This document shows positions 1 through 64,000 of a DNA stretch of 64,000 nt, in pieces. Every line of letters starts with the position of its first letter. Within the stretch, counting starts at the first letter, position 1. The DNA comes from Gemmatimonadota bacterium. GTDB taxonomy: Bacteria; Gemmatimonadota; Gemmatimonadetes; Palauibacterales; KS3-K002. The stretch covers positions 1 through 64,000 of the forward strand of contig JBDHJS010000025.1 of assembly GCA_039586795.1 (NCBI GenBank), read 5' to 3'. Under the pieces are notes generated by a model. It saw only the letters and a list, made by a program, of their open reading frames with translations. It made no database searches and was not told the origin of the DNA. The position numbers and the translations under genes are program-made.

Positions 1-64
1 TTGACCCCAGGGTTTGCCCTACCGATCAATCCCCGACTCTCGTAGCCCCCGAATCCCAGAATCG

Positions 65-727
65 TCACCGCTCCTCCTCCTCTCGCAGATGTCCCAAAGC
101 ATCCCGAAGTTCGGCACGTGCCCGGTGGAGGAACGTCTTCACGGTCCCGATCGGCACGTCCATGATCTCGGCGATCTCCTCGTACGGTCGACTCTCGATG
201 TGCCGGAGGATGACGGCGGTCCGGTAGTCGGGGCGGAGGCGGGCGATCGCCTCCTCGATTTCGCCTCCCAGCTCCAGCGCCAACATCTCCTGCTCGGGTG
301 ACTCATCGTGTGCCTCGAGTACGATGCGGGTCTCCTCTTCGCGTTCGGCGTCGGCGGCGTGTGGAGACCCGTGGATCGATACAGTGGGGAGTCGTGCCCG
401 CCGCAGATGGTCGATGGCGTGATTGTTGGCGATTTTGAAAAGCCACGAGGAGAAGCGGTAGCTGGGGTTGTAGCTGTCGAGGTTGTTGAACGCTTTGACG
501 AAAGATTCCTGGGCCAGGTCCTCCGCCTGCTCCCGATCGCCGATCATGCGATAGATGAGGGAGAACACGGGACGACGGAAGCGCTCGAGCAACTCGTGAT
601 ACGCAGCCTCCCTGCCGTCGAGTGCCAGGGTGACCAGCTCCTTGTCGTCAGCCTCCTTGATGCCCGGTGCTGGCTGGGAGCTAGGAGTCTGGCTGGCCTT
701 ACGGCTGGGGACGCGCTCCCGACTCAC
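65..727 (-). CDS. ECF RNA polymerase sigma-70 factor (SigW/RpoE-like)
   Basis: Region 2 (AEDLAQESFVKAF, FSSWLFKIANNHAIDHLRR) and region 4 (YEEIAEIMDVPIGTVKTFLHRAR) motifs. Confidence 0.93.
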   Translation of the reverse strand: MSRERVPSRKASQTPSSQPAPGIKEADDKELVTLALDGREAAYHELLERFRRPVFSLIYRMIGDREQAEDLAQESFVKAFNNLDSYNPSYRFSSWLFKIANNHAIDHLRRARLPTVSIHGSPHAADAEREEETRIVLEAHDESPEQEMLALELGGEIEEAIARLRPDYRTAVILRHIESRPYEEIAEIMDVPIGTVKTFLHRARAELRDALGHLREEEER

Positions 728-771
728 CGGGTTGCCGGGCCTCCACCGCGTCCGTATGTTCGCGGCCGATC

Positions 772-1512
772 ATGACAGCACTCCCACCGGAGACCCCCCT
801 GGAAGCCGAATCGCCAGAGGAACAAGCCCGTGCCGTTCGGGACATGTTCTCGGCGATCGCGCCGCGTTATGACCTTCTCAACCATCTTCTCAGTCTCAAT
901 ATCGATCGGTCCTGGCGGCGTCGTGCCATCAACGAGCTTGCGTGGGAGTCCCGACCAGAGGGCGTGTATCTGGATCTCTGCACCGGGACCTACGATCTAG
1001 CGCTTGAGCTGACCCGACGGGACGGATTCGGTGGCCATGTCGTGGCGGCTGATTTCTCCCGGGCGATGTTGCGAGCTGGGCTTACCAAGCTGGAAGGCCA
1101 CCCAATCGCGCCGGCGTGCGCCGATGCTCTGCGTTCGCCGTTCGCCGCCGCCACGTTCGACGGTGCGATGGCGGCCTTTGGAATCCGGAACCTGGCAGAC
1201 ATCGAAGTTGGCCTGCGCGAGATCCTGCGGATTCTACGGCCTGGCGCCCGGCTCGTCATCCTGGACTTCGCGATGCCGACACGCCAACCGCTCAAGTCAC
1301 TCTACCGAATCTACTTCACACGTATGCTGCCATCCGTCGGGCGCTTAATCTCAAAACATAGCTTCGCATACAGGTACCTACCAGAGTCGGTAATGCGATT
1401 CGCGGAGCCGGCGTCATTGGGCGAGCTGATGTCGAGGGTCGGTTTCAAGGAGGTCGAGTGGCAGACCCTGACCGGCGGCATCGCGTGCGTATGGCGCGGC
1501 TGCTCCGCCTAG
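772..1512 (+). CDS. menG: Demethylmenaquinone methyltransferase (UbiE/MenG)
   Basis: MFSAIAPRYDLLNHLLS, LDLCTGT SAM motif, AFGIRN, AYRYLPESV. Confidence 0.93.
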   Translation: MTALPPETPLEAESPEEQARAVRDMFSAIAPRYDLLNHLLSLNIDRSWRRRAINELAWESRPEGVYLDLCTGTYDLALELTRRDGFGGHVVAADFSRAMLRAGLTKLEGHPIAPACADALRSPFAAATFDGAMAAFGIRNLADIEVGLREILRILRPGARLVILDFAMPTRQPLKSLYRIYFTRMLPSVGRLISKHSFAYRYLPESVMRFAEPASLGELMSRVGFKEVEWQTLTGGIACVWRGCSA

Positions 1513-1525
1513 CTCGATTCTGTCT

Positions 1526-1610
1526 CTCTTTACCCTTATCCTTATCGTTCTCCATATCCGAGGCGATCGGGAGGACGACTGAGCTGGAGAAGGAAACGAA
1601 GGACCACGAC
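1526..1610. repeat. Degenerate hexamer tandem repeats in inverted arrangement (intergenic)
   Basis: Left arm CTTTAC CCTTAT CCTTAT CGTTCT CCATAT; right arm GGAGAAGGAAACGAAGG is an imperfect reverse complement. Confidence 0.45.
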
Positions 1611-1634
1611 CGCTAAGACGGGGCGACAGCGATA

Positions 1635-3116
1635 ATGGCCTACAAGAACTTGCGGGAGTTCATCGACGATCTCGATAAGCACGGCGAGCTGATCCGTATC
1701 ACGGAGCCCGTGTCGGTCGATCGAGAGATCACGGAAATCGCGGACCGCTGTATGAAGAGTGCCGACGGTGGACCGGCGCTTCTGTTCGAGAACGTGAAAT
1801 TGTTGAACGGCGATACCAGCGAATTTCCGGTAGCGATCAACATCTTCGGGAGCTACCGCCGTATGGCCATGGCCCTCGGCGTGCAGTCGCTGGACGACAT
1901 CGGGAGGCGCATCGAGGCGATGCTGAAGATGGGGGTCCCCGATTCGTTGGCCGACAAGATCGCCATGCTGCCGAAGCTAGCCGAGCTTTCCAAGTTCCCT
2001 CCGCGCTCGGTACGGGGCACACCACGATGCCAGGATGTCGTGCTCCGGGGAGATGACGCGGATGTGACACGGATTCCGCACCTCTGGTGTTGGCCGGATG
2101 ATGGGGGCGCGTATGTCACGCTTCCGCTCGTCGTCACCCGCCACCCGGTAAGCGGCCTGTTGAATGCGGGGACGTACCGAATCCAGGTGCTCGACCAGCG
2201 ACGCCTGGCGATGCATTGGCAACGTCATAAGGTCGGCGCGGCGCACTGGCGAGAGATGGCCCGGCGCGGAGAGCGGATGCCCGTTGTGATCTCGTTGGGT
2301 CCCGATCCGGCTACCGTCTATTCGGGTACGGCTCCGCTGCCACCGCAGGTCGACGAGTTCATCTTCTCGGGCTTCTTGCGTCGGGAGCCGGTGAAGCTCG
2401 GGCGGGCGATCTCGAACGATCTGCCGGTGCCCGCAGAAGCCGAGATCGTCATCGAGGGCTACATCGATCCGGCTGAGGACCTGGTGCTCGAAGGGCCGTT
2501 CGGAGACCACACCGGTTTTTACTCGCTGGCCGACTATTACCCGTGCGTTCACGTCGAGGCGATCACGTACCGCAAGAACGCCATCTATCCCGCCACGATT
2601 GTCGGGCGACCGCCGATGGAAGACTATTACATGGGCCACGCAACGGAGCGGATCTTCCTTCCGTTGCTTCGGTTGACCCTGCCGGAGGTCGTGGACTACC
2701 ACATGCCGGCCGAAGGGATATTTCACAATCTGGTGTTCGTTAGCATAGACAAGCAGTACCCGGGGCAGGCGTGGAAAGTGATGAACGGGTTATGGGGGCA
2801 GGGGCTCATGTCGTTGGCCAAGGTGATCGTTGTCGTTGACGCCGACGTCAAGGTCAGCGACGTGCAGGAAGCGTGGTGGGTTGCCCTCAACAACATCGAC
2901 CCTGAGCGCGACGTGCGCTTTAGCATGGGACCTGTAGATGTCCTCGATCACGCGTCTCGAGCCTTCACCTACGGTAGCAAAATGGGCATCGATGCTACGC
3001 GAAAGTGGCCCGAGGAAGGCTTCGATCGGGAGTGGCCGGAAGTGATCGAGATGGATGACGAAACAAGGCGGCGGATAGACGCGGTCTGGCCTCGACTTGG
3101 GCTTGACCTTGACTAA
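1635..3116 (+). CDS. ubiD: UbiD-family decarboxylase, menaquinone (futalosine pathway) type
   Basis: EGPFGDHTGFY, GRPPMED, KMGIDATRK motifs; clustered with menG, ubiA-like and ubiX. Confidence 0.93.
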   Translation: MAYKNLREFIDDLDKHGELIRITEPVSVDREITEIADRCMKSADGGPALLFENVKLLNGDTSEFPVAINIFGSYRRMAMALGVQSLDDIGRRIEAMLKMGVPDSLADKIAMLPKLAELSKFPPRSVRGTPRCQDVVLRGDDADVTRIPHLWCWPDDGGAYVTLPLVVTRHPVSGLLNAGTYRIQVLDQRRLAMHWQRHKVGAAHWREMARRGERMPVVISLGPDPATVYSGTAPLPPQVDEFIFSGFLRREPVKLGRAISNDLPVPAEAEIVIEGYIDPAEDLVLEGPFGDHTGFYSLADYYPCVHVEAITYRKNAIYPATIVGRPPMEDYYMGHATERIFLPLLRLTLPEVVDYHMPAEGIFHNLVFVSIDKQYPGQAWKVMNGLWGQGLMSLAKVIVVVDADVKVSDVQEAWWVALNNIDPERDVRFSMGPVDVLDHASRAFTYGSKMGIDATRKWPEEGFDREWPEVIEMDDETRRRIDAVWPRLGLDLD

Positions 3117-3118
3117 CA

Positions 3119-3157
3119 ATAACAATTACGCCAAGTTGTTGTGCGCGTAGTTGTTAT
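3119..3157. repeat. Intergenic hairpin built from hexamer-like repeats
   Basis: ATAACAATTACGC (3119-3131) pairs with GCGTAGTTGTTAT (3145-3157), one G-U; preceded by CTTGAC x2 and TAACAA x2. Confidence 0.6.
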
Positions 3158-3210
3158 CCCTCCCCTCGCGTTCTCCCAGCGTATCTAGTTTAAGCCACTC
3201 GGAGGCAGTG

Positions 3211-5379
3211 GTGTCTATTCGATCCTGGTGGACGTCCGTCGACCTGACGCGATCTCTCTTCATCGCCGTCGGAGGCGTCGTGCTTATCACGATTGTCAGC
3301 TTCTTTGGCCTGGCGTGGAGCGAGGCGGGTGAGCTGATAGAACCGGCTGTGGAACGGCAGCTCGAGGAGCGCTCGACCTCGGCCGTGGCGATCATAGAGA
3401 ACACCGTGCAGAGCGCCATCGTGCAGGCCGAACTCCTCGCCCAATCGCCGGCGGTCTTCGACGTGGCCATTCGTGGCGGTGAGATAGCGCGCCGTCGGGG
3501 CCTCGAGCAGCTCTCGATAGAAGAGCTGGAGCAACAGATGGCCTCGGCGCGTTCGCTGATGGCCAGTCCGGCCATGGATCGCCACCTACGCTCCATAGTC
3601 GAGAATACCCTATTCGCTGAGATATTCATCACTGATGTGAACGGCTTCGTCGTTGCGACCAGCGGTTTGACATCCGATTTCGTCCAGCGAGACGAAGGCT
3701 GGTGGCAGGAGGCATACGCCGGCCTGGCTAACGTGTCTGAAGTGGACGTCGATGAGTCCGTTCAAGCCACTACTCTGTCGGTTTCCGTGCCGGTGAGGGG
3801 TGCCGGTGGCGCAACCGCCGGAGTGATGAAGAGCGTCATCGATCTGAGGCAGTTGGGGACAGCGCTGTTGGCAACCGCAGGTTCTTGGGGCTATGTGCAC
3901 GTGGTGGATGACCGGGGCCTGCTGATCAGCGCCCCGACCGGGGAGCAGCTGCTAGAGCCGTATGCGAATCGCGGCGCGCTGGTCGAGGGTGAGGTGATCC
4001 GTGCCGTCGACCGACAGGGCGGAGCGATCGTGGGCGTGGCGCGGAAAGTCTTGGGCGGCAGGTGGACTGTCGCCTATTGGGTGCAAGAAGAAGAAGCCTT
4101 CAGTCTACTGTTCGCTGCGCGTAGAGCCGTGGGGTACGGGTTTGGCATCGCGTTGGCAGCCGCTGTGATTGGCGTGCTCGTCGCCGGCTTCTGGGTCCGA
4201 CGCCAGATCAGTCAGCCTTTGCGGGCCGTAGCGGCGGCCGCTGACCGGGTTGGCAGCGGTGACCTGCGCGTCACGGTGCCGCGGGTCGGGAGAGGCGAGG
4301 TCGCAAAGCTGTGCGATGCGGTGCGCGCGATGGTCGGCCGACTGAGCGAGCTTGTTGGAGGGATTCGTGAAGCGAGCCTGCATGGGCAGGGGCGCAGTGA
4401 GGAGATCGCCGGCGCCGTGGAGCAGCTGTCCGCTGGCGCACAGGAGATGACGAGCACGCTCACCCGTCTCACGACCGAAGCGGCGGAACATTCTGACACG
4501 ATTCAGGCGATCAACCAGCGGATGAGTGCTCTGAGTACAGGAGCTCGAGAGCTCAGCGAGGGCGCCAGCGCGACCACCGAACGCAGCACCAAGGTGCGCG
4601 AGATTTCAGAGCAGAGCCGGAAGCAGCTGGCCGACAGCCGCGCCCAGGTTGAGCGAATGTCAGAGCGAGCCGATCTCGCTACGGCGCAGTTGCTCGATTT
4701 CGTAGAGGCTGCACAGCAATTCGGCGAGTTCGTCGATTTGATTCGCCAGTTCGCCCGGCGAACGAACCTGCTCGCTCTGAATGCGGCCATCGAGGCCGCA
4801 AGGGCCGGCCAGGAGGCCCGGGGCTTCGGCGTTTTGGCGGAAGAGATTCGAAAGCTGGCCAGCCAGGCCGGCGCTGCTGCGGAACGCGCTCAGGTCACCA
4901 GTGACAGCATCGTCGGACAGCTGGAGACGGTACAGAACGCGATAGAGCGAACTCAGGACGCCACACATCAAATCGGCGACGTTGTCGACGCGTTGAACGA
5001 AAGTTTCTCCGTCGTCGATCGTACCACTGCCGAGGCTGAGGAATGGGCTGGCCGGATCGACGAGGTCAGCACCAGCGTGGACGGCAGCGTGCAGGCCACC
5101 GCCGATCGTGTGCGAGATGTCGGCGCCGGAATCAGTGACTTCGCCGCCGCGATGGAGGAGTTGGCTGCCGGGATGGAGGAACAGAACGCCTCCACCGAGG
5201 AGATCGCTGCCGCAGTGACCGGTCTCAATCAGGCGGCCATGGAGCTGGCCACCCTCGCAGAGTTCTTCATCATCGATTTCCTTTCGGAAGCGGATGCCAA
5301 AGAAGCCAACCAGCAAGAAGAGAACCAGCAAGAAGAAACCCCGGAAGCGCGCCGAACGGCCCACGCCGCCGCCAGCTGA
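3211..5379 (+). CDS. Methyl-accepting chemotaxis protein (TM, Cache-like domain, TM, HAMP, MCP signalling domain)
   Basis: [35 protein letters not shown] hairpin tip, HAMP segment, [15 protein letters not shown]ache-like motif; start chosen from GGAGG at 3201. Confidence 0.92.
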
Positions 5380-5926
5380 GCCAGACGAAAAGGACGTCGA
5401 TCGGGCTTGGCGTGAGGCCACGCAGCAGAGGCTGAAGCTGGCCGCGCGCGTACCCTACATCCAGGCTCTGGCTTGGGGGACTCTGGTGGCGCTGGTCGCT
5501 GCTGTGCTGACCGGCTTTCTCAGGATATGGATCTGGGTCCTTGCTCTCGAGGCGATCGCCATCGGAGTCATCATCGGTGAAGCGGCGGCAGTTCCTTCAT
5601 CGGTGCGACGGCGGCAGCCGCCTCGTTGGGGCTACTACTACGTCTTTGGGCTCGGCTGCGTCTCGTATCTGCTGGTGCATATCACCTTCTGGCTGGCGAG
5701 CAGCGGGTTCATGCCCGAGCAATCGTTCTTCGCATTTCTGCAAGCGGTTCCCTCTGCAACAGCAACGCCCTTCTTCCAAAGCGTCGACCTTGCACGCCAG
5801 ATCTCACTGGCCACGGGTGGTGCCACCGTCATCAAGTATTGGCTGTGGGTGGCGGAAGGCCTGTTGATGGGGCTGGCCGCCGTGCTGGCCTATCGAGGCG
5901 GCTCGGTTCGCAGGCTCAAGACCTGA
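5294..5926 (+). CDS. Hypothetical membrane protein
   Basis: About 4 hydrophobic helices; fills the gap between the MCP and ubiA-like gene; start uncertain (overlaps MCP end). Confidence 0.65.
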
Positions 5927-6001
5927 GCGGCTTGGCAACGACGCTGCGGTCTGATAGACTGTTGCGTTCGCGGCCGTAATTCCATCTAGCAATGTGACAG
6001 T

Positions 6002-6895
6002 GTGAGCGAGCCCCAAACCTTGCAGGGGACGAATCGATTCGTCCTGTATAACAACCTGGTCAAGCTGCCGCATACGGCGTTCGCGCTGCCGTTTGCGTTG
6101 GTCGGTGCCGTTCTGGCTTCCTACCGCTACGCGGTATCACCGTGGCAAATCTTCTGGGTGGTCGTCGCCTTCACGGCGGCGAGGTTCGCGGCGATGGCGC
6201 ACAACCGTGTTGCCGACCGAGAGTTCGATGCTAGGAACGAGCGCACGGCGGGTCGAGAGATTCCGGCTGGGCGGCTGACCGTTCGCGAAGCGAAGATCGC
6301 CATCGTCGTCGCCTCGGCCGTCTTCTTCGTCGCGGCCTGGATGCTTAATCTCCTTGTCTTCGCCCTCGCCCCCATCGCGCTCGCCTGGCTGTTGACCTAC
6401 TCGTATCTGAAGCGTTACACGACCTGGACGCATATGGCGTTAGGAATCGCGGACGGTATTGCACCGGCGGCTGCGTTCCTAGCCATCTCGGGTCGCTGGA
6501 GCGAGCCATGGTACTTGCTGCCGCTGCTCGCGTTTGGTGTCGCTTTCTGGGTTGGAGGCTTCGACATCTTCTATTCGCTGCAGGACGAAGAGTTCGATCG
6601 CCAGCAAGGACTCCACTCGATCCCGTCACGCTATGGTAGGTCGACTGCGATCTGGTCGGCACGAGTCTACCAGGCACTTGCCGTCGTCTGTCTGCTTGCC
6701 GCAGGCTTCGTGATGCCGGAGACCGGGCCGCTCTACTTCATCGGCGTGGGAGTCACCGCCGCCTTACTACTATATGAGCACTCGCTCGTGCGCGCCGACG
6801 ATCTTTCGAAATTGAACGTTGCGTTCTTCAACGTGAACGCGCTGATATCGGCACTATTCTGCGTCTTCGTCTTTCTGGACAGGGTGATCCCATGA
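6002..6895 (+). CDS. ubiA: UbiA-family polyprenyltransferase (MqnP-like)
   Basis: KLPHTAFALPFA, NRVADREFDARNERT and GFDIFYSLQDEEFD aspartate-rich motifs. Confidence 0.92.
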   Translation: MSEPQTLQGTNRFVLYNNLVKLPHTAFALPFALVGAVLASYRYAVSPWQIFWVVVAFTAARFAAMAHNRVADREFDARNERTAGREIPAGRLTVREAKIAIVVASAVFFVAAWMLNLLVFALAPIALAWLLTYSYLKRYTTWTHMALGIADGIAPAAAFLAISGRWSEPWYLLPLLAFGVAFWVGGFDIFYSLQDEEFDRQQGLHSIPSRYGRSTAIWSARVYQALAVVCLLAAGFVMPETGPLYFIGVGVTAALLLYEHSLVRADDLSKLNVAFFNVNALISALFCVFVFLDRVIP

Positions 6896-7476
6896 ACGCG
6901 CCCCTCGTTGTCGGCGTCACTGGCGCCTCCGGCTCGCCGTACGCGCTGCGTCTGATCAAGGCGCTGGTCGATCTTCAGGTGCCAACGTACCTGATCATCT
7001 CGAGTCACGGCTGGCGGCTGCTACGCTACGAGTCCGGGATAAATGATGAGGCTGCCTTGCGCGAATACATCGGCGGCGACTGGAGCAACGTACAGATCTT
7101 CAGCAACTCGGACCGCGGCGCCGTGCCGGCATCCGGTTCCGCCATCACCCGCGGTATGGTCGTTTGTCCCTGCTCGATGGGAACCCTGTCGGCCATCGCG
7201 AATGGCAGCTCGCGGTCGCTCATCGAGCGTGCCGCTGACGTGATGCTGAAGGAACGCCGCAAACTAGTCGTGGTCCCGCGAGAGACGCCGCTCTCCGAAA
7301 TCCATCTGCGCAACATGCTGACCCTGGCGCAGGCCGACGTCGTCGTGATGCCGGCGGCGCCGGGTTTCTACGGCGCGCCCGACAGCATCGACGACCTCGT
7401 CGATTTCATCGTCGCCCGCGTCCTCGATCAGATAGGTATCGAACACGACATAGGAAAGCGCTGGAGCGGAGAGTGA
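6892..7476 (+). CDS. ubiX: Flavin prenyltransferase UbiX
   Basis: GVTGASG, ASGS, PCSMGTL, RAADVMLKERRKLVVVPRETP. Confidence 0.95.
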   Translation: MNAPLVVGVTGASGSPYALRLIKALVDLQVPTYLIISSHGWRLLRYESGINDEAALREYIGGDWSNVQIFSNSDRGAVPASGSAITRGMVVCPCSMGTLSAIANGSSRSLIERAADVMLKERRKLVVVPRETPLSEIHLRNMLTLAQADVVVMPAAPGFYGAPDSIDDLVDFIVARVLDQIGIEHDIGKRWSGE

Positions 7477-7961
7477 GCGAGTCGCTTCGCATCGGCCTGA
7501 TATCCGACACCCACGGTCTGCTCCGCAACGAGGTGTATGCCGTGTTCGAGGACGTAGACGAGATTCTGCACGCGGGCGACATTGGCGAGCCCGCCATCCT
7601 CACCGAGCTGGAGGTCATCGCTCCCGTATGGGCCGTCTCTGGGAACATGGACGGCTGGAGCGTGCGGGAAGTCGCTCCGGAGCGGCAGGAGATCGAGCGG
7701 TTGGGTCACAAGATCGCCGTGGTGCACGGCCATCAGTGGGGCTCGCCGAAAGTGAAGGACCTGGCGGAGGCCTTCCACGACTTCTCAGCCGTCGTCTACG
7801 GTCACACCCACATCCCGCTCATCGAGAAGACCGCCGGGCCTCTGGTCGTGAATCCGGGAAGCGCCGGGCACCACCGGTTCGGCAAGCGGGTGACGGCGGC
7901 TGTTCTCACCCTCGAGCGTGACCTGCCGCCGGCGGCCACGCTCTTCGATCTTTTTCGCTAG
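7473..7961 (+). CDS. YfcE-family metallophosphoesterase
   Basis: ISDTH, HAGD, GNMD, HGH, GHTH, NPGS motifs. Confidence 0.92.
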   Translation: MSESLRIGLISDTHGLLRNEVYAVFEDVDEILHAGDIGEPAILTELEVIAPVWAVSGNMDGWSVREVAPERQEIERLGHKIAVVHGHQWGSPKVKDLAEAFHDFSAVVYGHTHIPLIEKTAGPLVVNPGSAGHHRFGKRVTAAVLTLERDLPPAATLFDLFR

Positions 7962-7964
7962 AGC

Positions 7965-10391
7965 TCACTCACTACGAAGCGCCGAAGCAGGGTCGACCTT
8001 GGTCGCGCGTCGCGCCGGGAGATAGCTGGCCAACAGCGCCGCGGCGAACAGCGGCAAGCCAACGCCCGCGAAGAGGAGGGGCGCGGGCCTTGGCACGCCG
8101 GACATCGAGCCGGACATCACCGTACCGAGCGCGACCGCGATGACCAGGCCTATGGCGAGGCCGATAGCCGCCAGCTTGGCTCCGTGCTTCACGACGAGGC
8201 GGAGTACGTCACCCGTCTCCGCGCCCAGAGCTATGCGGATCCCAAACTCGCTCATTCTTCGATTGACCGCGTAGGCGACGACGCCGTAGATCCCCAGGCA
8301 CGCAAGGAGCAACGCCAGTATGCCGAACAGGGTCATGATTCCGGACGCCAACTGGAATGGCCCCAGCGACTGAGCGACCACCTGATTCATCGTCCGGACT
8401 CCCCTTACCGGTAGTCCAGGGTCGACAGACCATATCGCTTCACGTGCCGCGGCTGCCAGCGCGGTGGGATCGCCATCCGTTCTGATGACCAGTTGCAGGC
8501 CGCGTGTTCGGTACTGGCTCTGAGGGAAGTAGATCTGCGGCCATACGTCGCCGATCAACCAGCGATGCTTGACGTCCGCCACGACCGCCGCCACGGATGC
8601 CCAACCGCCCTCAGGATCCTCTTCATCCAGCAATACGCGTCGGCCTACCGGGTCCTCGCCCGGCCAGAAGCGCTCCGCCATCGTCTGGTTGATCGCGATG
8701 ACGTGTGGCGCGTCTGCATTATCGGCATCGTTGAAGGCACGTCCACGAAGCAGCGCTATGCCCATCGCGTCGAAGTAGCCTGCCGTGACGTTGTTGAGAT
8801 TCGCGAATAGCTCTTCGTCGGAAGACGTGGGCTCATAGCCTTCTACCTCGAACCCGATGACGCCCGTGGAGAAATCCAACGGCAAGTGGCTGACTCCGCC
8901 AACCGACTCGACGCCGGCAATGGCTTCGATGCGTTCGGCCACCTGCTCCTGAAACGCAGCGCGCTGCTCCTGTTCAGGGTAGTTCGCTGTGGACAGCGTG
9001 AAGCCCATGGTCAGCACGCGGTTGGGATTGAACCCCGGGTCGACGCGTTGCATCCGCATCAACGCCTGGGCTGTCAGTGCGGCGCCCACCATCAGCACCA
9101 TCGTTGCCGCGACCTGCGAGACGACGAGGGCGCTGCGCAGCCGCTTCCCTTTGACCCCGCTCGAGCCCTTGCCGCCTTCCTTCAGGCTGGCGGCCACGTT
9201 GAAGCCGGACCCCTGCAGTGCTGGCGCCAAGCCGAACAGCAGCGTCGCTGCGATTGCCACCAGCAACGTGAAGAAGAGCGCCGCGGCGTCGACGCGAGCG
9301 ACGCCGACTCGATACAGATCCTCGGGCATAACAGGCCCGATGAAGCTCACCACGATGACGGCGATCAGGACGCCCAAAGCAGCTCCGATGAGTGAGAGGA
9401 CGCCGCTCTCCGTCAGGAACTGACGGATCAGGCGCAGTCGATCGGAGCCCAGCGCGGAGCGGATCGCTACTTCCCGCTCTCGGGCCAAGGCGCGGGCAAG
9501 CATGATGTTCCCCACGTTGGCTGCGACGATGAGCAGGACGAAGCCGACCGAGGCCAGCAGCAGGAGCAGCATCGCTCGGATCAGCTCGTAGTAAAACAGC
9601 AGACCGGCTCGAATAGGCACAGCACGCACACCGAACTGACCGTCCAGCTCGGGATAATCGGCGCTCAGCCGCGCGTGTATGGTCTCCAGCTCGCTGCGGG
9701 CCTGTGCAAGTGTGGCATCCGGCCGCAACCGACCGACGATCAGGTAGCGGCCGTTGGCGCGATCCTCACGGGTCGGGTCCAGGCGCAGCGCGCTCCATAT
9801 CTTCACGCCGCCGTAGGGGAAGTTGAAATCGGCCGGCATGACGCCGACGACCGTGTGTGGCACTTCGTCCAGCGTCACGGTCTGCCCTATGATGCTCGGA
9901 TCGCCAGCGTAACGCCGCTGCCACAGCCCGTGCGACAGGATCGTGACTGGCTCCGCACTCGGTCGGTCCTCGCCGGGTAACAGCCCTCGACCGAGCTGCG
10001 GTTCGACACCCAGTACGCCCAGCATGTTCGACGACAAACGACCCACTACGACGCCTTCTGGCTCACCATGACCGCCCAGGTTCTTCGACGTGTAGTCGTA
10101 CACGGCCATATCGTCGAACGACTGAAAGCCTTCCTTGAAATCCACGTACTGGGGAAGGGAGAAACGAGCCATGTCGAAGCCGAGCCGATGATCAACATGG
10201 AATAGGTGAACCAGGCGATCGGGCTCGCGGAACGTCAGCGGCCGGAACAGGTAGGGGTAGACGAGGCTGAAGATCGCCGTGTTGGCCCCGATCCCGAAGG
10301 CCAGAGTGATCACGGCGACGATGGCAAACCCTGGATTTCGGCGCAGGGTTCTGAACGCGTAACCGAGGTCCTGTCTAATTGAGTCGATCAT
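7965..10391 (-). CDS. Duplicated MacB-like ABC transporter permease (ADOP-type)
   Basis: QDLGYAFRTLRRNPGF, GIGANTAIFS, REREVAIRSALG, EFGIRIALGA, PARRATKVDP; no ATPase gene adjacent. Confidence 0.92.
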   Translation of the reverse strand: MIDSIRQDLGYAFRTLRRNPGFAIVAVITLAFGIGANTAIFSLVYPYLFRPLTFREPDRLVHLFHVDHRLGFDMARFSLPQYVDFKEGFQSFDDMAVYDYTSKNLGGHGEPEGVVVGRLSSNMLGVLGVEPQLGRGLLPGEDRPSAEPVTILSHGLWQRRYAGDPSIIGQTVTLDEVPHTVVGVMPADFNFPYGGVKIWSALRLDPTREDRANGRYLIVGRLRPDATLAQARSELETIHARLSADYPELDGQFGVRAVPIRAGLLFYYELIRAMLLLLLASVGFVLLIVAANVGNIMLARALAREREVAIRSALGSDRLRLIRQFLTESGVLSLIGAALGVLIAVIVVSFIGPVMPEDLYRVGVARVDAAALFFTLLVAIAATLLFGLAPALQGSGFNVAASLKEGGKGSSGVKGKRLRSALVVSQVAATMVLMVGAALTAQALMRMQRVDPGFNPNRVLTMGFTLSTANYPEQEQRAAFQEQVAERIEAIAGVESVGGVSHLPLDFSTGVIGFEVEGYEPTSSDEELFANLNNVTAGYFDAMGIALLRGRAFNDADNADAPHVIAINQTMAERFWPGEDPVGRRVLLDEEDPEGGWASVAAVVADVKHRWLIGDVWPQIYFPQSQYRTRGLQLVIRTDGDPTALAAAAREAIWSVDPGLPVRGVRTMNQVVAQSLGPFQLASGIMTLFGILALLLACLGIYGVVAYAVNRRMSEFGIRIALGAETGDVLRLVVKHGAKLAAIGLAIGLVIAVALGTVMSGSMSGVPRPAPLLFAGVGLPLFAAALLASYLPARRATKVDPASALRSE

Positions 10392-10602
10392 GTCGACGGT
10401 CCTTCGAAAACAAAGTGATCGAGCGTGGTCATTTCCCAAACACTACGCCGTCGATCGCCTGCGGTTTCAAGTCTAAGTCTCATTCCGGTTACGATCCTGG
10501 TCTCCGCCTCGGCACTCGTCAGCTTGATCGTCGTTGCTCGCAGGTCATGCGCGTGACATCTTGGATCGGCCCCATACTTCTTCACCCTCTGCCTGGCGAC
10601 AC

Positions 10603-12204
10603 TTGAACGAGGACATCCACCGCGTTCGAAAAGCACTCTCGAGTCGTTACGCGATCGAGCGCGAGCTCGGTGCGGGCGGCATGGCCACCGTATTTCTGGC
10701 GCGCGACCTGAAGCACGTGCGCGAGGTGGCGGTCAAGGTCATGCGACCCGAGCTCACCGCGGCGGTGGGACCCGATCGGTTCCTGCGCGAAATACGAATC
10801 ACGGCCAAGCTCAACCACCCGCACATTCTCCCGTTGCACGATTCCGGCGAAGCCGACGACGTGCTGTACTACGTGATGCCGTATGCGGCGGCGGGATCGC
10901 TCCGCAAGCGACTCAGAAAGGAGACCCATCTCCGCGTTGACGAAACTGTGCGCATGACCGAGCAAGTCGCGTCGGCCCTGGATCACGCGCACCGTCACGG
11001 CGTCATCCATCGGGATGTGAAGCCGGAGAACATTCTGTTCTCCGAACGGCTACCCGTTGTCGCCGATTTCGGTATCGCCAAAGCCGTTAGCGATGCCGAC
11101 CAGGAGCATCTCACACGGACGGGCGTGCCTGTGGGAACGCCCGGCTACATGAGCCCGGAGCAGGCGATGGGCCAGGTCGACCTGGACGAGCGCACCGACG
11201 TGTATAGCCTGGCCTGCGTCGTCTACGAGATGCTGATCGGCGCCACACCTGCCGTATGGTCGGCGCACGATGCTCAGCGACTGGGAAGATTCATCGACGC
11301 GCCTCCCGAACACCGGGAGCGCCTCGATCTAATTCCGGGCCGGATCGAGCAGGCTCTGGTGAGGGCGCTGGCGGTGAACCCCAACGATCGCTTCCAGACG
11401 CCAGGCGAATTTGCCCATGCCCTGGAGGTAGCCGCCGACACCCGCGGCACGTACAGCGATGAGCAGGTGCGAGAGATCCTGGGACGCGCCGCCGAGCTGC
11501 AAGCCGAGCAGCCGACCGGCGGACTGACGATCGGCGCCGTCGAGCAGGTCGCCGCAGACGTGGGCATCCCGCCCGAGCATGTCCGGGAAGCTCTGCGTCA
11601 ACTGGAAGGTCCGGCGACTGGATCCGCGGGGCCGCTTGCTCTACGGGAACCGTCCGCATTTCCCAAGCTCAAGGAGAGGCCGAAGTTCTTCGATAGCCCG
11701 CCACCGCTGTCGAAGATGGACACAGTCAGCTTCGAGCGAACGGTCGACACGGAAGTTTCACCGACTCGGTTCGAGGCGATCGTACAGGAGATCGAGAGAA
11801 GGCTAGAGATCGTTGGTCACGTCTCGATCCTCGGCCGATCTCTCACCTGGAGCCCGGCGGCGCCTGCTACCGACGAGCGACGTATCGTGATCACGATGAC
11901 ACCCAGCGGTCACCTGGGCCATCAGACTCGAATCAAGGTCGAAGAGAAGATAGAGCTGGCCGGCTGGAGGCAGGGGGTTCCCGCCTGGGCGGGGATCGTC
12001 GGCGGGTTCATCGGCGTGATGATGGGAACGACAACCGGTGAGCCGGCTGCCGTAATTCTCAGCGGCGCCATGTTCGGCGCGCTGGGAGTGTTCGTCGGCA
12101 GGAATGGCACGATCGCGGCATTGGCCGATGCCCGTCGACCCGAGCTCAGGAAGCTGGCGAACACCTTGGAGGCGCTGGCCAGCGCGCCGGAGAGCGACGG
12201 CTAG
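10603..12204 (+). CDS. Ser/Thr protein kinase with C-terminal membrane-anchored domain of unknown function
   Basis: LGAGGMATV, VAVKV, HRDVKPEN, DFG, GTPGYMSPE, DVYSL; start uncertain (ORF open from 10534). Confidence 0.92.
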   Translation: MNEDIHRVRKALSSRYAIERELGAGGMATVFLARDLKHVREVAVKVMRPELTAAVGPDRFLREIRITAKLNHPHILPLHDSGEADDVLYYVMPYAAAGSLRKRLRKETHLRVDETVRMTEQVASALDHAHRHGVIHRDVKPENILFSERLPVVADFGIAKAVSDADQEHLTRTGVPVGTPGYMSPEQAMGQVDLDERTDVYSLACVVYEMLIGATPAVWSAHDAQRLGRFIDAPPEHRERLDLIPGRIEQALVRALAVNPNDRFQTPGEFAHALEVAADTRGTYSDEQVREILGRAAELQAEQPTGGLTIGAVEQVAADVGIPPEHVREALRQLEGPATGSAGPLALREPSAFPKLKERPKFFDSPPPLSKMDTVSFERTVDTEVSPTRFEAIVQEIERRLEIVGHVSILGRSLTWSPAAPATDERRIVITMTPSGHLGHQTRIKVEEKIELAGWRQGVPAWAGIVGGFIGVMMGTTTGEPAAVILSGAMFGALGVFVGRNGTIAALADARRPELRKLANTLEALASAPESDG

Positions 12205-12243
12205 GCGCGCTTTCTGACAAGTCGAAGGTCTCCGAAGTGTTAC

Positions 12244-13065
12244 TCAGGCCTGGCATCCAGGGCAGTAGTACGCCGAGCGTCCGGCGAGTACAACGCGAAC
12301 GATCTCTCCGCGACAGCGTCCGCAACGCTCGCCTTCGCGGTCGTAGACTTTGAGTTCGTTCTGAAACGCGCCACCCTCGCCGAGCACGTCTCGGTAGTCG
12401 CTGAAGGTCGTGCCCCGCCGCTCCACAGCCGCGGCCAGCACCTTCCTGATCGCCCGATGCAGCCGTCGGGCATCGTTGCGGTCCAGGCTGCGCGCCGGTC
12501 GTCGCGGGTCGATGCGCGCTATGTAGCAGGCCTCCACCGCGTAGATGTTTCCGACGCCGGCGACGCGGCTCTGGTCGAGGAGCCAATTGCGAATCGGTGC
12601 TCGCGAGCGGCTCAGCAAATCGCCGAAGACCCTGGGTGTGAAATCGTCCGAGAGTGGCTCGATTCCGAGGCGTCCGTCGAGCTCGGCATATTCATCCGGC
12701 GTCAGCACCCACATGCGGCCGAAGCGGCGCGTATCGTAGAAGCGGAGCACGCCGGCGTCCTCGATCAACAGGCTGATCGACAGGTGAGGCTCCGCTCTGA
12801 GGGGTGAAGGATCGCTCCAGGTGAAGGTGCCGGTCATGCGCAGCTGGGTGACCCAGTGCCGGCCATCGTCGAGTACAGCGTCGATCCACTTGGCCCGGCG
12901 CCCGACGATGTCGACGCGATGACCGGTCATCTGGCGACGAAACGCCGCCGGCCGCATCGGCGCGACCACCTCGTCGCGATGGATGCGGATGCGCTCGATT
13001 CGGCGACCTGCGATGGCGGCGTGGAGGCCGCGGGCGATGGTCTCCGCCTCGGGAAGCTCCGGCAT
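12244..13065 (-). CDS. mutM: Formamidopyrimidine-DNA glycosylase
   Basis: MPELPEAE N-terminus, GVGNIYA, C-terminal zinc finger CGRC...CPGCQ. Confidence 0.96.
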   Translation of the reverse strand: MPELPEAETIARGLHAAIAGRRIERIRIHRDEVVAPMRPAAFRRQMTGHRVDIVGRRAKWIDAVLDDGRHWVTQLRMTGTFTWSDPSPLRAEPHLSISLLIEDAGVLRFYDTRRFGRMWVLTPDEYAELDGRLGIEPLSDDFTPRVFGDLLSRSRAPIRNWLLDQSRVAGVGNIYAVEACYIARIDPRRPARSLDRNDARRLHRAIRKVLAAAVERRGTTFSDYRDVLGEGGAFQNELKVYDREGERCGRCRGEIVRVVLAGRSAYYCPGCQA

Positions 13066-13071
13066 GTTCGG

Positions 13072-14355
13072 CTACTTCCCTCTACCGATCTCCCGGTGCG
13101 CGATATCGCGACGGAAGTACTTCCCGTCGAAGTCGATGTCTTCGCACGCCTGGCGCGATTTCTTCGCCGCCGTCTTCACGTCGGAGCCCAGGCCGACAAC
13201 GCCCAGGATCCGGCCGCCACTACTGACGAGTTGGCCTTCCGGATCGCGCCGTGTGCCGGCGTGAAGTACGATCAGGTCCGGATCATCTTGCAGCGACGGT
13301 GGAATCGAGATGACCTTCCCCTTCTCGTACGAACCGGGATATCCCTCCGCCGCGAGGACGGTACAGACAGCGGCTCCCGAGCTGAAACGGAAGTCAGTGC
13401 TGCCCAGCGTGCCGCCTCGGGCGATGGTCAGGCATGCTTCGGTGAGCGAATCTTCCATCAGCGGCAAGACCGCCTGCGTCTCGGGATCGCCGAACCGAAC
13501 GTTGAACTCGATGACGTACGGATCGCCGTCCATGATCATCAGGCCGGCGTACAACACGCCCTTGAAGGTTCGTCCCTCATCGCGCATGGCGGCGAGAGTC
13601 GGCATAACAACGCGATCGCTCACCTTGTCGATCAGCGCGTCGTCAGCGATCGAGACCGGCGCGTACGCACCCATGCCTCCGGTGTTGAGCCCCGTGTCGC
13701 CCTCGCCGATCGCCTTGTGGTCTTGCGACGGAATGAGCGGTAGGGCATTCACTCCGTCCGTCAGATAGAGGAGCGACAACTCTTCGCCGTGAAGGAAGTT
13801 CTCCACGACGACGATGTTGCCGGCCGAGCCGAACTGCCGATCCACCATCATCGCCCGTGCGGCTTCCACCGCCTCGTCAACGGTCCGACAGACGACGGAG
13901 CCCTTGCCCGCGGCGAGGCCCGAGGCTTTGATGACGATCGGCGCGCCACGCTCGCGGATATCGGCCTCGGCCGCCTCGAACGAGTCGAACGTGTGGTGAC
14001 TGGCGGTCGGCACTCCAGCCTTTTCCATCAGATCCTTTGCGTATGCCTTCGATCCCTCGAGCTCCGCGGCGGCGGCCGACGGGCCAAACGTCGTCAGTCC
14101 GCGTTCCTGGAACGCATCCACGATTCCGTCGACGAGCGGCGCCTCGGGTCCAACGATGGTGAGATCGACCTCGCGCGAACTGGCGAAGTCGGCCAGTTTA
14201 TCGATCTCCTCTGGTTTCAACGTGACCGACTCGGCGAGCGCTTTCGTACCGCCGTTTCCCGGCGCCGCGTAGATCTGAGCGTCGGGGTCCTCTTGCTTGA
14301 GCTTCCAGATCAGAGCGTGCTCTCTGCCGCCCGATCCTACCACCAGGATTCTCAT
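13072..14355 (-). CDS. purD: Phosphoribosylamine-glycine ligase
   Basis: GSGGREHAL, LEGSKAYAK, GLAAGKG, QDHK, NTGGMGAY, EFNVRFGDPE. Confidence 0.97.
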   Translation of the reverse strand: MRILVVGSGGREHALIWKLKQEDPDAQIYAAPGNGGTKALAESVTLKPEEIDKLADFASSREVDLTIVGPEAPLVDGIVDAFQERGLTTFGPSAAAAELEGSKAYAKDLMEKAGVPTASHHTFDSFEAAEADIRERGAPIVIKASGLAAGKGSVVCRTVDEAVEAARAMMVDRQFGSAGNIVVVENFLHGEELSLLYLTDGVNALPLIPSQDHKAIGEGDTGLNTGGMGAYAPVSIADDALIDKVSDRVVMPTLAAMRDEGRTFKGVLYAGLMIMDGDPYVIEFNVRFGDPETQAVLPLMEDSLTEACLTIARGGTLGSTDFRFSSGAAVCTVLAAEGYPGSYEKGKVISIPPSLQDDPDLIVLHAGTRRDPEGQLVSSGGRILGVVGLGSDVKTAAKKSRQACEDIDFDGKYFRRDIAHREIGRGK

Positions 14356-14392
14356 TGTTGATCTCTCGGCTGTGTCGACTCGGAGCCAGGTC

Positions 14393-15535
14393 TCATCGAT
14401 CGGGTAGGGCTTTATCGAGATCTTCGATCAAGTCCTCGACATCCTCGATGCCCACCGACAGACGCACCAGCCCGCCCGTTATCCCCATCTTGTTTCGCTC
14501 CGCCTCCGGTACCGCGGCGTGAGTCATCGCGGCCGGATGGCTGATCAAACTCTCGACTCCGCCCAAGAAGATGCGTGTCGCACGGACGAACGATTCGGCG
14601 CGCTCGCGTGAGCCGAGCTCCAGCGAGACCATGCCGCCGAAGCCGCTCATCTGTTTCTTTGCCACCTCGTGTTGCGGGTGGGTGGGGAGTCCCGCGTAAA
14701 AGACCTGTTGTACACGAGGCTCATCCTGTAGCCATTCAGCGATTCGGCGGCCGTTCGCGTCGTGCGCCTGCATCCGCACGTGCAGTGTCTTCGTACCGCG
14801 GAGCACGAGCCAGCTGTCCATCGGTCCGGGAATGGCGCCGGCCGACTTCTGCAGGAATCGAAGCCCCTCGATGATCTCGTCGTCCGAGGTAAGGACGATT
14901 CCGCCGACCACATCACTGTGACCGTTCAGGTACTTGGTGCTGGAGTGGAGCGCAGCGTCCGCCCCAAGTTCGAGCGGCCGCTGGAAGTAGGGCGTGGCGA
15001 AGGTGTTGTCGACGACAAGCTTCGCGTTGGCATCATGCGCGATCTTCGCCGCCGCGGCGATATCCGTGATGTGCATCATCGGGTTGGTGGGCGTCTCGAC
15101 CAGAATCAACCGTGTCCGATCGCGGACCGCTGCCCGAATAAGCTCCAGGTCCCGTGTATCTACAAACGAGAACTCCAGGCCCAGCCGCGAAAGCACCTGT
15201 CGGAACAATCGGTCGGTGCCGCCGTAAACGTTGGAGCCGCAGATGACATGGTCGCCGGCGGACAGCAATTTGGCGACCGCTTCGATCGAGGCGACGCCGG
15301 AGGCGAAAGCGGCACCGTGCTCCGCGCCTTCCAGGGCGGCGACGTTCGCCTCCAGTGCGGTCCGCGTCGGGTTCGAGACCCGGGCGTACTCGTAGCCCTT
15401 GTGGACGCCGATCCCTTCCTGCGCGTAGGTCGAAGTCTGGTAGATCGGCGTCATGATGGCGCCGGTCGTCGGGTCGGGCTGTTGTCCCGCGTGAACGGCG
15501 CGGGTGCCAAAGCGTTGGTTTTTTGTCGGGTTCAT
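14393..15535 (-). CDS. metB: Cystathionine gamma-synthase/lyase (PLP), with an apparent ~5-codon in-frame deletion
   Basis: YEYARVSNPTR, ETPTNP, DNTFATP, HSSTKYLNGHSD; the expected F-x-LAESLGGVESL reads IFLGGVESL. Confidence 0.88.
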   Translation of the reverse strand: MNPTKNQRFGTRAVHAGQQPDPTTGAIMTPIYQTSTYAQEGIGVHKGYEYARVSNPTRTALEANVAALEGAEHGAAFASGVASIEAVAKLLSAGDHVICGSNVYGGTDRLFRQVLSRLGLEFSFVDTRDLELIRAAVRDRTRLILVETPTNPMMHITDIAAAAKIAHDANAKLVVDNTFATPYFQRPLELGADAALHSSTKYLNGHSDVVGGIVLTSDDEIIEGLRFLQKSAGAIPGPMDSWLVLRGTKTLHVRMQAHDANGRRIAEWLQDEPRVQQVFYAGLPTHPQHEVAKKQMSGFGGMVSLELGSRERAESFVRATRIFLGGVESLISHPAAMTHAAVPEAERNKMGITGGLVRLSVGIEDVEDLIEDLDKALPDR

Positions 15536-15717
15536 GAGCGCCTTCAACAGCTCTTCGCTGATTTCTTGCCTGTGGTGCTCGGGCTTGCTCTCGGAGTAAG
15601 ACAGTCTAGTCCCCCGTACCGTCGCCGTCCAGCGAGCCCGCACGGTTGAGTCGCGGGGGTGAGTCGGGTTAATTAGGGCGGTTCTTGTCGCCCGTTCAGA
15701 GGAGATCGAACAGCTCG

Positions 15718-17109
15718 ATGGCCATTCCGGACACACTCATCGTCGGCGTTTCAGGGATCAGAGGACGCGTCGGTATCGACCTGGATCCCCAGCTCGTGGC
15801 GAGTTTCGCGGCCGCCTTCGGGACCTATGCCCGCCAGCAAGGTTGGGGCAGCCACCTGGGGCTCGCCCGGGATTCGCGGCCCAGCGGACCGGCCTTCGCC
15901 CTCGCGGCGGCGGCGGGTCTCAACTCGGTAGGCTGCCGGGTAAGCGACTTCGGCCTGGTTCCTACGCCGACCGCGCTTCTGGCCTTCGAAGAGAACAGGC
16001 TGGCCGGCGGGATCGTGGTCACCGCGAGCCACAACCCACAGGAATGGAACGCCCTCAAGCTGGCCAGCCCCGACGGCGTCTTCCTGACGCCGGCGCAGGG
16101 GGCTGAGTTCTTACCGGCCATCAAGGAAGGGCGGCGACCGGAGTATCTGGCGGGCGACGGTGAGTTCGGTGCCGTGCAGGAGGTGCCCGGCGCTGTCGAT
16201 CGCCACCTCGAGCGGATCCTTGAGATCGATCTCATCGACCCCGCGGCCATCGCCGCCCGGGGCCTGAAGGTGGTTGTCGATTGCACACGGGGCGCCGGCG
16301 GTGTGATCCTCCCTCAACTGCTGGAGCGGCTGGGGTGCCAGGTGGAGTGGATCGATCGGGAGCCCGATGGCCGCTTCACCCACGAGCCGGAACCCATCCC
16401 CAAGAACCTGACCGCTCTATGTGAGAGAGTCCCGGCCGTCGGCGCCGATGTGGGAATGGCCGTCGACCCGGATGCCGACCGGCTCGCGCTGGTGGATGAG
16501 ACGGGGCGCTGCATCGGTGAAGACTACACTCTCGCTCTGGTGGCCAGGCACGTGCTGGCTCACCGGCCGGGAACCGTCGTCGCCAATCTGTCGACAAGCC
16601 AGATCGTTGAGGTGGTCGTGGAGAAGGCCGGCGCCGACTATCAGCAGACGCCGGTGGGCGAGGCGAACGTCGCGGCCGGTATGCGGGAAGCCACGGCCAT
16701 GGTTGGCGGGGAAGGCAACGGAGGCGTCATTCTGCCCGAACTTCACCTGACTCGGGACGCGCCGCTGGCAGTCGCGCTGATCCTACAGCTGCTGGCGTCC
16801 GCGGAGGGTCGAGTCAGCCAGATTGTGGCGGAATATCCACAGTTTCAGATCGTGAAGGACCGATTTCCGCTGCCAGAGGTAGAAACGAGGGAGATCCTGG
16901 CCCGTGTGGAACAGGCCTTTTCCGGGGCCGAGATCGACCGCCGCGACGGGGTGCACCTACGGTGGCGGGACCAGCGAAAATGGCTACACTGCCGGCCTTC
17001 CGGTACGGAACCGATCTTGCGGGTGATAGCCGAGGGGCCGGCCGAGGAGGAGGCCGAAATCAGACAACTGGTGGACGCTGCCGGCGCGATCGTGACCGGC
17101 GGCAGGTGA
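15718..17109 (+). CDS. glmM: Phosphoglucosamine mutase (phosphohexomutase family)
   Basis: TASHNP, DPDADR, GGEGNGG, RPSGTEP; directly upstream of glmS. Confidence 0.85.
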   Translation: MAIPDTLIVGVSGIRGRVGIDLDPQLVASFAAAFGTYARQQGWGSHLGLARDSRPSGPAFALAAAAGLNSVGCRVSDFGLVPTPTALLAFEENRLAGGIVVTASHNPQEWNALKLASPDGVFLTPAQGAEFLPAIKEGRRPEYLAGDGEFGAVQEVPGAVDRHLERILEIDLIDPAAIAARGLKVVVDCTRGAGGVILPQLLERLGCQVEWIDREPDGRFTHEPEPIPKNLTALCERVPAVGADVGMAVDPDADRLALVDETGRCIGEDYTLALVARHVLAHRPGTVVANLSTSQIVEVVVEKAGADYQQTPVGEANVAAGMREATAMVGGEGNGGVILPELHLTRDAPLAVALILQLLASAEGRVSQIVAEYPQFQIVKDRFPLPEVETREILARVEQAFSGAEIDRRDGVHLRWRDQRKWLHCRPSGTEPILRVIAEGPAEEEAEIRQLVDAAGAIVTGGR

Positions 17110-17133
17110 CAGGCGGGAGAGACCACACCTAAC

Positions 17134-18969
17134 ATGTGCGGGATTGTCGGATACACAGGGTCTGCTGAGGCAGCGCCGCTGCTGCTGGACGGATTGCGTC
17201 GTCTGGAGTATCGGGGCTACGACTCGGCGGGCATCAGCGTATGTTCGAACGGGTCGATCGACACGCGAAAGATGCCGGGCAAGATATCGAACCTGGCGCA
17301 GTCGATCGGCGGTGACCTTCCCAAGGGGACGACCGGGATCGCTCACACGCGCTGGGCGACGCATGGTGCGCCTAACCAGATCAACGCCCATCCCCACCAC
17401 GACTGCAGCGGTGAGATATCCGTCGTGCACAACGGCATCATCGAGAACGCCGTCGTGCTCAGGCAAAAGCTGGAGGAGTTGGGTCACACACTGCAGAGCG
17501 AGACCGATACGGAGGTCCTCGCCCACCTGATCGAAGAGGCCTACGAGGACAATCTCGAGGACGCGGTGGCGGCAGCGCTGCAGCAGGTCGATGGGACGTA
17601 CGGCATCGCGGTCGTATCGAGCCGCGATCCCGAGAAGTTAGTCGCGGCCCGCAATGGCTCGCCGCTGTTGCTGGGGATCGGCGAAGAGAACACATACTTC
17701 GTCGCTTCTGATGCGGCCGCCATCGTCGAGCACACGCGCGATGTCATCTACCTGGATGATGGCGAGCTGGCCGTCGTCAATCGTGATGGGCACCGGACGT
17801 TCGACCTCAAAGGCGAGACGCTGACGAAAGAGGTCAGTCGCGTCTCCTGGGACCTGGGTACGATCGAGCGCGGCGGATTCCCGCACTACATGTTGAAGGA
17901 GATCTTCGAGCAGCCCAACTCGGTACGCGACACGATGCGCGGCCGGTTGCTGGTGGAAGAAGGCCTCTCACGCCTGGGCGGTCTGTCCAGCTGTCTGCCG
18001 TGGAAAGAGATCGGTAACTACAACCGTATCGTGTTGACCGCGTGCGGAACGTCATGGCATGCGGCGCTGATCGGCGAGTACATGCTCGAGGAGTTCGCGC
18101 GGATCCCGGTCGAGACCGAGTACGCATCGGAGTTCCGCTATAGGGATCCGGTGCTCGACGAAAAGTCGCTGGTCATCGCCATCTCCCAGTCGGGGGAAAC
18201 AGCGGACACGCTGGCGGCGATTCGCGAGGCGAAAGCCAAGGGCGCTCGGGTGGCGACCATCGTCAACGTCGTCGGCTCGACCATCGCCCGCGAGTCCGAC
18301 TGCGGCGTCTACATCCACGCCGGCCCAGAGATCGGTGTCGCCTCCACGAAAGCGTTCACCTCGCAGGTCGTCGCCCTGGCTCTCATCACGCTCTACCTGA
18401 CCACGGGCAGCGAAGAGATGCGGGAACGCGCCGGCGAAGTGGTCGCGGCGCTGGAGAAGCTGCCGGACCAGATCGCTGAGATCCTGGAGCGGAATGACGA
18501 GATCCGCGCGATGGCCGAGCTCTACCACCTGAACCAGAACTTCCTCTACCTCGGCCGCGGCTACGACTTCCCGGTCGCGCTGGAGGGTGCGCTCAAGCTG
18601 AAAGAGATCAGCTACATCCACGCCGAGGGCTATCCGGCGGCGGAGATGAAGCACGGCCCCATCGCTCTGATCGACGAGAACATGCCGGTCGTCTTCATCG
18701 CGCCCAAGGGCCGCGTCTACAAGAAGATCCTCTCCAACATCGAAGAGGTCAAAGCCCGGGGCGGCCGGGTGATCGCGATCACAACCGACGGCAACGGCGA
18801 ACTGGACCGCCTTGCCGACCACAGAATCTCGGTGCCCACGACGCACGAGATGCTGCAGCCGGTGCTCACGGTCATTCCATTGCAGCTCCTGGCCTATCAC
18901 ATTGCTGTGCTACGCGGCTGCAACGTGGACCAGCCGAGGAATCTGGCGAAGAGCGTTACGGTGGAGTAG
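17134..18969 (+). CDS. glmS: Glutamine-fructose-6-phosphate aminotransferase
   Basis: MCGIVG, LEYRGYDSAG, HTRWATHG, SQSGETADT, PRNLAKSVTVE. Confidence 0.98.
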   Translation: MCGIVGYTGSAEAAPLLLDGLRRLEYRGYDSAGISVCSNGSIDTRKMPGKISNLAQSIGGDLPKGTTGIAHTRWATHGAPNQINAHPHHDCSGEISVVHNGIIENAVVLRQKLEELGHTLQSETDTEVLAHLIEEAYEDNLEDAVAAALQQVDGTYGIAVVSSRDPEKLVAARNGSPLLLGIGEENTYFVASDAAAIVEHTRDVIYLDDGELAVVNRDGHRTFDLKGETLTKEVSRVSWDLGTIERGGFPHYMLKEIFEQPNSVRDTMRGRLLVEEGLSRLGGLSSCLPWKEIGNYNRIVLTACGTSWHAALIGEYMLEEFARIPVETEYASEFRYRDPVLDEKSLVIAISQSGETADTLAAIREAKAKGARVATIVNVVGSTIARESDCGVYIHAGPEIGVASTKAFTSQVVALALITLYLTTGSEEMRERAGEVVAALEKLPDQIAEILERNDEIRAMAELYHLNQNFLYLGRGYDFPVALEGALKLKEISYIHAEGYPAAEMKHGPIALIDENMPVVFIAPKGRVYKKILSNIEEVKARGGRVIAITTDGNGELDRLADHRISVPTTHEMLQPVLTVIPLQLLAYHIAVLRGCNVDQPRNLAKSVTVE

Positions 18970-18970
18970 G

Positions 18971-19068
18971 CGGTAGACGGTAGACAGTAGACGGTGGGGT
19001 GCAGACAATCTGTATCCCACCGTTCGTTTTACTCCGTCCACCGTCCACCGTCTACCGTCTACCGTCCA
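18971..19068. repeat. Heptamer inverted-repeat hairpin element, copy A
   Basis: GGTAGAC-type x3-4, inner 15 bp stem (18991-19005/19009-19023), then CCGTCYA x5 (19034-19068). Confidence 0.85.
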
Positions 19069-19119
19069 CTCAACTGCCGAACTTGCTTCCCGTAAGACCC
19101 CTTCCCAACTTCAACCCCC

Positions 19120-19560
19120 ATGCGAGTCGTTCTCCAGAGAGTATCCCGCGGCGAAGTCCGCATAGACGGAGCGGTCGCCGGGTCGATCGGGCGCGGCTTT
19201 CTGCTGCTCGTCGGCTTCACGGAGGGAGATGGCGAAGAGCAGATCGCCTGGATGGTCGACAAGGTACGCGGCCTGAGGCTGTTCGCCGATGCGGAGGAAA
19301 AGATGAACCTCGGGCTGGACGACGTGGGCGGCGAATTGCTGGTCGTCTCGCAGTTCACGCTGTACGGCGACGTGCGGAAGGGTCGTCGGCCCTCGTTCAT
19401 CCACGCGGCGGAGCCCGCCGAGGCTGAGCGGCTCTACAACCGGTTCGTCGAGTTGTTGCGGCAGGGAACGATCCCCGTGGCAACCGGTTCGTTCGGCGCC
19501 ATGATGGAGGTTGATTTCGTCAACGATGGGCCCGTGACGCTCATCATCGATAGGGAGTAG
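19120..19560 (+). CDS. dtd: D-aminoacyl-tRNA deacylase
   Basis: [26 protein letters not shown]. Confidence 0.97.
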
Positions 19561-19568
19561 TCGTACTA

Positions 19569-20834
19569 ATGCCCGAAGTGAAGAAAAACGAAGCTACTTC
19601 GATCGTGCTGATGCTGCTGGCACTGACACTCCTCACGGCGCCGGCGCTGGCTCAAGAGGCGTGGGACTCTAACACGGTGCCGTTCGATGAGCCGACCAGC
19701 TGGCAGCAGGCGGCGGTGAATGCGTTGATCCGACATTTGCCGCCTGACTCCGGCTACTTCGTCCTCGGTCCGCTGGACCGAACGGCGGACCTCCCCGACA
19801 CGCTGGACTACGTCCGCACGACGCTGCGGATCATCGCGCCCAACCTGCGCGCTTCACGTAACATCATCGGACACCTCTGGTTACCGACCGGCGGAGTGGC
19901 GTTGGAGGAGTTGCAGCCGTCAGACACGCTGATCATTCCTCACGCTTTACCGCCGGGTTACTCGGGCCGGTTCCTGAAAGGGACAATCGCTGGGGAGCAA
20001 ACCCTGATTCAGGTGTTCACGGTGAGGGAGCACCGCTGGCTGTTGTGGGCACAGCGAGCACAGGTCGAGGGCATCACCGAAGAAGTAGCCGGCCCGATAG
20101 CCCGCTACGCCGCTGCGGTCACCCGGCATCTCGTCGCCTTGGATAGCGGTCTCACCCGGCCGGGCGCGCCGAGAGCCAGGGACTACGGCCTCGAGCCCTT
20201 GTTCGATCTGTATGCCACGCCTCCCGGGCCTGTGATCAGGGATCGTGAGGGCTACGAACGGCTGCTCGCCGAGAACCGCGCGTTCTCGCTCGATGGTGTG
20301 GTCACCGATGTGGACGGTTTCGTGCCAAGTCTTTCGCTGGTCAGGCGGCTCGGGGAGAACGCCGATCCGGTGCTGTTCAATAACAAAGATGGCGAGATCG
20401 CGCTTCAACATCGGTATCGGAACTTCGAGGAGTCCGGCGGCCGCTGGTACGGTTATCCCGTGTTGAACTCCACCACCATCACACGTCTCCGGCCCGGTCG
20501 GTACATCTACATCTGCGATCGCTACGGGGTCATTCGCGTCGCTCCGGCACCGGCGGTCCCCATCAGCACCAGCGTAACCGCCGCCTTGCTCGCGCATGGA
20601 GAGCCGCTACGCGCCGCTGGCGAATTGGTCATCGAAGCGCCAGCGACGGAGCCCGTCCGCGTCTCTGAGATCAACGTCATGTCGGAGGAGTACTTCTTCA
20701 GCAACCTCTCGCTGACGTTGTACGAGGATGTGGAATTGCGCGGTAGCCGCTACGTGTCGGCCGTGGGCCATGTGCTGAGGGCGCTCGATCTCGGCCGCCT
20801 GTCAACAGAGGATATCCTGATTCGCAAGTACTGA
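19569..20834 (+). CDS. Hypothetical secreted protein
   Basis: Signal peptide ending PALA|QE; 421 aa ORF tightly packed with neighbours. Confidence 0.7.
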   Translation: MPEVKKNEATSIVLMLLALTLLTAPALAQEAWDSNTVPFDEPTSWQQAAVNALIRHLPPDSGYFVLGPLDRTADLPDTLDYVRTTLRIIAPNLRASRNIIGHLWLPTGGVALEELQPSDTLIIPHALPPGYSGRFLKGTIAGEQTLIQVFTVREHRWLLWAQRAQVEGITEEVAGPIARYAAAVTRHLVALDSGLTRPGAPRARDYGLEPLFDLYATPPGPVIRDREGYERLLAENRAFSLDGVVTDVDGFVPSLSLVRRLGENADPVLFNNKDGEIALQHRYRNFEESGGRWYGYPVLNSTTITRLRPGRYIYICDRYGVIRVAPAPAVPISTSVTAALLAHGEPLRAAGELVIEAPATEPVRVSEINVMSEEYFFSNLSLTLYEDVELRGSRYVSAVGHVLRALDLGRLSTEDILIRKY

Positions 20835-22291
20835 TGAAGTCAGGTATGCCGGGTTCGATCTTGAAGACAGCTTCACTCGTGGCCTGCGTCGTGATGGCAG
20901 GCGGTATGGCCGCGTGCTCGGCAGACCCCCTTTCGGTACAGCAGCCAATCGGCGCCATCGAACTCTCTTCCGATTACCTACCTCTCGTCGAGGGCTTCCG
21001 GTGGGCGAAGCAGACGGCGCTCGCCTACGCTTACGAGGGCGATCCGGTAGGGAAGTGGTTCGAAGCGGCGTTGCCGGGACGGGAAGCCTTCTGCATGCGC
21101 GACGCTTCTCACCAGGCGACCGGGGCGTTGGCTCTGGGACTTGCCGACCACACCAAGAACATGATGCGCAAGTTCGCACTCGGCATCGCCGAGTCGCGGG
21201 ACTGGTGCAGCTACTGGGAGATCGATCGCCACGATCGGCCCGCTCCCGTGGACTACCGAAGCGACGAGGATTTCTGGTACAACCTGCCCGCCAATTTCGA
21301 CGTCATCCAGGCCTGCTATCGGATTTACGAATGGACCGGCGATCGGGACTACCTGGACGACGAGGCCTTCCTCGAGTTCTACCGCCGCAGCCTCAACGAC
21401 TACATCGAGACATGGGATATCGATGGTGACGGCTTGATGGAAAGCCCGGCCGAGAACGGTATACGCGGCATCGCGACCTACTGGGAAGGCGGCGGACCCC
21501 GCGCGGCTACCGGTGGCGATCTCGTCGCGGCCCAGTACGCCGCCAACCTCGCCTACTCAAAAGTGCTCGCGTTACGCGGTGAGGCCGAGCAATCGGAGAC
21601 CTACGGTCGCGAAGCCGATCGACTGCGCGGTATGTACAACTCGGAATGGTGGGCCGCGGATTTCGGGCGCTTCTATACCTCCATTCTCGAGGATGGAACG
21701 TTCGATACGACGCACATACCGGCGATGCAGATCTTCCCCATGTACTTCGGCATCGTCTCTCCCGACCGTGCCGACCGGCTGTTCCGTGACCACAAGCCGG
21801 GTGTCAACGTCGAAGAGAACTCCTATCTCGCGGAGGTCTACTACGAGCACGGTCGAATTGAAGCGGCTTTCGATTTCCTGATGGCCCAGATGGATCCGAC
21901 TCTCGAGCGCCGCGACTACCCGGAGAATCCGTTCACAGCCGTCGGCGGTGTCGTGCGGTACCTGGCCGGTGTGCGGCCGATAGCCTCGGAGGCAGTCGTC
22001 GAAACGCGCTCACGCTTACCCGACGCCATCGGCTGGGTTCAGCTCGAGCATGTAACCGTGCTGGACAATCAGATCGGCGTTCGACACGAGAGCGATGCTG
22101 AGACCCGCTTTGTGAACGAATCGGGCGCCGCAATCCGCTGGCGTGCCGTCTTCCCGGGCGAGCACGGATCGCTGATCGTCGACGGCGCGCCGGTTGATGC
22201 GCAGGTGCGTCGGACGAGCTACGGAAGCTCCGAGAGCTTCGTCGAGTTGGTCATCGATCCAGGCGAAACCCGAACCGTCAAGGTCGAGTGA
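20834..22291 (+). CDS. Putative glycoside hydrolase lipoprotein ((alpha/alpha)6-barrel-like)
   Basis: Lipobox MAAC; REAFCMRD, YRIYEWTGDRDYL, WDIDGDGL, YPE motifs typical of six-hairpin glycosidases. Confidence 0.6.
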   Translation: MKSGMPGSILKTASLVACVVMAGGMAACSADPLSVQQPIGAIELSSDYLPLVEGFRWAKQTALAYAYEGDPVGKWFEAALPGREAFCMRDASHQATGALALGLADHTKNMMRKFALGIAESRDWCSYWEIDRHDRPAPVDYRSDEDFWYNLPANFDVIQACYRIYEWTGDRDYLDDEAFLEFYRRSLNDYIETWDIDGDGLMESPAENGIRGIATYWEGGGPRAATGGDLVAAQYAANLAYSKVLALRGEAEQSETYGREADRLRGMYNSEWWAADFGRFYTSILEDGTFDTTHIPAMQIFPMYFGIVSPDRADRLFRDHKPGVNVEENSYLAEVYYEHGRIEAAFDFLMAQMDPTLERRDYPENPFTAVGGVVRYLAGVRPIASEAVVETRSRLPDAIGWVQLEHVTVLDNQIGVRHESDAETRFVNESGAAIRWRAVFPGEHGSLIVDGAPVDAQVRRTSYGSSESFVELVIDPGETRTVKVE

Positions 22292-22292
22292 G

Positions 22293-22673
22293 ATGAACGA
22301 CAGGACGCGCCGGTTTTGGATCCGCCTTCGGCTCATTCTCATCCTGTTGCTCCCCGCGACGGCGAGCGTCGGCGGTCTGCTGGATGCGCGAAACACGATG
22401 AAGGTGGCGGCCACGTGGCCCGAGATGCTGGCCGTCCTGACCCAGCTTGCCTAAGTGTTCTTCGGTGCTCTGGCGATCCCGGCCATCCTGGCCAAGCACG
22501 CAGCGGCGAAGTGGGCGCTCATCGGCTGGAGCGTTATGGCCACGGCGACGGCCGCCCTCGCCACGCACGTCTGGGGTGGGTCCGGGCTTGGCACCACGCT
22601 GGCCTCGGGACTCGGCGCGGCAGGGCTTGCGGCGCTGATCGTTTGGGGTGGGATCGCCTCTGCAAGGACCTGA
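22293..22673 (+). pseudogene. Small membrane protein interrupted by an in-frame TAA (22452-22454)
   Basis: Two consecutive same-frame hydrophobic ORF halves separated by a single stop codon. Confidence 0.55.
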
Positions 22674-22719
22674 GCCAACCGTTATCTTGCCTATATACCT
22701 CCGTTAGGGAGCGGTTGCG

Positions 22720-23622
22720 GTGAGACGATACCGAATCTACCAGGTCGACGCTTTCACTACAGAGAAGTTCAGGGGTAATGCCGCAGGGGTGGTGCCCGAT
22801 GCCGACGGGCTTAGCGAAGATGAGATGCAGACCATCGCCCGGGAGCTCAACAACTCGGAGACCGCATTCCTATTGTCGCCAGCTGGGCCCGACCACGAAG
22901 TCTGGGTGCGCTTCTTCACGCCCACGACCGAAGTGCCCTCCTGCGGTCATGCGACCATCGCGGCGCACTACGTTCGCGCCATGGAGATGTCGCTGGCGCC
23001 GTGCACGGTGGTTCAGAAGATCGGCGTCGGCATCCTGCCGGTGGGGATCGAGAGAGATGACGCCGGCTACCGGATCGTCATGACCCAGGGCGCCATCGAG
23101 TTCGAGAAGCCGCTCTCGAGCGACCGAGCCGAGGAGATCATCGTTGCTCTGGGACTCGAGACCAGCGCGCTGGACGAACGCTGTCCCGTACAGGTGGTCT
23201 CTACCGGCCATTCCAAGGTCATGGTCGGGATTCGATCGCGAGCGGTTCTCGATTCCTTGAACCCGAACATGTCGGGTTTGGCCGAGATAAGTGGTCGAAT
23301 CGGTTGCAACGGGTACTACGTCTTCACGCTCGAGCCGGTGGCGGACGACGTGCTCGCCCATGGCCGGATGTTCGCGCCGGCGATCGGGATTCCCGAAGAC
23401 CCGGTGACGGGCAACGCCAACGGTCCTCTGGGAGCCTATCTGGCCCATCATAAGCTGGCAGAACCACAGGAAGGCGTCCTTTCGTTTCGGGGGCGGCAAG
23501 GCGAGGCGATCGGTCGGGCCGGCACCGTCGAGGTCGAAGTCGAGGTCGAGGACGGCGAGCCTTCGGTGGTAAGAGTGGCGGGTCGCGCCGTCATAGCATT
23601 CCAGTCCGAAATCGAACTCTGA
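22720..23622 (+). CDS. PhzF/YddE-family isomerase
   Basis: YQVDAFT, GNAAGVV, NNSETAF, RFFTPTTEVPSCGHATI, EDPVTGNA. Confidence 0.93.
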   Translation: MRRYRIYQVDAFTTEKFRGNAAGVVPDADGLSEDEMQTIARELNNSETAFLLSPAGPDHEVWVRFFTPTTEVPSCGHATIAAHYVRAMEMSLAPCTVVQKIGVGILPVGIERDDAGYRIVMTQGAIEFEKPLSSDRAEEIIVALGLETSALDERCPVQVVSTGHSKVMVGIRSRAVLDSLNPNMSGLAEISGRIGCNGYYVFTLEPVADDVLAHGRMFAPAIGIPEDPVTGNANGPLGAYLAHHKLAEPQEGVLSFRGRQGEAIGRAGTVEVEVEVEDGEPSVVRVAGRAVIAFQSEIEL

Positions 23623-23635
23623 AGATGATGATCGT

Positions 23636-24049
23636 ATGCCGCACCTGACCCTGGAGTACACGGCGAACATTCAGCGCGAAATCGAATTCGAGGAGCTGTT
23701 CTGCCGATTGCACGATGTGCTCGCCGACGTCGGCGGCATCAAGAAGGAGAACTGCAAGAGCCGGGCAGTCCAGCGCGACCGGTTCTACTTGGGGGATGGT
23801 GATGAGTCGGGGTTCGTTCACCTCGACGTTCGGTTCCTCGAGGGGCGGGCCCCCGATGTGAAGCAGGTGATCGGAGCCACCATCCTGTCGGTCTTGCTCG
23901 AATACTATGTTGCGGGTGAGGAAGAATTCGCTCCGCAGATCACTGTAGAGATCCGCGATATCGAACGCGCGGCATACTTCAAGTACCCTGAAGGCACTCT
24001 CGAGCGCCCGAGGGAGGCCGATTCAGGCGACCCAAGGCACAGCAGATAG
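23636..24049 (+). CDS. 5-carboxymethyl-2-hydroxymuconate isomerase family (tautomerase)
   Basis: N-terminal MPHLTLEYTAN (catalytic Pro), KSRA, FVHLDVRFLEGR. Confidence 0.85.
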   Translation: MPHLTLEYTANIQREIEFEELFCRLHDVLADVGGIKKENCKSRAVQRDRFYLGDGDESGFVHLDVRFLEGRAPDVKQVIGATILSVLLEYYVAGEEEFAPQITVEIRDIERAAYFKYPEGTLERPREADSGDPRHSR

Positions 24050-24790
24050 CATAGGACGACGACCACGAACGAACGACGCTATTCCGAGAACGAGTTCGCG
24101 CTGATCCTGCGTAAGGCATTCGAGCTACAGGAGAGAAGAAGCGCTGGCCAGCTGGCAGATCCCGCTGACGGACTGTCGCTCAGAGAGATCCAGGCTGTGG
24201 CGCAGGAGGTCGGTCTGGATCCGGCGCTGATCGAGCAAGCCGCTGCCGTCTTGCCGGCTGAACCTCGGAGCACGGCCGCCCGCATACTCGGCGGTCCCGA
24301 CAAGTATCAAATGCAGTACAGCGTGCCGGTCGAGCTCTCGAGCGAGGGCCAGCGAAAGGTGATCGACGCGGTTCGTCAGGCGACGGGCCATCATGGCAAG
24401 GTCGAGGAAGTCATGGGCTCGCTGGAGTGGCAGACGGTCGGCGAGGTCAGCGTGATACAAATGACGGTGAGCCCGAGCGAGGGGAGCACCACTGTTCGCG
24501 TGCTCGTCAACCGCGGGCCGGCCGGCGGGCTCCAGTACGGTCTGACGATGGTCGCTGGATTCGCCGGCATGGGAATCGTCGGTGCGATACTCGAGCCAAC
24601 GACTGCCGCCGGGATCATCGGCGTCGTGGTGGGCACGCTCGGCACGGCAGCCATCACCGCGCGCACGATCTGGGCGACGACGACCAAGAGCTTCCGTAAG
24701 AAACTGAATCACCTGATGAGCGCGGCATCGCGGGCCGCGGACGAGGCCGCCGAGGCGGCGAGCGCGCGTGAGGAGTCCAACGAGGGATGA
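24050..24790 (+). CDS. Hypothetical membrane protein homologous to the kinase C-terminal domain; no canonical start before the conserved region
   Basis: Frame is open from 24050 (RRYSENEFALILRKAFELQ...GLSLREIQAVAQEVGLDP); first GTG is at 24197, inside the homologous region. Confidence 0.7.
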   Translation, partial: HRTTTTNERRYSENEFALILRKAFELQERRSAGQLADPADGLSLREIQAVAQEVGLDPALIEQAAAVLPAEPRSTAARILGGPDKYQMQYSVPVELSSEGQRKVIDAVRQATGHHGKVEEVMGSLEWQTVGEVSVIQMTVSPSEGSTTVRVLVNRGPAGGLQYGLTMVAGFAGMGIVGAILEPTTAAGIIGVVVGTLGTAAITARTIWATTTKSFRKKLNHLMSAASRAADEAAEAASAREESNEG

Positions 24791-24797
24791 CCGCAGC

Positions 24798-25184
24798 ATG
24801 GCGAACAGCGATGAGTCTCGACTGAGAGAGGTGAATCCCGTCATCCCGGTGCGGGATATGGCCCTCACCCTGGCGTACTACGAGGAGAAGCTGGGCTTCG
24901 GGCGCGCCTTCGATAACGCTGATGACCCGGATGGCCCCATCGACTACGCGGGTGTTCAGCGCGACGGTCTGACGCTGCACCTGCAGGCCATGTCGGAAGG
25001 TGAAGGTCCGACCATGCCGCTGATCCGCATACGCGTCGACAACATCGAGCCGCTGTACGAGGAGTACGCGGCGATGGGAGTCGTGGCGCCAGGCGGACAC
25101 CTCGAGGCGAAGCCCTGGGGTACCCGGGAGTTCGGCCTCTACGATCCTAATTCGGCGGCCCTCATCTTCTACGAAGACCTGTAG
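24798..25184 (+). CDS. VOC/glyoxalase/bleomycin-resistance family protein
   Basis: PVIPVRDM..TLAYYEEKLGF, KPWGTREFGLYDPNS. Confidence 0.88.
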   Translation: MANSDESRLREVNPVIPVRDMALTLAYYEEKLGFGRAFDNADDPDGPIDYAGVQRDGLTLHLQAMSEGEGPTMPLIRIRVDNIEPLYEEYAAMGVVAPGGHLEAKPWGTREFGLYDPNSAALIFYEDL

Positions 25185-25214
25185 CTCGTACTGCGACTGT
25201 CTTTAGTTTCGGCT

Positions 25215-25826
25215 ATGCGTCGACAGCATCACTGGGAAAAGGTCTATCGGACCAGCGACGAGACGCAGGTCAGCTGGTACCAGGCTGACCCCGAGATATC
25301 GTTGCGGCTGGTGGAGGCGGCCTGTTCGGACCGGGAGGCGCGGATCCTCGATGCCGGGGGCGGCACGTCGAGGCTGGTCGATCGACTGCTCGAGCGCGGC
25401 TACCGGCATGTCGGTGTGCTGGACGTCTCGGGCGCTGCCATCGAGATCGCCCAGAAACGACTTGGCGAACGGGCGATAGAAGTCGAGTGGTTCGTCAGCG
25501 ATGTCATCGGCTTCCACACGCTGCATCCCTGGGACGTCTGGCACGATCGTGCCGTGTTTCATTTCCTCGACTCGGAGTCCGATCGACTCGACTATCGCGC
25601 GTCAATCTCGAGCGCGCTGGCCGCGGGCGGCCAGTTGGTGATCGGTACCTTCGGTCCCGAAGGCCCAGAGCGGTGCAGCGGCCTCGATGTGACTCGCTAC
25701 AGCGCCGACCGCCTGGCGGACGAGTTGGGCGACGAGTTCGAGTTGCTGCACGAAGAGCTGGTCGATCACAGCACACCCGGCGGCGCCATCCAGCAGTTTC
25801 TGTTCTGCCGTTTCCTCCGCAAGTAG
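25215..25826 (+). CDS. Class I SAM-dependent methyltransferase
   Basis: HWEKVY, VSWYQ, LDAGGGTS, WHDRAVFHFL, GPERCSGL. Confidence 0.9.
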   Translation: MRRQHHWEKVYRTSDETQVSWYQADPEISLRLVEAACSDREARILDAGGGTSRLVDRLLERGYRHVGVLDVSGAAIEIAQKRLGERAIEVEWFVSDVIGFHTLHPWDVWHDRAVFHFLDSESDRLDYRASISSALAAGGQLVIGTFGPEGPERCSGLDVTRYSADRLADELGDEFELLHEELVDHSTPGGAIQQFLFCRFLRK

Positions 25827-25857
25827 ATTTGCCGGGCCCTGACTTTCTTCTGACTGG

Positions 25858-27141
25858 ATGACAATGCTGAGAAGAACCACGCTTGCGCCGCTAGCGCTAT
25901 TCGTTCTGGCTACTGCGTGCATGGGCCAGAGCTTTTCGTACGAGGCCACGTTCGACGAGGTCTGGCAGACGATCAACAGCCGCTTCTACGATCCGAACTT
26001 CGGCGGCGTCGATTGGGACGAAATCGGAGTGCGTTACCGACCGCGCGTCGTCGGCGCCGACAGCGACTCCGCTTTCTACGTGACGCTGAACGAGATGCTG
26101 TTCGAGCTCGGCGTCTCCCATATCGGAGTGATCCCGCCGGACCATCCCGAGTGGATCGGCGCGCCGGCGGTCTTCGCCGACGGAGAAGTCGGCGCCGATG
26201 TGCGGATCCTGAACGACGAGATCGTCATCATCTCGGTCAAGCCCGACTCGCCGGCCGAGGCCGCCGGACTCCGAGCGGGGATGGTCATCCAGCGCATCGA
26301 TGGCCTCATGTTGGCCGAGATGCGAGCCGAGGCTTTGGCGCCACCTGTGGCGGCGATCGATACGAGGATGATCGTCAACGAGAACGTACAGGGCCGACTC
26401 TACGGCCCCAGCGAAGCGGAGGTGACCGTCGAGATCGGCCGCGGGGAGGAGACCAGAGCGATGACGCTTCGTCGTCAGCCGCGGCCGGGTCGCACCGAGT
26501 TCATGGAGGGCATTCCCCCCATGTATCTGGAGTTCGAGTCGCGGCGCATCACGGGACGGTTCGGCTACATTCGATTCAACTCGTTCCACGCGGCGCTCCT
26601 CGATGACATTCTCGACGCGATCGATGGGATGCAGGACGCGGAAGGAATCGTGATCGACCTGCGAGGTAACCCGGGCGGTGATTTCCGGGTCCGGCGCGCG
26701 TTGGTGGAGAAGCTGGTTGCCGAGCCGGTGCGCTTCTGGACCTACCGGGGCCGCAACGGCGATGACGTGATCCGCGTGGAGCCTCACCCGCGCCCCTACA
26801 CGGGCGCGGTGGCGATCATCGTCGACCGAACCAGCGCGTCCTCCAGCGAGGAGTTCTCCGGCGGACTTCAGGCGATAGAGCGTGCGGCGGTGGTGGGAGA
26901 GCGAACGCCGGGAAGCGTTCTCGTGGCTGACGTCGTACAGCTGGAGAACGGTGCGACGCTGGTCTATCCCGTGGCGGAGACGCGGGTCGCGGACGGAACC
27001 GTACTCGAAGGTCGCGGCGTCATCCCTGACATCCCAATCGAGCTCGACATCGAGTCCCTGTCCGAAGGTCGGGACGTCCAGCTCGAGGCGGCGCTCGGCT
27101 ATCTGCGCGAGGCTACGCGTCGCGGTGGCTCACCCGACTGA
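25858..27141 (+). CDS. S41-family peptidase with PDZ domain
   Basis: IDLRGNPGG, SASSSEEF, VGERTPG, LEGRGVIPD, DVQLEAA; N-terminal signal/lipobox. Confidence 0.9.
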   Translation: MTMLRRTTLAPLALFVLATACMGQSFSYEATFDEVWQTINSRFYDPNFGGVDWDEIGVRYRPRVVGADSDSAFYVTLNEMLFELGVSHIGVIPPDHPEWIGAPAVFADGEVGADVRILNDEIVIISVKPDSPAEAAGLRAGMVIQRIDGLMLAEMRAEALAPPVAAIDTRMIVNENVQGRLYGPSEAEVTVEIGRGEETRAMTLRRQPRPGRTEFMEGIPPMYLEFESRRITGRFGYIRFNSFHAALLDDILDAIDGMQDAEGIVIDLRGNPGGDFRVRRALVEKLVAEPVRFWTYRGRNGDDVIRVEPHPRPYTGAVAIIVDRTSASSSEEFSGGLQAIERAAVVGERTPGSVLVADVVQLENGATLVYPVAETRVADGTVLEGRGVIPDIPIELDIESLSEGRDVQLEAALGYLREATRRGGSPD

Positions 27142-27688
27142 CGAGACCGCGGCAGCGTCGGTGGAGTTTCGACCGTTCTCCCAGGGCACGCGAGGTCTTG
27201 TGTTTGACGTGCTGCGCCGCAGCTATCAGAAGCTGCTGGACGAGTTGCCGGATGCGAAAGTCGAGGAACTGGTCCTCGATTGGCGAGCTTACGATGATGC
27301 GGTATTCGATGAGCCGGACACGGTGGGCGACTGCGGCTTCTTCACATGCTTGGGCGACGAGTTCATCGGGTTCGCCTCATGGAACCCGCTCGACTGGCCC
27401 GAGACCGCGGTCATCGGCCACAACTGCATCTTGCCGGACCACCAGGGCCGGGGCTACGGTAAACGCCAGGTCACGGAACTCGTCGCGCGGTTCACCCGAT
27501 CGGGCTTCGAGAAGGTGAGCGTTGAGACCGACGAGCATCCGTTCTTTGCGCCGGCACGTCGCATGTACGAGAAGTGCGGTTTCGAGGAAGTCGGCCGCCG
27601 CCCGGGTGTGCTGATTGAAACGTGCGAGATGATCGAGTACGAGAAGCGACTGGAGGACGCGGCAGCGAATGGCGACGACAGCAGCTGA
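27125..27688 (+). CDS. GNAT-family N-acetyltransferase
   Basis: HNCILPDHQGRGYG motif A, PARRMYEKCGF; start estimated. Confidence 0.82.
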   Translation: MAHPTDETAAASVEFRPFSQGTRGLVFDVLRRSYQKLLDELPDAKVEELVLDWRAYDDAVFDEPDTVGDCGFFTCLGDEFIGFASWNPLDWPETAVIGHNCILPDHQGRGYGKRQVTELVARFTRSGFEKVSVETDEHPFFAPARRMYEKCGFEEVGRRPGVLIETCEMIEYEKRLEDAAANGDDSS

Positions 27689-27980
27689 TCTGGCACAGCG
27701 GCTTGCCGAGCAGCCGATAGTCCCGATGCCGGCGACGGAGTGGGCGGAGCTGACTTCGCAGGTAGAGATCGTCGAGCGCCACGCCACGCTGGTGGCCGGG
27801 GATCTGCTGATCGTGCGGATCGGAGGACTCCTCGCCGCGGTGGAAGAACCGAAACCGGACGAGCGGGTCGTTCGCCGCCTGGCGGACGACGATGAAGCGC
27901 GAAGTTTCGTGGAAGGGCGGCTCGAGCAGTACGAGCGGATGTGGGACGGCTGCGGCTGCAAGATCGAGTACTACAAATGA
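27669..27980 (+). CDS. Hypothetical protein
   Basis: 103 aa ORF overlapping its neighbours; C-terminal YERMWDGCGCKIEYY. Confidence 0.7.
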   Translation: MATTAADLAQRLAEQPIVPMPATEWAELTSQVEIVERHATLVAGDLLIVRIGGLLAAVEEPKPDERVVRRLADDDEARSFVEGRLEQYERMWDGCGCKIEYYK

Positions 27981-28351
27981 ACGCTTCCCGACCGATGGGC
28001 ATCACCCTGCTCGCGATCGTGCTCACAGGAACCGCGATCGGCGGCGCCGTCGCCAGCGTGCTGTTCACCCGGTACCTGAATGTCGGCTATTCAGGCCCGA
28101 TACTCTTGGCCGTCAGCGTCTGCTACTCTGCCTGCGCCCTGGCCAGCGCCTTCTACCTCTGGCGGATGCAACGCTCCGGGCTGAGATATTTCTATGCGTG
28201 GGGTGCGCTGGCCTTGGTCTTCACGGTACTGATGATGTCGACGCCGGAGCGGGCGTCGTGGCAGATGCCGCTGGCCGTCCTGGGTGCTGCGGTGGCCGTC
28301 CTGGTGTTGGGCGCGTACGTAAACCGTTCTTTGAAGGACGTAGGAAAGTGA
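27977..28351 (+). CDS. Hypothetical membrane protein
   Basis: ATGA overlap with upstream gene, RPMGITLLA start, four hydrophobic helices. Confidence 0.7.
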   Translation: MNASRPMGITLLAIVLTGTAIGGAVASVLFTRYLNVGYSGPILLAVSVCYSACALASAFYLWRMQRSGLRYFYAWGALALVFTVLMMSTPERASWQMPLAVLGAAVAVLVLGAYVNRSLKDVGK

Positions 28352-28713
28352 TGAGCGAATTCAGCGCGGCACCGGTAAAGCCCTCAATCTCGATCGACGA
28401 TCTCGCGAAGATAGATGTCCGGGTCGGCACGATCGAGCGGGTCGAAGACATCGAGAAGTCGGACAAGCTGGTGAAGCTCAGCGTGAACTTCGGCGATCAC
28501 ACCCGCACCATCCTCGCCGGCGTCAAGCAGGAACGGGAGAACCCTGCCGAACTCGAAGGCGCGCAAGCGTTGTTCGTCATCAATCTCGAGCCGCGCAAGA
28601 TGATGGGCGAGCTATCGGAGGGGATGCTGTTCGACATCGGGTACCCGGACGGCATCAAGCCCGCGCTCGCCGTGCCGGAACGCAGCGTCCCCAACGGGGC
28701 GCGGTTGGGGTAG
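28351..28713 (+). CDS. csaA: tRNA-binding OB-fold protein (CsaA/Trbp111 family), intact copy
   Basis: IDVRVGTI, RTILAG, NLEPRKMMGELSEGM. Confidence 0.88.
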   Translation: MSEFSAAPVKPSISIDDLAKIDVRVGTIERVEDIEKSDKLVKLSVNFGDHTRTILAGVKQERENPAELEGAQALFVINLEPRKMMGELSEGMLFDIGYPDGIKPALAVPERSVPNGARLG

Positions 28714-28819
28714 CCATTCAGAGAGCCTTCGGCCCATCTTTCTTGATCGTGGACGAGCAACCCAAGTCGCTGTCCCCTGGAGACAGGCAGACGTTGCTGC
28801 AAGTCGCCCGGCTCGCCCT
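28381..28819 (+). repeat. Long direct repeat, left copy (csaA body plus 5' end of AMMECR1 gene)
   Basis: Aligns by eye with 32467-32904. Confidence 0.92.
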
Positions 28820-28820
28820 T
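28749..28820 (+). pseudogene. Truncated 5' fragment of the AMMECR1-domain gene
   Basis: VDEQPKSLSPGDRQTLLQVARLAL matches the start of 32834-33394, then homology ends. Confidence 0.85.
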
Positions 28821-28879
28821 CCACTCGTCGACGCGTGCACATGTAGATGTGGTGTGAACGCTCTTTGTACTACTCCTGG

Positions 28880-30298
28880 CTATTTAATTTCGCACTCGTC
28901 CGCACCGGGATCTATGGTGACTTGAATCGTGTCGACGGCTATCCTCCCGATGTCATCGGTCACGGTGAAGATCAAAGTCGCTGCGCTCGAGAAGGATCCC
29001 TGGAAGCTTGTGGAACTGCCAGACGCGTCGCCTGACCAGGCATAGTCGTACGGCGTTGTACCACCCGAGCCGGCGCCAAGCCACAGGCACTCCTGATTCC
29101 TTCGGACGGTGGTAGGGCCGGTTATGCTGGAGAACACCGCGCCGGGACAGTTCGCGGCTTGGGAGCTGACAGTGACTCCAATCGAGTCAACAGCCTGCCA
29201 ACTGATGCTATCGGTGACAGTGAATATCAACGTGTCTGAGCTGGACAAGGCACCCAGATAGTCAGCGGAGGCGCCAGAGGCTCCGCCGGACCAAGCATAC
29301 ACGTACGGCGTTGTGCCACCCGAGGTGCTGGTTGACCACGTGCAATACTGGTTTGGCTTCACAGAAGTGGGGCCCGTGTTTATGCTTGTCGTCACGTCGT
29401 TTGGCATGGTCACACTAACGCTATCCGACCGATCACCGAGGCGGGCAGTGTTTTCTATGGCCGATAGCTTTCTATGCTGAACACGGTACCTGAACACTTT
29501 GCCGGCATCCGCTTGCGAACGCGTGTCTGTGTAGGCCGAGTCGTTCACCGGTTCCCAAGCTAGCTCTGCCCAATCTGTGGACGAAGGGCTGACTAGCCTG
29601 CGTTGAATTGACGTTGGCAGACTCTCCTGGTTGGTCCAATCGAGATCTATGTCCTCCCCCGTGCGAACGGCGGTGAAGTTGGTCGGTGCGTCCGCGTCAA
29701 GCTTAGTCCAAAGCCTTAGGTGAAGGTCATAGTTGCTCCCGGGCTTCTCAACTGATGTGTCGGCGCTGACTCCTGGTCTGATTCCGAGGTACACGCACTC
29801 CGCTCCCGTCGGGACCTCGATGTCGCTCTCGGTGAACGAATGTGTCGGACCGCCGTCGTGGCCGTGATATATTGAAGCCAGGCGCTCGACAAAGGTACCT
29901 TCAGTAGCTGGCGAAGTATCGCATTGCTTACCAGTCGCAAAGTAGAACTTGTCTAGGATGTAGTAGTCATTGGTCGGATGGTCATTCTCGTTGAAAGCAA
30001 AATCGATGTCGAAATTGAAAGTGTCCAGCGCGTCGTACTCCCAGCAGATATCAGGAGAGTTATGCGCAATACTATCGCCGTCAAGGTGGCCATTGAACGT
30101 CACTTCCTTAGTTGTACCGCCCACCTCGCAGGAATCCGTCGTATCAGTGCCTGCCAAGCCATCCGCCTGGACCCAAGGAAGGAACTCGTATGGTGAGGTC
30201 GGGCTGTCGGTGCAACCGACGGCCACAATAGCAATGGCGCATGCCATCAACACGAGGCCGGTGATCACCAAAACGAAGGGTCGTTCTTTGCTGCTCAT
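28880..30298 (-). CDS. Putative lipoprotein with an Fn3-like domain and two SGGTTPY-x-YAWS (PKD/SprB-like) repeats
   Basis: Lipobox AVGC|TDSPTSP; APTNFTA...LDWT...FRYRV; two ~80 aa C-terminal repeats. Confidence 0.75.
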   Translation of the reverse strand: MSSKERPFVLVITGLVLMACAIAIVAVGCTDSPTSPYEFLPWVQADGLAGTDTTDSCEVGGTTKEVTFNGHLDGDSIAHNSPDICWEYDALDTFNFDIDFAFNENDHPTNDYYILDKFYFATGKQCDTSPATEGTFVERLASIYHGHDGGPTHSFTESDIEVPTGAECVYLGIRPGVSADTSVEKPGSNYDLHLRLWTKLDADAPTNFTAVRTGEDIDLDWTNQESLPTSIQRRLVSPSSTDWAELAWEPVNDSAYTDTRSQADAGKVFRYRVQHRKLSAIENTARLGDRSDSVSVTMPNDVTTSINTGPTSVKPNQYCTWSTSTSGGTTPYVYAWSGGASGASADYLGALSSSDTLIFTVTDSISWQAVDSIGVTVSSQAANCPGAVFSSITGPTTVRRNQECLWLGAGSGGTTPYDYAWSGDASGSSTSFQGSFSSAATLIFTVTDDIGRIAVDTIQVTIDPGADECEIK

Positions 30299-30450
30299 AG
30301 TTTCACCTACTCCTTCACTATCGGGACACACTAAACCGTCGCCCGGTCCTTATGGATACGGGCCTTGAACAATTGAACTGGCTTTAATGGATTGGGACTG
30401 TGCGAGCGCTCGCCGAACGAGTATTCGAAGAAACGGCAGCTGAATAGGCC

Positions 30451-32220
30451 CTACTGCCGTCGTAGTCTCTGCATACTGCCGCCGTCGGTGGGCCAGCCGG
30501 CCGTTAGCGGTGGCGTCCGCCCCCACACCGCGACCAGGTCGTTTTGATCACTCGCGTAGATTACGCCTTCGGGAGATACCGCTACCGAGCCGTACAAAGC
30601 GCGACCAAGACTGGTGCGCCAAACCAATGACCCGTCGTCGTTGTTGACAACACAGATCTCATTTACACCTGGGTCTGTAGCGCACAGAACAACGAGCCGA
30701 TTGTCTGACAGCAGCGCCGGCGCCGAACTACCCCAACTGCTGGTAACACGAAGCGTATCCGCCTCCCAGCGAAGGTTCCCGTCTCGGTCAAAGCTCCTGA
30801 GCCTTCTCCAGGACTGAACATAGATGTTCCCAGCCGCGTCAACTGCTGGGGAGGAAGGATCTCCGTCAGAGCGGCCTGAAGTCGCCCCATCCACTTGCCA
30901 CTGCAAGACGCCGGTAGTGTCATATACAGCCACAGCGCCACTAAAGAAGGTTAAGACGATCCTATCCTCGAAGAGAGCGGGGTTCGAAAGCTCAAGGCCG
31001 CCATCGGTCTGGATCGTCCAGTCAAGAGTCCCGTCAGACGAAACACGCGAGAGGTACCCATTCCACGCGCTATCCTTCCACCCTATGTAGATCTTGCCGC
31101 TGCTAGCAATTACGGGTGCGGCTCGCCAATCCATAATGCCCGATCCGTCAAGCAGAGTGCGCCATACTTCTGCCCCGCCTCCCGAGATGCGGGTGACTAC
31201 TCGACCCTCATTCTCGTCGGAAGAGGCATCTACACACACCGCCGATCTATCATCATCAACGGCAACACCACTCCACGAGGTACCGCACATTGGGACGCTC
31301 CATTCGAAGGATCCGTCAGGCGCGTTGCGTTGTAGGCAGCGGCCCCGAGTCGTGTAGACCGTACCGTCCGACATCACGCTTCCTGCTAAGTCTGCAAAGC
31401 ATGCGGGAACCGAGTAGGCTACGGTCCCGTCTGGGTTCACCACTGTTAGATTCCCGGGGGCCTGTTCAAACCTGACGGTGTAGATTCGGCCGGCAGCATC
31501 TAAAGAAGGGCCGCTCACTGTTTGGCTACCGGCTCCCTCCACGACCCACCTAAGGTCGCCGACATCTCCTACTCTCACCTCCACGCTGTCTTCGAACTCT
31601 CCATTCATCAGCGCGAGCAAATACGCGGTTCCGCGACCGATCCCCTTCACGGTCGCCTCGCCACGTTGCGTCTGCATCAACTCTAGCACAGCATCGTCCG
31701 AGATCGACCAGTCCACCGTATCCGGCAGTCCGGGCCCCGACCAGTACTCGACCTCAGCCTCGACTGTGGTCTCCTCCGCAAGGAAGATGGACGCCTGCTC
31801 CGGCAGCAGGGTCCCGTCGAGTGCGAGATCGACTCTAACTTCCGTGCTGTCCGTGAAGACCTCGTTCATCAAGGCGATCACGTAGGCTGTTCCCCGCGTG
31901 AGAGCTTTCACGCTGGCCTGACCCGGACCGGTTACCGATAGCTCAAGCCTAGTGCTGTCTGAGAGGGACCAGACAACGCTGTCTGGTGCACGTGAGCCCG
32001 ATGGATACTGAATAGTGGCTTGGATCGGCACTGATTGACCGAGAAGGACCGCAGTGTCGGTCGGAACCAGCCGCCCCGACAGCGCCTCTTCCGGGCTCGT
32101 GGTACTGTCGCACGCTCCGGCGAGAGCGAGAGCAGCAATTGCTATGAGTCCGAGCGTCGCACGGACGTGCCTAATCTCCGGCTTCGTGTCGGGAGTATCT
32201 TCAGGGAGGGAGATGCTCAT
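30451..32220 (-). CDS. Putative lipoprotein with two Ig-like (Big_2-like) repeats and a PQQ/BamB-like beta-propeller
   Basis: Lipobox LAGAC; repeated WS.SD...A.VK...RGTAY..ALMN; repeated DG...W and SSPAVD..GNIY blades. Confidence 0.8.
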   Translation of the reverse strand: MSISLPEDTPDTKPEIRHVRATLGLIAIAALALAGACDSTTSPEEALSGRLVPTDTAVLLGQSVPIQATIQYPSGSRAPDSVVWSLSDSTRLELSVTGPGQASVKALTRGTAYVIALMNEVFTDSTEVRVDLALDGTLLPEQASIFLAEETTVEAEVEYWSGPGLPDTVDWSISDDAVLELMQTQRGEATVKGIGRGTAYLLALMNGEFEDSVEVRVGDVGDLRWVVEGAGSQTVSGPSLDAAGRIYTVRFEQAPGNLTVVNPDGTVAYSVPACFADLAGSVMSDGTVYTTRGRCLQRNAPDGSFEWSVPMCGTSWSGVAVDDDRSAVCVDASSDENEGRVVTRISGGGAEVWRTLLDGSGIMDWRAAPVIASSGKIYIGWKDSAWNGYLSRVSSDGTLDWTIQTDGGLELSNPALFEDRIVLTFFSGAVAVYDTTGVLQWQVDGATSGRSDGDPSSPAVDAAGNIYVQSWRRLRSFDRDGNLRWEADTLRVTSSWGSSAPALLSDNRLVVLCATDPGVNEICVVNNDDGSLVWRTSLGRALYGSVAVSPEGVIYASDQNDLVAVWGRTPPLTAGWPTDGGSMQRLRRQ

Positions 32221-32466
32221 TCCCCTCGGCTCATGCTTGAAGGCGAGGCTAGCCCAGGCTCAGAATGAGATGAACAATGAAACGCACGAGGAACAATTCC
32301 GCTGCGGGACAACACCAGAACAATAGGTAATCTTATCCACATGGTCAAGCCTTCTGAGCAACCGTTGTATGAATTGGCCAACTTCTGAGCCCTGCGGCTC
32401 AAGCCCGCTCCTAGCCTACCAACTCGATCTGTAGCGTGAAGGGAAGCCTGACTCTGCGGTTTCTAA

Positions 32467-32904
32467 CCGTCGATGTCGATCGACGATCTCGCGAAGATCG
32501 ATGTTCGAGTAGGCACGATCGAGCGGGTCGAAGATATCGAACGGTCTGACAAGGCGGTCAAGCTCAGCGTGAACTTCGGCGATCACACCCGCACCATCCT
32601 CGCCGGCGTCAAGCAGGAGCGGGAAGACCTCGCCGAGCTCGAAGGCGCGCAAGCGTTGTTCGTCATCAACCTCGAGCCGCGCAAGATATGGGCGAGCTAT
32701 CGGAGGGAATGCTGTTCGACATCGGGTAACCGGATGGCATCAAGCCCGCGCTCGCCGTGCCGGAACGGAGCGTCCCCAATGGTGCACGGTTGGGGTAGCC
32801 ATTCAGAGGGCCTTCGGCGCATCTTTCTTCATCGTGGACGAACAACCGAAGTCGCTGTCCCCTGAAGACAGGCAGACGCTGCTGCAAGTGGCCCGGCTCG
32901 CCCT
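32467..32904 (+). repeat. Long direct repeat, right copy
   Basis: Diverged copy of 28381-28819. Confidence 0.92.
32473..32798 (+). pseudogene. csaA: Inactivated second copy of the csaA-like gene
   Basis: 5' truncated; 1-bp deletion near 32687 (AAGATATGG vs AAGATGATGG); TAC to TAA at 32727-32729. Confidence 0.9.
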
Positions 32905-33394
32905 CGAGCAACGGCTGGGCGAGGGCAGGGTGCAGGCGTTCGATGCCGACTCGGAGGCGCTCTACGAACAGCGCGCCGTTTTCGTCACGCTGCGCAACCG
33001 CGAGAGCGGAGAACTGAGAGGCTGCAGGGGCGAGATACAAGAGCGCAGTCCCCTCATCGATGCGGTCGCCCGGATCGCCATCGCTTCCGCCACGGATGAC
33101 GCCCGATTCCCGCCTGTCACCTTCGAAGAGCTTCCCGATATTCACATCGAGATCAGCGCCCTGACGCCCATGCGTCACATCGACCCGGAGGATGTCGAGG
33201 TCGGCCGCCACGGGCTGTGGGTCGTGCAGGGCTTCTACTCCGGATTGCTGCTGCCCGGCGTCCCGGTGCGTTTCGAATGGGACCGGGAGCAGTTCCTGAA
33301 CGGAGTTTGTACGAAGGCGGGCCTGCCGGAAGACGCGTGGAAATCACCCGGCGCCGAGCTGTTCGGATTCGAAGCCGAAGTGTGGGAAGAGTAG
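32834..33394 (+). CDS. amrA: AMMECR1-domain protein (AmmeMemoRadiSam system protein A)
   Basis: VFVTL, GELRGCRG, DARFPPV, IEISALTP, GRHGL, GLLLP, KAGLP. Confidence 0.9.
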   Translation: MDEQPKSLSPEDRQTLLQVARLALEQRLGEGRVQAFDADSEALYEQRAVFVTLRNRESGELRGCRGEIQERSPLIDAVARIAIASATDDARFPPVTFEELPDIHIEISALTPMRHIDPEDVEVGRHGLWVVQGFYSGLLLPGVPVRFEWDREQFLNGVCTKAGLPEDAWKSPGAELFGFEAEVWEE

Positions 33395-33398
33395 CGGC

Positions 33399-33998
33399 GT
33401 GGACAGCCCACGTCTGATACTGGCCTCCCGCTCGCCGCGGCGTGCCGAGCTACTCGAGCGACTCGGTCTGGACTTCACGGTCAACGTCCCGGATGTCGAC
33501 GAGTCGCTGGTGCCCGGCGAGAGTCCGGCGGATGCCGCGCACCGCCTCGCACGCCTGAAAGCGGAGTCCGTCCACGGTGATGGCGGTGCGTTGGTCATCG
33601 GCTGTGATACCCTTGTCGTGCACGGAGGCGAGATCCTGGGAAAGCCGGCTGACAGAAATGAAGCGGTAGAAATGGTCTGTCGGTTGAAGGGTGATGAGCA
33701 CATGGTTTACACCGGTGTCGCCATCGCCGCACCCGGTCGAACCGAAAGCGCGGTCGAAACGACCCGCGTCTGGTTTCGGGAGCTCGAAACTATCGAATGC
33801 CGGGAGTACGTGGCTACCCGGGAACCGATGGACAAGGCCGGCGCTTATGGTATACAGGGGTTCGGCGCGGCGATCGTGGAGCGGATTGAGGGTGACTATT
33901 TCAACGTGATGGGTCTACCGATCCAACGGCTTCTGGAGCTCTTTCGGCGATTCGGCTGGCGCTATGCCTTCCGGGCCGAACTCGTGCTGCTCAAGTAG
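33399..33998 (+). CDS. maf: Maf-family nucleoside triphosphate pyrophosphatase
   Basis: LILASRSPRRAELL, GCDTLV, LGKP, DKAGAYGIQG, NVMGLP. Confidence 0.96.
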   Translation: MDSPRLILASRSPRRAELLERLGLDFTVNVPDVDESLVPGESPADAAHRLARLKAESVHGDGGALVIGCDTLVVHGGEILGKPADRNEAVEMVCRLKGDEHMVYTGVAIAAPGRTESAVETTRVWFRELETIECREYVATREPMDKAGAYGIQGFGAAIVERIEGDYFNVMGLPIQRLLELFRRFGWRYAFRAELVLLK

Positions 33999-34105
33999 GT
34001 CTCCAGTCGGCGGCGGGAATCCGGGAGCCCGCTTGCACACTGTGACTTCTCTCATTTTTGAAGATTAACCTGGGTGTTTGGCCCACCTAGAGGAGGAATG
34101 CAGAC

Positions 34106-35383
34106 ATGATGAAGCGCGGAACTGGACTGACGTTGATGGTCGTAGCCGTAGTGGCGTTAGCGATTGGCTACTTGGTCGGGCGCACGGGCGACAATTCTGT
34201 GGGCGCCCAGGAGGTGAGCCCCACGGAGCCGCACGAACGCGACTTCTACGTCCCCAACAGCGAGGCCCTGGCCCGGGACGAGATGCGGGTCATCGCGTGC
34301 GGCACCGGAATGCCCACGACGCGCGCGGCCCAGGCGGCCGCCTGCTTCCTGGTCGAGCTGGGTAACGGCGATAAGTTCTTGTTCGACGTCGGCTCCGGTT
34401 CGGCTGAGCGTATCTCGTCGCTTCAGATTCCTTACGACTATCTCGACAAAGTCTTCATTGGCCACCTCCACGCCGACCACTTTGGGGCGCTCGGGGAACT
34501 GTTCATCGGGGGCGCGCTTATGGGACGCCACGTGCCGCTCCGCATCTGGGGGCCGAATGGCCCGGTGCCGGAGCTCGGCACTGCCTACGCCGTGGACAAG
34601 ATGGTCGAGATGTACACCTGGGATCTCGCGGGCCGCTACGGTATGACGGACACCCGCGGCCTGACGGTTGACGTCACCGAATTCGACTATACGGGTGAGA
34701 ACCACGTGGTCTACCAAGTGAATGGGGTGACGATTCGGGCGTGGCCGGCCATTCATGCCATTGATGGTCCGGTGAGCTACAGCTTGGAGTGGAACGGCCT
34801 CAAGTTTGTGTTCAGCAGTGACACGTATCCCAATCGTTGGTTCAACCAGTATGCCTTGGATGCCGATCTGGCCATTCACGAGTGCTTCGTAGCGGTACCG
34901 GCGATAGTGAATAAGCTCGGTTTCACGCCCGAGGCGGCGCTCATGGTGGGGACGCAAATCCACACCGCCCCCGAGGCGTTCGGCAAGGTGATGAGCACGA
35001 TTCAGCCGCGCATGGCAGTGGCCTATCATTTCTTCAAGGACTTCGACACGACGGGGGATGTGTACGAGCGGATCAAGAAGACATATGACGGCCCCTTGAG
35101 CCTGGCCGAAGACTTCATGGTCTGGAACATCACGAGGGACGAGGTCCGCGTGCGCATGGCCGTCGTCGAGGAACGCACCTGGTCCCCGCCGCTTGCCAGT
35201 CCGGCCATCGCTCCCGATATGGCGGATCGAGCGGCCATGAGCGAGCAGTTGGGTTGGGAGATCGGTTACTCGGACTTCATAGAGAGCGGCATCTTTGACG
35301 TGGATGATGTTCTGCGGCCGATCTACGAGGAAGCGAGCGCCATCGTTGGCCGGGAGTTCCCCTATCCCGAGCGCAACCGGTAG
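34106..35383 (+). CDS. Exported RNase Z-like metallo-beta-lactamase-fold hydrolase (GntH-like)
   Basis: CGTGMP, FDVGSGS, HLHADH, SSDT, HECF, IHTAPEAFG; N-terminal TM/signal. Confidence 0.85.
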   Translation: MMKRGTGLTLMVVAVVALAIGYLVGRTGDNSVGAQEVSPTEPHERDFYVPNSEALARDEMRVIACGTGMPTTRAAQAAACFLVELGNGDKFLFDVGSGSAERISSLQIPYDYLDKVFIGHLHADHFGALGELFIGGALMGRHVPLRIWGPNGPVPELGTAYAVDKMVEMYTWDLAGRYGMTDTRGLTVDVTEFDYTGENHVVYQVNGVTIRAWPAIHAIDGPVSYSLEWNGLKFVFSSDTYPNRWFNQYALDADLAIHECFVAVPAIVNKLGFTPEAALMVGTQIHTAPEAFGKVMSTIQPRMAVAYHFFKDFDTTGDVYERIKKTYDGPLSLAEDFMVWNITRDEVRVRMAVVEERTWSPPLASPAIAPDMADRAAMSEQLGWEIGYSDFIESGIFDVDDVLRPIYEEASAIVGREFPYPERNR

Positions 35384-35444
35384 GACCCGGTCAGACACGA
35401 TCGCTCGGTCTTTCGGCAAATGATCGAGCGACAGCTGCGGTGGG

Positions 35445-36515
35445 CTACTTCGCTTCCAGTTCCGCCAGGTAGGCCCGGCACTCGATCGACTCCAACGTCC
35501 GGGACTCATCTGTTTGAACAACGAAGTCGCCCAACTTGCCGTCGGGGGCTGGCTCGAACGTATCGATGTCCTCCACGGGCCTGAGGACGACGATCATACG
35601 CGAGGTGCCGGGACGGTAATCGTCGAGGTGTTCCGGCGTGCCGGTGCCACGGGCGACGTGGAAACTGCCCACCATGTGCAGCACGAGGGCGTTGGGCTCC
35701 TGCGCCAGGTACTCCGAGATCCAGTACGCCATCGTCGCATCCCACAGCACCTGACTGTGCAGCTGGTTCCCCATGTTGCTGTGCGATCCGACGGGCGCCC
35801 GGGCCTGCACCGCCTCTTCGCCTTCCTCGGGCTCGGGGATCGGCAGGCCGCACTTCGTGCCCTCCTGCTCCATCACCTCGGATATGATGTGGATCCACTG
35901 ATCGCGGTATTCCTTGGAAGGCTGCCCGTAGGGCAGGGGCGCCAGGGTGGCCAGGGCCTCCGGGCTCAGATCGTTCAGCGACTCGCGCCCGTGCAGCGTC
36001 ACCCGGCTCGCGTAGCGCCGGGGTGCGTTCGACGCGATCACGGTCAACCCGTTCTCCTTCGAGAACTCGATAAGCGGCCGGTAGTCGGTCTCGTACCTGG
36101 GCCACGGCCGACTGTCGGCGCGGAACGCCCGCTCGGTGATCAGGCCGGCCAGGTATTCGTCGAGGATCGGTTGGGCATCGCGCTGAAAGAACTCGAGGGA
36201 GAGCGCCAACGGCCGGGGCGCCCCATCGTTCGATCCCGGCGCTCCGTAGGCTTCGTACGCTCGCTGGAGCAACTCGGCCTCTAGCATGTGGCCGGTGGGG
36301 TCGTCGTGGGCCTCGCCGATGAAGACAACCTGGTGTCGCCCCATCTCGGCGACGATATCGTCGATCGAGGCGAGCTCGCCGGCCCCCGTGAACACGCGGT
36401 ATTCGCCCGCCACGTAGGCGGTGTCGGTGGACTGCGGGGCAGCGTCCTGTGCGTGCGCCGGCAGCGCGACCAGCAAAACGAGCGGCAGTGCCGCGAAAAG
36501 CGTCGTTCTGTTCAT
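35445..36515 (-). CDS. ChaN-family (haem-uptake-like) exported protein
   Basis: VVFIGEAHDDP..H, LSLEFF, YRPLIEF, ASNAPR, WDATMA, GSFH. Confidence 0.82.
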   Translation of the reverse strand: MNRTTLFAALPLVLLVALPAHAQDAAPQSTDTAYVAGEYRVFTGAGELASIDDIVAEMGRHQVVFIGEAHDDPTGHMLEAELLQRAYEAYGAPGSNDGAPRPLALSLEFFQRDAQPILDEYLAGLITERAFRADSRPWPRYETDYRPLIEFSKENGLTVIASNAPRRYASRVTLHGRESLNDLSPEALATLAPLPYGQPSKEYRDQWIHIISEVMEQEGTKCGLPIPEPEEGEEAVQARAPVGSHSNMGNQLHSQVLWDATMAYWISEYLAQEPNALVLHMVGSFHVARGTGTPEHLDDYRPGTSRMIVVLRPVEDIDTFEPAPDGKLGDFVVQTDESRTLESIECRAYLAELEAK

Positions 36516-36673
36516 GGAGGGGATGATAATAATGTGATTCGCGCATGGGGAGACTGACGAACAACACTGATAAACACCGGGCTTGCCCGCCTGACCACGT
36601 TCGCTAGCTTGACGCCAATGTTCGCCTGCGCTTTGGCGCGAACTCCCACATTACGACTTCCACACCGACGACC

Positions 36674-37708
36674 GTGGCGATCGAGATTCCCCAGGCGGTC
36701 CGCTGGCACGACGATGCCGTGCGGATCATCGACCAGACGCTGCTCCCCGGCGAGTACCGGGAGATCAATCTGGTCGAGGTCGATGAGACCATCGAGGCGA
36801 TTCAGGCGCTGAGAGTCCGCGGCGCGCCGGCGATCGGTATCACCGCGGCGATGGGACTGGTCGCTTCCCTCAAAGCGCACACTCAGAAATCGCTGGAAGA
36901 GTTTCACGAGCGACTGGCAGCGAACGCGGCGGCGATCCGCGCGGCGCGACCCACGGCGGTGAACCTCGCGTGGGCCATCGACCGGATGATCGCGCTGGCG
37001 GACGAAGTGAATGACGCGACGAACGCGCAGCTCTGGGAGATCCTGCGGGAAGAAGCGGTCGCGATCCTGGAGGAAGACCGGGAGATGTGCCGGCTGATCG
37101 GCGAGCATGGGTTGGAGCTCGTCGGCTCGGGCGCCACGGTGATGACGCACTGTAACGCGGGCGCGCTGGCGACGGGCGGCATGGGCACGGCGCTGGCGCC
37201 GATCTACACGGCGGCCGACCGCGGGATCGCGGTGAAGGTGCTGGCCAACGAAACCCGACCGCTGCTGCAGGGCGCGCGACTCACCGCCTGGGAGCTGAGC
37301 CGGGCGGGTGTCGAGGTGACGTCGCTCACCGACAACATGGCGGCGGCGGCGATGCGGGAGCTGGGCGTCGACCTGGTGATCGTGGGCGCAGATCGCATCG
37401 TGGCGAACGGGGATGTCGCGAACAAGATCGGGACCTACGGGTTGGCGGTGGCGGCGCGTCATCACGGTATCCCGTTCTACGTGGCGGCGCCGTCATCGAC
37501 GTTCGATTTCGAGCTGGCGTCCGGCGACGAAATCCCCATCGAGCAGCGCAGCGCGGACGAGGTGCGCCACGGGTTCGGTCGACAGACGTTGCCGGATGAT
37601 GTCGCGGTCTACAGTCCCGCATTCGATGTGACACCGGCGGAGTTGATCACGGGCGTCATCACCGAGCGGGGGATCTTCCGGCCCGGCGAATTCGAAGCGC
37701 TGCGGTAG
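36674..37708 (+). CDS. mtnA: S-methyl-5-thioribose-1-phosphate isomerase
   Basis: IDQTLLP, VRGAPAIG, RPTAVNL, THCNAGALATGG, ETRPLLQGARLT, NKIGTY. Confidence 0.96.
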   Translation: MAIEIPQAVRWHDDAVRIIDQTLLPGEYREINLVEVDETIEAIQALRVRGAPAIGITAAMGLVASLKAHTQKSLEEFHERLAANAAAIRAARPTAVNLAWAIDRMIALADEVNDATNAQLWEILREEAVAILEEDREMCRLIGEHGLELVGSGATVMTHCNAGALATGGMGTALAPIYTAADRGIAVKVLANETRPLLQGARLTAWELSRAGVEVTSLTDNMAAAAMRELGVDLVIVGADRIVANGDVANKIGTYGLAVAARHHGIPFYVAAPSSTFDFELASGDEIPIEQRSADEVRHGFGRQTLPDDVAVYSPAFDVTPAELITGVITERGIFRPGEFEALR

Positions 37709-37718
37709 ACAGAGGGGT

Positions 37719-38105
37719 ATGAAGATCTATCGGGCGCGGCGAAAGACGGTTCTCTGGACTAACGGCATCCTCGTACTGATCGGGCTGCTGTGTGTCTTCG
37801 GCATCGTCTTCGCGGAGCCAGCGATCCTCTATGCCGTGTTCCTGATGTTCACTCTCTTCCGCTGGTATCAGATTCTGAGGGTCCCCATCGAAGTGACGAT
37901 TCACGATGACGGCGCGTTGGAGTTCCGCGGCGTCATCGGCATGCGCAAGATTCAGCCGAAACAGATCGAACGATTGAAACGGGTGGGGCGCGGCATCTAT
38001 ATCGAACATCCGGAGGGAACGTTCAACCTCTACGGCAACATGGAGGGGATCGAGGAGCTTCTCGCATACATGACGAACGTGAATCCGAATCTGGAGCGCG
38101 TCTGA
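37719..38105 (+). CDS. Hypothetical membrane protein
   Basis: RBS GAGGGG, two TM helices followed by a small soluble domain. Confidence 0.7.
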   Translation: MKIYRARRKTVLWTNGILVLIGLLCVFGIVFAEPAILYAVFLMFTLFRWYQILRVPIEVTIHDDGALEFRGVIGMRKIQPKQIERLKRVGRGIYIEHPEGTFNLYGNMEGIEELLAYMTNVNPNLERV

Positions 38106-38120
38106 TTCTTCAGCCGGACA

Positions 38121-38161
38121 ACATGATCGCCACCTGATAGGTTACATGATAGCTACATGAT
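38121..38161 (+). promoter_or_regulatory. Four phased direct repeats AC(A/C)TGAT overlapping the glpK start
   Basis: Copies at 38121, 38132, 38144, 38155 (spacing 11/12/11); regulatory role is inferred. Confidence 0.5.
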
Positions 38162-39680
38162 CGACGACAAGAACGAACGGCGCGTGATACTCGCCATCGA
38201 TCAGGGCACGACCGGAACGACAGTGCTTGCCATCGGGCACGACGGAGCCGTCGTCGGCCGCGCCTATAAGGAGATCGAGCAGTTCTACCCGCAGCCCGGA
38301 TGGGTGGAACATGATGCGGAGGAGATCTGGCGCTCGGTGCAGATTACAATCGCTGGCGCGCTGGAGAACGGAAGTCTGAACGGTGATGATGTGGCGGCCG
38401 TCGGCATCACAAACCAGCGCGAGACCGTCGTGCTGTGGGACCGTGCGACCGGCGAGCCCGTTCACAAGGCGATCGTCTGGCAGTGTCGCCGCACGTCGGA
38501 AACATGCCGCGAGTTGAAACGCGCCGGCCACGAACCACTGATCCGTAAACGCACCGGGCTAGTGATCGACCCCTATTTCTCTGGAACCAAGGTTGCCTGG
38601 TTGCTCGACAACGTCCCGGGCGCACGTGAGCGTGCGGAAGCTGGAGAGTTGGCGACGGGGACGATCGATAGCTGGCTCATCTGGAAGCTGACGGGAGGCG
38701 CAGTCCACGCGACGGAACCGACGAACGCGTCGCGAACCATGCTCTACCGCATCGACGAGCTGCGTTGGGATCCCGAGCTGTGCTCGATCCTCGGCGTGCC
38801 CGAGTCGTTACTTCCTGAGGTGAAGCCATCCGGTAGCGTCTTCGGTACGTCGGACGCGGCGGCCGCCGGGTTCGAAGCGCCGGTGGCATCCGCGTTGGGT
38901 GACCAGCAGGCGGCGCTCTACGGTCAGGGTTGCTGGGAAGCGGGGATGGCGAAGTGCACGTACGGAACCGGTGCCTTTCTACTGGTGCACACCGGTGATG
39001 AGCTGGTCCCGTCGGAGCACGGCTTGCTGACTACGGTGGCCAGCGGCCCGCGCGGCGAAGCGGCGTACGCCTTGGAGGGCTCGGTCTTCATCGCCGGCGC
39101 CGCGGTGCAGTGGCTGCGCGATGAGTTGGGGATAATAGAGAGCGCGCCGGAGACGGAAGCGCTGGCCCGTTCGTTGGATTCGAACGACGGCGTCTACTTC
39201 GTCCCCGCGTTCGTCGGTCTCGGCGCGCCGCACTGGAACGCCGAGGCCCGGGGCACGCTGGTGGGGCTGACCCGGGGGAGCGGCCCCGCCCATTTCGCCC
39301 GGGCGTCGCTGGAGGCGATGGCCTACTCGGCAAAGGATCTGCTCGACGCGATGGCCTCCGACTGGGGTCAATCGATACAGGTGCTCAAAGCCGACGGCGG
39401 AGCGGCGGCCAACGATTGGCTGATGCAGTTCCAGGCTGACGTGACCGGCATACCTGTCGGCCGGCCGGCGCTGGTCGAGACGACCGCGCTGGGCGCCGCG
39501 GCGCTGGCGGGTCTGACGACGGGGTTCTGGTCGGATCCGGAGCGACTCGCCGAGGTGCAGAAGCTGGAGCGTCAGTTCGATCCGGCGATGCCGGCGGCGA
39601 AGCGCGACGAGCTGCTGGCCGGTTGGCAGCGCGCGGTTAAATCGGCGGCAACGTGGGCTTCTGGGGGCGAAAGTGAGTGA
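38157..39680 (+). CDS. glpK: Glycerol kinase
   Basis: IDQGTTG, GITNQRET, IVWQCRRT, PYFSGTK, GDQQAAL, KCTYGTG, YALEGS. Confidence 0.97.
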   Translation: MIDDKNERRVILAIDQGTTGTTVLAIGHDGAVVGRAYKEIEQFYPQPGWVEHDAEEIWRSVQITIAGALENGSLNGDDVAAVGITNQRETVVLWDRATGEPVHKAIVWQCRRTSETCRELKRAGHEPLIRKRTGLVIDPYFSGTKVAWLLDNVPGARERAEAGELATGTIDSWLIWKLTGGAVHATEPTNASRTMLYRIDELRWDPELCSILGVPESLLPEVKPSGSVFGTSDAAAAGFEAPVASALGDQQAALYGQGCWEAGMAKCTYGTGAFLLVHTGDELVPSEHGLLTTVASGPRGEAAYALEGSVFIAGAAVQWLRDELGIIESAPETEALARSLDSNDGVYFVPAFVGLGAPHWNAEARGTLVGLTRGSGPAHFARASLEAMAYSAKDLLDAMASDWGQSIQVLKADGGAAANDWLMQFQADVTGIPVGRPALVETTALGAAALAGLTTGFWSDPERLAEVQKLERQFDPAMPAAKRDELLAGWQRAVKSAATWASGGESE

Positions 39681-39683
39681 ACG

Positions 39684-40154
39684 ATGAACCAGCCACTTCG
39701 CGTCGGCGTCATCGGTAGTGCCACTTGCGACGCGGAGACAGCGGCCGCCGCTCGGCGGGTGGGTGAGCTCATCGCGAAAGCGGGTGCGGTACTGATCTGT
39801 GGCGGACGCGGCGGCGTCATGCAGGCAGCAGCGGAAGGCGCCCGCGACTCCGGAGGCCTGACGGTCGGAATCCTGCCGGGCGAAGATCCGGCTGGCGCCA
39901 GTCCCGGGATCGCGGTGGCGATCCCCACCGGTCTGGGCGAAGCACGGAACGCCGTCGTCGTCAACACATCGGATGCGGTCATCGGCATCGCCGGCGCGTG
40001 GGGTACGTTGTCAGAGGCGGCCTTCTGTCTCAAGAAGGGAGTGCCGCTCATTCTGCTCAGGTCGGAGCTGCCCGACCTACCGGTGCCGTCGGCGGAGACA
40101 TCCGAGGAAGCGGTGGAGTGGGCGCTGGGACAGGCGCGAGAGAGGAGAGGATGA
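39684..40154 (+). CDS. TIGR00725-type LOG/Rossmann-fold protein
   Basis: CGGRGGVM, TVGILP, TGLGEARN, GTLSE. Confidence 0.88.
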   Translation: MNQPLRVGVIGSATCDAETAAAARRVGELIAKAGAVLICGGRGGVMQAAAEGARDSGGLTVGILPGEDPAGASPGIAVAIPTGLGEARNAVVVNTSDAVIGIAGAWGTLSEAAFCLKKGVPLILLRSELPDLPVPSAETSEEAVEWALGQARERRG

Positions 40155-40184
40155 TGCGGCGACACGGATGGGTCGGGGCGTTGG

Positions 40185-42023
40185 ATGGCTGAGCTGGGCG
40201 AACTCACGCTCTGGGCGGCGCTTCCGCTCTCAGCGTTGGCCGCGGCGCTATCGATAGCGGGTGGCTGGCTGGGCCGCCGCACTCCAGCGATAGTCGGCGG
40301 ACGTGCCGCCGAAGCGACTTCGGCTCTGTTGCTCGTCTCGGTAGCCGGTCTAGGCTACGCGCTCATCATTGTTCTACTGAAGTACGCCTACGTTGCCGCG
40401 TACACCGGCTTCCAAGATGCGTGGCCGACACGCCTGGCGGCACTGTGGAGCGGACCGGCGGGCGTCGCTCTCTGTCTGACCACGTTGATCATGCTGGCGG
40501 CGGCGATCAGCCATCGACTCGATCGCACGCGATCCGCCGTCGCTCGAACCGGCGTGTTGGCGACTCTCGGGTTCATCGGCTTGCTGGTCGTGGTCAGCCG
40601 GGCGCGGCCGTTTCTGCAACCCGAGGCGCCGGCACTGACCGGGGTCGGGATGCCGTTCCGGATGGCGACTGTCGGGTGGCAGCTGGAGATGTGGATGGCG
40701 ATGCTGACGACGGCGTGCGCCGCGTTTGCGTTCTCCGGCGTCATCGGCGAGCAGCTAGCCGAACGACCCGGCGCGCAGGCGAGCGAACGCGGGGCGGTGC
40801 GCTGGGCGGCGGCGTTCATGAGCCTGGCTCTACTTGCCGCGATCTGGCGCGCCTACTCGGTGACCGGTCGGCTGCTCGATGCGACGGGATTGGGAATGAT
40901 CGCCGTTCACCTGCCCGTCCTGTTGCTGGCATTCTCGTACCTCCACGCGCCGGGCGGCCTGGCGGTGCCGCGTTGGGCGGCGCGCTGGCGTCGGGTCCTG
41001 GGTGTCGCGCTCTTTCCCGCATCGCTCGGCGTCGTGGTGGGGCTGCTGTCGGGATTCGGCGGGGTACCGCCGGTGGAGATCTGGGGAGCCGGCCTTGCGG
41101 TTGGGATCATCTCAGGCTCGCTGGCGGGTATCGGCCGGGCGCAACCCGGGGTGGAGTGGTTGCACGGAGTGCCCGGCTTCGGAATCTGGGCCTTTCAAGG
41201 CGCGCTGGCCGCGCTCGCCCTGACGGGAGCTCTGGCGATTCAGCAGCTGGTCGGCGGTGGCTATTGGGCCGACCTGGGCCCGACGGTGATCCTGGTCGTC
41301 ATCGCCGGCGCGTGCGGGTGGGCGGTCTCGCGTTCCGCCGGTGGATGGCGCGTTTGGCCGACCGCCGTCACGTTCAGTGTTCTTTCCGCAGTGCTCATCT
41401 ATTTCATAGCGGGCCGGAACATCGTGTTCGGTCTGGCGTGCGGTCTGGCAGTATCGATGGCGATTGGATTCGCGGCCGATTTGATTCGCGCGCGCGCGGC
41501 GCGACGCGCCCGAGGCAGCATCGACGATGACCAGCGGGACGTCTATGCCTCGCGGGCTCGCCGCCGCTGGTCTTCGGCGATCGCGCATGTCGGGATAGCG
41601 TCGATCGTGCTGGGCTTCTCGGCCGACGGACTCACGCGGACCGCATCAGGATCGATCAGCCCCGGCGACTCCTTGATCGTGCAGACAACGAGCGGCGCGG
41701 TGAGTGCCGTCTACCTCGGCCTCTCTCGTTACCAGACGAACACGATGGACAGGAGAGTAGCCAGCTTCGCATACTATCGGGACGAAGGATCGAGCGAGTT
41801 GGTCGTCGCCTCGCTGAGCCGAGACTTGAGGAGCGGTGAGTCCTTCGGCACGCCCGCGCTCATGCGTGGCGCTTTCCGAGATGTGACTCTCAGCGTCGCT
41901 GCGCTTCGCGGTCCCGAGGACATACTGTGCAGCATCTCCGCTCGACCGCTCTCCAATCTCGTCTGGCTCGGCGGCTTGCTTTTGTTCGTCGCAGTCGTTC
42001 TGGTACGGAGGACGGAGCCATGA
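40185..42023 (+). CDS. Divergent CcmF/NrfE-like multi-pass membrane protein
   Basis: LAALWSGPAG, RRRWSSAIAHVG and PLSNLVWLGG resemble CcmF N- and C-terminal motifs; WWD motif not found. Confidence 0.65.
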   Translation: MAELGELTLWAALPLSALAAALSIAGGWLGRRTPAIVGGRAAEATSALLLVSVAGLGYALIIVLLKYAYVAAYTGFQDAWPTRLAALWSGPAGVALCLTTLIMLAAAISHRLDRTRSAVARTGVLATLGFIGLLVVVSRARPFLQPEAPALTGVGMPFRMATVGWQLEMWMAMLTTACAAFAFSGVIGEQLAERPGAQASERGAVRWAAAFMSLALLAAIWRAYSVTGRLLDATGLGMIAVHLPVLLLAFSYLHAPGGLAVPRWAARWRRVLGVALFPASLGVVVGLLSGFGGVPPVEIWGAGLAVGIISGSLAGIGRAQPGVEWLHGVPGFGIWAFQGALAALALTGALAIQQLVGGGYWADLGPTVILVVIAGACGWAVSRSAGGWRVWPTAVTFSVLSAVLIYFIAGRNIVFGLACGLAVSMAIGFAADLIRARAARRARGSIDDDQRDVYASRARRRWSSAIAHVGIASIVLGFSADGLTRTASGSISPGDSLIVQTTSGAVSAVYLGLSRYQTNTMDRRVASFAYYRDEGSSELVVASLSRDLRSGESFGTPALMRGAFRDVTLSVAALRGPEDILCSISARPLSNLVWLGGLLLFVAVVLVRRTEP

Positions 42024-42253
42024 GTGCGTTGGCAGCGGTGGTCCTCGGTGTGCTGGGGATCGGCTACGCCGTATGGCCGGCCTTGCAGGCCCGAGGGAAG
42101 GGGCCGCTCCCGGATGAGTTTCCAGAAGACGGATACGCGGAGAGCGATGCCGACCGAGAAGGTGAGGTGTTGCGGAGGTGGTCGGTCGAGGCAGGCGAAC
42201 TGGAAGATGACGAGTCCCCCCCGGCAGCGGACCCGGCGGAAGGAGACCTATAG
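42020..42253 (+). CDS. Small hypothetical membrane-anchored acidic protein
   Basis: ATGA coupling with the ccmF-like gene; N-terminal TM ending YAVWP. Confidence 0.6.
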   Translation: MSALAAVVLGVLGIGYAVWPALQARGKGPLPDEFPEDGYAESDADREGEVLRRWSVEAGELEDDESPPAADPAEGDL

Positions 42254-43313
42254 ATGAACATCCCGCTTCTCGACCTGAGGCGGCAGAACGAACCGATCGC
42301 CGAAGAACTGATGGAGGCCGTGGGCCGGGTCGCCTCGTCGCAGGGCTTCGTGCTGGGAGCGACGGTGGCCGAGTTCGAGGAGGCGGTTGCCGAGTACACC
42401 GGGGCGACGCACGCCATAGGTGTGGCCAGTGGGACCGACGCCCTTTACCTGTCGCTGCGAGCGTTGGATCTGGCGCCGGGCGATGAGGTCATCACGTCTC
42501 CGTTCACGTTCTTCGCTACCGCGGGCGCGGTGGAGAATGTGGGCGGTCAACTCGTGTTCGCCGATATCGAGCCGGGCACGTTTAACATCGATCCGGCAGC
42601 CGTTGCCGACGCCATCACCGACCGGACACGCGCCATCATCCCGGTGCACCTGTTCGGGCAGATGGCGGAGATGCAGCCCGTCATGGATGTGGCGCGGGAG
42701 AGAGGGATAGCGGTGATCGAAGATGCCGCCCAGTCGATCGGCGCCAAGGCGGCCTTCGATGGTGGTTGGGGCTCGGCAGGCGCCGTCGGGACGTTGAGTT
42801 GCTTCTCCTTCTATCCCACCAAGAACCTGGCGGGTTGGGGCGATGGCGGGATGATCACGACGAACGACTCTGCCCTCGCCGATCGGTTGCGCCGGCTTCG
42901 CGTGCACGGCGAAAATTACGCTAGCGGCCGCTACGTTCACGAAGAAGTCGGGATCAACTCCAGGCTCGACGCGATTCAGGCGGCGGTCCTCCACGTGAAG
43001 CTCCGCCACCTGCCCGGCTGGACCGAGATGCGACGAGCCCGGGCCGCCTACTATGATAAAGAGTTCGATCCGGGCGCAGCGGCGGGATGAACTGAAGGCC
43101 CATCTCGGTGAGCAGGGGATCGGCAGCGGGATCTACTACCCGCTGCCGCTGCATCTGCAGCCCTGCTTTGAGCACCTGGGCTACGGAGAAGGCGACTTCC
43201 CCGAGGCGGAGCGGGCGTCGGCGGAGGTATTGAGCCTGCCGGTGTTTCCGGAGTTGCGGTCCGAGGAGCAAGGAAGCGTAAGATCAGCAATAGAAACGTT
43301 TTACGGCTCTTGA
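42254..43313 (+). pseudogene. DegT/DnrJ/EryC1/StrS aminotransferase, frameshifted near 43067
   Basis: SGTDAL, PVHLFGQ, EDAAQS, SFYPTKNL and NSRLD in one frame; RRDELKAHL...IYYPLPLHLQP...LSLPVFP in another. Confidence 0.85.
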
Positions 43314-43324
43314 GCCGCCGGGGC

Positions 43325-43353
43325 TTGACCCCGAACAAGACCCGAAGTACTTT
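43325..43353 (+). promoter_or_regulatory. Putative sigma-70 promoter for ltaE
   Basis: TTGACC-17 bp-TACTTT. Confidence 0.5.
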
Positions 43354-43416
43354 GGTCTCTGTCACCCGTGAGCAAGGCGCCGGAGCCGCGACCGGTACCG
43401 CTTCACTCAAACCGAC

Positions 43417-44451
43417 ATGACAACAGATATCGTTGATCTCCGCAGCGACACGGTCACGCGCCCATCGCCGGACATGAGGCGTGCGATCGCCGAGGCCGAA
43501 GTCGGCGACGACGTTCACGGCGACGACCCGACCGTGAAGCGGCTCCAGGAACGGCTGGCCGAGATGTTGGGGGCGGAGGCGTCGCTCTTCTTTCCCAGCG
43601 GATCGCAGGCGAACCAGACGGGGATCTTGCTGCACACGCGACCGGGGACGGAAGCGATCTGCGAGGCGAACGCCCACGTCTTGCACTACGAGATGGCGGG
43701 CGCGGCGGCGTGGTCTGGCGTTCAGCTGCGGCCGGTGGTGACGGAGGACGGCGTGCTGACGGCGGATCTGGCCCGTCCATTCGTGCGGCCGGAGAACCCG
43801 CACCTGATGCGCACATCGCTGCTCTGCGCCGAGAACACGCACAACATGGCGGGCGGCAAGGTGATGCCGTTGGAGACGCTGAGGGGTTTGCGCGAGTTGG
43901 CAGATGAGCAGGGAATGCCGTTGCACCTGGACGGCGCGCGACTGTGGAACGCGGCGGCGGCGACTGGCGTCCCCGCGTCGGAGTTCGCCGCGCTGGCGGA
44001 CACGGTGATGGTCTGCTTCTCGAAGGGGCTGGGCGCGCCGGTGGGATCGGCGTTGGCGGGTACGGCAGAAGCGATAAGCCGGGCGCACGAATGGCGGAAG
44101 CGGTTGGGCGGTGGGATGCGCCAGGTGGGAATCCTTGCGGCGGCGGGCCTGTACGCGTTGGATCACAATCTCCCGCGCATCGCGGAGGATCATAAGCGGG
44201 CGCGGCGGTTGGCGGAGTTCGTGGACGGCCTGGATGGTTTTCGGGTAATCGCGCCGGAGACGAACATCATCATGATCGATGTGAAACGGGACGATCTGAC
44301 TCCGGTAGGGGTGGCGAAATCCTTGGAGGAGCGTGGTGTTTGGCTATTGGTTACGGGACCGGATCGGTTGCGGGCGGTGACGCATCTCGATGTGGATGAT
44401 GACGGGATCGAACGGGCGTGTGTCGCGTTTGAGGAAGTAGCGAAGGAGTGA
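43417..44451 (+). CDS. ltaE: Low-specificity L-threonine aldolase
   Basis: DLRSDTVTRP, VGDDV, ENTHN, HLDGARLWNA, CFSKGLGAPVGS, GGGMRQ. Confidence 0.95.
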   Translation: MTTDIVDLRSDTVTRPSPDMRRAIAEAEVGDDVHGDDPTVKRLQERLAEMLGAEASLFFPSGSQANQTGILLHTRPGTEAICEANAHVLHYEMAGAAAWSGVQLRPVVTEDGVLTADLARPFVRPENPHLMRTSLLCAENTHNMAGGKVMPLETLRGLRELADEQGMPLHLDGARLWNAAAATGVPASEFAALADTVMVCFSKGLGAPVGSALAGTAEAISRAHEWRKRLGGGMRQVGILAAAGLYALDHNLPRIAEDHKRARRLAEFVDGLDGFRVIAPETNIIMIDVKRDDLTPVGVAKSLEERGVWLLVTGPDRLRAVTHLDVDDDGIERACVAFEEVAKE

Positions 44452-44566
44452 AGTTGATAATTCGTTGAGCCGTGTTGGCTAGGGTGGCGCGGACGGGTTG
44501 GGGAATGCTCGAAGTTGAAATGGTTAAACGCCCAGCGCCCAATTTCCAAGTTCTTCAGGAGGAGAA

Positions 44567-45619
44567 ATGGTTGCAGAGTTGAGTGAAGACAGAAAGAAAG
44601 CGCTGAACGTGGCGATCTCTCTCGTGGAGCGGCAGCACGGGAAGGGCGCGATAATGCGTATGGGCTCCGAGGGCGCCCGGGTGAAGGTTGCAGCGATCCC
44701 GACGGGCTCGCTGATGCTCGACGCGATGACTGGCATCGGCGGCATCCCACGCGGCCGGGTGACGGAGATCTATGGGCCGGAATCGTCGGGCAAGACGACG
44801 CTCACCCTGCATATCATTGCCAACGCTCAGAAGACCGGCGGCGTGGCGGCCTTCATCGATGCCGAACACGCCCTCGACATCAATTACGCCGAGAAGCTGG
44901 GCGTCGATATCGAGAACCTGCTGGTCTCGCAGCCGGACACGGGCGAGCAGGCGCTGGAGATCGCCGAGGTGCTGGTGCGCAGCGGCGCCGTCGACGTCGT
45001 GGTGATCGACTCGGTAGCGGCCCTGGTGCCGCGAGCGGAGATCGAAGGCGAGATGGGCGCCTCCCACGTCGGTCTGCAGGCGCGCCTCATGTCGCAGGCG
45101 CTGCGCAAAGTGACGGGGGCGATCAACCGCTCGAAGACGGCGGTGGTCTTCACCAACCAGATCCGCGAGAAGATCGGCGTCATGTTCGGCAACCCGGAGA
45201 CCCAGCCGGGCGGCCGGGCGCTCAAGTTCTACGCGTCGCTGCGTCTCGACATTCGGAGGATCGCGTCGATCAAGGACGGCAACGATCAGGTCGGGAACCG
45301 GACTCGCGTCAAAGTCGTGAAGAACAAGTGCGCACCGCCGTTCCGACAGGCCGAGTTCGACATCATGTTCGGCGAGGGGATCTCCCGTGTCGGCGAGCTG
45401 GTCGACATGGCGACGGAGGCGGAGATCATCAAGAAGTCGGGCGCCTGGTTCTCCTACGGCGATCAGCGGATCGGCCAGGGCCGGGAAAACGCCAAGCTGT
45501 TCTTGAAAGAGAACGGTGACCTCGCCGACGAAGTAGAGACGAAAGTGCGCGACGTGATGGGCATCGGCGCGGAGGGTGAGCCGGAGGAGGAGGAGGCGGC
45601 CACCGCGGAGGAGCAGTAG
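44567..45619 (+). CDS. recA: Recombinase A
   Basis: [45 protein letters not shown]. Confidence 0.99.
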
Positions 45620-45621
45620 GG

Positions 45622-45726
45622 CGTAGACGGTAAGTGGTAGACGGTAAGCGGTAGACGGTAGAACCTACCGGATGCCGCTTACCGTGTTCGTATTACCGTC
45701 TACCGTCCACCGTCCACCGTCAACCG
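45622..45726. repeat. Heptamer inverted-repeat hairpin element, copy B
   Basis: Alternating GGTAGAC/GGTAAGY x6, then TCYACCG-type units; inner ~21 bp stem around an AAC loop. Confidence 0.85.
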
Positions 45727-45735
45727 GAGCAACCC

Positions 45736-46242
45736 GTGCTCGAAGGGCAAGGCCCCGCGCCCACCGAAGAAACCACCACCCAGGCCATCGACGCGGCGCT
45801 GAACTATCTCTCCTACCGGCAGCGCACCGAGTACGAAGTGCGTCGCAAGCTGGTCGATCGCGGGTTCGAGGAGGAGGTCGTCGAGGCCGCGATGCGGCGC
45901 CTCGAGGCTGTGGGATTGGTCGATGACGATGCGTTCATCGCCGCCTACGTCCGGGATCGGGTCGCGCACCGGCCGATGGGCGTGCGGCGCATGGCGCAGG
46001 AGCTATACGCGAAGGGAATCAACCGGGACGCGGCGTTGCCGGTGATCGAGACGGCGATGCAGGAAGAGGGAACGGACGAGATCAGCATGGCGCGGCGAGT
46101 AGCGGAGCGGAAGTGTGCGTCGCTCCGATCGCGACAGGAAGAGATCGCGTTGACGCGGAAACGGCTAAGGGATCACCTGCTGCGTCGTGGGTTCGACCCG
46201 CGGGTCATTCACGGCGTGCTGGACGAGGTGCTGCCGCGGTAA
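45736..46242 (+). CDS. recX: Regulatory protein RecX
   Basis: ALNYLSYRQRTEYEVRRKL, LVDDDAF, QELYAKGI, LLRRGF; follows recA. Confidence 0.93.
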   Translation: MLEGQGPAPTEETTTQAIDAALNYLSYRQRTEYEVRRKLVDRGFEEEVVEAAMRRLEAVGLVDDDAFIAAYVRDRVAHRPMGVRRMAQELYAKGINRDAALPVIETAMQEEGTDEISMARRVAERKCASLRSRQEEIALTRKRLRDHLLRRGFDPRVIHGVLDEVLPR

Positions 46243-46258
46243 GCGGAGGAGGCAGAAC

Positions 46259-46774
46259 GTGAGTCGCGTTGGCCAGGGAACAGCGAAAGCGATCGAGCCG
46301 GGAGTGCCGGGCGTTGTGCGCCGGGCGCGGCCCGAGGAGGCCGCGGCGCTGAGCGAGCTTGCCCTGCGATCCAAGGCGCACTGGGGATACGAAGCGAAGT
46401 TCCTGGAGGCGTGTCGAGAAGAGTTGACCGTCAGGCCCGAATCGATCGACGCGGGTCAGGTTTGGGTGCTGGAACACGACGGACGGCTAGTCGCGTTCTA
46501 CACTTTGGTGCGTTGGAACTCCGACATCGAACTGGGCCATCTTTTCGTCGACCCGACGGCGATCGGCGGAGGGGCCGGGCGGGCTCTCTGGGAGGACGCG
46601 GTGGATCGGGCGACGGAGCTCGGATACGACAGACTCCTGATCCAGAGCGATCCCAACGCTGAAGGCTTCTATGTCAGTATGGGCGCGGAGCGTATCGGCG
46701 ACGTGCCGTCCCAGGCTCGAGCCGGTCGTACACTGCCCCTTCTGGTCTATCCGTTGACCGAAGCTGTCGATTGA
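46259..46774 (+). CDS. GNAT-family N-acetyltransferase
   Basis: LALRSKAHWGY, LFVDP..IGGGAGRAL, SDPNAEGFY, GRTLP. Confidence 0.88.
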   Translation: MSRVGQGTAKAIEPGVPGVVRRARPEEAAALSELALRSKAHWGYEAKFLEACREELTVRPESIDAGQVWVLEHDGRLVAFYTLVRWNSDIELGHLFVDPTAIGGGAGRALWEDAVDRATELGYDRLLIQSDPNAEGFYVSMGAERIGDVPSQARAGRTLPLLVYPLTEAVD

Positions 46775-46789
46775 CCCATTCATGTTGCT

Positions 46790-47431
46790 ATGAGCTGCAG
46801 GTGTTGTCAGGGAGTGGACGACGTCTTTCGTGGGTCCTACGTGAAGCGCGACTTGCGTAAGTACCACCGCAAGGGTCCGCGAAAAACGACGCATATGTTG
46901 CTTCGGGTCATCAAGGAGCAGGGTGTCGAGGGGGCGTCCGTCCTCGACATCGGTGGCGGGATCGGAACGATCCAGCACGAGCTGCTCCGGGTAGGCGCCA
47001 GCCGAGCGACGGGGGCCGAGGCGGCGATGGAGTTCGTCGAAGTGGTCCAGGAGGAGGCTAGACGCCAGGGCCATGCGGACAAGATCGATGTCCGCTACGG
47101 CGACTTCGTCGAGATCGTCGACGACATCGAAGAGGCGGACATCGTGACGCTGGACCGCGTGATCTGCTGCTACTCTGATATGGAGTCGTTGGTCAAGCTT
47201 TCGACAAAAAAGGCGCGCCGGGTGTACGGAGTTGTGTATCCACGCGACACCTTCCTGACACGAATCGGAATGATGGTGCTGAACGCGGTCTTCCGCCTGA
47301 CGCGAAACCCCTTCCGTGTCTACCGCCATGCCACCGCCGATGTGGAGGCGCTGATCTTCGCGGCTGGCTTTCGACAGACCTACTACAAGACGACCCCCTA
47401 CTGGCAGGTGGCAGTCTTCTGCAGGCGGTAG
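46790..47431 (+). CDS. Class I SAM-dependent methyltransferase
   Basis: VLDIGGGIG, GDFV, ADIVTLDRVICCY. Confidence 0.88.
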   Translation: MSCRCCQGVDDVFRGSYVKRDLRKYHRKGPRKTTHMLLRVIKEQGVEGASVLDIGGGIGTIQHELLRVGASRATGAEAAMEFVEVVQEEARRQGHADKIDVRYGDFVEIVDDIEEADIVTLDRVICCYSDMESLVKLSTKKARRVYGVVYPRDTFLTRIGMMVLNAVFRLTRNPFRVYRHATADVEALIFAAGFRQTYYKTTPYWQVAVFCRR

Positions 47432-47464
47432 TTCCTCAGAAAGAACGTCTGGAGCGAAGCTGCG

Positions 47465-48655
47465 CTATGGTGGTGTCAGCGGTAGCTTTCGCGTGTCCGC
47501 GACGGCGGTCCGCTTTGGCAACGAAGGCGCGATGCGCTGGAGGACCTTCTCCGCGGTGGCTCTGTAGGCGGTAAGCTTGCCGCCGTAGATGCTCAGCACA
47601 CGCGGCGGCTCGCGACGGTCGGTCGGTTCGGCACGAAGTATGACCTCGCGGGTGCGGTGGAATGCGTGACCTTTCCCGGTGGGCAGAACACGCAACCCGG
47701 CGAACGCATCGATGACGGCCCCTTCACGGTCAGCCTGGTAGCGCGGGAAGTAACGGTTGAGGATGCGGATCAGGTAATTCTTCTCGGACCGCAGCGCGTG
47801 CACCCGATCGGGGTCGCCGCGGAACCGCGTCTCGGTGGTCCCTACCAACGTCTCGCCGTGCCAGGGCATGACGAATATGGCGCGACCGTCTCGCGGACAC
47901 TCGACGTAGTAGATGCCGCGATCGACCTGTCCACGTACGACGATGTGACTTCCCTGGATGAGCTCGATACCCAGCTGCTTGATGCTGGGTTCGATGCGAT
48001 CGAGCACACGGTTCACCCAGGGCCCGGCGGCATTGACCATCACGCGAGCCTGGCAGGCCTTTTCGGTCCCGTTCTCCGCGTAGCGAACGATGCAGCCGTC
48101 ATCCGTGAGTGCGGCACCGATGAACTCGGCTGGCATCGCCAGCTCGGCTCCCAGGCGGATTGCCGATTCCATGACTGCACGCGTGAGGAGCGTATCCTCG
48201 GTCTGCGCGTCGTAGTACCGGTATACCGCCTTGAGGTCGTCGGTGAGCAACCCGTCGAGATCGCCCCAGGTCGAGCGCGGCACTCGTCTGAAGCGCACTT
48301 GCTTACGCAGGCGACCCAGAATCGCGTACAGCGAGAGACCGGCGCGAATCAGCAATGGGCCGCGGCGCGTGGCGTCGTAGATCGGGATGAAGAACGGCCT
48401 AAGCGTAACCAGGTCGGGCGCCAGTTCGAGGAGTAGCGCCCGCTCGTCCAGACCCTCCTGAACGAGGGAGAACTCATAGCTCTCCAGGTAGCGGAGACCG
48501 CCGTGGATCAGCTTGCTCGATTTGCTGGACGTGCCCGCGGCCAGTGCGGATTTCTCGATGAGCAGAACGGAGTGGCCGGCGGCGGCAGCGGCCTGGGCGA
48601 CGCCGACGCCGTTGATGCCGCCCCCCACGACGACGACGTCGTGGGACTCAGTCAT
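47465..48655 (-). CDS. glpD: Glycerol-3-phosphate dehydrogenase-like FAD oxidoreductase (short form)
   Basis: VVGGGINGVG, GTSSKSSKLIHGGLRYLE, NAAGPW, GTTE, GLRVLP, GGKLTAYR. Confidence 0.82.
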   Translation of the reverse strand: MTESHDVVVVGGGINGVGVAQAAAAAGHSVLLIEKSALAAGTSSKSSKLIHGGLRYLESYEFSLVQEGLDERALLLELAPDLVTLRPFFIPIYDATRRGPLLIRAGLSLYAILGRLRKQVRFRRVPRSTWGDLDGLLTDDLKAVYRYYDAQTEDTLLTRAVMESAIRLGAELAMPAEFIGAALTDDGCIVRYAENGTEKACQARVMVNAAGPWVNRVLDRIEPSIKQLGIELIQGSHIVVRGQVDRGIYYVECPRDGRAIFVMPWHGETLVGTTETRFRGDPDRVHALRSEKNYLIRILNRYFPRYQADREGAVIDAFAGLRVLPTGKGHAFHRTREVILRAEPTDRREPPRVLSIYGGKLTAYRATAEKVLQRIAPSLPKRTAVADTRKLPLTPP

Positions 48656-49436
48656 CGCGCCGGCGGCCGGGCACGAGCCGCCTGTCGCTCAACATCTCGC
48701 CGATGGCCATCGTCTCCACGAACCTGACGCCGTGAGCCGCCAGGGCGAGTGCGAGCTCGGGGTCGATGATCTCGTAAAGAGCCCAGCGCCAGGCGCCGCT
48801 CCACAGTTCCTGGTCGTCGGGCACGAGCATGTAGTTGCAGAACAGATACTCGGGCGCGATCGCCTCCGCCGTCTGCTTGACGGTCTCGTTCCATTCCTGA
48901 AGCACCCAGCCGATCGCACTGGCGCCTTTCGCCCGGGCGCGCTTGATCGTCTCGGGGTCGAAGGAGATGACGACGCAGCGATCGTTGGCTGGCTTGAGCG
49001 CCGCCATCACTTTGTCGACGACGAGGTCGACGCCGAAGCGGTGCACACTCTCGACCTTTAGCTCGACGAAGGCGACGATCTTTTCGTTCTCCACGATGAA
49101 CTCGACGGCGTCCTCGAGGGTCGGGACGGACGTGCCCTCGAACCGTCCGTGGTGTCGCGAGTCGTCGTTCACCTCGACCTGCCACAGCTGATCGAGCGTC
49201 ATGTCCATTATGACGCGCTCATCCTTTCCCGTACGCCAGAGATCGGAATCGTGGAGCAGCACCGGCGTATGATCGGCGGTCATCTGAACATCGAACTCGA
49301 CGTAGCCGGCGCCGGCTTTGACGGCGGCGCGGAGGCTTTCGAGGGTGTTTTCGGGGTAGCGGAGCGCGTAGCCGCGGTGCGCGATGAGGGCGGGAGGGCG
49401 GACCCTGACATTGGGTGGCATGATGATCTTCTTCAT
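48648..49436 (-). CDS. Glycerophosphodiester phosphodiesterase
   Basis: IAHRG, PENT, VEFDVQ, LLHD, VPTL, VELK, ISFD. Confidence 0.92.
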   Translation of the reverse strand: MKKIIMPPNVRVRPPALIAHRGYALRYPENTLESLRAAVKAGAGYVEFDVQMTADHTPVLLHDSDLWRTGKDERVIMDMTLDQLWQVEVNDDSRHHGRFEGTSVPTLEDAVEFIVENEKIVAFVELKVESVHRFGVDLVVDKVMAALKPANDRCVVISFDPETIKRARAKGASAIGWVLQEWNETVKQTAEAIAPEYLFCNYMLVPDDQELWSGAWRWALYEIIDPELALALAAHGVRFVETMAIGEMLSDRRLVPGRRRDD

Positions 49437-49526
49437 GGGGGTAATTTGTGGGGTTGGGGATGGGGGCGATAGGGGCTTTGATGATGATTGGTTGATAGCT
49501 GGGGGTGATGTTGTTGCTGGAAATGT

Positions 49527-49552
49527 TCAACACCTAATCCTCAATGCTCAAT
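49527..49552. repeat. Left heptamer repeat arm of the four-helix-bundle element
   Basis: TCAACAC CTAATCC TCAATGC TCAAT; 49529-49545 is the exact reverse complement of 49954-49970. Confidence 0.85.
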
Positions 49553-49558
49553 GGTCAT

Positions 49559-49951
49559 GTGAAGAAGGAACGTGAGTACGATCTTGAGGAGCGGTTGATC
49601 AGCTTTGCTGTCATGATTAGCGAGATTGCTGATCGGTTGCCCAGGACTCGTTTGGGGCGCCATGTATATGGGCAGTTGGTGCGATGCGGTACATCCGTTG
49701 CGCCGAACTACGCTGAAGCACAGAACGCTGAGTCGAGGAGAGACTTCATTCATAAGATGAAGATCTGCCTGAAGGAACTCGGAGAGACGGTTGTGTGGTT
49801 GAAGCTCAGTCTTAGGACTGGGAGCGGTAGAAGGGCTGGAGCGGAAGCCGGGCTCCGCGAAGCCACCGAGCTAACAAGGATCTTCGCCACAAGCATCCAG
49901 ACCGCCAAACGGAACTCTAGCGCGAGGCGACCCCCCCAATCCCCACCGTGA
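49559..49951 (+). CDS. Four-helix-bundle protein (TIGR02436 / 23S rRNA IVP / Avd-like)
   Basis: DLEERLISFA, QLVRCGTSVAPNYAEAQNAESRRDFIHKMKICLKEL.ET..WL, EATELTRIF..SIQTAK. Confidence 0.93.
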   Translation: MKKEREYDLEERLISFAVMISEIADRLPRTRLGRHVYGQLVRCGTSVAPNYAEAQNAESRRDFIHKMKICLKELGETVVWLKLSLRTGSGRRAGAEAGLREATELTRIFATSIQTAKRNSSARRPPQSPP

Positions 49952-49953
49952 AG

Positions 49954-49983
49954 ATTGAGGATTAGGTGTTAGGTGTTGAGGAT
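49954..49983. repeat. Right heptamer repeat arm of the four-helix-bundle element
   Basis: ATTGAGG ATTAGGT GTTAGGT GTTGAGG immediately after the stop codon. Confidence 0.85.
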
Positions 49984-50010
49984 TTTCGCTGGTGTGAAGA
50001 CCTAGAGCGA

Positions 50011-50043
50011 CAAACTGAAACGGGCCGCAAAAGCGCGGCCCGT
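50011..50043 (-). terminator. Rho-independent terminator of the M16 peptidase gene
   Basis: 9 bp GC-rich stem ACGGGCCGC/GCGGCCCGT followed on the minus strand by TTCAGTTTG. Confidence 0.65.
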
Positions 50044-50064
50044 CTCACGTCAATATCGAGAAAC

Positions 50065-52914
50065 CTACTCACCACCACCCTCCGCCTGCTCTTCCGGATA
50101 CAACGAAACCCGCACATAATTCTCAACATTCAAATACAACCGGGCCGCTTCCCGCACGTCCTCCGCCGTCAACGCATCGATATACTCCAAATACGTCGGG
50201 ATGTCTCGCATGTCTCCGCCCGACGCAACCCGGGCGTTCATCTGGCCGATCCAGTATCCGTTGTTTCGCAGGTTCGTCTCGTTAGAGCGTCGCTGCTGTT
50301 CCTTCACCTTGTCGATGTCTTCTTGGCTCGGTCCGTCCGTCTTCAGGCGCTCGATCACGGCGAACACGGAGTCGACCATCTCTTCCAGTCGATCCGGTGA
50401 CGTGCCGAAGCTGATCGTGTACGAGTATTCCTCGCGGGGGTTCTTGCTCGAGGCGCCGCTGACGCCGACCCCGTAGGTGCCGCCCATGTCTTCGCGCAGC
50501 ACCTCGCGCAGCTGGATCCGCATGACGCTGGCAAGTGACGCCAGGTGGTGGCGGTTGGTGCGGTTCCACTCGAACGGGCCGGTGAAGACGATGCGCGTCT
50601 GCGCTTTCGGTTCGATGCCGCGGTAGACCGTCTTCTCGATCACGCCGGTGGGCGGCGTGATACCGACATCGCGCCAGGCCTCGTCGCGACGCGTGGAGGG
50701 GAGGCTGGCCAGATAGGTCTCGACCAGCGGCTTCAGTTCGTCGGGGTCGAAGTTGCCGACGAACATGAAAGTGAAGTCGCTGGCATCGGCGAAGCGATCA
50801 GTGAAGAAGTCGTACGAGATGTCCAGGTTCGTCTCGGTCTCGTAGCGTCCGGCGCTGGGCGGCCGGGCGCGCGGATGGCCTTGGGACATGGTGACGGTAA
50901 TCGTATCGAAGAACGCCGTGTTCGGATCGGCCTGGCGGTTTGCTAGGAAGCCGGCCATGCGGGTCTTCCAGGACTGGAAGGCCTCTTCATCCCTGCGCGG
51001 TTGGGTGAAGAACAGGTAGACGAGCTGGAACAGGGTCTCCACGTCCTGCGGCGATGCGCTGCCGGAGAAACCCTCGGACAGGCCGCCGATGAACGGGGAC
51101 ACGCTGACAGCTTTGCCGGCCAGTGCCTTCTGGAGATCGACGAAGTTGAACTCGCCAGCTCCGCTCTGGCCGACTATGGCCGAGGCGGTGGCCGCGGCCA
51201 GGTAGTCCTCATCGGACGCCAGCGACGTGCCGCCTGGACTGTAGGCGCGCATCAGGATCTCGTCGTCCTTGAAGTCGGTCGGCTTGAGCAGCACGTCGAC
51301 TCCGTTTGACAGCGCCCAGCGAGTGATCCCGACCTCGGGCATCTCTCTCGTCATCCTGACCGACCCGGCCACCGGCATCACGGCGACGAGCGGCGCGTCG
51401 GCGACCGCGTCCTCGTAAGCGTCGACCTCGGCGGCCGCGGCCGCGGCCATCACCACCCCCAGCTCATCATCGGTCGGGATCTTCACGCCTTCCTTCTCCG
51501 GGCCGTTCACCATGACGACGCGGTTGCCGTCGACGATCCATTCGCTGGCCAGGCGGTTCACCTCTTCCAGCTCGATCCCCGGGACGAATCTCTGGTAGAG
51601 CCCGAACTCGTAGTCGATGCCGGGGATCGGCTCGTCGTACAGATAGGCCCGGAGGTATTCGGCCGCGTAGGCGCTGGAGTTTGTCTTCTCGCGCTCCGCG
51701 TGGGCCTGTTCCATGCTGCGCAACATCTCGGATTTCGCCCGCGCCAGCTCGGTTCCAGTGAACCCGTGCTGCGCGACTCGCGCGCCTTCGATGAGCAGCG
51801 CTTCCAGGCCGCGCTCGATCCCGTTCTCCGGGACGGCGGCCACCATCAGATAGACTTCGCTGCTACCGATGAAGCGTCCCTGGCCCGTGAAGGCGAACAT
51901 GAACGGTGGGTCGGCTTCCCGGGTCTTCTCCATCAACCGGGTGTTGAGCATCTGGCTGAACAGCGACTCGACGAGGGACTGGCGGTAGGAACTAACGTCG
52001 CTGGCCTCTCGCGCCGGCTGCTTCCAGTAAATGCTGACTGTGTTGTTGGGCGCCTCGGGATCGCTGGCGATGGCGTAGAGGGTCTCCTCGTGGTCGGGCA
52101 CGGCGAAGACCGTTCGCTCACGAGGGTTGTCGGCCATCTCGAGGCCGGAGAAGTGTTGTTTGATCAGCTCCTCTATCACCGCCGCATCGAAATCGCCTAC
52201 GGCGATGACGGCCATCAGGTCGGGTCGGTACCAATCTGTGTAGAAATCGATCAGCGTCTGGTACTCGAAGCTCTCGAGGATCTCGGGCTTGCCGATGGGC
52301 AGACGCTCTGCGTAGCGAGAGTCCTTGAACAGAATCGGCAGCTGCTTTTCCTGCATGCGCATCATCGCGCCTTGCCCAAGCCGCCATTCTTCGATGATGA
52401 CGCCGCGCTCCTTGTCGATCTCCTCGTGATCGAAAATCTGACCGTGGGCCCAGTCCTCCAGAACCAGAAACGCGGTTTCAACCAGCTCCGCGCTGTCGGT
52501 GGGCACCTGCAGCATGTACACCGTCTCATCGAAGCTGGTATAGGCGTTGATCTCCGGCCCGAACTGCATGCCGATGCCCTCGAGATAGTCCACCAGCTCC
52601 TGCTTCTCGAAATGCTCCGTGCCATTGAACGCCATATGCTCGACGAAGTGGGCCAGCCCCTGCTGGTCGTCGTTCTCGAGCACCGAGCCGGCGTTGAGCA
52701 CCAGGCGCAGTTGCGCCCGGTCGCGTGGCTCGCTGTTCTCGCGGATGTAGTAGCGGATTCCATTCGGCAGTGTGCCGGTGATGACCGCCGGATCGACTGG
52801 CAGCCGCTGGTCCAGCCCGGCCTGGGCGGCTGCCGGATCCTGGGCAGAGGCCGGTCGCAGGCTCAACAAGACTGCGGCCGCGGCCAGCACGGAAGGGAAC
52901 AGTCGGCGTCTCAT
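50065..52914 (-). CDS. pqqL: M16-family zinc metallopeptidase (PqqL-like), secreted
   Basis: GLAHFVEHMAFNGT (HxxEH), NAYTSFDETVY, RLPIG, WYRPD; signal peptide. Confidence 0.92.
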   Translation of the reverse strand: MRRRLFPSVLAAAAVLLSLRPASAQDPAAAQAGLDQRLPVDPAVITGTLPNGIRYYIRENSEPRDRAQLRLVLNAGSVLENDDQQGLAHFVEHMAFNGTEHFEKQELVDYLEGIGMQFGPEINAYTSFDETVYMLQVPTDSAELVETAFLVLEDWAHGQIFDHEEIDKERGVIIEEWRLGQGAMMRMQEKQLPILFKDSRYAERLPIGKPEILESFEYQTLIDFYTDWYRPDLMAVIAVGDFDAAVIEELIKQHFSGLEMADNPRERTVFAVPDHEETLYAIASDPEAPNNTVSIYWKQPAREASDVSSYRQSLVESLFSQMLNTRLMEKTREADPPFMFAFTGQGRFIGSSEVYLMVAAVPENGIERGLEALLIEGARVAQHGFTGTELARAKSEMLRSMEQAHAEREKTNSSAYAAEYLRAYLYDEPIPGIDYEFGLYQRFVPGIELEEVNRLASEWIVDGNRVVMVNGPEKEGVKIPTDDELGVVMAAAAAAEVDAYEDAVADAPLVAVMPVAGSVRMTREMPEVGITRWALSNGVDVLLKPTDFKDDEILMRAYSPGGTSLASDEDYLAAATASAIVGQSGAGEFNFVDLQKALAGKAVSVSPFIGGLSEGFSGSASPQDVETLFQLVYLFFTQPRRDEEAFQSWKTRMAGFLANRQADPNTAFFDTITVTMSQGHPRARPPSAGRYETETNLDISYDFFTDRFADASDFTFMFVGNFDPDELKPLVETYLASLPSTRRDEAWRDVGITPPTGVIEKTVYRGIEPKAQTRIVFTGPFEWNRTNRHHLASLASVMRIQLREVLREDMGGTYGVGVSGASSKNPREEYSYTISFGTSPDRLEEMVDSVFAVIERLKTDGPSQEDIDKVKEQQRRSNETNLRNNGYWIGQMNARVASGGDMRDIPTYLEYIDALTAEDVREAARLYLNVENYVRVSLYPEEQAEGGGE

Positions 52915-53019
52915 GAGCATCACTCCTGGTAACGGGACGGTTGGGTCCCGGGAGATGTAGAGGGGCTTACAAGCTCAATAATATGCCGACGGCGACTCAG
53001 GCGGGCCAGAGGGTCAAGC

Positions 53020-53048
53020 TTGAGTTGGGTTCTCCGTTCGGTCATATT
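53020..53048 (+). promoter_or_regulatory. Putative sigma-70 promoter for alaS
   Basis: TTGAGT-17 bp-CATATT. Confidence 0.35.
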
Positions 53049-53104
53049 CCAGTTGATTCAAGGACTTTCGGGAATGAGGCTCACACCTCAGTACGGTTCA
53101 GGCG

Positions 53105-55744
53105 ATGACATCTGAAGAGATCAGACAAGCTTTCATAGACTATTTCGTGCGTAACGGACACACGCATGTCCCTTCATCTTCTTTGGTGCCGGCGGACGAC
53201 CCCACGCTCCTGTTCACGAACGCCGGGATGAACCAGTTCAAGAAGACGTTCCTGGGACAGGAGCCGCGGCCGTACAAGCGGGCGACGACGGCGCAGAAGT
53301 GCGTTCGCGCGGGCGGCAAGCACAACGACCTGGAAGAAGTGGGTCGAACGGCTCGGCACCACACGTTCTTCGAGATGCTGGGCAACTTCTCGTTCGGCGA
53401 CTACTTCAAGCGCGAAGCGATTCACTTTGGCTACCAGTTCTTCACCGAGGACCTGGGGTTCGATCCGGAGCGCATCTGGGCGACGATCCACCACAGCGAT
53501 GACGAGGCGTTCGAGCTGTGGCAGGAGGTGACCGGTCTGCCGGCGGGGCGGATTCTCCGTTTCGGCGACAAGGACAACTTCTGGCAGATGGCGGACACCG
53601 GTCCTTGCGGTCCGTGCTCCGAGTTGCACCTCGACCAGCGACCCAAGGGCTCCAAGCAGGACCTGAGCGTGGAGGAGTTCGCCGAGCTGACCGAGGCGGG
53701 CCAGATCCTCGAGTTGTGGAACCTGGTCTTCATGCAGTTCGATCGGGACGAAGAAGGCAATCTGAACCCGCTGCCCAAGCCGTCCATAGACACGGGCGCC
53801 GGACTCGAGCGCATCGCCGCCGCCGTGCAGGGCGTCGATTCGAACTATCACACCGATCTGTTCATGCCGCTCATCCATCGGGCGGAAGAGCTGGTAGAGA
53901 AGAAGTACGAGGCCGAGACGGAGAGCGGCACGTCGTACCGTGTGATTGCCGACCACGCCCGGGCGACGGCCTTTCTGATCGCCGATGGCGTCTTCCCGAC
54001 CAACGAGGGGCGAGGCTACGTGCTGCGGCGGATCATGCGCCGTGCCGGCCGACACGCCTGGCTGCTGGGACGCCGGGAACCGACGCTGTATGAGATCTGC
54101 GATGAAGTCATCACGACGATGGGCGGGGCCTACCACGAGCTCGTGGATCGTCGCGATCACATCTTGCGGACCGCTCGGGCTGAGGAAGAGCGGTTCATGG
54201 CGACGATCGACGAGGGGATGCAGCGGTTCGACGAGCTGGCGCCGGCGGGTGGGAGCGGCACGGTCTCCGGCGCCGAGGCCTTCAAGTTGTACGACACCTT
54301 CGGATTCCCCCTCGATCTCACGGAGTTGATGGCCCAAGAGCGTGGCTACGAGATCGACACGGAGGGCTTCGAGCGCGAGTTGGACGAACAGCGACAGCGG
54401 TCCCGGGATCAGCGCGACAAGCAGCGCCAGCGCGGCGACCTGGACGCGCGCGCCGCCAACATCCCTACGGAAGGCTGGACCCGTTACTCGGAGGACGAGC
54501 AGGAATGGGTGGGCTACGAAGAGCTCGTCGTCGATACCGAGGTGCTGGCGGCGGTGCGACAGAACGGGCGGATCGCCATCGAGTTGCGCGGCAACCCGTT
54601 CTATGCGGAGGCCGGCGGACAGGTGAGCGACGGCGGCTACGTCGAGGGCGACGGCTGGCGGATGGAGGTGGACGAGGTCGCCCGATTCGAGCACGGGATC
54701 GTGATCGCCGGACCGATCGAAGGCGAGTTCAAGCCGGGCAGCGTGCGGGCCATTGTCGACATCGTGCGTCGCAGCACGCAGCGCAACCATACTGCTACGC
54801 ACTTGCTACATGCGTCGTTGCGGACGGTGCTCGGCGAGCACGTGGCGCAGGCCGGATCGTTGGTCGCGCCTGACCGGTTACGCTTCGACTTCACTCACAC
54901 CGGTCCATTGACCGAGATCGAGATCGACGAGATCGAGCGACTGGTCAACGAACAGATCTGGGCCGACAAGGAAGTGACGAAGCAGTCCCTTCCTTATCGT
55001 GACGCGATCGAGCGCGGCGCGATGGCGCTGTTCGGTGAGAAGTACGGGGATACGGTTCGGGTGGTGGAGGTGCCGGGCTACAGCCTCGAGCTTTGCGGTG
55101 GCTGCCATGTCGACACGACCGGCGAGATCGGTTTGTTCAAGATCGTGTCGGAGACGGGTTCGGCGGCGGGTGTGCGACGGATCGAGGCGGTGACCAGCTC
55201 CCAGGCGTACGAGCTGGTGAAGAACCAGGAGCGGTTGCTCCAACAGCTGAGCGCCGCGCTCAAGGTGCCGGGCGAAAACCTGGTGAAGCGGGTCGAGACG
55301 TTGTTGACCGAGCAGCGCGATCTGAAAGCGCAGCTGCAGAACGCGCTCAGCGGCGCCGCACAGGACCAAGTCGCGGAGCTCATGGATGTGGCGGAAGAAG
55401 TGGACGGCGCTAAGGTCGCTTCCGGAATGATCGAGACCGCCGATTCGGAGTCGCTTAGAGCGTTCGGTGACCGGATGAGAGATCGACTGGGTAGCGGCGT
55501 GGGCGTGATCGTCGCCCGCGTCGGCGAGCGTCACGCGATGTTGGTCGTGGTGACGGATGACCTGATCGGGAAGGGCCTGCGGGCTGACGCTGTGGTGCGC
55601 GAAGTCGCGAAGCTTGCTGGCGGAAAGGGCGGCGGACGACCGCATATGGCGCAGGCGAGTGTCGGCGAGCCCGAGAAGGCGGAGAAGGCGCTGGCGAAGG
55701 TGACGGAGATCGTTCGCCCGATGATCGAGCGGGCGAAGGCATGA
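53105..55744 (+). CDS. alaS: Alanine-tRNA ligase
   Basis: LLFTNAGMNQFK, HHTFFEMLGNFSFGDYFK, DTGAGLER, NHTATHLLH, ELCGGCH, GKGGG. Confidence 0.99.
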   Translation: MTSEEIRQAFIDYFVRNGHTHVPSSSLVPADDPTLLFTNAGMNQFKKTFLGQEPRPYKRATTAQKCVRAGGKHNDLEEVGRTARHHTFFEMLGNFSFGDYFKREAIHFGYQFFTEDLGFDPERIWATIHHSDDEAFELWQEVTGLPAGRILRFGDKDNFWQMADTGPCGPCSELHLDQRPKGSKQDLSVEEFAELTEAGQILELWNLVFMQFDRDEEGNLNPLPKPSIDTGAGLERIAAAVQGVDSNYHTDLFMPLIHRAEELVEKKYEAETESGTSYRVIADHARATAFLIADGVFPTNEGRGYVLRRIMRRAGRHAWLLGRREPTLYEICDEVITTMGGAYHELVDRRDHILRTARAEEERFMATIDEGMQRFDELAPAGGSGTVSGAEAFKLYDTFGFPLDLTELMAQERGYEIDTEGFERELDEQRQRSRDQRDKQRQRGDLDARAANIPTEGWTRYSEDEQEWVGYEELVVDTEVLAAVRQNGRIAIELRGNPFYAEAGGQVSDGGYVEGDGWRMEVDEVARFEHGIVIAGPIEGEFKPGSVRAIVDIVRRSTQRNHTATHLLHASLRTVLGEHVAQAGSLVAPDRLRFDFTHTGPLTEIEIDEIERLVNEQIWADKEVTKQSLPYRDAIERGAMALFGEKYGDTVRVVEVPGYSLELCGGCHVDTTGEIGLFKIVSETGSAAGVRRIEAVTSSQAYELVKNQERLLQQLSAALKVPGENLVKRVETLLTEQRDLKAQLQNALSGAAQDQVAELMDVAEEVDGAKVASGMIETADSESLRAFGDRMRDRLGSGVGVIVARVGERHAMLVVVTDDLIGKGLRADAVVREVAKLAGGKGGGRPHMAQASVGEPEKAEKALAKVTEIVRPMIERAKA

Positions 55745-56070
55745 CGGGCGCCGATTGGCTGGAGCGGCGGCTGGCGGATACGCCGTCTCCGCTGCGGGAG
55801 GGACTGGAGGAAGCGATCGCCGGCCTCGATCCCGAGGCGGAGTTGAGCGAGGCGCTATTGGCCGCCGCGACCCATACGTTGCAGCGGATACGAGATCGCT
55901 TCGAATACCGGGACGCCGCATTCGATCTGCTGGTGGCGGACGGTCTGCTGACGCTGGCATGCGATGCCGCCGCGTTCAGTGATCCCGGTACGGTGGAAGA
56001 GCGCTGCAAGGCGATGGGCCCGAGCGGCGAACTGGGTCGGCTGGCGCAGACCTGGGCGGGGAGGGACTGA
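55741..56070 (+). CDS. Hypothetical protein
   Basis: ATGA coupling with alaS; R.AAFDLLVADGLLTLA segment. Confidence 0.72.
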   Translation: MTGADWLERRLADTPSPLREGLEEAIAGLDPEAELSEALLAAATHTLQRIRDRFEYRDAAFDLLVADGLLTLACDAAAFSDPGTVEERCKAMGPSGELGRLAQTWAGRD

Positions 56071-56120
56071 CGAACACCCAAAAGTCGGATCTGCACGAGC
56101 GAGGTGGGGACCTGCCAGCC

Positions 56121-56906
56121 ATGGCGGACCTTCACACCCACGTGATACCGGCGGTGGACGACGGCGCACCGGACCTGGAGAGCGCGGTCAGCACGCTGCG
56201 GACGATGTCCGAAAACGGCGTCACCGCAGTGGTGGCGACGCCTCATCTCAATGCCTCGAATCTGAACAGCAAACGGCGGGCACGGGCGGACAAGATATGG
56301 CCGGACCTGGTGTCGCAGGCGGCCCAGGAGGTTCCGGGTATCGAGCTTCACCGAGGCTACGAGATCCAGCTGGACACGCCAGAACTGGATTTGAGCGACC
56401 CCGGTCTACGTCTGGCGGGTACGCGGTTTGCCCTGGTCGAGTTCTTCTCGTTCACCGTCCCGGATCGCTCGGCCGAGGCGCTCGATCGCATAAATGGCAG
56501 CGGTTACGTGCCGATCATTGTGCACCCGGAGCGCTATTGGGGTTACGATGAAGAATTCTCGATCGTGCCCAAGTGGCGCGACGTTGGTGCGCTGCTGCAG
56601 GTGAACAGCGGGAGCTTGATGGGCGAGTATGGAGAGGGCGTTCGCAAGACGGCGCTGCACTTTCTGAAGCAGGGTATGGTCGACCTCATCGCTTCTGACA
56701 ACCATGCCCGACCCAACCGTTGCCCGTCGCTTCGTGACGCGTGGGATTTCTTGATCAAGCGACGCTCGGAAGAGCAGGCGCGCCTTCTGCTGTCCACCAA
56801 CCCGCACCGCATTCTGAATGATGAATCGCCGGTGCCCGTCGGACGTCTCGCGTTGCGACGGGGAATCATGACGGTGGTCACCGAGGCGATCAGAGGAGAA
56901 TTCTGA
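56121..56906 (+). CDS. CpsB/CapC-family PHP tyrosine-protein phosphatase
   Basis: DLHTHVIPAVDDGA, ATPH, HPERY, QVNSGSL, ASDNH. Confidence 0.92.
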   Translation: MADLHTHVIPAVDDGAPDLESAVSTLRTMSENGVTAVVATPHLNASNLNSKRRARADKIWPDLVSQAAQEVPGIELHRGYEIQLDTPELDLSDPGLRLAGTRFALVEFFSFTVPDRSAEALDRINGSGYVPIIVHPERYWGYDEEFSIVPKWRDVGALLQVNSGSLMGEYGEGVRKTALHFLKQGMVDLIASDNHARPNRCPSLRDAWDFLIKRRSEEQARLLLSTNPHRILNDESPVPVGRLALRRGIMTVVTEAIRGEF

Positions 56907-57517
56907 TGTCCCGGGATGGCATGACCAACGGAGAGGCGCTCGCCGCGCACATCACGAGCGAGCTGCGGGAAGGTGCGGAGCTTGCCGAGCGGGTTGCCGG
57001 CTCGTTGGTCGAGCCGATATCGCGACTGACGGCGATGGTTGTCGAAACGCTGGATGCCGGGAACAAGCTGCTCTTTTGCGGAAACGGCGGAAGCGCGGCG
57101 GACGCGCAGCACTTGGCAGCGGAGTACGTGATCCGTTATCGGCGTCGAAGGGGCTCGCTGCCAGCCATGGCGCTGAGCACGGATACCTCGGCGCTCACCG
57201 CCGCCGGCAACGACTTTGGCTTCGATCATGTCTTTGCGCGGCAGATTGAGGGTGTGGGCGCGCCGGGTGACCTGCTGGTTCTGCATTCGACCAGCGGCGC
57301 ATCGCAGAACCTGATCGAGGCGGCCCGGGTCGCGCGGGAGCGAGGCGTCAAGACGGTGGCGTTGTTGGCTCGGGATGGCGGCGCGCTGAAGAGCGAGGTT
57401 GATCTGGCGATCGTGATTCCTACGGACTCGACGGCGCGGGCGCAGGAGATGCACATAGCGATCGGGCACGCGGTGGCCGAGTGGGTCGATCGGCTTTGGT
57501 CGAGTGATGAGAGTTGA
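56906..57517 (+). CDS. gmhA: Phosphoheptose isomerase
   Basis: CGNGGSAADAQHLAAE, TAAGND, FARQ, STSG, AQEMH. Confidence 0.94.
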   Translation: MSRDGMTNGEALAAHITSELREGAELAERVAGSLVEPISRLTAMVVETLDAGNKLLFCGNGGSAADAQHLAAEYVIRYRRRRGSLPAMALSTDTSALTAAGNDFGFDHVFARQIEGVGAPGDLLVLHSTSGASQNLIEAARVARERGVKTVALLARDGGALKSEVDLAIVIPTDSTARAQEMHIAIGHAVAEWVDRLWSSDES

Positions 57518-57531
57518 GGGTTGAGGTTCGA

Positions 57532-58302
57532 ATGGGCGAGAGCGTCATCGATCTTGGAGGTAAGCGGGCCATAGTCACGGGTGGATCTCGTGGTATCGGT
57601 CGAGCCACGGCGCTGATGCTAGCGCACGTGGGAGCCGATGTGGGCATCGCGTACCATCAACGTGGCGCAGAGGCGGAAGCGGTCGTCGACGAGGTCCGGA
57701 GCCTGGGCCGAACGGCGTGGTCGGTCGGCTCGGATCTGGGCCAACCCGACGGCGCGGCGGCATTGTTCGAGGTCTGCGACCGTGAGTTCGGTTCGCTCGA
57801 CATCTTCATAGCCAACGCCGGGATCTGGCCGCCGGAGTACGTTCCGCTGGTCGACATGACGGACGAGAATTGGGGCGCGATGATGCGGGCAAATCTCGAC
57901 TCCGTCTTCTATACGGTCCGCGAAGCGGCCCGTCGCGTCGTCGATGGGGGCCGGATTATCATCGTTAGCTCGACGGCCGGTCAACGGGGTGAAGCGGGCC
58001 ACAGTCACTACGCCGCCAGCAAGGGAGCGGTGATCTCGTTCGTCAAGTCGCTGGCCGTGGAATTGGGACCGCGGGACATCACGGTGAACGCCGTTGCGCC
58101 CGGTTGGATAGACACGGATATGGCCACGCCCGCCCTGGCGGCGAACGGAGTGCTGGAGCAGGTCGTCGCGCAGATTCCACTGGGTCGCATCGGAAGCGCC
58201 GACGATATAGCCGGCCCGATTGTGTTTCTGTGCTCACCATTGTCGCGGCACATCACTGGCGAAATTCTCAACGTAAACGGCGGCAGCGTCCTCTGCGGCT
58301 AG
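57532..58302 (+). CDS. SDR-family oxidoreductase (FabG-like)
   Basis: TGGSRGIG, ANAG, YAASK, NAVAPGWIDTDM. Confidence 0.92.
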   Translation: MGESVIDLGGKRAIVTGGSRGIGRATALMLAHVGADVGIAYHQRGAEAEAVVDEVRSLGRTAWSVGSDLGQPDGAAALFEVCDREFGSLDIFIANAGIWPPEYVPLVDMTDENWGAMMRANLDSVFYTVREAARRVVDGGRIIIVSSTAGQRGEAGHSHYAASKGAVISFVKSLAVELGPRDITVNAVAPGWIDTDMATPALAANGVLEQVVAQIPLGRIGSADDIAGPIVFLCSPLSRHITGEILNVNGGSVLCG

Positions 58303-58305
58303 AGC

Positions 58306-59565
58306 GTGACAAAGGGCGAAGTGAGACTCGAGGTACCTGAAGCCGCCAGCGATATCGTTCGGCGGTTGGAAGAGCGAGGCTTCGAGACCTGGGCCGTGGG
58401 CGGCGCCGTGCGCGATGCTTTGCTGAGTGGCTCGCGCGCCGACTGGGATCTGGCCACGGCGGCCCGACCTGAGGTCGTCCGCAAGCTCTTCCGACCTTCC
58501 TATCCAATCGGGATTCAGTTTGGCACGATCGGCGTCCGCGGAAGCGATGGGTACGTCTACGAAGTCACGACGTTCCGGCGCGACCTGGAGACCGACGGAC
58601 GCCATGCCGTGGTAGAGTATGCCGACACGTTGGACGAAGATCTGGGGCGACGCGATTTTACCATAAATGCCATCGCCTATCATCCGCTGCGTCACGAGCT
58701 GCACGATCCGTACGACGGCCGCGGAGACCTGGATCGCCGAATCCTGCGCTGTGTGGGCGATCCGACCCTGCGCTTCTCAGAGGACTACCTGCGAGTCCTG
58801 CGGGGACTCCGTTTCGCCGGCCGCTACGAGCTGGAGATCGAGGACGCGACGTGGGACGCGCTGAAAGCGGCGGTGAGCAACCTGCCGCAGCTGTCCGGCG
58901 AACGCGTGCGTGAAGAGCTGCTCAAGGTCCTCGCCGGGCCAGCGCCATCCAGGTCCCTCGAGCTCTATCGAAACTCCGGTGCGCTGCACAGAGTTTTTGG
59001 TGAGGTAGCCGGGCTGGAGGATACGGAGTGGCGGATCACACTCGAGGCGATCGACCGTATTCCGGCGGAAGAGACCGGCCTGAGACTGGCGCTGCTGTTT
59101 CGTCCGGCGGGCTTTGAGATCGAGGCGATGATGGCGCGGACTCGATTCTCGAACGCAGAAGTGCGAGGCGTCGTGAACCTGGCTGACGCGCTCGACCAGC
59201 CCCTCCCGCAGCCCGGCGATGAGGTGTCGGCGCGGCGCTGGTTGCGGGATGTGACGCCGGCTTTGGCCTCCTACACGTTGCTACTTCACATGGTGTTGCT
59301 CGAAGCGATGGGCGCCGGTGCAAAGGAGCGGAAGCGCCTGGCGGAGCAGGCTAAGGTGATCGAAACTGTTCGCGAGCGCGGCGACCCGGTGACGCTTGGC
59401 GATCTGGCAATCGACGGAAACGACTTGAAGGAAATGGGCATGCTGCCGGGCCCAGAGATCGGACGTGCACTAGAGGCGTGCCTGACCGCAGTAATAGAGG
59501 ATCCGTCGCTGAACGAGCAGGCGGTGCTGCTCGCTTACGTGAGCGGGATGCGCGACGAAGAATGA
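58306..59565 (+). CDS. cca: tRNA nucleotidyltransferase (CCA-adding family)
   Basis: [34 protein letters not shown]. Confidence 0.92.
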
Positions 59566-60932
59566 GCGACGAGCTGGATCTATTTCCCGATGCTGCGCCG
59601 CAGCCGGTGTCCCGGCGGGGACGAATAGCGGACGAGCACACACCGGCCGCGCCGCTGGCGACGCGAATGCGACCGCGCACGCTGGAAGAATTTCTCGGTC
59701 AGGATCATCTGGTGGGCGCGGGCAGGATCCTGCGCGAGCTGATCGAGCGCGATGATCTGCAGTCGCTGATCTTCTGGGGGCCGCCGGGTAGCGGCAAGAC
59801 CACGCTCGCCCGGATCATCGCCGACAGAACACACGCCACGTTCGTTCCGTTCAGCGCGGTAACCGAGGGCGTGCCTCGGGTGCGGGAGATCATAGCGCAA
59901 GCCGAGGAACGCCTGCGCGTAACGGACCAGCGAACGATCCTCTTCTGCGATGAGATCCACCGCTTCAACCGGGCGCAGCAGGACGCGTTTCTTCCGCATG
60001 TCGAAGCGGGGACTGTCGTGTTGATCGGTGCGACGACGGAGAATCCGAGCTTCGAGGTGAATAGCGCGCTGCTCAGTCGCTCGCGAGTGCTGGTGCTGGA
60101 GCCTTTAAGCGCGGAGCACATGCGGACGATTTGCGAGCGGGCGCTGGCCGATGATGAGCGCGGGTTCGGCGCCGAGCAACTCGAGATCGATGATGAGGCT
60201 CTGGACTTCCTGGCGGTCACCGGGGACGGTGATGCGCGTCGCGCGCTATCGGCGCTGGAGATCGCTGCCTCCATCGTGGGGCAGGGCGGGCGGATCACGC
60301 AGGACGTGGCGGCTGAGGCCATGCAGAAGCGATTTGCCCACTACGACAAGTCGGGCGAAGAGCACTACAACCTCATCTCGGCCATGCACAAGGCGGTGCG
60401 TGGTTCGGATCCCGATGCTACGCTCTACTGGCTGGCTCGCATGCTGGATGGCGGCGAAGACCCACTCTACATCGCCCGGCGCATGGTGCGCATGGCGGTG
60501 GAAGACATCGGGCTCGCCGATCCACGAGCGCTCTCCGTAACTGTCGCTGCAAAGGACGCCTACCATTTCCTCGGCACGCCGGAAGGGGAGTTGGCACTTG
60601 CGGAAGCTGCGGTGTACCTGGCGACTGCGCCCAAGTCGAACCGGATCTACACGGCCTTCGGGCGTGCCCGGTCGCTGGCCCGTGAAACGCCGGGTGAGCC
60701 GGTGCCAATGCACATACGCAACGCGCCGACCCGGCTGATGAAGGACCTTGGTTACGGTTCGGGCTATCAGTACGATCACGACGAACCGGAAGGGGTGGCC
60801 CAGCAGGAGTACATGCCGGAGACGGTGGGTCGGCACCGGTTCTACGAGCCGACGGGGCGGGGATTCGAGGTGGAGATCAGGAAGCGGCTGGAGTACTGGG
60901 CTTCAAAGCGGGCGGAAAAGAAGGACGGCTGA
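59562..60932 (+). CDS. rarA: Replication-associated recombination protein A (MgsA)
   Basis: [45 protein letters not shown]. Confidence 0.96.
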
Positions 60933-60976
60933 CAGGTGCATGAAGCGGGAAGCGGGAGGTCGTCATAGCTGAGAAG

Positions 60977-62272
60977 ATGATCGAGGTCGAAGCGCCGCAG
61001 GAGCGAGCAATCTTGCTGAGCGCGCCGGACAAGAGCGTCAGCCGCCAGGAGGCGCAGGATCATCTCGCCGAACTGGCGTCGCTTGTGGATACGGCAGGCG
61101 CCGAAGTCGTGGGCACGCTGCAGCAGCAACTGCAGTCACCGCACCCCGCGTACTACATTGGGACGGGCAAAGTCGACGAGCTGCGCTTACAGGTTGCCGC
61201 GCGTGATGCGACGCTGGTGATTTTTGACGAAGACCTGACGCCGATGCAGGGCCAGAAGCTCGAGGAGGCGTTGGAAGTCCGGGTGATGGACCGGACGGAG
61301 CTGATCATAGACATCTTCGCGTTGCGAGCGCGGACGGCGGAAGCGAAGACGCAGGTCGAGCTGGCCCAGCTTCAGTATCTGCTTCCGCGGCTGAGGCGGA
61401 TGTGGACTCACCTCTCGCGCATCCGGGGCGGGATCGGGCTGCGGGGTCCGGGCGAGACGCAGTTGGAAACTGACCGCCGGATGATTCGGCGGAAGATCCG
61501 CGACTTGAAGCGACGGCTGGAGCGGATATCGCGGCAGCGGGCAACGCAACGCAAAGGTCGTGTCGGCGAGTATCGTGTCGCTCTCGTCGGCTACACGAAT
61601 GTGGGGAAGTCGTCGATCCTGGCTGGCCTATCCGAGTCAGAGCTCTTCATCGAGGACCGACTATTCGCGACGCTCGATCCCGCGACACGCGCTGTCGATC
61701 TGGGCGATGGTTTCCAGGCGTTGGTCACCGATACGGTGGGCTTCATCCGCAAGCTACCGCACGACCTGGTCGCGTCGTTCAGGGCGACGCTAGAAGAGGT
61801 GAACGAAGCGGACGTATTGTGTCACGTTGTTGACGTTTCGCACCCCTTGTGGGAAGAGCAACACGTAGTGGTCGAGGACGTGATCGCCGAGTTGCGGTTC
61901 AATCCGAAGCGTCGCCTGGTTGCCTTCAACAAAGTGGACCGGCTGACGCATCCAGAGGAGGTGGCGATCGACGAGCGGGCGACGGCCTTGCTTGGAGAGC
62001 ACGTGTTCTCGTCGACTGTGGAGCCGAGCGGTCTCGAGGCATTACGTGCCGCGCTGAGAACTCTCGCCATGGGAGACTGGCCGACCGTGACCCTCACCAT
62101 CCCGGCAACCGAAGGTGGAGTGCTTGCCGAGATCTATCGCGAAGGCGAGGTCCTGTCCCGCGAGGAACGCGGTGATCGTATCCAGCTTCGCGTCAGGTTG
62201 CGGGCTGAAGTGCTCAGCCGACTGAGCTCGAGGGACGACGTTTCGATCTTCGATGCGCCGTCAGCGGCGTGA
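60977..62272 (+). CDS. hflX: GTPase HflX
   Basis: RGPGETQLETDRR, GYTNVGKS, LFATLD, DTVGFI, NKVD. Confidence 0.97.
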   Translation: MIEVEAPQERAILLSAPDKSVSRQEAQDHLAELASLVDTAGAEVVGTLQQQLQSPHPAYYIGTGKVDELRLQVAARDATLVIFDEDLTPMQGQKLEEALEVRVMDRTELIIDIFALRARTAEAKTQVELAQLQYLLPRLRRMWTHLSRIRGGIGLRGPGETQLETDRRMIRRKIRDLKRRLERISRQRATQRKGRVGEYRVALVGYTNVGKSSILAGLSESELFIEDRLFATLDPATRAVDLGDGFQALVTDTVGFIRKLPHDLVASFRATLEEVNEADVLCHVVDVSHPLWEEQHVVVEDVIAELRFNPKRRLVAFNKVDRLTHPEEVAIDERATALLGEHVFSSTVEPSGLEALRAALRTLAMGDWPTVTLTIPATEGGVLAEIYREGEVLSREERGDRIQLRVRLRAEVLSRLSSRDDVSIFDAPSAA

Positions 62273-63153
62273 GCATGCAAGCGCCACACTGGATCGTTGG
62301 GCCCGGTCGGGTGGGAGGCGCTATTGCTTCAGTCCTTGCTGAAGCGAATGGCACAGTCCTCGTGGTCGGCCGAAGTGAGCTGTCGGAAGATCACCCGCTG
62401 TTGAAGCTGCGGTCGGTCGAGTTCACTACGGAGTATCCCGGCGCGCCCGATGCCGGGACTCGCGTCTTGCTGACCGTGCCGGATGCCGACGTGCCGATCG
62501 CGGCGGCGGAACTGGCGGCGCAAGGTACGCCCGGTGCGGGGTGCACGGCTCTTCACATGAGCGGTGCGCTGCCATCCTCGGCCCTTCAGCCGTTGGCGGA
62601 TCTGGGTTATGCCGTCGGTTCGCTTCATCCGCTCCAGACCATCGCCGATCAGGCGCACGGTGCGGAGCGTCTGCGTGGCGCGTTCTTCGCGTTCGAGGGC
62701 GACGCCGAGGCCAGAGAAGCGGCGGTGCGGATCGTCAACGCGGCTGGAGGCCGGCTGCTCGAGGTTCACGCGGCGGACAAAGCGCGTTATCATGCCGCTT
62801 GCGTCTTCGCCTCGAATTATGTCGTGGCGTGCGCCGCGGCGGCGACGCGGTTGCTGGCCGACGCGGTCGGTGTGAGCCGGGAGGAAGCGCGGCGAGCGTT
62901 GGAGCCGCTGTGGGGCGGCGCGGTGGCGAACCTGAACGATCTGGGGCTGCCTGAGGCGCTCACCGGCCCGATCGCCCGGGGAGACCTCGAGACGCTGCAA
63001 TCGAATCTGTCGGTTCTGGACGCATCGACGCGCGCGCTGTACGCACACCTGGGGTTGGAGGCGCTGGCGTTGAGCCGCGAGTTGGGCCTCGACGACATGC
63101 CGGCTGACGCCATTGAAGAAGAACTTCGACGGTACCTTGCAGGAGTAGAGTGA
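62269..63153 (+). CDS. Rossmann-like plus DUF2520 protein (PanG-like ketopantoate reductase candidate)
   Basis: [44 protein letters not shown]. Confidence 0.88.
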
Positions 63154-63884
63154 TGCGGCTGTACATCAATCTCGATCACGTTGCGACCGTTCGGGAGGCC
63201 CGTCGCACGGACGAGCCCGACCCGGTTCGGGCCGCGGTGCTTGCCGAGCTTGGCGGAGCGCAGGCGATCACCGTTCACCTGCGTGAAGACCGGCGGCATA
63301 TCAACGACCGGGATGTCGTGCTCTTACTTCAAACGGTGCGCACCGGCGTGAACCTGGAGATGGCGATCGAGGGTGAGATGGTCGAGTTGGCGCTGGAGCA
63401 CCATCCAATGCAGGTCACGCTGGTACCGGAGCGGCGCGAGGAAATAACGACGGAGGGCGGATTGGACCTGAGTGACGCCGACCGTCGACGGCGCGCCGAG
63501 GGAGTGCTGGCGAAGTTGGGGGATGCGGGCATCAGGACGTCGTTGTTCATCGACCCGGATGCGGACGGGATACGCGTCTCCAAGGAGCTGGGGGCGGACG
63601 CGATCGAGCTTCACACGGGCGAATATGCCAATGCGTCGACGGAGCGCGATCGGGAGGAGCAGTTGCAGCGCCTGCGTAAGGCCGCGATCTTGGGGAGGGA
63701 GATCGGGCTGGCGGTTCACGCCGGTCATGGCCTAACCTACGAGAACGTCATACCCGTGGCGGCGATCCCGGAGATCGAGGAGTTGAACATCGGACACTCG
63801 GTGGTCAGCCGGGCGGTATTTGTAGGGATGGAGCGGGCAGTGAGAGAGATGCTAGAGCTGGTTCTGTCCGCACGGAGCCGGTAG
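63153..63884 (+). CDS. pdxJ: Pyridoxine 5'-phosphate synthase
   Basis: [44 protein letters not shown]. Confidence 0.97.
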
Positions 63885-63897
63885 GAGAGCGAGGGAG

Positions 63898-64000
63898 ATG
63901 CCCCGAACACTGATGGAGTTCTTCGCCGACGAGGCGAATGACTATCTGAACAAGCTAGAACAGACGCTGGACACGTCGGGCCAACCTGACTCCGACGAGT
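63898..64000 (+). CDS. Partial gene (runs off the window), Hpt-like N-terminus
   Basis: MPRTLMEFFADEANDYLNKLEQ after GAGGGAG RBS; resembles CheA/Hpt helix 1. Confidence 0.55.
   Translation, partial: MPRTLMEFFADEANDYLNKLEQTLDTSGQPDSDE

What the first reader, a model, noticed from the sequence alone, without database searches (positions are those of the whole stretch)
49280..50200. Symmetric strand-composition switch (G/T-rich to C/A-rich) centred on the cassette, altering synonymous codons of both neighbours
Seen: on the + strand, 49437-49520 has only 4 C in 84 nt and 50061-50140 has only 6 G in 80 nt. In the last ~43 codons of the M16 peptidase all 5 Tyr are TAT and all 5 Leu are TTG, with GGT GGT GGT, whereas the gene body mostly uses TAC, CTG/CTC and GGC. 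The 5' end of the GDPD gene is conversely C/A-rich. On each strand the DNA 5' of the element is therefore depleted of C. Inference: this is the polarity expected if the site is repeatedly broken and resected, exposing 3' ssDNA tails to cytosine deamination, or repeatedly rewritten by a biased copying process. It would be a mutational footprint of a recurrent insertion/excision hotspot.
Basis: partly seen in the sequence, partly recalled or inferred. Interest (0 to 1): 0.82.

Follow-up and report, generated by a model that had tools for sequence, protein, structure and literature searches.

The report
Cytosine-loss halo beside heptamer repeat arms
Next to short 7-base repeat arrays, one DNA strand has lost much of its cytosine over about 100 bases, which rewrites the silent codon positions of neighbouring genes and points to an undescribed local mutation process at these long-unexplained bacterial repeats.

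Summary
The switch is real, and this site is near the extreme of a genome-wide pattern. GDPD's start ranks 1st and pqqL's end 10th of 3160 genes for G and C loss. Across 215 oriented heptamer arms, four-fold sites on the arm-bearing strand rise from 11% C beside the arm to about 40% at 120 nt. G gains most, T gains some, A is flat. The halo holds in sense and antisense genes and beside C-rich arms. It is absent at ordinary and plain-hairpin gene ends and in arm-less orthologues, and it recurs in Planctomycetota and, more weakly, Verrucomicrobiota. C>T deamination alone does not fit; C>G is needed. And 35 lone arms show C loss on both sides with no sign switch, against a resected central break. 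Best reading (about 0.5): each arm repeatedly exposes or error-prone-copies one strand locally, and the 'switch' is two mirror-image halos. No enzyme was identified. Five literature searches found no description. This scan noted the same kind of skew on other DNA (HIP1, myxobacterial arrays) and noted the four-helix-bundle cassette many times.

The parts
48648..49436 (-). Glycerophosphodiester phosphodiesterase (GDPD) gene, host neighbour
   Evidence: PF03009 E=4e-31
49302..49436 (-). First 45 GDPD codons: G-poor part of the left halo (C lost from the + strand)
   Evidence: Four-fold sites C23 G2 A1 T1; the 11 other aligned orthologues have G8-14; rank 1 of 3160
49437..49520 (+). Non-coding part of the left halo, 4 C in 84 nt; a homologous spacer is present in G001
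49521..49557 (+). Left heptamer arm; itself C/A-rich, i.e. opposite in composition to its flank; member of a dispersed family in this genome
   Evidence: Inverted pair I1, 37 nt, 76%; family listed
49544..49951 (+). Four-helix-bundle gene (PF05635, 23S_rRNA_IVP), one of 4 in the genome, antisense to the pqqL-GDPD-glpD run
   Evidence: PF05635 E=1.2e-13; orthologous gene at the same site in G001
49949..49985 (-). Right heptamer arm (inverted copy of the left arm)
50016..50047 (.). GC-rich hairpin after the pqqL stop, terminator-like (inferred)
   Evidence: Inverted pair I8, 13 nt, 92%
50065..50196 (-). Last 43 pqqL codons plus stop: right halo, C lost from the - strand
   Evidence: 2 synonymous C vs 14.0 expected; codon list
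50065..52923 (-). M16 peptidase (pqqL-like) gene, host neighbour
   Evidence: PF00675 and PF05193

Best explanation
Each heptamer arm is an oriented site at which the strand that carries the 'left-arm' motif is repeatedly left unpaired, or is copied by an error-prone patch. This could be a nick or gap on the opposite strand, or a protein- or RNA-held bubble. It reaches about 100 nt 5' of the arm and, more weakly, up to about 300 nt 3' of it. Cytosines on that strand are lost to G and T. The usual route would be C to uracil to an abasic site, then bypass with C or A. Over evolutionary time this rewrites free positions: spacers and synonymous codons. Two arms facing each other give the G/T-to-C/A 'switch'. 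SHOWN: anchoring at arms, strand, range, C-specificity, C>G share, independence of gene and background-skew direction, absence in arm-less orthologues. INFERRED: that it is mutation rather than selection (moderate support), the single-stranded intermediate, the abasic-bypass route, and any role of the four-helix-bundle protein.
For: Gradient on the arm strand: four-fold C 0.11, 0.14, 0.18, 0.18, 0.25, 0.28, 0.36, 0.34, 0.38 in 15-nt bins to about 0.40; G 0.63 to 0.41; A flat; two-fold T/(C+T) 0.52-0.57 to 0.24; two-fold G/(A+G) about flat (215 arms). Sense genes +0.65/+0.52/+0.34 and antisense genes +0.79/+0.39/+0.35 in 30-nt bins, background +0.03. No neighbour-base context: O/E 0.63-0.81 in all contexts. 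Lone arms have the same sign on both sides, 17 of 20 scorable sites downstream. The halo is equal on G-rich-background and C-rich-background strands, log OR 1.03 vs 1.01. Arm-less orthologues are normal: C fraction 0.40 vs 0.40 control in G002, and 0.33 vs 0.35 in G000. Synonymous memory between G000 and G002 is lower beside arms, kappa 0.12 (0.09-0.16) vs 0.24 (0.22-0.25). Raised C-out rates beat selection against C by 8-14 log units with equal parameter number. It recurs outside the phylum: 20 of 25 scorable sides, p=0.001. The genome has two Y-family (PF00817) and two DnaE (PF07733) matches, so candidate bypass polymerases exist.
Against: No nick, gap, bubble or enzyme was observed. C>G as the main outcome is the signature of eukaryotic REV1 (Hinch 2023, passages); I know of no bacterial polymerase with that preference (recalled), and one search for it returned nothing relevant. 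The G000-G002 pair is near saturation (body kappa 0.16-0.21), the models treat codons as independent, and selection is only 8-14 log units worse. Per-site strength is uneven: 37% of arm-adjacent ends have z<-2 and some have none. Antisense bins are small (28-181 codons). Some 'lone' arms may have lost partners. Verrucomicrobiota alone is not significant (8 of 11, p=0.32). In pqqL the halo reaches about 210 nt from the arm, beyond the average range and behind a terminator-like hairpin. Four contigs from three studies that cover parts of the halos show 0 differences, so there is no sign of rapid ongoing variation; contigs drop rare variants.
Confidence: 0.5

Rival explanations
1. Double-strand break and 5'-to-3' resection at a recurrent insertion/excision hotspot: both 3' tails are exposed and lose C.
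For: Polarity at paired arms is that of break flanks: C>N on the forward-strand flank (Hinch 2023 passages). Sites are reused: arms at the same gene ends in 29 of 463 orthologue pairs vs 10.3 expected, p=9e-10, often with a different unit or period. A gradient also runs through the cargo gene: four-fold G 0.44 to 0.22 in 13 Gemmatimonadota genes.
Against: Lone arms show no switch. The halo is measured from the arm whatever the cassette length. Left and right halo strengths do not correlate (rho -0.13, n=62; noisy). The range is about 100 nt against 1-2 kb of resection in the human case. The cassette here is old, shared with G001.
Confidence: 0.17
2. Selection, not mutation: C is disfavoured on the arm strand near arms, e.g. 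to protect an RNA or DNA structure, avoid Rho loading, or favour opening of the DNA.
For: Amino-acid identity is not lowered beside arms (0.79-0.86 vs 0.78). A one-parameter 'selection against C' model improves fit by 40 log units over no effect.
Against: The flank polarity is the same beside C-rich arms (O/E 0.76-0.77), so avoiding pairing with a G-rich arm does not explain it. Antisense genes become C-rich in their own mRNA. 128 plain-hairpin ends are unaffected (four-fold C 0.34 vs 0.33). A does not rise as it should if C alone were avoided (logL -915 vs -906). Turnover is faster, not slower.
Confidence: 0.15
3. RNA-templated rewriting: transcripts through the arm are reverse-transcribed from the arm with C-specific errors and copied back, by analogy with DGR retrohoming and the Avd-like cargo protein.
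For: The direction and the ~100-nt decay fit cDNA primed at the arm. Arms lie mostly just after stop codons on the sense strand. The kinship of PF05635 to Avd is recalled, not tested.
Against: No RVT_1 match in G000 (97.8% complete). Antisense genes are affected equally. A is spared, whereas DGRs mutate A (recalled).
Confidence: 0.06
4. The halo is decayed repeat sequence, or gene-conversion smear from G-rich arms.
For: Own-arm 6-mers are slightly enriched in the flank (261 vs 208). The halo is strongest beside G-rich arms (four-fold C O/E 0.55 vs 0.76).
Against: The changes sit at synonymous positions of intact, conserved proteins. This window's left arm is C/A-rich while its flank is C-poor.
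Confidence: 0.06
5. Plain spontaneous deamination of single-stranded DNA (C>T, with or without A>G), as in replication skew.
For: NNY C>T is strong (O/E 1.55) and is larger on G-rich-background strands (0.53 vs 0.39).
Against: It cannot produce the G gain at four-fold sites: logL -953 (C>T) and -932 (C>T plus A>G) vs -906. The two-fold A/G ratio barely moves.
Confidence: 0.06

Closest known systems
Strand-asymmetric mutation flanking human meiotic break hotspots (Hinch et al. 2023, PMC7615360; abstract and 12 passages seen)
   Same: C>N on one flank and the mirror image on the other; C>G and C>T both raised; single-stranded DNA plus bypass synthesis is the proposed cause.
   Different: Bacterial; about 100 nt rather than 1-2 kb; peak at the element, not off-centre; no deaminase-like sequence context; A mostly spared; no sign switch at lone arms.
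G-rich heptameric repeats of Xanthomonas and Nostoc (Rehm et al. 2015, PMC4692102; abstract, introduction and 12 passages seen)
   Same: Intergenic period-7 arrays, often in inverted pairs, with the G-rich strand just after stop codons on the sense strand.
   Different: That paper has no occurrence of 'skew' and reports stable neighbourhoods. Here several arm families are not G-rich, and the neighbouring codons are altered.
PF05635 / S23p four-helix-bundle ORF of 23S rRNA intervening sequences (PMC4990558; listing and start of abstract only)
   Same: Same Pfam family, boxed by an inverted repeat.
   Different: Sits between protein-coding genes; most arms in this genome carry no such gene; the flank footprint is not part of the known picture as far as I saw.
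Replication GC skew
   Same: One strand is G/T-rich and C-poor.
   Different: Local (about 100 nt), several times stronger, set by arm orientation, and equal on both background-skew classes.
Elhai's hypothetical GmeC-directed mismatch repair at HIP1 (PMC4390886; 7 passages seen)
   Same: An oriented site would direct strand-specific nicking and a repair patch.
   Different: Hypothetical; concerns palindromic methylation sites; the paper has no occurrence of 'skew' or 'asymmetr'.

Membership tests
Break-and-resection ssDNA mutation footprint | C loss 5' of the site on each strand, decaying with distance | tested here: met
Break-and-resection ssDNA mutation footprint | Sign switch across every initiating site | tested here: not met
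   35 lone arms: +0.54 upstream, +0.33 downstream
Break-and-resection ssDNA mutation footprint | Double-strand breaks mapped at the site | not testable with these tools
   needs break mapping
Enzymatic (AID/APOBEC-like) deamination footprint | Neighbour-base preference of the lost C | tested here: not met
   O/E 0.63-0.81 for every preceding and following base
Spontaneous ssDNA deamination skew | Change explained by C>T with or without A>G | tested here: not met
Replication GC skew | Sign follows fork direction | tested here: not met
   log OR 1.03 vs 1.01 on the two background classes; background skew is only a proxy in a 107-contig assembly
Diversity-generating retroelement | Reverse transcriptase gene | tested here: not met
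   no PF00078 match in G000
Diversity-generating retroelement | Adenine-specific change | tested here: not met
   A flat, C lost
Diversity-generating retroelement | Template/variable repeat pair | not tested
   not searched
REP/RAYT system | Y1 (HUH) transposase in the genome | tested here: not met
   no PF01797 match in G000
Heptameric intergenic repeats (Rehm type) | Period-7 arrays concentrated between genes | tested here: met
   231 intergenic period-7 arrays vs 48 or fewer for any other period 4-12
Heptameric intergenic repeats (Rehm type) | G-quadruplex-forming G-tracts | tested here: inconclusive
   only some arm families are G-rich; this window's left arm is C/A-rich; no structure test run
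PF05635 cassette | PF05635 ORF between inverted repeat arms | tested here: met
   54 of 80 related loci have arrays on both sides, 75 of 80 on at least one

The most novel reading that the evidence does not exclude
The heptamer arms are the target sites of an undescribed, cross-phylum, site-directed DNA-opening and rewriting system, possibly served in trans by the four-helix-bundle protein. It replaces the arm units genome-wide at conserved sites and, as a by-product, drives context-free C>G/C>T hypermutation of one strand. That would be a bacterial counterpart of uracil/abasic-site bypass mutagenesis at repeat-marked loci, and one case of a general rule that oriented bacterial elements leave strand-specific C-loss halos.
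Probability: 0.2. Interest if true: 0.9.

Novelty: new variant of a known kind. Interest (0 to 1): 0.72.

Why it matters
Heptamer repeats are over-represented in many bacteria and have no known origin or function (Rehm 2015, introduction). A strand-specific, C>G-rich footprint anchored at each arm is a physical trace of whatever acts there. It gives a strand, a range and a spectrum that can be tested directly. It also means codon-usage and selection analyses at such gene ends are biased, and it suggests a bacterial route to C>G transversions that I could not find described.

Tried and rejected
1) Chance or an ordinary gene-end effect: rejected (1306 control ends; 128 plain-hairpin ends; 60 array-less ends inside the non-Gemmatimonadota loci, four-fold C 0.39 and G 0.37, vs 28 arm-adjacent ends C 0.31 and G 0.47).
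2) My first G000/G002 'arm vs no arm' split was wrong because G002 uses 8-base units at many of the same sites; redone with periods 7-10. Some 'none' rows still show degenerate arrays, which dilutes the contrast.
3) The first pair-likelihood fit had an unidentifiable root and was discarded; redone with a fixed root.
4) A first look at lone arms showed little downstream signal because 38 of 78 had hidden partners.
5) Laying four public runs was swamped by recA of other organisms and gave no strain-level spectrum. Its joints from 49561 to 49954/49955 are explained by paralogous solo hairpins at C102:22735 and, by sequence match, C20:96693, not by excision at this locus.
6) Metagenome scan: the closest pqqL relative was only 66% identical.
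7) Xanthomonas- and Nostoc-type unit scans in viral contigs gave 21 mixed loci, many AT-rich contig ends; raw skew +0.13 and +0.09 in the first 100 nt; uninformative. The halo is therefore untested in those genera.
8) No Y1 transposase, reverse transcriptase or PF13366 match in G000.
9) A 17-row alignment was too diverse for a locus scan; a 3-row one was used, so the 80 loci represent this gene's subfamily only.
Full report
OBSERVATION. The window is C24 of a 4.68-Mb, 107-contig genome; related loci and earlier notes place it in Gemmatimonadota. A PF05635 four-helix-bundle gene (49544-49951, +) lies between GDPD and an M16 peptidase, both on the minus strand. It is boxed by inverted heptamer arms at 49521-49557 and 49949-49985. 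Against my own gene calls (3783 genes; 3160 of 450 nt or more), the GDPD head ranks 1st for synonymous G loss and the pqqL tail 10th for synonymous C loss.

IT IS GENOME-WIDE. A scan for G-rich-then-C-rich switches put this site 8th; the reverse polarity never exceeded 38 against 48. Three of the four PF05635 genes are among the top 8 sites, and by eye all four have arms and skewed flanks. Most of the 23 other high-scoring sites I printed are heptamer hairpins without such a gene (by eye). Period 7 dominates intergenic repeats: 231 arrays vs 48 or fewer for other periods. I compared 171 genes ending within 120 nt of an array with 1306 control ends. In the last 30 codons, observed/expected at four-fold sites is C 0.69, G 1.29, T 1.07, A 0.88; NNY T is 1.55; per-gene p=2.6e-22; no neighbour-base context. 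Ends followed by a perfect hairpin of 8 bp or more but no array (128) look like ends with neither (1197): four-fold C 0.34 vs 0.33, against 0.17 (127 genes) and 0.25 (17 genes) beside arms.

ANATOMY OF THE HALO. I oriented 254 of the arrays by motif and merged them into 215 arm sides. On the motif strand, 5' of the arm, four-fold C climbs almost linearly from 0.11 to about 0.40 over 120 nt. G falls from 0.63 to 0.41, T from 0.16 to 0.10, and A stays near 0.10. Two-fold T/(C+T) falls from about 0.55 to 0.24, and two-fold G/(A+G) stays near 0.77. Genes running either way are affected, so the rule is about DNA strand, not mRNA. C-rich arm families have it too, and this window's own left arm is C/A-rich. 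The G:C shift is equal where the motif strand has a G-rich or a C-rich background (85 vs 87 arms, 29 unclear, 14 unscored).

LONE ARMS. Of 78 arms with no called partner within 3 kb, 38 had a hidden inverted partner, and their downstream side flips sign; 40 did not. After removing local hairpins and nearby arrays, 35 remain. Their four-fold skew is +0.54 (0.39-0.69) upstream, +0.33 (0.18-0.47) in the first 150 nt downstream, +0.15 at 150-400 nt and +0.04 beyond, in sense and antisense genes alike. A resected double-strand break at the arm would give opposite signs. So the 'switch' is best read as two mirror-image halos. The gradient through cargo genes (four-fold G 0.44 to 0.22 in 13 Gemmatimonadota genes, 0.37 to 0.26 in the other loci) fits either view. 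Lost partners cannot be excluded.

SPECTRUM. I used a background rate matrix from G000-G002 pairs and the 820 four-fold sites within 45 nt of arms (counts rebuilt from rounded frequencies). C>T alone gives logL -953, C>T plus A>G -932, C>G alone -940, equal loss of C to all bases -915, and C>T x5.5 with C>G x4.2 -906, against -905 saturated. A mild extra A>G with all C>N raised cannot be excluded. Plain deamination is not enough.

RELATIVES. At the pqqL 3' end, G001 carries an orthologous four-helix-bundle gene and spacer but a different arm unit. G002, G005, G010 and G015 carry other repeat units without that gene (by eye). So the site is old and its arms are rewritten. The halo is weaker in G001 (8 C3 in the last 40 codons vs 3 here). 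I fetched 120 of about 490 G002 contigs (1.82 of about 3.9 Mb) and obtained 1147 orthologue pairs, median 79% identity. Arms occur at the same gene ends in both genomes in 29 of 463 pairs with spacers of 40 nt or more, vs 10.3 expected; 15 of 30 shared sites pair a 7-base unit with an 8-base unit. Where only one genome has an arm (23 and 65 pairs), the arm-less partner has normal C content (0.40 vs 0.40; 0.33 vs 0.35) and the arm-bearer is low (0.29, CI 0.20-0.38, which still overlaps the 0.35 control; 0.26, CI 0.22-0.30, vs 0.40). 150 pairs with a 'maybe' status on either side were left out. Residual identity at four-fold sites is 0.12 beside arms vs 0.24 at control ends. One-parameter models rank raised C>G (-3446), C>T plus C>G (-3450) and all C>N (-3452) above selection against C (-3461), fewer changes into C (-3480), C>T alone (-3485) and no effect (-3501). 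This favours mutation, moderately, since the pair is near saturation.

OTHER PHYLA. PF05635 was found in 129 of 201 sampled genomes of the phylum. In 29 of the 30 loci returned (one set aside), pooled raw skew is +0.23 at 100-200 nt upstream and -0.13 to -0.15 downstream, arms included. In 80 loci of this gene's subfamily (best 80 of 532), 54 have arrays on both sides. In the 67 non-Gemmatimonadota loci, four-fold C is 0.18, 0.35, 0.41 and 0.48 with distance, and G is 0.63 nearest the arm. Per side, 20 of 25 scorable sides exceed their own gene body (p=0.001): Planctomycetota 10 of 11, Verrucomicrobiota 8 of 11 (not significant), Gemmatimonadota 7 of 8. Phylum labels are mine, from record titles. 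Gene calls covered only 47% of those loci, and kin are not independent.

CURRENT VARIATION. Four contigs from three studies match parts of the halos with no difference (X1 49155-49453 and 49880-50550, X2 50051-50453, X4 49273-49549). One may be the source sample, and contigs hide rare variants. The process is slow or episodic, not hypervariable at this resolution.

MECHANISM. Shown: strand, anchor, range, C-specificity and a large C>G share. Inferred: a recurring single-strand gap, nick-translation patch or bubble at each arm, with uracil/abasic-site bypass giving T and G. The genome has two Y-family and two DnaE matches, and no Y1 transposase, reverse transcriptase or PF13366 match (97.8% complete). 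A solo hairpin at C20:96693 shares the arm and the first bases of this cassette's ORF, which suggests solo elements derive from gene-bearing ones. Nothing here ties the protein to the halo. Confidence: arm-anchored opening or patch 0.5; break and resection 0.17; selection 0.15; reverse transcription, repeat smear and plain deamination 0.06 each.

KNOWN WORK. Rehm 2015 (PMC4692102; abstract, introduction, 12 passages) describes the repeats and their orientation and has no occurrence of 'skew'. Hinch 2023 (PMC7615360; abstract and 12 passages) gives the closest footprint, around human meiotic breaks. Elhai 2015 (PMC4390886; 7 passages) proposes site-directed repair at HIP1. PMC4990558 was seen as a listing and abstract start only. 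DGR/Avd and REP/RAYT details are recalled. Searches found no description of such a halo. The library lacks most subscription journals, and I opened no supplements, which for Rehm 2015 might hold flank data. Unchecked notes of this scan report the same kind of skew at HIP1, myxobacterial six-base arrays, hairpin hotspots and archaeal CRISPR arrays, and the cassette itself many times. They are leads, not support.

VERDICT. Real, general and apparently undescribed for heptamer elements. It is a new variant of strand-asymmetric mutational footprints, with the mechanism inferred. Interest 0.72.

Noticed in passing
window 45641-45728: Paired G-rich heptamer arms between recA and recX; the G002 orthologue lacks them and the two genes nearly abut.
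   Followed up: partly
window 18963-19071: Another paired heptamer element of the G-rich family in this window.
   Followed up: no
window 44452-44566: The spacer before recA holds a degenerate repeat with a G/T-rich start; G002 has an array at the same gene end.
   Followed up: no
G002 loci L175-L294: At orthologous gene ends G002 often has 8-base units where G000 has 7-base units (15 of 30 shared sites): genome-wide replacement of unit length at conserved sites.
   Followed up: partly
G000 genome-wide: Many arrays begin inside the stop codon; TAG is 89 of 165 stops before arms vs 799 of 1918 elsewhere.
   Followed up: partly
G000 C20:96693: Solo hairpin sharing the left arm and the first bases of this window's four-helix-bundle ORF; looks like an internally deleted derivative.
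   Followed up: partly
G000 C34:45936-46310, C17:10406-10855, C80:23436, C82:37582: Two Y-family and two DnaE matches; the weak Y-family match may be ImuB of a mutasome (inferred).
   Followed up: no
L381-L383, L385, L387, L389, L390, L393: AT-rich records in the viral collection end in, or contain, fold-back G-rich heptamer arrays; these look like telomere-type ends or assembly fold-backs rather than bacterial elements.
   Followed up: no
G000, last 20 residues of 145 arm-adjacent genes: Mild amino-acid drift towards Trp, Met, Val, Lys, Tyr and Glu and away from Cys, Asn, Gln and Ser relative to 1392 controls; untested for significance.
   Followed up: partly
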